The notes under the pieces were generated by a model. The model made no database searches, was not told where the DNA came from, and saw nothing but the letters and a program-made list of their open reading frames with translations. The translations under genes were made by a program, and so were the position numbers. From IMG/VR virus record IMGVR_UViG_3300032220_000751: 23,123 nucleotides of DNA. One strand, written 5' to 3'. This stretch comes from a virus. Its lineage: Duplodnaviria > Heunggongvirae > Uroviricota > Caudoviricetes. Below, one piece after another: positions 1-23,123 of this stretch (within the stretch, counting starts at the first letter, position 1; every line of letters begins with the position of its first letter).

Positions 1-8
1 CGCGCGAT

Positions 9-293
9 ATGGAGCAGTGGAAGAAAGAAGCTGAAGATGGCACTGGTGCTGACTTTGGTGGACTCTTACCGTTTGATCTGACTGGCAAGTACGACACGTC
101 TTTCGAGTATGCACATTTGGACGGTTGGGTTTCGCATCGAACCATCGTGCAGCCTGCTCCTGAAGGAACCATCCTGTATCACTTGATCGTAGAAGGTCCG
201 CAGAACTACTTCGTTGATGGCTACATCGTATCGTCGCTGGCGTCTCTGAAGAACTTCGACTGGACTACCTTTAAGTGGCAAGGTTTGAAGTAA
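9..293 (+). CDS. C-terminal fragment of a protein ending in a Hint-like beta domain (probably starts upstream of the window)
   Basis: The frame is open back to the window edge. LYHLIVEGPQNYFVDGYIVSS resembles the Hint C-terminal block (VYnl.V.g.hnYfanGilVHN) but lacks the terminal His-Asn. Confidence 0.45.
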   Translation: MEQWKKEAEDGTGADFGGLLPFDLTGKYDTSFEYAHLDGWVSHRTIVQPAPEGTILYHLIVEGPQNYFVDGYIVSSLASLKNFDWTTFKWQGLK

Positions 294-309
294 TTGTAAT
301 CGTGGAGGG

Positions 310-834
310 GTGACTCTCCACGATTATGACCAAGAGGAAATCATGATCGGACTTTACTACGTGACCACCAACGGTATTAACCGGGTCATTCACACGAACA
401 GTGGTACCATGCAGTTGCTTGACCGCTATACTGAACCTGATGTTAAACGGCTTCTGTATACAGGTGAAGTGCCTACATCGTTTAACTTCAATACTGCACT
501 GCGGTTCGTCTTTGATGAGATTGGTCAGTTATTGACAGAATCGTTCTTCGACTACAATGCTAATGAGCAGAGCATGCGTTGCTTCATGTTAGCTCAACGC
601 TATGCTGGATTGCAGTATTTGAACTGTAACACCAGTCGTCTGCGACATGACAGTAGTGTATCTAGCGAAGTGATTCAGAATGCCATTGACTTCTGGTATC
701 CAACCATCACAACGACTACGGATGCTACTCAATTGTCAGACTACCTGAGATACTTGTCTGAAGATGAGTTGAAGGTGTTTGACATTGCTAGGAAAGATGA
801 ATATCTTGGCATCGTTGTAGGACGGAGTATTTGA
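310..834 (+). CDS. hypothetical protein (174 aa)
   Basis: GTG start preceded by GGAGG; stop overlaps the next start (TGATG at 832-836). Confidence 0.7.
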   Translation: MTLHDYDQEEIMIGLYYVTTNGINRVIHTNSGTMQLLDRYTEPDVKRLLYTGEVPTSFNFNTALRFVFDEIGQLLTESFFDYNANEQSMRCFMLAQRYAGLQYLNCNTSRLRHDSSVSSEVIQNAIDFWYPTITTTTDATQLSDYLRYLSEDELKVFDIARKDEYLGIVVGRSI

Positions 835-1505
835 TGTGGACAATTAAACCAGAAGCCATTGAGAAATACAAGTGTCTACCTGATGAGATTTTCTTTAACT
901 ACGATCCAGAGCATCCGATTGTAGACATTGACTCAGGTGTTGATAAGAATGAGATCAAGGCATTATGTGATACGCTCTTAAAGACATCTGAGAAGGAACG
1001 CCAGTACGCACCCATCTTTACTGAAGAACAAAAACTTCATGTGAATTTGAGATTACGTACCGTGCACTATCTCTATCAGCAAGAGATGCTGGACAATAGC
1101 CCAGTAGTGCAGGCGGTTGTTAAGAAGATCATCAGCGAGATCAAAAGACATTGGGGTGTCGATGTTGAAGTTCATGATCGACCCTATGCCGCAGGTTACG
1201 CTCCTGGATTTTTCATCACAGATCATTCAGATAACTGCACAACCAAAGATGGCGTACCGATTGTAAACAACACTAAACGTAGATTCACTGCTTTGTTATA
1301 TCTCAATAGCAAAGGCATCGATTATGACGGTGGTCAATTGGACTTCCCTAGCATTCGTAATGAATCCAATGCATTACTGACTCCCAGTCACAATGCAGGT
1401 AGTTTGGTGATCTTTCCATCTAACCCATTGTTCTTGCATGGTGTGTCCAAAGTGCAATGGGGTTATCGGGTAGTGTTAGTCTCATTCTTTAGGTTAGTAG
1501 AATAG
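834..1505 (+). CDS. 2OG-Fe(II) oxygenase (prolyl-4-hydroxylase-like)
   Basis: HxD motif (TDHSD), RRFTALLYLN, YDGGQLDF, GSLVIFPS, distal His (FLHGVSKV) and 2OG-binding Arg (GYRVVL). ATG 834 is coupled to the upstream TGA. Confidence 0.9.
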   Translation: MWTIKPEAIEKYKCLPDEIFFNYDPEHPIVDIDSGVDKNEIKALCDTLLKTSEKERQYAPIFTEEQKLHVNLRLRTVHYLYQQEMLDNSPVVQAVVKKIISEIKRHWGVDVEVHDRPYAAGYAPGFFITDHSDNCTTKDGVPIVNNTKRRFTALLYLNSKGIDYDGGQLDFPSIRNESNALLTPSHNAGSLVIFPSNPLFLHGVSKVQWGYRVVLVSFFRLVE

Positions 1506-1556
1506 TAACATTCTACAGACATCCTATATCTAGTAGCACTTAAGTAGGAGGTCGCC

Positions 1557-1769
1557 ATGAGACTCTTCCGTGAATACAGCTTTGGCAAAGCCGACGATTA
1601 CAATCCGTTTCGTCTACCTACCGAAGAAGACGTAGTGAACGCTGAATACAATGGCATGGTTAAAGGCGCGCTGTACACCTTAGCCGCAGTCACTGCCATT
1701 GCTTCTACCATTACGATTGTTCGTAATTTCAAGAGCTTAAAGAAGAAAGCTAAGAAGTTACTGAACTAA
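1557..1769 (+). CDS. small single-TM hypothetical protein
   Basis: AGGAGG RBS; hydrophobic stretch GALYTLAAVTAIASTITIV followed by a Lys-rich tail. Confidence 0.75.
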   Translation: MRLFREYSFGKADDYNPFRLPTEEDVVNAEYNGMVKGALYTLAAVTAIASTITIVRNFKSLKKKAKKLLN

Positions 1770-1778
1770 GGACATATT

Positions 1779-1802
1779 AGCCCAGGGAATAATCCCTGGG
1801 CT
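1779..1802 (+). terminator. hairpin, putative terminator
   Basis: AGCCCAGGGA-ATAA-TCCCTGGGCT (10-bp stem), followed by TTATGCCG. Confidence 0.7.
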
Positions 1803-1833
1803 TTATGCCGTCAAATACCTCATTCTAAATAAT

Positions 1834-1849
1834 TTCAGATCTATATAAC
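1834..1849 (+). promoter_or_regulatory. putative phage early promoter motif
   Basis: TTCAGATCTATATAAC; 15/16 identical to 3677-3692; intergenic after a terminator-like hairpin. Confidence 0.5.
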
Positions 1850-1896
1850 TGGCATGAATAAGAAAGAATAATCGATCTTAAATATGGAGAATTACC

Positions 1897-2031
1897 ATGA
1901 ACAAGAAGACCAATCAAGTCAAGAAAGAATCCAAAATGTCCCTCGCGGGTGTTTTGGTTTTCATCGCAGTCGGCGCACTGCTCTCGCCGATGTTCAAGCG
2001 TGAAAAAGCTGCCAAGAAGCAAGTCAAGTAA
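1897..2031 (+). CDS. 44-aa single-TM peptide (not in ORF track)
   Basis: GGAG RBS; MNKKTNQVKKESKMSLAGVLVFIAVGALLSPMFKREKAAKKQVK. Confidence 0.7.
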   Translation: MNKKTNQVKKESKMSLAGVLVFIAVGALLSPMFKREKAAKKQVK

Positions 2032-2071
2032 AACAACCCACTGAAGTACCTATTCACTAAGGAGAAACACC

Positions 2072-2311
2072 ATGCACAAAACCACCCAACAAATGCACGC
2101 CGACATCTTCGCCGCAGCTGCCACCACCTTCGGTCCCAACAGTCCCATGAATCAGAAGCTGCGTGAAGATCTGGGCAAGGCCGCCAAGGCACATGACGAC
2201 ATCGTCAAGCAGCAACGCCGTCGCAACCTCATCACCGGCACCGTCGTCGCTGCAGTCGTGACTGCTGTGGCTGGCGCAACGCTGTACAAGAAGTACGCCA
2301 TCACTCAATAA
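2072..2311 (+). CDS. small protein with C-terminal TM helix
   Basis: AAGGAG RBS; helical N-terminus then LITGTVVAAVVTAVAGATLY. Confidence 0.8.
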   Translation: MHKTTQQMHADIFAAAATTFGPNSPMNQKLREDLGKAAKAHDDIVKQQRRRNLITGTVVAAVVTAVAGATLYKKYAITQ

Positions 2312-2320
2312 GTGACGCTT

Positions 2321-2348
2321 AGTAGAGGATTCTTCGGAGTCTTCTACT
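2321..2348 (+). terminator. hairpin with C(UUCG)G tetraloop
   Basis: AGTAGAGGATTC-TTCG-GAGTCTTCTACT, 12 bp including 2 G:U pairs. Confidence 0.65.
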
Positions 2349-2405
2349 GAGCTATCATTTTCACACTAAGAACAATACATCATCATTTATTCGAAAGGAA
2401 CTATC

Positions 2406-2609
2406 ATGAACTATACTGAATACGAAGCAAGCCGTGAAGCCATCCGTCAAGCTGAAGCAGCTGAACGTCAACGTCGCCTCAATCGCCATTCCGATCAACG
2501 CGAGTGGAATGAAATGATGGATCGCCAAGCAGCTGAGCGTGATCGTGCTGTGATGTTTGGCGTGGTCGTCGGTATCGCCCTGCTGGTGCTGCTCAAGCGC
2601 CGTAAGTAA
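2406..2609 (+). CDS. small protein with C-terminal TM helix
   Basis: AAAGGA RBS; charged coiled-coil then AVMFGVVVGIALLVLL-KRRK. Confidence 0.8.
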   Translation: MNYTEYEASREAIRQAEAAERQRRLNRHSDQREWNEMMDRQAAERDRAVMFGVVVGIALLVLLKRRK

Positions 2610-2642
2610 TTCCCCTTAACCTCTCACTTAATGGAGAACATC

Positions 2643-2876
2643 ATGAACGAAGAACAAAAGAAAGATCTGGACATCGAAATCAACCGCATCTCCAAGGAGA
2701 TCACCGATGAGATGGTCAAGAAGGCGAACGAGCTGATCGTCCAAGAACGCAAGAAGTTCTTCAAGCGTCAGATGATCGTGCTCGGCACGCTGACGGTCGT
2801 TGCCGTCGGCCTGAACATCGCTGTGGCTCGTGGCTGGCTTGGTAAGGATGTTGACGTCGAGTCCATCACCCAGTAA
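2643..2876 (+). CDS. small protein with C-terminal TM helix
   Basis: GGAG at 2633-2636 favours ATG 2643 over 2631; MIVLGTLTVVAVGLNIAVA. Confidence 0.75.
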   Translation: MNEEQKKDLDIEINRISKEITDEMVKKANELIVQERKKFFKRQMIVLGTLTVVAVGLNIAVARGWLGKDVDVESITQ

Positions 2877-2884
2877 GATCCAAC

Positions 2885-2906
2885 CCCTAGGTCATGTGAC
2901 CTAGGG
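2885..2906. terminator. intergenic hairpin
   Basis: CCCTAGGTC-ATGT-GACCTAGGG perfect inverted repeat. Confidence 0.55.
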
Positions 2907-2945
2907 TACAATAGACTAAGTACAATAATCGAAAGGGTATTCATC

Positions 2946-3218
2946 ATGAAAAAGACTTACAACACCGCTAAGAAGATCAACAGTGCTGTCCGTACCGCTC
3001 GTGCAATGCGTGAACTCGCCACCTGCGTCGGTACCCTGGCTGGCGCGGCTACCGGTCACTATCTGGCTCGCGACAAGTCCGAAGCCGCCAACCAAGGTTA
3101 TGCATTGGGTGGTGCATTGATTGGCACGATCGTCGGTCGCGTTATCGGTACCCGCATGGCCACCAACAAGCTGAAGAACACCGCAGTCGAGATGTTCGTA
3201 AACGAATTCAACTTCTGA
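2946..3218 (+). CDS. glycine-zipper two-helix membrane protein
   Basis: GTLAGAATG ... GYALGGALIGTIVGRVIG (GxxxG repeats). Confidence 0.75.
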   Translation: MKKTYNTAKKINSAVRTARAMRELATCVGTLAGAATGHYLARDKSEAANQGYALGGALIGTIVGRVIGTRMATNKLKNTAVEMFVNEFNF

Positions 3219-3278
3219 ACCGCAGTTGCAGTAAAGACAAATAACAACACTATCACACTTTTGTAAAGGAGAATTACC

Positions 3279-3671
3279 ATGACTCACAAGACCCACCCCG
3301 CAGCCTACAATTTCATCGCCAATGTCGTTCGTAACTCCATCGTCGAGATGGCAGCCAATGGCATGGAGATCACCCCCGAGATCATCGAGGCTGCAGATGC
3401 AGAAATGGATCGTCTGAAAGAAAAGATCGACATCCGCAGCAAGATCATCACCGACTTCACCAAGAAGGTGCAGCTGTTCCGTGAAGTGGCCAGCCATCCG
3501 AATGGTCGTAACCTCGACCATCTGCAAGTGTTGCGTGATGACATGCGCAACATCGCAGCATGCGCCACTGACGTCGTCTCGAAAGCGACCATGGATGAGA
3601 TGGTGGCGGACGCGGATAAGATGATCCAGGCCATGAAAATCACTTTGTCCTTCCAAGGACGTCGATCCTAA
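3279..3671 (+). CDS. hypothetical helical protein (130 aa)
   Basis: AAAGGAG RBS; C-ending codon bias like its neighbours. Confidence 0.8.
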   Translation: MTHKTHPAAYNFIANVVRNSIVEMAANGMEITPEIIEAADAEMDRLKEKIDIRSKIITDFTKKVQLFREVASHPNGRNLDHLQVLRDDMRNIAACATDVVSKATMDEMVADADKMIQAMKITLSFQGRRS

Positions 3672-3676
3672 ATATA

Positions 3677-3692
3677 TTCAGATCTATATTAC
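3677..3692 (+). promoter_or_regulatory. putative phage early promoter motif
   Basis: TTCAGATCTATATTAC in a 219-nt AT-rich intergenic region; contains TATTAC, the core reported for phiKZ early promoters. Confidence 0.55.
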
Positions 3693-3890
3693 TTACTTGA
3701 GATATAGTAGTAATAAGGTCTGAATAACCTTTAATATCCCTTGCGCTGAATACCCCTCTTAACTAAAGAGTGATTTCAGCCCAAGGATGCTGTAGTCACA
3801 TTTTAGTTTAAGAGGGAAGTCTATTGACTTAACCTGTTTTTCTTTTGTGATAATCTTCTTAATCGTAGCAAGAATAAAGGAGCAGTAATT

Positions 3891-4343
3891 ATGGAACAGC
3901 AAGAACAAGCAGAACAGCAAGAACAAGCGCAAAAGATCGTTACCTGCACCTGCGGCAAGTGCGGTAAGCTCGAAGCATTCGAGATCGGCTCGGCGAAGTA
4001 CGTCGCAGCCATGACCGACCGTGATGTCCGCCAGAAGATCATCAAGATGACGCCGTTCCTGGGTGTGACCACCGGCGCCATCATCTACGCCATGGGCGGT
4101 GTCGTCATCGGCGGCATCGGTGACTTCTTCGGTCTGAAGAAAGAAGGTATCTCCCTGGCCAAGCTGGGCATGATGCTGGGTGTCTTCGCTGGCGGTGCAC
4201 GTGGTCATACTCTGGCCAAGCGCTCCGTGAAGGAAAACGAAGTCAACTACGATCGTCTGCTCTACGTCTGCGAAGAGTGCGATTATCTGGCCTACCACAA
4301 CGCCGAGAAGTACAACACCTTCGGCATGGGTAGTATCCAGTAA
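3891..4343 (+). CDS. Zn-ribbon + glycine-zipper membrane protein (paralogue 1)
   Basis: N-terminal CTCGKC, central Gly-rich hydrophobic hairpin, C-terminal CEEC; AAAGGAG RBS. Confidence 0.8.
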   Translation: MEQQEQAEQQEQAQKIVTCTCGKCGKLEAFEIGSAKYVAAMTDRDVRQKIIKMTPFLGVTTGAIIYAMGGVVIGGIGDFFGLKKEGISLAKLGMMLGVFAGGARGHTLAKRSVKENEVNYDRLLYVCEECDYLAYHNAEKYNTFGMGSIQ

Positions 4344-4423
4344 CAGATTCATCCTGACGACTGTCCAGGTAACGACAGTCACATTCTCTTTCATCGTTGT
4401 ACCTATTCATTAAAGGAAATATC

Positions 4424-4732
4424 ATGTCCAAGACTTCCAACAACCTGCTGCCCGTCAAGTTCGCCGCTTTCAACTCCGCCGTCTCCGGTGCTTCCTTCGT
4501 CTCCGGCTACGTCGCCACCAAGCTGCTGGCTGACCAGTCCCTCGATCCCAAGGACATCGCTCGCAAGACCGGCATTGCCGCTGGTGTGGGTGCCATCTCC
4601 GGCCTGATCATCGGCACCGCCCTCTGGTTCGCCACCCGTCACGACGAAGTCAAGGACGCCAAGAAGGCCAAGGCTGACGCGGACTTCCAGGCCGGTATCG
4701 AACCGACTGCCGCTGCATCGACCGAGCAGTAA
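4424..4732 (+). CDS. Ala/Gly-rich glycine-zipper membrane protein
   Basis: AAAGGA RBS favours ATG 4424; GIAAGVGAISGLIIGTALW; very strong C-ending codon bias. Confidence 0.8.
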   Translation: MSKTSNNLLPVKFAAFNSAVSGASFVSGYVATKLLADQSLDPKDIARKTGIAAGVGAISGLIIGTALWFATRHDEVKDAKKAKADADFQAGIEPTAAASTEQ

Positions 4733-4740
4733 GCAGTCAG

Positions 4741-4777
4741 ATCAGTCAGCTGGGTATAGGAGCCACAGCTGACTGAT
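4741..4777. terminator. intergenic hairpin (12-bp stem)
   Basis: ATCAGTCAGCTG-GGTATAGGAGCCA-CAGCTGACTGAT. Confidence 0.55.
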
Positions 4778-4837
4778 GTAATACCCGTAGTAAACTAGCT
4801 AGTTACACAACACTCATTACACTGAAAAGGATTTACC

Positions 4838-5161
4838 ATGAAACTGATCACCAAGACCTCCGCCGCCACTACCGTGACCACCGCTGCATCCGCTGCTGCC
4901 TACCTGTTCCATCGTCGCATGGCTGATGAGAACGCCACCGCCCTGGACGTCAAGGAAGGCGCCAAGCTGGCCGGTCTGGCCATGGCCGTCGGTATCGGTG
5001 CTGGCGCTGGTGTGCGTGGCGTGCAAGCCATCATCGGCCTGTTCAAGAAGAAGGAACCGCAAGTCGTGCAAGCCGCAGCCCAGGCCGTCAGCGAGACCGC
5101 TGAACAAGTCAAGGACGCCGCTGACGCCGTGGCACAAGAAGCCAACGACGCTCAGCAGTAA
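4838..5161 (+). CDS. Ala-rich glycine-zipper membrane protein
   Basis: AAAAGGA RBS; LAGLAMAVGIGAGAGVRG; strong codon bias. Confidence 0.8.
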   Translation: MKLITKTSAATTVTTAASAAAYLFHRRMADENATALDVKEGAKLAGLAMAVGIGAGAGVRGVQAIIGLFKKKEPQVVQAAAQAVSETAEQVKDAADAVAQEANDAQQ

Positions 5162-5172
5162 CCTGTAAGTGG

Positions 5173-5198
5173 AAGATCCCCTATTACTAGGGGGTCTT
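5173..5198 (+). terminator. hairpin, putative terminator
   Basis: AAGATCCCCTA-TTAC-TAGGGGGTCTT followed by TCTT. Confidence 0.6.
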
Positions 5199-5270
5199 TC
5201 TTAGCTTTCCATGATGAGAGTTAAGAAAGACCAATAACAATATATTCTAATCTTTAATAAAGGAAACATC

Positions 5271-5702
5271 ATGCTGATCAACAACCAAAACGTTACTCAG
5301 TTCTACTGCACCTGCTGCGCTAAGGATGTACCGCAGTCTCAAGTCAAGAAGATGGCTGTGACTGAACACAAGCGCCGTGTCAACGAGATGCATCAAACGG
5401 CTGACAGCTGGAGTGGTAAGATGTTCTGGTTCGGCGTGGAAGCTGGCGCTATCTTCTCGGGTATCTCCATGAAGAAAAGCGAAAGCTTCCAAGGCGCTGG
5501 CAAGAAGCTCGTCATGGGCTTGGGTGCTGGTGGTCTGGTTGGTCTGGTCATGGGTAAGGTGACTGCTCCCATGATCTCCAAGAACATCCACAAGGATGTG
5601 AATCGTATCGATGTGATCTGCGAAGATTGCTTCGGTAAGGGTCACACTGTCAACGACCTCACCGGTCAACCGCAATACAGCTTTGCTCGTCGTCCGTACT
5701 AA
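5271..5702 (+). CDS. Zn-ribbon + glycine-zipper membrane protein (paralogue 2)
   Basis: CTCC ... GVEAGAIFSG ... GLGAGGLVGLVMG ... CEDC. Confidence 0.8.
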   Translation: MLINNQNVTQFYCTCCAKDVPQSQVKKMAVTEHKRRVNEMHQTADSWSGKMFWFGVEAGAIFSGISMKKSESFQGAGKKLVMGLGAGGLVGLVMGKVTAPMISKNIHKDVNRIDVICEDCFGKGHTVNDLTGQPQYSFARRPY

Positions 5703-5738
5703 TCCCCTGTTGTATCAACTCCCTAGAAAGGAACTATC

Positions 5739-6050
5739 ATGTCCGTGAAAGAAATCACCACCAAGATCACCTCCAAGATCTCCCGCGAAGCCAAGACCGG
5801 TGCTGCTTATGGCGCCTGGATCGGTGGTAGCACTGCAGTCAAGCTGCTCGCACTCAAGGTCTCCGGCAAGCTGGAAGAAACCGAGATGGCCGACACCTCC
5901 TACGGCAAGGTCGCCAAGACCGGTGCCATCGTGGCCGTCGGTGCGATCGCCGTCGGCGCTACCACCGGTGCCATCTACGGCGGCATCAAGAAGTTCTTCA
6001 AGGCCCGTGCCGAGAAGAAGGAAGTCAAGTCGGAACAGGCTCCGGCCTGA
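5739..6050 (+). CDS. glycine-zipper two-helix membrane protein
   Basis: GAAYGAWIGG ... GAIVAVGAIAVGATTGAIYGG; AAAGGA RBS. Confidence 0.8.
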   Translation: MSVKEITTKITSKISREAKTGAAYGAWIGGSTAVKLLALKVSGKLEETEMADTSYGKVAKTGAIVAVGAIAVGATTGAIYGGIKKFFKARAEKKEVKSEQAPA

Positions 6051-6072
6051 GCAGTAAGTAACACCCCCGTAA

Positions 6073-6098
6073 ATGTGATGCCCTCACGGGCATCACAT
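6073..6098 (+). terminator. hairpin, putative terminator
   Basis: ATGTGATGCCC-TCAC-GGGCATCACAT, with TTTT shortly downstream. Confidence 0.65.
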
Positions 6099-6130
6099 CC
6101 CCTTTTGTCTCTTACTTAATGGAGATTACT

Positions 6131-6499
6131 ATGGTTGAAATGATCACCCAACAAACCTGCACTTGCTGCGGTAAGAAGTTCTCGGCAACCCACTCTGATA
6201 AGATCATCGATGCTCAGCCTCGTGACTACGTCAGTCCGGTGGTTAATGCCGGTGGTCTCGCTGGCGCGCTCGTCGGTGCGACCATGGTCTACAAGACCCG
6301 TGATGTCAACAACATCGGCACTGGTTTCAAGCTGGGTTGTGGCATGCTGGTCGGTGCACTCATCATGAGTTGCGTTGGTGAAGTTGTTGCACGCCCTCTG
6401 GGTTGGTTGATGCAGAACACTTTGCCTCAGCCCAAGCCGGAACTGCTGTACTGCTGCAAAGATTGCGAAGCGTTCTATCAAACGCACAGCGACGAGTAA
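6131..6499 (+). CDS. Zn-ribbon + glycine-zipper membrane protein (paralogue 3)
   Basis: GGAG at 6121 favours ATG 6131; CTCC ... GGLAGALVGA ... GCGMLVGA ... CCKDC. Confidence 0.8.
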   Translation: MVEMITQQTCTCCGKKFSATHSDKIIDAQPRDYVSPVVNAGGLAGALVGATMVYKTRDVNNIGTGFKLGCGMLVGALIMSCVGEVVARPLGWLMQNTLPQPKPELLYCCKDCEAFYQTHSDE

Positions 6500-6557
6500 T
6501 ACCCCATTCGCCTATAAGGCGCCTTAGTTAAGTTTCACTTATGTACCCGGAGGATGT

Positions 6558-6827
6558 ATGACTGTTTATGATTTCAAGAATTTCAAGAAGGCCAGCCCGT
6601 TCACCAAGCGCGTCAAGCGTATCAAGGTCACCGCTCAAGGTGGTCTGATGGTCGGTGCAGGCGTTGGTCTGGCTGCAGCATTCAACCAAGCCTACCGTAA
6701 CAACGGTGGTATGTCGTTGGGTACTTTGGTCGACACAGCTTACCATGGCATGTTCATGGGTGTGATCGGTGGTGTGATGGGTCATTTCATCGGTGGTGCC
6801 ATCGAACACGGTCCGAAGCGTCGTTAA
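6558..6827 (+). CDS. glycine-zipper two-helix membrane protein
   Basis: GGAGG RBS; GGLMVGAGVGLAAA ... GMFMGVIGGVMGHFIGG. Confidence 0.8.
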   Translation: MTVYDFKNFKKASPFTKRVKRIKVTAQGGLMVGAGVGLAAAFNQAYRNNGGMSLGTLVDTAYHGMFMGVIGGVMGHFIGGAIEHGPKRR

Positions 6828-6838
6828 GAGTGTCTTTT

Positions 6839-6865
6839 TACATGGAGGGTTAAACCCTCCATGTA
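6839..6865. terminator. hairpin closing the membrane-gene cluster
   Basis: TACATGGAGGGT-TAA-ACCCTCCATGTA (12-bp perfect stem), T-run downstream. Confidence 0.65.
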
Positions 6866-6896
6866 GAGATAACATTCTTTTTTAGTCTTTAAATAG

Positions 6897-6913
6897 TTTC
6901 ACAAACATATCAC
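6897..6913 (+). promoter_or_regulatory. possible third copy of the early-promoter-like motif
   Basis: TTTCA-CAAAC-ATATCAC has the same TTCA-N5-ATAT.AC spacing as 1834 and 3677. Confidence 0.3.
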
Positions 6914-6927
6914 TAAAAGGAGTCATC

Positions 6928-7278
6928 ATGTTTAATCAAACTGAACGCATCAACAACGTTTTCCATGTCATGGAGATGGTGCGAATGGTGGCATCGCGTG
7001 ACTCGCGCTACGTCCATGAGAAACACGTGGTGGAGTTTGATCTCACGTTGTGTACGTCGGCTATGATCCCCGTCATGACCATCTCTTTGCAACACCAGCA
7101 CCACCCCAAGGTCATGGTGGCTTTGCAATTGGATTACAGTCGCGAAGACTTTGCGGTTGGTACTCTGGGTGGTTTTGTCTTTCAACAAGACAACGACGTT
7201 GGTCGCATTTCGTTGCCAGATGTACCTCACTACATCCTGGACACTCTTTACAATAAAGTCAAGGAAGGAAACACCTGA
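6928..7278 (+). CDS. hypothetical protein (116 aa)
   Basis: AAAAGGAG RBS; stop coupled to the next start (TGATG). Confidence 0.75.
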   Translation: MFNQTERINNVFHVMEMVRMVASRDSRYVHEKHVVEFDLTLCTSAMIPVMTISLQHQHHPKVMVALQLDYSREDFAVGTLGGFVFQQDNDVGRISLPDVPHYILDTLYNKVKEGNT

Positions 7279-7664
7279 TGGGCATTACACTTCATTCACA
7301 CGCACTGGATGTGTCTGACAGCATCTTGCTGGTCAGCTTGTTCATGCGGGACTTCGATGCACTGCTGTGGGATGACAAGACTATCGTCGCCCACAAGTAT
7401 CGGACCCGCATTCAGTTCAACGAGGATCGTGGCCATAAGGTCATCGAATGCCTCTTGTACGAACGTGCCACCAATGAAATCCTGGACCGCGTCTCCTTCA
7501 GTCTGCATCCCCGTGAAGGTAAGGTGCGTTCGACCCAGGTCTCCGACAACAGGCGTGTCGATATCGACATCGTAGATCACACGGTCGCATTCGTGGTCTA
7601 CAATTCCTTCAAATCCGCAATCCGTCTGCATGAAGAAAAGCAGACGACTGACTCAGAGGAGTAG
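7278..7664 (+). CDS. hypothetical protein (128 aa)
   Basis: Translationally coupled, co-oriented ORF. Confidence 0.75.
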   Translation: MGITLHSHALDVSDSILLVSLFMRDFDALLWDDKTIVAHKYRTRIQFNEDRGHKVIECLLYERATNEILDRVSFSLHPREGKVRSTQVSDNRRVDIDIVDHTVAFVVYNSFKSAIRLHEEKQTTDSEE

Positions 7665-7666
7665 AC

Positions 7667-8131
7667 ATGCAAATCTACATGCAAGGTTGGATCACGGTGT
7701 TTCAGGTGCTGCTGAGTGAGTTGAAGTATGCGGCGGTGAACTACAACGCCAAGTATCTGAATGATCGACGTCTCTATGTCGATATGGGTAATGTCGATTC
7801 CACATCGACTGAACATGCTGGACTGCACTGGATGAATATCCGCCTGTACGATCGTGATAAGACTGCGATCGTTCAAGTCATCACCGATCATGAAGGTCAT
7901 TACGTCTCGTTTACCGGGGTGTCTGATCATCTGGGTGGCGGCTGCTATGACCCTGAAACCATGGAACGTAAGTGGACTATGGGTGAGTTGCCAGAAGTTG
8001 CCCGTCGGATTGCTAAGTTCCTTGAAACTGCAGTCATCGAACACCCCATCGTGCGTAAGTCATTCTACACGGAACTGGATATATTCGGTTCCAAAGCCAT
8101 TATCAAGGATGGCATGCCTGACGGTGTCTGA
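7667..8131 (+). CDS. hypothetical protein (154 aa)
   Basis: GAGGAG RBS; abuts the previous stop. Confidence 0.75.
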   Translation: MQIYMQGWITVFQVLLSELKYAAVNYNAKYLNDRRLYVDMGNVDSTSTEHAGLHWMNIRLYDRDKTAIVQVITDHEGHYVSFTGVSDHLGGGCYDPETMERKWTMGELPEVARRIAKFLETAVIEHPIVRKSFYTELDIFGSKAIIKDGMPDGV

Positions 8132-8165
8132 AGTATAACCAACTGATTCACAAACGGAGAACAAA

Positions 8166-8636
8166 ATGCTGAATGGTTCTGTAAATGGTTTTATCGTCGA
8201 AGTCAGTCTGGAGGAGTATCCGGAATATGGCAAGAAGTATTTGCGTATTCACGATCTTCGTCAGGCAGAAAGCTATTTCGACTTCGACATGGTCGACAAT
8301 GCTTTCGATGGCATCTCGACCAATCCGGAAGTCTCTTACAACTTCTGGATGATGGCCCGCAACGTGTACCGTGAGCAAGTAAGTGAGTTGATTGCCAAGG
8401 CATTCAACACGTCTCTCGGCACAGCCCGCCTTCCGATTCGTTTCCGTTTCCTGCGTCTGGCCGGTACCATCGATGACATGAAGGTGATCAAGCTGCGTAG
8501 CGCGCTGGCAGATGCGTTCATATCCAGCGATTCTCGCCCGCTGTCCATCATCATCGAAGAAATCCCCACTAAATTCGATCTGTCGTATCTGATGACAGCT
8601 GACATCAACCACACCAACTTCCTCGAACTGGACTGA
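8166..8636 (+). CDS. hypothetical protein (156 aa)
   Basis: GGAG RBS; co-oriented. Confidence 0.75.
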   Translation: MLNGSVNGFIVEVSLEEYPEYGKKYLRIHDLRQAESYFDFDMVDNAFDGISTNPEVSYNFWMMARNVYREQVSELIAKAFNTSLGTARLPIRFRFLRLAGTIDDMKVIKLRSALADAFISSDSRPLSIIIEEIPTKFDLSYLMTADINHTNFLELD

Positions 8637-8650
8637 AAAGGAGCACAGAA

Positions 8651-8905
8651 ATGGGTTATGAAACTACCCGAACGGGTATTCGCAACTTTACCCCGGATGA
8701 TGATGACGATACCATGTGGATCGAAGCACACTACACGGGAATCGACATCGAGACCATCCTGGTCAAGGCCAAAGCCAAGTGGCCTGATGTCACGCCCGAA
8801 CAGATCAGTATCCAGGCTGAACATGTGCATACCTCGTACCTGGGCTACGACCGCTACGATCCGGGCGACCACACGAACTACCTGAGAATCACCCGCATCA
8901 AGTGA
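8651..8905 (+). CDS. hypothetical protein (84 aa)
   Basis: AAAAGGAG RBS; C-ending codon bias. Confidence 0.8.
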   Translation: MGYETTRTGIRNFTPDDDDDTMWIEAHYTGIDIETILVKAKAKWPDVTPEQISIQAEHVHTSYLGYDRYDPGDHTNYLRITRIK

Positions 8906-8929
8906 TCAAGAAGTAAAAAGGAGAGTATC

Positions 8930-9994
8930 ATGAGTGAAAGCAATCCACGCAACAAGGAAAGCTACATCGCGCTGGATGTCACGCCGGACACGCTTTCGGG
9001 CAACCTGTGGCGCATCCTGCCAGACGCTACACCGTTGCAGCATCAAGTCCTGCGCACTTTCATCACAGGCTTTGTCACCTTCTTTAAGCTCTATGTCAAC
9101 TATTTGGTTGCCGCAGACTATCCGGATTCCCCCATCCGGATGAAGGCTAAGCTGTCGACGACTCCCACAGATGGATCGGTCTATCTGGCTGTGGTGGGTC
9201 ACGACGAGGTGGAGTACATGAAGATCACTGTCACCAAGGATACCATTAACCAACATGGCATCGGTGAAGGTGGTCAGATCAGACTCTACCAGAACCCCAA
9301 GAACCGGGATAAGCAGGTACTGAAAGCTTACTCGGGATTACCAAAAGGCTGGGACGTCACAGGCGTCTATCAGAAGGTGCGTGACATTACCTTCGAGATG
9401 ATGGCCATCTTCAAAGCACAGGGTCTGTATTCGCGTATTAACCGTACCGGAGAAGACCGTGTTCTTTTGGAGGTGTCGTATCGTCAAAAGCCGGTCAATG
9501 TCAACTCACTGATGAAAGGAGAGCAAATGTTGCACACCGACATGAACTCATCCGAACCAGTCAACGAGTTCCATGAGGCTCGCCGTGCCAGTGCTGATTT
9601 CCGGCGCTCAGAGTGCTACCACAAGCTGTTACCCAAGTCCAGCGTGCGCATTCAGCTGCAACCTACGCTGATTCCCTTGGGTGATGTTCCGGTGAAGGAC
9701 AAGGCCACGAAGGAAGGTCGTGATGCCAATATCGATCAGACGATGATGTCAGAAGAAATCATTCGTCGTGCTATCGATAGCGGTGACGAAGTCGTGCAGC
9801 CGGTTGTGGAAGAAAGTACGGCAGTTGTCGATGATACGAAGGGGTTGGCTTTGGCTATTCTGAAGGGCGTGATGGACATCGTCCAGAACAATACGGCGTT
9901 GGGGTTGCCCTCTAACGTCATGCCTGAAAAGATGAACCTGAAGAACCCTCTGAAAGCCATCGTCAAGTGGGGCTTGAAGTTGAAGTTCGGTTAA
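8930..9994 (+). CDS. hypothetical protein (354 aa), immediately upstream of the Tas-like gene
   Basis: AAAAGGAG RBS; long ORF; no motif recognised. Confidence 0.8.
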   Translation: MSESNPRNKESYIALDVTPDTLSGNLWRILPDATPLQHQVLRTFITGFVTFFKLYVNYLVAADYPDSPIRMKAKLSTTPTDGSVYLAVVGHDEVEYMKITVTKDTINQHGIGEGGQIRLYQNPKNRDKQVLKAYSGLPKGWDVTGVYQKVRDITFEMMAIFKAQGLYSRINRTGEDRVLLEVSYRQKPVNVNSLMKGEQMLHTDMNSSEPVNEFHEARRASADFRRSECYHKLLPKSSVRIQLQPTLIPLGDVPVKDKATKEGRDANIDQTMMSEEIIRRAIDSGDEVVQPVVEESTAVVDDTKGLALAILKGVMDIVQNNTALGLPSNVMPEKMNLKNPLKAIVKWGLKLKFG

Positions 9995-10086
9995 AGCAAG
10001 AAGACGGCTGGTGAGCATAGGAGCAAACCAGCCAGCGTTACCATAAACCACTTTTAATGTGTAGTACAATCAAAAAGGATGCAATT

Positions 10087-11190
10087 ATGTCGAACGATAC
10101 CGAAAACAAGATGACCATGGAAGACATGGATGATGCCATCGAAGCCGATGATCTGATTCAAGAACAACGCCACATCCCGGACTCTGTCCTGGACGCCACG
10201 ATGGGCAAGCTGAACAAGGACATCAAGTCCGCAGCACTGAACCTGAACGTGCAAGAAGCTCGCTTCCTGGTCGACCAGTACTACTCCATGCAGAAGCAGC
10301 GTATCGGTAACGGTCAACGCGCCCTGGCCCTGTCCAAGACCAACGAACCCAACCTGGTGTTCGATCACCTGGGCAACGGCTTCCAGATGCTGGAAGACCA
10401 AGTCAAGAAGACCCTCGAAATCTTCGCGACTTCGCACTACATCGGCCGTTACATGATGTCGATCCGTGGTATCGGTCCGGTCATCGCCGCTGGTCTCATC
10501 GCCTACATCGGCGACATCTCCGCATGCCCGACGGTCGGTCACATCTGGGCCTACGGTGGCTATGATCCCAAGCGCAAGTGGATCGGTGCCACTGCGGCTG
10601 AGCGTACTTTCAAGGAAGCTTCGGCTACCACGGAAGATCTGCGTGAAATCGCGGCCATGATCGCTGAAGAAATCGGGACTTCCCGTGAGAACTTCTTCAA
10701 GCAGGTCGAGAACGCCGGTGGTTTCACCAAGGCCAACGTCATCTCGGTCGGCTCGCGCCGTCCGTGGAACGCCAAGCTGAAGGTGTTGTTCTGGAAGATC
10801 GGTCAGTCGTTCCTGAAGCAGCCCGCAGACAAGTGCCTGTATCGTGAAATCTACGATGCGCGCAAAGCCTACGAGCATGCCAAGAACGCCAAGGGCGAGT
10901 ACGCAGAAGAAGCCGCGCGCCTGCTGTCCGAGAAGAACTATGGCAAGACCACCGAGGCTTACAAGGCCATGATCCAAGGTCGTCTGTCCGATGGTCACAT
11001 CCATGCTCGCGCTTGCCGTTACGCTACCAAGATGTTCCTGTCCCACATCCATCAAGTGTGGTGGGAACACGTGACCAAGACCCCGGCTCCCAAGCCGTTC
11101 GCCATCGCTCAACTGGAACACGCGCACTTCATCGAGCCGCCTTTCTTCGCCGACGACCCCAAGGACGTCAAGAAGTACGGCAACCGCTAA
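10087..11190 (+). CDS. tasA: IS110/Nop-domain RNA-guided protein lacking a nuclease domain (TasA-like, TIGR-associated)
   Basis: Coiled-coil LVDQYYSMQKQRIG; Transposase_20/Nop-like MSIRGIGPVIAAGLIAYIGDISACPTVGHIWAYGGYDP; RPWNAKLKVLFWKIGQSF; YREIYDARKAYE; HIHARACRYATKMFLSHI. No N-terminal DEDD RuvC domain and no IS110 catalytic SG motif. Directly followed by a 36-nt dual-repeat array. Start 10087 is chosen from the AAAAGGA RBS (the track starts at 10057). The symbol refers to TIGR-associated TasA, not the Bacillus biofilm protein. Confidence 0.8.
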   Translation: MSNDTENKMTMEDMDDAIEADDLIQEQRHIPDSVLDATMGKLNKDIKSAALNLNVQEARFLVDQYYSMQKQRIGNGQRALALSKTNEPNLVFDHLGNGFQMLEDQVKKTLEIFATSHYIGRYMMSIRGIGPVIAAGLIAYIGDISACPTVGHIWAYGGYDPKRKWIGATAAERTFKEASATTEDLREIAAMIAEEIGTSRENFFKQVENAGGFTKANVISVGSRRPWNAKLKVLFWKIGQSFLKQPADKCLYREIYDARKAYEHAKNAKGEYAEEAARLLSEKNYGKTTEAYKAMIQGRLSDGHIHARACRYATKMFLSHIHQVWWEHVTKTPAPKPFAIAQLEHAHFIEPPFFADDPKDVKKYGNR

Positions 11191-11204
11191 TTTAGCGGCA
11201 TAAG

Positions 11205-11226
11205 GGGCTAGGGTTTCCCCTAGCCC
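11205..11226. terminator. hairpin between the Tas-like gene and the array
   Basis: GGGCTAGGG-TTTC-CCCTAGCCC. No T-tract on the + strand; on the - strand it is followed by TTATGCCG. A second inverted repeat, CCGCTAA-T-TTAGCGG, spans the stop codon (11184-11198). Confidence 0.55.
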
Positions 11227-11248
11227 TATGGTATCCTGCACAATCGAT

Positions 11249-13668
11249 AGTATCATCACCGACGTGTGAGTCAGTCTTACAGTCAGTATCAAAGTTAAAG
11301 TACGAATCTACGGAAGAAACAGTATCGATGAGTGTAAATGAACCTAAATGCCAATCAGTATCATACTAGGTTAGTGAGTCCTGAGTGAGGGACAGTATCA
11401 ATGTAGTAAAACGATCCATCCAAAAGCACAGTATCAGCTAATGTGTGAGAAACATGTTTGATAAGTGTACCACAACTAACGTTTGAATCTAAATATCAAA
11501 CAGTAACATATCGAATGTGTGAACCAACACTCGATTGAGTACCATAACGAATGTGTGAACCGATAGACCATACAGTATCAGAACACCCGTTTGAGTCTTT
11601 TAGTCCAACAGTAACTTAACGATAGATCGAATCAAGCTGGATAAAGTACCGTATAGCCGGGATGAATCAAGCCAATGATCAGTATCAATGTTGAGAAATG
11701 AACCCAGCCGTCAGTTAGTATCTAAAGAATTGCGTGAACCTTTATAACAGGGAGTATCAAGATTATGGAGTGAATCCAATCCGGCGATCAGTATCAAAAG
11801 AAGTAGGTGAGCCACGCCTTCAGCTAGTAACAATGTCTTTAGTCGAACCAGAGATTGTAACTGTATCAGAGTCCGAGAGTGAATCTAGGCCCATAACAGT
11901 ACCATATCGGATATATGAACCGAAAACCAAATCAGTATCGAGAACAGTGAGTGAAACAGAACAAGTCGGAGTACCAAGGTGAAGTATTGAACCAACATAC
12001 GCGTAGAGTATCAAGATGCCTGTGTGAACCCCGGCCCTTGTGAGTACCTTAAGTGGTAAGTGAATCAGCAACGAAGTCAGTATCATCCCACTTGTGTGAG
12101 TCATATGCGCTGTTAGTATCAAAATCTCCAACGAGTCATTTTTATAGTCAGTATCTATCTATCTGTGCGAGCCACTATCGCCGTCAGTAACAGCTATGCC
12201 GTGCCAATCCCAGTAACGGACAGTATCTCATTGTAAGCGTGAACCTTAGAAGTGAGCAGTATCAGGCAAGAGTAGTGAATCGTTTCACAGGACTGTATCA
12301 ATAAAAGTGTATGAACCAGTACATGTTGTCAGTACCAAGATGAAATGGTGAGCCATTGAGACGAGTAGTATCGTAGCGTTGAAGTGAAACAATTTTGGTA
12401 ACAGTACCGTAAAATACGGTTGAATCTTTGTGCCAGAGCGTATCAAGCATCCAAGTATGAACCGCTGAAACAGTCAACATCATGAGTGATTTGTGAATCT
12501 TGAGATGAGGCAGTATCAATAAATGTAAATGAACCGATGAATTTGTCAGTATCTTAATCTGAACGTGAAACATTAGAGCGTCAGTACCTTATAATGCATT
12601 TGAAACAGGCGGAATAACGGTATCTTAGGGAACGTTTGAACCCATGATTTGAATAGTTCCGTTGTTGATCAGTGAATCAATGCGATAGTCTGTATCTTCC
12701 AATTTGAATGAACCACGCTTGACATCAGTACCATCACAAAAGGGTGAATCCAATAGCCCCAGCGTATCGTAGATGCAGCATGAATCATGTGCAAGTAGGA
12801 GTGCCATAATGACATAATGAAACACGTACCGCAAGAGTACCTCACTATTAGATTGAGTCAGCATTGCGACAGTATCGACAGTCCCGCATGAACCGCCTCA
12901 TTAGTTAGTATCGTAGAGCTAGTGTGAGTCATCACGTACATCAGTATCGTCGATTTAATACGAACCTTTTAGAGAGCAGTATCTTAGTGCATCAGTGAAC
13001 CTCCCGAAGGCGATAGTATCATTATAATCGCTTGATCCTCTTAGCCTGTCAGTACCACCACAATGGAGTGAACCAACCATCCTGTCAGTATCGTTAAAGA
13101 AGCGTGAATCGTGTTCCCTGTCAGTGCCATTATTATAGTTTGAACCTCTCTTTTCGTCAGTAACTTATCATGGGTGTGAACCAACTACGTGAACAGTACC
13201 ATATGGTGAATGTGAAACTGGCTAGCTGTCAGTAACATATCAAATGCTTGAATCAGATTTATCGATAGTATCGTTGATTTAGTTTGAACCGCGAAGATTG
13301 AAGGTGTCATTATTCACAAGTGAACCAGATATTGCATTAGTATCATAAAGTCGAGGTGAAACAAGGTTTTAGTCCGTACCTTATGGATAGTTTGAAACTA
13401 TGTGCGCGACAGTATCTTTAAGCTTAATTGAACCACGGATTCTGTCAGTATCTTGAGAAAGAGGTGAAACTTCGCTGGAAACAGTATCGTAATAACAAAT
13501 TGAAACAGTGTCGGAAAGAGTACCATTTATCTTGTTTGAACCCCTAGAGCCGTCAGTTTCATTATGTTGACGTGAACCGCGAGCCTAGTTAGTAACATAT
13601 CAGAGATGTGAACCAGCCAAGCAGTTAGTATCTTCAATGAAGTGTGAAACATTTTACTTGTCAGTATC
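11249..13668 (+). repeat. TIGR-like dual-repeat guide-RNA array: 67 units of ~36 nt plus a terminal box
   Basis: Parsed by hand as [AGTATC-like box]-12 nt-[TGAACC-like box]-12 nt, e.g. AGTATC atcaccgacgtg TGAGTC agtcttacagtc AGTATC. First-to-last box A spans 2414 nt = 67x36+2 (seven 37-nt and five 35-nt units). Box A is exactly AGTATC in 34/68 copies and every box ends in C. The 3 nt before each box are semi-conserved (GTC, GTG), giving ~9-nt repeats and ~9-nt variable spacers. The transcribed strand is inferred from the flanking genes. Confidence 0.9.
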
Positions 13669-13709
13669 TCAATATCAGATTGCAAGAAATTACAACAAGG
13701 AGAAGTATT

Positions 13710-14084
13710 ATGAACATCATCAAAGCCATCAAGACTGTCGGTGCAGTAGCGATATTCTTTGTAGCAGCGTTCATCGCCCCTCATGAGGCTGATGCACGTA
13801 CTACGGACGAGTTTACCATTCCGGTCATTGGGAAGACCGACGATGGTAAGTACTCTCGCTTCGACCTCGAAGGAGATCTGGAAGACATCAAGTGGTTCAC
13901 CAACACCACCAACTATGTCTATACCAGCGGGGATCTCCTGGTGCGTCTTCCCTTCATCAAGAAGGAAGATATCGATAAGGGTACCTACGTATGCAAATTT
14001 GTCTGCAAGGACAAAGAGGGATACATCGTGGGTCAACCTGAATCCAACCGCGTATATCTGAAAATGCGCAATAAAGCACCATAA
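13710..14084 (+). CDS. hypothetical protein with N-terminal signal peptide/TM (124 aa)
   Basis: AAGGAG RBS favours ATG 13710 (the track start 13644 lies inside the array); MNIIKAIKTVGAVAIFFVAAFIAPHEADA is signal-peptide-like. Confidence 0.8.
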   Translation: MNIIKAIKTVGAVAIFFVAAFIAPHEADARTTDEFTIPVIGKTDDGKYSRFDLEGDLEDIKWFTNTTNYVYTSGDLLVRLPFIKKEDIDKGTYVCKFVCKDKEGYIVGQPESNRVYLKMRNKAP

Positions 14085-14089
14085 GCTAA

Positions 14090-14108
14090 GCAGGACGATA
14101 GTTCCTGC
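14090..14108 (+). terminator. short hairpin, possible terminator
   Basis: GCAGGA-CGATAGT-TCCTGC followed by ACTTATGCCC. Confidence 0.4.
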
Positions 14109-14144
14109 ACTTATGCCCTCAATTACTGTATCAGGGGAGTAAAC

Positions 14145-14399
14145 ATGCCCATCATCACGTGGCTTGAAAAGGTCATCTTAGCATTGGATGTAAGTCCGAT
14201 GTGGATGCTGAGTATTTTCATTTTCGTCATCCAGATGGTAGCAGTCATACTTGCAGGAGCAATCTTCTTCGGATGGTTGTTCCGTGACTGGATTGCAGCT
14301 GCCATGGGTGAAACTTATAGCGAATACAAACGTCGCTTTAAGTTTGGCTATTTCCGCCACCGACGCCTGACTAAAGGCACTCGTATCAAACAACGTTAA
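14145..14399 (+). CDS. small membrane protein (84 aa)
   Basis: GGGGAG RBS; long hydrophobic segment and basic tail. Confidence 0.7.
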   Translation: MPIITWLEKVILALDVSPMWMLSIFIFVIQMVAVILAGAIFFGWLFRDWIAAAMGETYSEYKRRFKFGYFRHRRLTKGTRIKQR

Positions 14400-14421
14400 A
14401 ATCAGAAAGGCAAATACCACT

Positions 14422-14793
14422 ATGACCACCGCCATCGTTCAGAAGGAAGTTAACATGCTGACCCATCAAGCAGAAATCAAGATGCTGAAGGCTGTCTTCA
14501 GCTTGCTGTTCAAGATCAACATGGAACGTTCGGTCGACACGCTGATGGACGATCTGCAGGATCCGCAATACATGGTTCCGGCTCTCGCCACGTTGCGCGA
14601 CACCACGGAAAACGACTTCCTGCTCAAGCAGACTGACATCATCCACTGGTCGCTCCAGTACCTGATTCAAGAAGTCGGCAAGCCGTCGGTGGATGCACCG
14701 TACATCAGCACGCTGTCGGGTGACGGCATGGTTGCAGCACAAGCAGCCATCGCACACCTGAACCAGAAGGTCATCAAGACTCTGGCGGCATAA
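14422..14793 (+). CDS. hypothetical helical protein (123 aa)
   Basis: AAAGG RBS; codon bias like its neighbours. Confidence 0.75.
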   Translation: MTTAIVQKEVNMLTHQAEIKMLKAVFSLLFKINMERSVDTLMDDLQDPQYMVPALATLRDTTENDFLLKQTDIIHWSLQYLIQEVGKPSVDAPYISTLSGDGMVAAQAAIAHLNQKVIKTLAA

Positions 14794-14801
14794 TGCCAAG
14801 T

Positions 14802-14939
14802 GTAGGTGATGTGTATTCCAAATAATCGAGAATACATATCACCTACTTGATTATAGATAGAAATATCTGTAGCGATGTCCACTTCTCCTCTTAATCTAAG
14901 AGCAGGGTAGGCTTACGCTTATCTTGCTCTTAGATTAGG
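14802..14939. other. two long tandem hairpins in a 190-nt intergenic region
   Basis: 14802-14846: 17-bp stem GTAGGTGATGTGTATTC/GAATACATATCACCTAC. 14890-14939: ~23-bp stem (several G:U) with a TTAC loop. Confidence 0.65.
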
Positions 14940-14983
14940 GGGATATATACCCTATCTTTTCTTTTTGCCCTCAGGAGATAACC

Positions 14984-15130
14984 ATGGACCTCATCTATGA
15001 CTTCATCAAAGAAAACCCGGTCTTAGCCGTACTGTCGTACTGGACGATCGCTGGTATCGCGTTTGCGATCTGGGCGATCAAGTGCACACGTCGAGAAGAC
15101 AACGAAAAGAAGAAACACACCGAAGGCTAA
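14984..15130 (+). CDS. 48-aa single-TM peptide (not in ORF track)
   Basis: AGGAG RBS; MDLIYDFIKENPVLAVLSYWTIAGIAFAIWAIKCTRREDNEKKKHTEG. Confidence 0.7.
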   Translation: MDLIYDFIKENPVLAVLSYWTIAGIAFAIWAIKCTRREDNEKKKHTEG

Positions 15131-15186
15131 AAAGCCTATCTACAATAATTGCAGTATCTATTTATCCTAACTAATGGAGAATCACC

Positions 15187-15543
15187 ATGAAAGCAATCCA
15201 CAACTTCTACATCTACTCCACCGTCATTTCCCTGGTGGCAATTCAACTGGCCGGCGTGTACTACAACAGCAAGCTCTACGCTGAAGTGCATGCATTCGTT
15301 GCCAAGTGGAACATCTTGGCTCATCCCTCCCACTACAAGAAGGTCTACACGTCGTACTCCATCGTCGGCTGGACGATCCTCTCGTTCATCCCGTTCATCA
15401 ACCTCTTAGCAGCACTGTTTGTACCCTGCTGGTTCTACGTCACCTACAGCACGGAGAAAGACCGGATGTCGGGTATCGAACTCGGTACCGCTCATGACAT
15501 CCGTCTGTCCGCCCTTCTCGAAGGACTGGATCAACCCGCCTAA
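15187..15543 (+). CDS. membrane protein, 2 TM (118 aa)
   Basis: GGAG RBS; two hydrophobic segments (…WTILSFIPFINLLAALFVPCWF). Confidence 0.75.
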   Translation: MKAIHNFYIYSTVISLVAIQLAGVYYNSKLYAEVHAFVAKWNILAHPSHYKKVYTSYSIVGWTILSFIPFINLLAALFVPCWFYVTYSTEKDRMSGIELGTAHDIRLSALLEGLDQPA

Positions 15544-15564
15544 ACCATAAGAAAGGATTTACAT

Positions 15565-15861
15565 ATGTTCGATTTCTTATGGACTAGCTTTTTGGGATGC
15601 GTCGTTATCGCAGCGTCCATTGATGCACGGCAGCATCATTTGGTCAATCGCTTCGATGGACGCATCGACAAGAAGTTACTGCGTCAAGCCGATAACCCCA
15701 TGATTGATTCGATGGAATGCAATTGTATTTTCGTGTTGTTCTGTCAATACTTTCCTGTGTGGAATATCATTTACTCGTGGAAGCGTTTGACGCGGGTAAA
15801 GCTGAAACTCAAACGCTATCAACGCATGTTGGATGATATCGACATGTCTAATCGAAACTAA
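15565..15861 (+). CDS. membrane protein (98 aa)
   Basis: AAAGGA RBS; two hydrophobic segments (…CQYFPVWNIIYSW), loosely similar in layout to the upstream gene. Confidence 0.65.
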   Translation: MFDFLWTSFLGCVVIAASIDARQHHLVNRFDGRIDKKLLRQADNPMIDSMECNCIFVLFCQYFPVWNIIYSWKRLTRVKLKLKRYQRMLDDIDMSNRN

Positions 15862-15876
15862 ATAAGAGGTGTAATT

Positions 15877-16653
15877 ATGTTCCAAGAAGAAACTACCTCG
15901 CATCTGGTAGAGACCATGATGCGTCTGAACAAGTCGTCGCCCAAGTACGTACAGTTGGCGATGCAAACCATCGTAGCAGCCATCACGACGGTCTTGAACA
16001 CGACCGGCGTCTATGAGGTCAAGGTGCGTGAGACCGAGGATGGTGATGAGATTCTGCGCTTGAAGTTTGAGCAGCTCCTCACCACCAGTAATTACGATTA
16101 CCCGGCACTGGTGTTGACGTATGCTGTCGAGGAAAATCGCCCCGGTCAGTCACGTGAAGCAAGGGCATTCCATGGCACTCAGATCTTCCCAGTCTTCATG
16201 GTCAAGGAAGCTTGCGCGACGTTGTTCCACCGCATGCTCTTGGCCGAAGAAGGTTACCATCCTCTGGCCAAGAAGGTGTGCAAGGAATTCAACCAGCACA
16301 CCGACTACGACGATGACAAGGTGATCGATGCCTTGGGGAACTACACCAAAGAGTTCCTGAAGTATAACACCTCGTCCTGGGGTCGTCATCTGGTGCTGTT
16401 CAAGAGTCCTGAAGCTTGGGACCTTCTCTTCAACCGGATCTTCGACGATGAAAGTCTCTTCGGTACACTGCATACCGAGAACAAGAGCGAAGACAGCTAC
16501 GAGTTCATCGTCGAGTTCCCCAGCGAGCTGTACTTCAACGTCTACATCAAGCCGTTGCTGGAAAGCAAAGTCCAATGGGACGTCGTCGACCCGCATTTCG
16601 CAGATGCGATGGACCAAGCAGCAGTCGAAGCTCAAAAGGAAGAAGATGCTTGA
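15877..16653 (+). CDS. hypothetical protein (258 aa)
   Basis: AGAGG RBS; long co-oriented ORF. Confidence 0.8.
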   Translation: MFQEETTSHLVETMMRLNKSSPKYVQLAMQTIVAAITTVLNTTGVYEVKVRETEDGDEILRLKFEQLLTTSNYDYPALVLTYAVEENRPGQSREARAFHGTQIFPVFMVKEACATLFHRMLLAEEGYHPLAKKVCKEFNQHTDYDDDKVIDALGNYTKEFLKYNTSSWGRHLVLFKSPEAWDLLFNRIFDDESLFGTLHTENKSEDSYEFIVEFPSELYFNVYIKPLLESKVQWDVVDPHFADAMDQAAVEAQKEEDA

Positions 16654-16726
16654 ACCTTCCCCGAAAGACCAATCACACGGCTCAGAACGTGTGCGTGATG
16701 ACCTCTACAAATAAGGAGTAACACCT

Positions 16727-17071
16727 ATGGCAAAGCAACGTAGCGGCTGGACAGCTGCACAAAAAGAAGACTTCATCAAGTGGCACAACGACCGTATCGC
16801 CGCTCTCGGCTATCCGGATGAAGTCGTGAAGGAACTGACGCATGCGCGCAACAAGTGGATGCCCAAGACCGTGGAAGCTACCCCCACGATCGGCGACGTC
16901 CCCAAGAAACCCAAGAAGCAGCAGTACGCAACGCAAGGCGGTGGTCTGGCTGAACGTGACGCGTACGGCGATCTGGTCTTCGTGACCGCGCCGCCGCCTG
17001 GCCTCGGTCTGGAAGTGGGTGACTACGTTCCGGAAGACTGGGACTATCAACCGATCCACAAGTTCAACTAA
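16727..17071 (+). CDS. hypothetical protein (114 aa)
   Basis: AAGGAG RBS; strong codon bias. Confidence 0.8.
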   Translation: MAKQRSGWTAAQKEDFIKWHNDRIAALGYPDEVVKELTHARNKWMPKTVEATPTIGDVPKKPKKQQYATQGGGLAERDAYGDLVFVTAPPPGLGLEVGDYVPEDWDYQPIHKFN

Positions 17072-17106
17072 TTCCCATCACTACCTAATGTGAAAGGATG
17101 TAAATC

Positions 17107-17625
17107 ATGAGCATCAAAATCAAACCGGTCAGTCGTGAAAACCTGATCACCAGTCTGAACATCCATGACTTCGGTCTGACTGTGGAGCAGTTGACCATGC
17201 TCCACGCACTGATCAAGACTAATCTGTTGCGCGATGGCGTCTACACCGCCCAGTTGCAAAACAAAGATCAGCTGATGATCTCGCTCGACGACAGCCACTG
17301 GGCTACTGTCGGCACGCTGAGGACCGTCATCGTGTCCTTCGGCGAATTCATGCCAGCCATGGATGAAGGTGATGAGGACGGCTGGATGGTCAGTGGTACG
17401 CGTTACTTCCCAGCTTACGACAACGGTCTTGATGACGCCGTCATGGTCTTCATGGGACGTCTCTTCGCCAACCCCAACACTGTCAACCTGCCCTACGCCA
17501 ACATCGACTCCTGGTCGCTGGAAGCTATCGAGAAGACCTACAGTGAACGTCCCGATCTGGTGGCTCAAGCTGAAGAAAACTTCAGCTACAAGATCACCGT
17601 TCTGGAAGTCGGCATCCCAGCCTAA
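17107..17625 (+). CDS. hypothetical protein (172 aa)
   Basis: AAAGGA RBS. Confidence 0.8.
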   Translation: MSIKIKPVSRENLITSLNIHDFGLTVEQLTMLHALIKTNLLRDGVYTAQLQNKDQLMISLDDSHWATVGTLRTVIVSFGEFMPAMDEGDEDGWMVSGTRYFPAYDNGLDDAVMVFMGRLFANPNTVNLPYANIDSWSLEAIEKTYSERPDLVAQAEENFSYKITVLEVGIPA

Positions 17626-17652
17626 GCAATTCCAACCAATAGAGGATAAATC

Positions 17653-18489
17653 ATGACCAATAACAAAAAAGCAACACCTATTAACTCAGTCGATGAAGTA
17701 AAGTCGACGATTGAGCAACAAGTCGACAAATACATCGCTGCAAGTATGGAGGGTACGGTCAAAGGTGGCTTCGTCGCGCAGTTCGACGGTGTCTTCTTCG
17801 ACATTGCTTCACTCGACGTCAATGTCGTCCATCTCCTGATCTCTCTGGAGAAGCGCGGCATGTTGAACCGCAACAAGTTGAAGGAACTCGTCAGTCCCGT
17901 TGAACCTAACCGTCGTGGTGAGATTATCAAGGGGACTTACAAGGACCCCTTCGGTAATGTGAGGGACATTCGTGACCTCGACATCACTGCGATGGCATTG
18001 CGTGCCAACAGCCCGGTTCCTAATTCGTTTGACGCCATGTTGGATAACGTCACGGTACATCATCGGGATATGCAGGATACAGCTGATATTCCGATTAAGC
18101 TGATACCGTTCGTTTCCCGTGAACCTCGCTCAGTGATGGCTCGTTGGGCGCAAGACCATGCGTTAGTTAGTCCGGCTGTTGTTGAAGTGATGAAAGAACG
18201 AATGGGCAATGACCGTATGCTGGCAATACTGCAGCGTGAAATGGAATCGACTCGACCCATGGATCCGGGTAGCTTCGTCTACCGTAATTACCAAGGTATG
18301 CGGGGTGGTTTTGCCGATCGCCATAACCTGGATCATGATGGGGATAGCATGACATTCCCTATGCGTGGTGGTGGTCTGTCCAAGGGCGAGCGCAAGCGTC
18401 GTAAGAAGTTCTACGCAAAAGAGATCGCTGAGCAAGAAAAGGAAATCCTGCCCAGTCCTCTGCTGCGCAATCTGATCAAGAAGATCTAA
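17653..18489 (+). CDS. hypothetical protein (278 aa) with basic C-terminal motif
   Basis: GAGGA RBS; GGGLSKGERKRRKKFY near the C-terminus. Confidence 0.75.
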   Translation: MTNNKKATPINSVDEVKSTIEQQVDKYIAASMEGTVKGGFVAQFDGVFFDIASLDVNVVHLLISLEKRGMLNRNKLKELVSPVEPNRRGEIIKGTYKDPFGNVRDIRDLDITAMALRANSPVPNSFDAMLDNVTVHHRDMQDTADIPIKLIPFVSREPRSVMARWAQDHALVSPAVVEVMKERMGNDRMLAILQREMESTRPMDPGSFVYRNYQGMRGGFADRHNLDHDGDSMTFPMRGGGLSKGERKRRKKFYAKEIAEQEKEILPSPLLRNLIKKI

Positions 18490-18513
18490 TAATCTCAACG
18501 AATAGGGGTATTT

Positions 18514-19422
18514 ATGCATCCGACTAAACACACCACTGTCAACATCTTCAACGCCCGCAACGAAGCAATCAGCGGGATTTTCACTCATTACGTCAAAGGT
18601 ATCACGAACAACGTGCTCAACAGCATGGTTAACATGGTGTCGCAGACCCTCAGCAAGTATGGGGTGTGTGAGAATACCGATCCGGAGTCCAATGACAACT
18701 TCGAGATCAAGTACGAACTGGTCTCGTTCGGCGAGGGTATCGATCGTCAAGACTATCCGGTGCTGTCTGTGCTGAGGCATGCCTACGATGATTCGAATGA
18801 AGTCGAGCATCACGTGACGGCATCCAAGTCGATCTTCCCCATCGACGATGAGAAGCGTGCGATCTACCTGTTCCTCAGTCATCTTCTCGGTATCAAGCAG
18901 GTTGAAGATCGTCACATCGGCCTCTTCTATACATACTCCGGCAAGGAAATCGCTGAACACTACAAAGAGAACCCTCTGGACAAGGTGTGCGTCTCGGTTT
19001 CCAGGACGCAAAACTGGCGCGAGATGATGGGCTTCATCCAACCAGAAGACAATGGCGTCGAGTGCGCTAACATCTACCTGGACGATGGACGTACCAGCAT
19101 TCTCATCGTCTATCCATCCCGCCAACACATGAACATCGCAGCTCGTCGTGTCGGTCGTGACTGGAGTCGTCACGTGAAAGTCATGGATCGCTGGAATTAC
19201 ATCGATCCGTTCAAGCAGTACAGTGACGACAAGCTCTGCAATGTGAACAACGTGGTGGACGTTATGCGTTCGCAGTACAACATCAACCAACCTGACGTGA
19301 GTAAGATCGAAGCAGTCCTCAAGGAAGCTTACGTCGACAACAACATGCCAGCAGACCCGCTGACAGCCGTCATCACGGTGAAGTATGCCAAGATGATCAT
19401 GAAGGCACACGGCATCGAGTAA
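18514..19422 (+). CDS. hypothetical protein (302 aa)
   Basis: AGGGG RBS; long ORF. Confidence 0.8.
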   Translation: MHPTKHTTVNIFNARNEAISGIFTHYVKGITNNVLNSMVNMVSQTLSKYGVCENTDPESNDNFEIKYELVSFGEGIDRQDYPVLSVLRHAYDDSNEVEHHVTASKSIFPIDDEKRAIYLFLSHLLGIKQVEDRHIGLFYTYSGKEIAEHYKENPLDKVCVSVSRTQNWREMMGFIQPEDNGVECANIYLDDGRTSILIVYPSRQHMNIAARRVGRDWSRHVKVMDRWNYIDPFKQYSDDKLCNVNNVVDVMRSQYNINQPDVSKIEAVLKEAYVDNNMPADPLTAVITVKYAKMIMKAHGIE

Positions 19423-19426
19423 GAAG

Positions 19427-19449
19427 AGGGGAGGAAACTCTCCTCCCCT
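19427..19449 (+). terminator. hairpin, putative terminator
   Basis: AGGGGAGG-AAACTCT-CCTCCCCT followed by TT. Confidence 0.5.
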
Positions 19450-19474
19450 TTAGTAACAACATAGGAGAATCAAC

Positions 19475-20152
19475 ATGCAAACTCAAAACAATAACCCGGT
19501 GCTGCCGGGTAAATTCATCGTCAGCATTGACGGCAAGAACCAAAGCTTCACAAGCGAAGACCTGACCACCAAGCTTCTTCTCAACGACGACCATTCGCGC
19601 TACTTGGTTCAACAAGCCAAGAGTCTGTCGGATGGTTTCTACAAGACCGGCGCGCTTGCTGCTACGGTGGTTGTGGGGGAAGATATCCCTTACCTCTACC
19701 TGAAGGATAACGTGACGGCTGAAGTCTTCCTGCGCGTGTTGCGTGAACGTTACCCGCTGCGCTCGCAGAAGGTGGAGTTCGAAACCGTACTGCGCGTGCT
19801 GTCCAACCACAACAGCAATTCGCCGTACACCCATGCCAACATCGACCTGACTTTCGACGACATCGAGCGTCTGGCCGTGGTGTACGGTGTGACGGTGGTG
19901 GTCAAGCCTGTGCAGCGTGAAATCTTCAACGTGGCATTCCGCCGTGGTGACTACACCATCTCGCGTCTGCAGCAATTACTGGAAGCACGTGGTCGTAAGA
20001 CCGACGTGGGTCACGTGATTGGCATGCTTGATCCTGATCGCAAACTGGGCATTACTGCCCACACCATCCTCTCCCGCGAGGATATCCGCTACCTGGCATA
20101 TCGGCTGGATTTCAAGGCCCACTTTAAGTTCGGCCTGCGTCGCATGCACTAA
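19475..20152 (+). CDS. hypothetical protein (225 aa), possibly two degenerate XRE/Cro-like modules
   Basis: AGGAG RBS; repeated LTFDDIERLAVVYG / LSREDIRYLAYRLD segments. Confidence 0.7.
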   Translation: MQTQNNNPVLPGKFIVSIDGKNQSFTSEDLTTKLLLNDDHSRYLVQQAKSLSDGFYKTGALAATVVVGEDIPYLYLKDNVTAEVFLRVLRERYPLRSQKVEFETVLRVLSNHNSNSPYTHANIDLTFDDIERLAVVYGVTVVVKPVQREIFNVAFRRGDYTISRLQQLLEARGRKTDVGHVIGMLDPDRKLGITAHTILSREDIRYLAYRLDFKAHFKFGLRRMH

Positions 20153-20182
20153 CCATCAACCTCAATCAATAGAAAGAGCAAA

Positions 20183-20722
20183 ATGACTGATACCAATGTT
20201 GACTCGCCGCAAGCTTTTGAAGACGTCATGCGAGTCAAGGAAAAAGTGGCGGACTACGATGACGTGTTGATTGGCTTGGGTCGTTTGGCTCAAGCCTTCA
20301 AAGACGACATGACCATGTACGCCATTCTGATCATGAACGATCGGCGTAACGAGTCTCAGCGTACGGTCGCGGTGGCCAGCTACTATCAGAAGTTTGGTCA
20401 CCTTCCCGACACCCAGGCGAAGATGGGCATTGCCTGGGAAGAGTACGAGGGTGTTCTGAAGCCTCGTATGCAGCGGTTGCTGTCGGAAGCCATCAACAGC
20501 GAGATCGAAGCTGAAAATCGTGAAATGCAAGCCAAGATCACCAAGCTGCAAAACGAGATGCTTGCACAAATGCGCAAGACCCATCAACCGCATCAACTGG
20601 GTACCGTCAATGAGATCGCACAGAAGTACGGGATCTCGAAGTCGGAAGTTCGCCGTCTGAAGTCCGAAGGCAAGCTGGAAGAGTTCGTGCAAGAACGTGA
20701 AAGTGGTTCTGGTAAGTCATAA
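20183..20722 (+). CDS. coiled-coil protein with C-terminal helix-turn-helix
   Basis: TVNEIAQKYGISKSEVRRLKSEGKL fits an excisionase/MerR-like HTH; preceded by a heptad-like coiled coil. Confidence 0.7.
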   Translation: MTDTNVDSPQAFEDVMRVKEKVADYDDVLIGLGRLAQAFKDDMTMYAILIMNDRRNESQRTVAVASYYQKFGHLPDTQAKMGIAWEEYEGVLKPRMQRLLSEAINSEIEAENREMQAKITKLQNEMLAQMRKTHQPHQLGTVNEIAQKYGISKSEVRRLKSEGKLEEFVQERESGSGKS

Positions 20723-20749
20723 CAACCAATAGAAAGGAGTACATCGCAA

Positions 20750-21205
20750 ATGTCCAATAACCTGACGTTTTCTACTTCGGTTCAACGTATCGTTGATATT
20801 GCTCAAGTACTGAAGCTTTTCAACGATACGTGCAAGTACATGCGCACACCGCGTTTTCGTGTGTCCATGAACATTCAGACCTATGAAACCGTCCCGCTGT
20901 ACGGGGACTTTGACCAACTCTCGATCCGCCAGAACATGGTGGTGGCAGTAGTGGAGTTGCGTGACATGGATCTGAACAAGGTGGTAGAGAAGGTCGGGTT
21001 CGTCATCAATGATCGTCTGATGGCTGATATCTGGCCGTTTGTCTACTATCGTGGTGACGGTTTGGAACGCGTGACTCACTATGACCATTCGTCTGTGCTG
21101 GGTGCGGGCTATATGGCTCGCTACCTGGCCATTCAACTGGATCGTTACATCAACCCTGAAATGATTAGCCAAGTCTTGGCAGATAAGGCAAGCTATGTCG
21201 GCTAG
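20750..21205 (+). CDS. hypothetical protein (151 aa)
   Basis: AAAGGAG RBS. Confidence 0.75.
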   Translation: MSNNLTFSTSVQRIVDIAQVLKLFNDTCKYMRTPRFRVSMNIQTYETVPLYGDFDQLSIRQNMVVAVVELRDMDLNKVVEKVGFVINDRLMADIWPFVYYRGDGLERVTHYDHSSVLGAGYMARYLAIQLDRYINPEMISQVLADKASYVG

Positions 21206-21605
21206 TTCTGTTTCTGGATTGCGCCGTCCTGGTCTACTCGCCCAGTTGCGCATACTGTTAATTGAGTGTGCCCACACCGCCAGTAAAAAGGAACCCGAAT
21301 TCGACTTGGAACGCATTGTCGATGACGGGGAACTGGTTACAGCGGTGTGGACTAAATGGATTAATGCGTATCCCGAGGCGCGCCAGTACAACGTAATCGA
21401 TAATATCGATTACACGCTGACCAAGATCATCCACTACAATCCGAATGCATTCATGAGTGCGCGTGCAAGGGATAAATGGATGAAAGAAATCATGGAAAGT
21501 TATAACAGTGCTAGACTGTTGCAAGAAGCATTGGGTAACTATCCGTCGGATACGCAATTCCGTTTCCCTGAAATTAAAACTCTGAGAGACTTCTCAGTTA
21601 AATAA
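21195..21605 (+). CDS. hypothetical protein (136 aa)
   Basis: Overlaps the upstream stop by 11 nt; co-oriented. Confidence 0.65.
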   Translation: MSASSVSGLRRPGLLAQLRILLIECAHTASKKEPEFDLERIVDDGELVTAVWTKWINAYPEARQYNVIDNIDYTLTKIIHYNPNAFMSARARDKWMKEIMESYNSARLLQEALGNYPSDTQFRFPEIKTLRDFSVK

Positions 21606-21617
21606 AAAGGATTACCT

Positions 21618-22427
21618 ATGGAACTTACTTTTTTCACCAAGACCCTCGACGGTATTGTCAAAAGCTTGGAGCGGTCCGGTGAAACCGGTGTTGGTTACCG
21701 CAATGGTTATTTGTTGATCCAGAAGGTCGAACTCTACAGTGCGACTTCCCGTATGGTTCATCAAGATTTCCTGAGCATCGTTTATCAGGAAATCGACAAC
21801 AGCTACGATGAGCGTTTCGATGGTCAGGTCAGACATCGTTACTTCAATCGTCGGTATTACAAGACGGATTACATCAGCATGATCCAATTACTGGATGCGT
21901 TCGATCGCCGTCAGCAGGATGGATCTGATGAACTCGATGATAGCTTCGGTATGACGTACCGTCAGGCCATGGAGTACATGTGTGAAAAGAACTTGCGTGA
22001 CTTCATCAGAATCTACACACCGCAAGTACGCATCGAACATCTGATCAAGCGTGTCAATGACACACTCAGTAAGAGAAATTCTAACTGTCTGATGTTCGAC
22101 TTGGAACAGGCGATGGCTATACTTGGTTGTCAGTTGAGACCAGGTTATTACGTAACCAAACAACAAGCTGACGAACTGGTCAATATGTTCTCTATCGAGG
22201 TGATTGAAGCATATGACCTGGCTCGCACAATCAACGTTCGTCGTTCTATGACGATTGATAAGTACTGTGAGCGATTCAATCAGCCATTGAGCGATGTTAT
22301 TAATGCCATCAGTGCTGATCCGACCTTTGCAGGTAAGGTTGTGGAACCTTCCACGAAGCTTACACCATCCGTCATCGAGAGCCTGTTGTACATGCATTTC
22401 GATGACGTTGTTGTTAATCGTAAATAA
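21618..22427 (+). CDS. hypothetical protein (269 aa), possible tandem IF2-N-like domains at the C-terminus
   Basis: AAAAGGA RBS; see finding. Confidence 0.7.
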   Translation: MELTFFTKTLDGIVKSLERSGETGVGYRNGYLLIQKVELYSATSRMVHQDFLSIVYQEIDNSYDERFDGQVRHRYFNRRYYKTDYISMIQLLDAFDRRQQDGSDELDDSFGMTYRQAMEYMCEKNLRDFIRIYTPQVRIEHLIKRVNDTLSKRNSNCLMFDLEQAMAILGCQLRPGYYVTKQQADELVNMFSIEVIEAYDLARTINVRRSMTIDKYCERFNQPLSDVINAISADPTFAGKVVEPSTKLTPSVIESLLYMHFDDVVVNRK

Positions 22428-22439
22428 GGAGTAGTAAAT

Positions 22440-22637
22440 ATGGAACAAAAGATGTTCGAACGTCAGTTGAAGGAAGCAAAGGAATCACTGACGCAAGCAC
22501 AAAACATCGTGGACGCATTGATGAACGAACCCGATCAAGCCGATTTGTCACAACGTGTTGTATCGGCTGCTCGTATCGCTTCTCAGGCAGCTGCGGATCT
22601 TAACATGCTGGGCGGCGCACTGCGCTATAACAAGTAA
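22440..22637 (+). CDS. small helical hypothetical protein (65 aa)
   Basis: AAGGAG RBS. Confidence 0.75.
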   Translation: MEQKMFERQLKEAKESLTQAQNIVDALMNEPDQADLSQRVVSAARIASQAAADLNMLGGALRYNK

Positions 22638-22649
22638 GGAGCAGTAATT

Positions 22650-23123
22650 ATGCAACTCATGATGTCTCTGCCTGTCCAGGCTGTTATCAATTCTTTCGTT
22701 GCTTTCGAGAAAGCCATCGAAGATCTCGATCAACCCTTCGCCGTAGAAGTTCACCACTTCGAATGGCATCAAGGTCAGTTCGGTCTCATCGCTACCATCA
22801 CTGGTGATGATGGCAAGAGTGGCAAGAGTGGTCTCGATAAGACTTCGGTTACGATCCACTTCTTCTACCCGAACAACAAGATCGTGGTGGAAGTTCTCGA
22901 ACGCTACACCAATAATCCGGTTACGAAGTTCAGCCGGGCATTCGATGCATCTGACTTCAAGGAAGCGGTCAAGCATGCGGTGGATTCGCTTGTGGCTGAG
23001 CATATCGCCAGCATGCAAGCCAAACCAACGGTCAAGCCTTTGGTCTATGCCCCGGACACAGCCTTCTTCCTCAAGCTGTTGTCCGTGGCGCACACGAGCC
23101 TGTTCAACAACACCAAGTACCCG
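22650..23123 (+). CDS. hypothetical protein, truncated by the window end (not in ORF track)
   Basis: AAGGAGCAGTAATT-ATG, the same leader as at 3891; MQLMMSLPVQAVINSF... stays open to the end of the window. Confidence 0.75.
   Translation, partial: MQLMMSLPVQAVINSFVAFEKAIEDLDQPFAVEVHHFEWHQGQFGLIATITGDDGKSGKSGLDKTSVTIHFFYPNNKIVVEVLERYTNNPVTKFSRAFDASDFKEAVKHAVDSLVAEHIASMQAKPTVKPLVYAPDTAFFLKLLSVAHTSLFNNTKYP

Follow-up and report, generated by a model that had tools for sequence, protein, structure and literature searches.

A dual-repeat TIGR-TasA locus with a 67-unit array in a phage genome fragment

The stretch of viral DNA analyzed here (IMG/VR record IMGVR_UViG_3300032220_000751, 23,123 nt; hereafter the window) carries a dual-repeat TIGR-TasA system, a kind of locus already known from Faure et al. 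(2025). It combines a gene for a nuclease-free Tas protein, tasA, with a long adjacent array of short paired spacers (Table 1), and the assignment follows from the finding that arrays lie beside the gene in seven further loci. We consider it probable that the system belongs to an uncultured jumbo phage (>200 kb) and that its complex blocks transcription with up to 67 guides. In a literature search, no paper was found connecting TIGR-Tas to jumbo phages, and the available portion of the Faure et al. supplements mentions none of the contig names of the relatives described below and contains neither "jumbo" nor "phiKZ".

Table 1. Features of the tasA locus (nucleotide positions in the window; residue numbers in TasA)
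Feature	Position	Strand	Description
Gene upstream of tasA	8930-9994		conserved, syntenic in L002
tasA	10087..11190	+	367-aa nuclease-free Tas protein, coiled coil plus Nop domain
TasA acidic N-terminal extension	residues 1-37		
TasA coiled coil	residues ~45-115		
TasA Nop domain	residues ~118-355		
TasA four-helix insertion	residues ~166-221		55 aa, inside the Nop domain
Hairpin	11204..11227	+	10 bp, GGGGCTAGGG / CCCTAGCCCT, loop TTTC; between tasA stop codon and array
Leader half-unit	11231..11248	+	degenerate; edge-like GGTATC plus 12 nt, read from the sequence
TIGR array	11249..13668	+	67 complete units plus closing edge box
Array tail	13669..13709	+	degenerate loop-like TGCAAG, read from the sequence

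Organization of the array and its flanks

The array has the layout published for dual-repeat TIGR-TasA systems, that is, 36-nt units of an edge repeat, 9-nt spacer A, a loop repeat and 9-nt spacer B, next to the gene, phage-borne and with the box D / box C order in both repeats (PMC12045711). Its self-identity is raised at lags of 36 (0.43), 72 (0.40), and 18 (0.34), against ~0.25-0.30 at other lags, and a box-anchored parse places the first AGTATC at 11249 and the last at 13663-13668. The units measure 36 nt in 55 of 67 cases, 37 nt in seven and 35 nt in five. Two boxes alternate, an edge box AGTAYC (G2 and T3 in 67 of 68 copies, C6 in all 68) and a loop box TGAAYC (G in 66, A and C in all 67 copies), and both are within consensus in 59 of the 67 units. 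Each box is preceded by three bases of weak conservation (R-W-C and R-N-G), so that repeats and spacers are both 9 nt long; past each box come nine near-random positions, whose information content does not exceed 0.25 bit after the loop box. As RNA, the edge xGUAYC(A) and the loop UGAAYC(A) have G2, A4, Y5, C6, and an A-biased next base in common; the + strand loop repeat UGAACC(A) fits the published "UG ... CCA" order, and edge and loop repeats have the box D motif on the 5' side and the box C motif on the 3' side in common, as binding to a symmetric dimer requires. The preliminary description of this DNA had proposed an 18/36-nt periodicity with two alternating boxes, a 67-unit array of mostly unique spacers that begins 58 nt after the gene, and a TIGR-Tas class with 36-nt dual-repeat architecture, all of which the analysis bears out, including the 58 nt between the end of the tasA open reading frame and the first box.

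All 67 spacer pairs are distinct, and across the array units spacer A shows no relation to the reverse complement of spacer B. A ATATCGAAT-like spacer A is common to units 8, 9, 19, 56, and 66, whose B spacers differ, and ATATCGAAT is not enriched outside the array. With 67 units, the array is about four times the mean size of published TIGR arrays (usually 5-15 units, mean 15.9; 65,635 tigRNAs in 4,126 arrays, PMC12045711). Folding predictions give the array RNA less secondary structure than shuffled sequence (mean z +1.34). Because conservation is limited to 12-18 of the 36 positions, the array went unreported by Tandem Repeats Finder. CRISPR-Cas was considered and rejected: the array consists of two alternating 9-nt repeats and 9-nt spacers, whereas CRISPR loci alternate a single 25-36-nt repeat with a ~30-nt spacer and carry cas genes, and no Cas family match was found among the ten largest neighboring proteins.

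Twelve units are off-length (35 or 37 nt) and eight have a deviant box, so not every unit need be functional. The 12 off-length units are confined to units 4-49, which leaves the last 18 units free of them (P 0.015, for a cut picked post hoc), and the repeat consensus does not drift significantly from one end of the array to the other (Spearman rho 0.19 and 0.17; P 0.13 and 0.16). The off-length units and deviant boxes, together with the shortness and degeneracy of the boxes in general, are what might be expected of a DNA-level element, such as an iteron or a centromere-like protein-binding array, or of repeats decaying beside a relic IS110-type gene, rather than of guides. We regard this reading as highly improbable, since the Tas protein is intact, is predicted to fold well and keeps its functional residues, the DEDD domain of IS110 is absent from it, and six other phage lineages, whose spacers are completely different, show the same 36-nt dual-box layout, strand-specific box order, and gene linkage. 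Differences between strains argue against it as well. In array pieces from other metagenomes that are near-identical to that of the window, 16 of the 22 listed differences fall in spacers (binomial P 0.026), the boxes are spared, and whole units have been gained or lost between strain variants. The phage of this window recurs across several metagenome studies; biofilm (2019) and freshwater (2024/25) metagenomes are among those with the array.

At its 5' side, the array is preceded by a degenerate half-unit that has no loop box and is offset from the first full edge box by exactly 18 nt. The 63-nt segment from stop codon to array, which includes the hairpin, has a predicted fold of -24 kcal/mol, and hairpins sharing its CTAGGG...CCCTAG core occupy the equivalent place in two related loci, L001 and L002; the window hairpin has no following U-tract and was not called by a simple terminator scan. 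On the 3' side, the ribosome-binding site and start codon of the next gene follow the array tail at 13710. The terminator scan found no terminator 3' of the array, which differs in this respect from published dual-repeat TIGR-TasA systems and from the L001 array, which closes with a strong GC hairpin. Around the locus, neither sigma-70-type promoters nor intrinsic terminators were found beyond chance, the AGTACAA motif seen upstream of tasA occurs 5 times versus 2.3 expected, which is no enrichment, and Rfam and tRNA scans returned nothing.

The TasA protein and its relatives of known structure

The tasA product matches PHROG 4285 (E 1.5e-46) and Pfam PF02371 (Transposase_20; E 3.9e-7), the latter being the only Pfam domain found in a scan of the protein. 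Its nearest solved relatives are TasR and TasH, both of which align only downstream of their own nuclease domains: the TasA family profile matches TasR (PDB 9MTY) with E 2.8e-29 from TasR residue 123 and TasH with E 9.7e-17 from TasH residue 88. The single sequence also has TasR 9MTY as its best match among solved structures (E 1.5e-16), and hhalign pairs TasA with SpTasH at a probability of 98.3%. An AlphaFold2 model built from a 57-sequence alignment reached a pLDDT of 90.2 (37.7 for a single-sequence run), and a Foldseek search of the PDB with this model gave only TasH and TasR structures as its top 11 hits (probability 1.00), with IS621 and ISCro4 next. No HNH or RuvC nuclease domain is present at the N terminus, where the ~44 residues before the coiled coil form one acidic helix in the model. 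A protein with a Nop fold but no DEDD or nuclease domain had been anticipated from the sequence alone, and the profile and Foldseek comparisons agree with that reading.

These comparisons also separate TasA from the IS110/IS621 bridge-RNA recombinases (PDB 8WT6, 9T56), with which it has a Nop-like RNA-binding domain, a coiled coil, and PF02371 in common (profile E 1.6e-6; Foldseek ranks 12-21). The window differs from them in that its guides are arrayed, with no single bridge RNA, and in that the DEDD/RuvC N-terminal domain is absent; no inverted repeats or transposon ends were seen at the locus. An identity as an IS110-family transposase was rejected, as the Pfam match is limited to the Transposase_20 region, the alignment with IS621 starts only at IS621 residue 133, only ~44 residues precede the coiled coil, and a helical insertion stands where IS110 has its Ser loop.

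Among characterized Tas proteins, FpTasA of Flavonifractor plautii (Faure et al. 2025, PMC12045711) is, like TasA of the window, a solo coiled coil plus Nop protein without nuclease. Compared with the dual-repeat TIGR-TasA systems of that work, the window protein has the 55-aa Nop insertion, the 37-aa acidic N-terminal extension, and Phe in place of the Tyr used in processing. SpTIGR-TasH of Salicola phage CGphi29 (PDB 9W03, 9W04, 21KL) has the same coiled-coil/Nop core and a dual-repeat array, with 8-nt spacers instead of the 9-nt spacers of the window, and additionally an HNH domain that the window protein lacks. The aromatic/basic pair on helix alpha-4 that stabilizes the DNA unwinding junction in SpTasH (W203/K211) corresponds to Trp236, conserved in at least 90% of homologues, and to the invariant Lys244. 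The catalytic His296 of SpTasH aligns with His345, invariant in 57 of 57 homologues, and a second His, H347, occurs in 54 of the 57. The catalytic Tyr289, on the other hand, is replaced by Phe338, a position occupied in the 57 homologues by Phe (29), Tyr (27), or Trp (1); autonomous processing may therefore be weaker or work differently. The low pLDDT of the C-terminal loop is consistent with flexibility. TaTIGR-TasR of a Thermoproteota archaeon (PDB 9MTY) uses a 36-nt tigRNA with 9-nt spacers and UG...CCA repeats, from which the repeat core of the window, UGAAYC(A) / AGUAYC(A), differs; its RuvC domain is absent from TasA, because the alignment starts only at TasR residue 123.

The model further suggests that TasA may dimerize through the coiled coil. 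A homodimer gave an ipSAE of 0.52 against 0.00 for the best control, with residues 45-109 as the interface, at least 65% of contacts in common between runs, and a partner pLDDT of at least 77; in the benchmark, 20 of 30 proteins with one-chain pair structures passed the mark, as did 1 of 23 with single-chain structures. As Tas dimers are among the structures already solved, the pass may stem from resemblance to them.

The four-helix insertion lies exactly at the position of the TasR wedge loop and of the beta-hairpin by which SpTasH recruits its nuclease. Together with the TasA-ParB operons known from the literature, this could indicate that TasA and its guides form only a targeting module and that a second factor (a trans-acting nuclease, a ParB-like protein, a recombinase, or a host factor) acts at the target, docking on this clade-specific insertion or on the acidic N terminus. 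The gene upstream of tasA, conserved and syntenic in L002 (35% identity, E 1e-40), would be in line with such a partner, but it has no family match and is absent upstream of tasA in the related loci L003, L006, and L009. The insertion itself is found in only ~30% of close homologues, and all homologues examined keep arrays; we consider a second factor rather unlikely.

Related loci and searches for targets

As the preliminary description had predicted, homologues of the gene are associated with periodic arrays: 36-nt arrays of ~13-50 units lie beside a tasA homologue in seven further loci on six distinct phage contigs (~43 units in L001, ~50 in L002, ~18 in L003/L004, ~29 in L006, ~13 in L007, and ~16 in L009, where the array is upstream of the gene), and in L008 a lag-36 signal, seen as periodicity only, adjoins the gene. 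The loop box TGAAYC/TGAAAC is kept in L001, L002, L003/L004, L006, L007, and L009. In L007, the repeats GAUAGUAACA and GAUUGAAACA also have box D and box C in common between edge and loop, whereas the L002 edge repeat diverges at box D with no corresponding change in its loop repeat. Megablast and tblastn against 50,697 GenBank phage records gave no match, and an IMG/VR peptide-pattern scan found no relative.

The 67 guides have no match in the 20.6 kb of flanking phage DNA or in ~97 kb of related loci. In a scan of the window guides against the window and L001-L003, using both TIGR geometries and four control geometries, the maximum in the window was 14/18, and one 16/18 match in L002 was equalled by controls. 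A flexible half-site scan (gaps -1 to +6) gave nothing at 15/16 or above, and all seven arrays against 118 kb gave 10 matches at 15/16 versus 13-17 in controls; chance matches to 16-18-mers are expected in large sequence collections (Xu et al.). These searches bear on the idea of guides that regulate the genome of the phage itself, for instance by timed shut-off of early genes, with targets beyond the window. Xu et al. list viral life cycle control among possible roles, and the spacers are AT-rich (38.7% GC versus 49.8% in the flanks), as intergenic and promoter DNA tends to be. However, no guide beats controls in the flanks with fixed or flexible geometry, and zero matches there would have P ~0.003 if all 67 guides were spread uniformly over a ~250-kb genome. 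Moreover, the window and L001, although 79% identical and with genes in common, have no spacer in common; no spacer pair is common to the window and L001, L002, or L003, and a single near-shared spacer is at chance level. Regulation of the phage's own genome thus appears quite unlikely, and host DNA or competing mobile elements, rather than neighboring phage genes, are the most likely targets.

Proposed function and significance

By homology with characterized Tas systems, transcription, processing, and DNA binding can be pictured as follows. The gene and the array would be transcribed from the + strand, probably as one transcript reading through the hairpin at 11204-11227. TasA would dimerize via its coiled coil (residues ~45-110), each protomer's Nop domain gripping the box D / box C motifs of one repeat, and the flexible C-terminal loop with its invariant His345 would cut the precursor inside the edge repeats, yielding at most 67 different ~36-nt tigRNAs; published TasA proteins bind 36-nt tigRNAs. 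In each tigRNA, spacer A would base-pair to one strand of the DNA and spacer B to the neighboring segment of the opposite strand, at a site of 16-18 bp for which a PAM would not be needed, while Trp236 and Lys244 hold the unwinding junction open. Because it has no nuclease domain, the complex would remain on the DNA and block transcription, perhaps also replication. Points against this picture are Phe338 at the processing position, the off-length and deviant units, the negative target searches, and the missing terminator 3' of the array.

The biological role in this model is adopted from MbTasA and PlTasA, which are likewise nuclease-free and bind DNA in an RNA-guided manner, MbTasA repressing transcription reversibly (10.64898/2026.09.09.750476, 10.64898/2026.08.11.744272). 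They differ from the system of the window in having stem-loop tigRNAs and no C-terminal Tyr/His processing loop, whereas the window has dual repeats and retains this loop with its His. E. coli reporter assays showed target DNA binding and transcriptional repression by MbTasA as well as by dead TasR proteins (10.64898/2026.09.09.750476, September 2026); RNA-guided repression has so far been reported only for other TasA proteins in heterologous hosts. The preliminary description was right that the class is known, but its statement that the function of nuclease-free versions was unresolved is, in view of this preprint, partly out of date. Beyond this, the window, L001, and L002 might form a jumbo-phage clade with a functional variant of TasA, in which 43-67 guides broadly silence host or rival DNA during infection, the insertion serves as a DNA-clamping or effector-docking module, and processing is Tyr-independent (e.g. 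through His345/His347 or a host RNase). We consider this proposal unlikely; if it were true, the ATATCGAAT-like guides would recognize a motif that recurs beside variable flanks, for instance a promoter element.

The locus leaves the picture of the family unchanged, and the finding is therefore useful rather than surprising. TIGR-Tas is a young field whose chief questions are what natural guides target and how arrays grow, and the 67 distinct pairs described here place this locus among the larger guide sets found in nature. Phe338 in place of Tyr and the helical insertion at the wedge site raise simple, testable structure-function questions. With its large guide set, its strain differences concentrated in spacers, and its loss and gain of units, the locus makes a reasonable model for target hunting by coincidence of multiple guides and for array evolution.

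The TasA protein

The 367-aa product of tasA (TasA) matches Pfam Transposase_20 (E 3.9e-7) and PHROG 4285 (E 1.5e-46), and a single-sequence search of solved structures ranked the TIGR-associated TasR first (9MTY, E 1.5e-16) with TasH next, these being the nuclease-bearing proteins of the dual-spacer, tigRNA-guided TIGR-Tas systems (Faure et al. 2025, PMC12045711). A family profile of 57 homologues aligned with TasR (E 2.8e-29) only from residue 123, with TasH (E 9.7e-17) from residue 88, and with IS621/ISCro4 at E about 1e-6. The TasR and TasH alignments start downstream of the nuclease domains; TasA is therefore the coiled-coil and Nop part alone, in keeping with the nuclease-less Nop-type protein of the preliminary description. 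The AlphaFold2 model built with the alignment is confident and all-helical (pLDDT 90.2), and a Foldseek comparison with the PDB placed TasH/TasR structures at ranks 1-11 (probability 1.00) and IS110-type recombinases next, which agrees with the proposed kinship to Tas and IS110 proteins. A reading as an IS110 transposase was rejected because TasA has no DEDD domain. In a profile-profile alignment (probability 98.3%) with SpTasH, the protein translated from Salicola phage CGphi29, TasA Trp236 and Lys244 fall on W203 and K211, which hold the DNA unwinding junction in SpTasH, and His345, invariant in 57/57 homologues, falls on H296, the catalytic His of tigRNA processing. The position of SpTasH Tyr289 is occupied by Phe338 in TasA and, among the 57 homologues, by Phe in 29, Tyr in 27, and Trp in 1.

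TasA was also modelled as a homodimer joined by two coiled-coil helices (residues 45-109), with an ipSAE of 0.52 versus 0.00 for the best control, at least 65% of contacts in common between runs, and a partner pLDDT of at least 77; among proteins of solved structure, 20 of 30 one-chain pairs attain the homodimer ipSAE mark, compared with 1 of 23 single-chain proteins. Because Tas dimers have already been solved, this modelled pass shows likeness to them more than it provides independent proof. Two additions set the protein apart: a 37-aa acidic N-terminal extension, common only to TasA and its two closest relatives, and a four-helix insertion of ~55 aa (residues about 166-221, between GYDP and RRPWN) found in about 30% of close homologues. 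The latter occupies the site of the strand-separating wedge loop in TasR and of the nuclease-docking beta-hairpin in SpTasH. A helix-hairpin-helix match within the insertion was not significant (E 0.23).

Array architecture and related loci

The array is strictly periodic (base identity 0.43 at a lag of 36 nt and 0.34 at 18 nt). Parsing anchored on its two alternating 6-nt cores, the edge and loop boxes, resolved 67 full units, and a 68th edge box closes the array. Units are exactly 36 nt long in 55 of 67 cases, 37 nt in 7, and 35 nt in 5. The edge box reads AGTAYC (G, T, and final C in 67-68/68 copies) and the loop box TGAAYC (G in 66/67, A and C in 67/67); the three positions just 5' of each box show weak conservation (R-W-C and R-N-G), and the nine 3' of it are nearly random. 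[quoted passage not shown] Because few positions are conserved, the array is missed by Tandem Repeats Finder. The parsing reproduced the array limits, box consensus, and unit count of the preliminary description, and comparing the ORF end with the first box confirmed its 58-nt gap between the upstream stop codon and the array. All window genes lie on the + strand, on which the loop repeat reads UGAACC(A), opening with box D (UG) and closing with box C (CCA) as in published repeats.

In 10 of 11 sub-windows the array RNA is less well folded than its dinucleotide-shuffled counterparts (mean z +1.34), as expected of guides that need to stay single-stranded. The 10-bp hairpin ahead of the array has a CTAGGG/CCCTAG core that recurs in the relatives L001 and L002; it lacks a downstream U-tract and was not called in the terminator scan, and its role may be to shield the tasA message at its 3' end after the array has been cleaved off. 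Downstream of the array the scan found no terminator, and the gene that follows has its own RBS and begins at 13710. In L009 and L007, a strong hairpin lies within about 10 nt of the first unit, and these arrays seem to be transcribed by read-through of the hairpin because no room is left for a promoter. GC-rich hairpins without U-tracts occupy many window intergenic gaps, several being centred on CTAG (CCCTAGG, CTAGGG), and probably serve as terminators specific to the phage or as sites of RNA processing.

Coordinates of features in the window and, where indicated, in related loci
Feature	Position	Strand	Remarks
2OG-Fe(II) oxygenase	831-1505		PF13640 E 6.7e-13; PHROG 61; syntenic 223-aa homologue in L002
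Other intergenic hairpins	1779-1803, 2886-2906, 5178-5197, 19427-19448		GC-rich
354-aa protein	8930-9994		directly upstream of tasA; no Pfam or PHROG match
tasA	10087-11190	+	
10-bp hairpin	11204-11227		between tasA stop codon and array
Array	11249-13668	+	
ATATCGAAT-like spacer A copies	11508-11516, 11544-11552, 11904-11912, 13237-13245, 13597-13605		units 8, 9, 19, 56, 66
Closing edge box	13663-13668		
179-aa protein	20183-20722		weak helix-turn-helix matches: sigma-70 region 4, HTH_17, excisionase-type PHROG
L009 hairpin	4376-4412		
L007 hairpin	5880-5907		
L003 methyl-accepting chemotaxis protein	13840-15381		full length (4HB_MCP, HAMP, MCPsignal)

A word-based search returned 368 homologues, of which the contigs of seven were taken and six distinct lineages inspected unit by unit. 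A 36-nt array stands beside the tasA homologue in all six; the prospect raised in the preliminary description, that homologues might generally lack arrays, therefore fails. L001 (79% protein identity) has about 43 units with AGTATC/TGAAYC boxes as in the window, L002 (60%) about 50 with edge box ATTTCA, the single lineage L003/L004 (51%) about 18 with edge box GAGCACC, L006 about 29, L007 about 13, and L009 about 16, here upstream of the gene; on the seventh contig, L008, a lag-36 signal adjoining the gene was seen as periodicity only. Across these arrays the loop box is conserved throughout and the edge box is variable. The longest arrays (43-67 units) go with the three most similar proteins, whose identity is 60% or more, and the 67 units of the window contrast with a mean of 15.9 for published dual-repeat arrays (65,635 tigRNAs/4,126 arrays), whose size is given as "most often 5 to 15" units.

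Spacers, targets, and strain variation

All 67 spacer pairs are distinct. Searched against the window sequence that flanks the array (20.6 kb) and against related loci, the guides gave no match above wrong-geometry controls, be it with a fixed 18-bp model, with flexible half-sites, or with all seven arrays against 118 kb. Were every guide to hit a ~250-kb genome uniformly, zero matches here would have P about 0.003; wholesale self-targeting of the phage genome is therefore unlikely, and self-targeting by a minority of guides is possible. Spacer GC is 38.7% versus 49.8% in the flanks, and the relatives' arrays are likewise AT-richer than their surroundings. Near-duplicates (at most 1 mismatch) among A spacers number 5 pairs versus 1.1 expected, a count reached by 3/500 shuffles, and their partner B spacers are unrelated; no such excess occurs among B spacers. 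The ATATCGAAT-like spacer A family, each copy with an unrelated spacer B, could reflect half-unit duplication or a motif common to targets.

Near-identical array pieces occur on DNA contigs of other studies (biofilm, 2019; freshwater runs filed 2024 and 2025), some with zero differences (e.g. 13061-13628). The 2019 biofilm piece 12205-12456 has 28 differences in 252 nt, mostly in spacers, and on its contig 12456 is followed directly by 12529, so that exactly 72 nt, or two units, are missing. The 22 listed in-array differences fall in spacers (16), weak repeat positions (3), and boxes (3) (P 0.026). Coming from short contigs of low depth, this pattern gives no more than a hint that boxes are under constraint, that spacers drift, and that whole units are gained or lost. 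The window and L001 have zero spacers in common.

Carrier phage and place in the TIGR-Tas family

One window protein has exact copies on 17 contigs, of which 8 belong to the 0.2-1 Mb class, and the 298-kb L002 contig is syntenic with the window (2OG-Fe(II) oxygenase, conserved upstream gene, tasA, array); the carrier is therefore a jumbo phage. Almost none of the ten largest neighbouring proteins has a family match. The protein encoded directly upstream of tasA holds the same position in L002 (35% identity, E 1e-40), which may reflect a functional link or mere synteny. The helix-turn-helix matches of the 179-aa protein (E about 4e-4 to 8e-3) all fall short of curated cut-offs. The T4-like L003 contig, which carries a related TasA and the chemotaxis protein, also encodes queuosine-pathway and thymidylate genes.

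Judged from its sequence, the locus is a dual-repeat TIGR-TasA, every testable defining feature having been found with one exception: in the Tyr/His dyad the Tyr position holds Phe, as it often does in this TasA subfamily. A CRISPR array reading was rejected. TasA proteins bind 36-nt tigRNAs, and MbTasA, a stem-loop TasA, exerts reversible, RNA-guided repression of transcription (bioRxiv 10.64898/2026.09.09.750476), so that the earlier view of nuclease-free versions as functionally unresolved no longer holds in full. No paper linking TIGR-Tas to jumbo phages was found in the literature searched. Together, these results mark the locus as a genuine and well-formed case of a family already in the literature; what makes it notable is the length of its array, its carriage by a jumbo phage, and the two peculiarities of its TasA protein.
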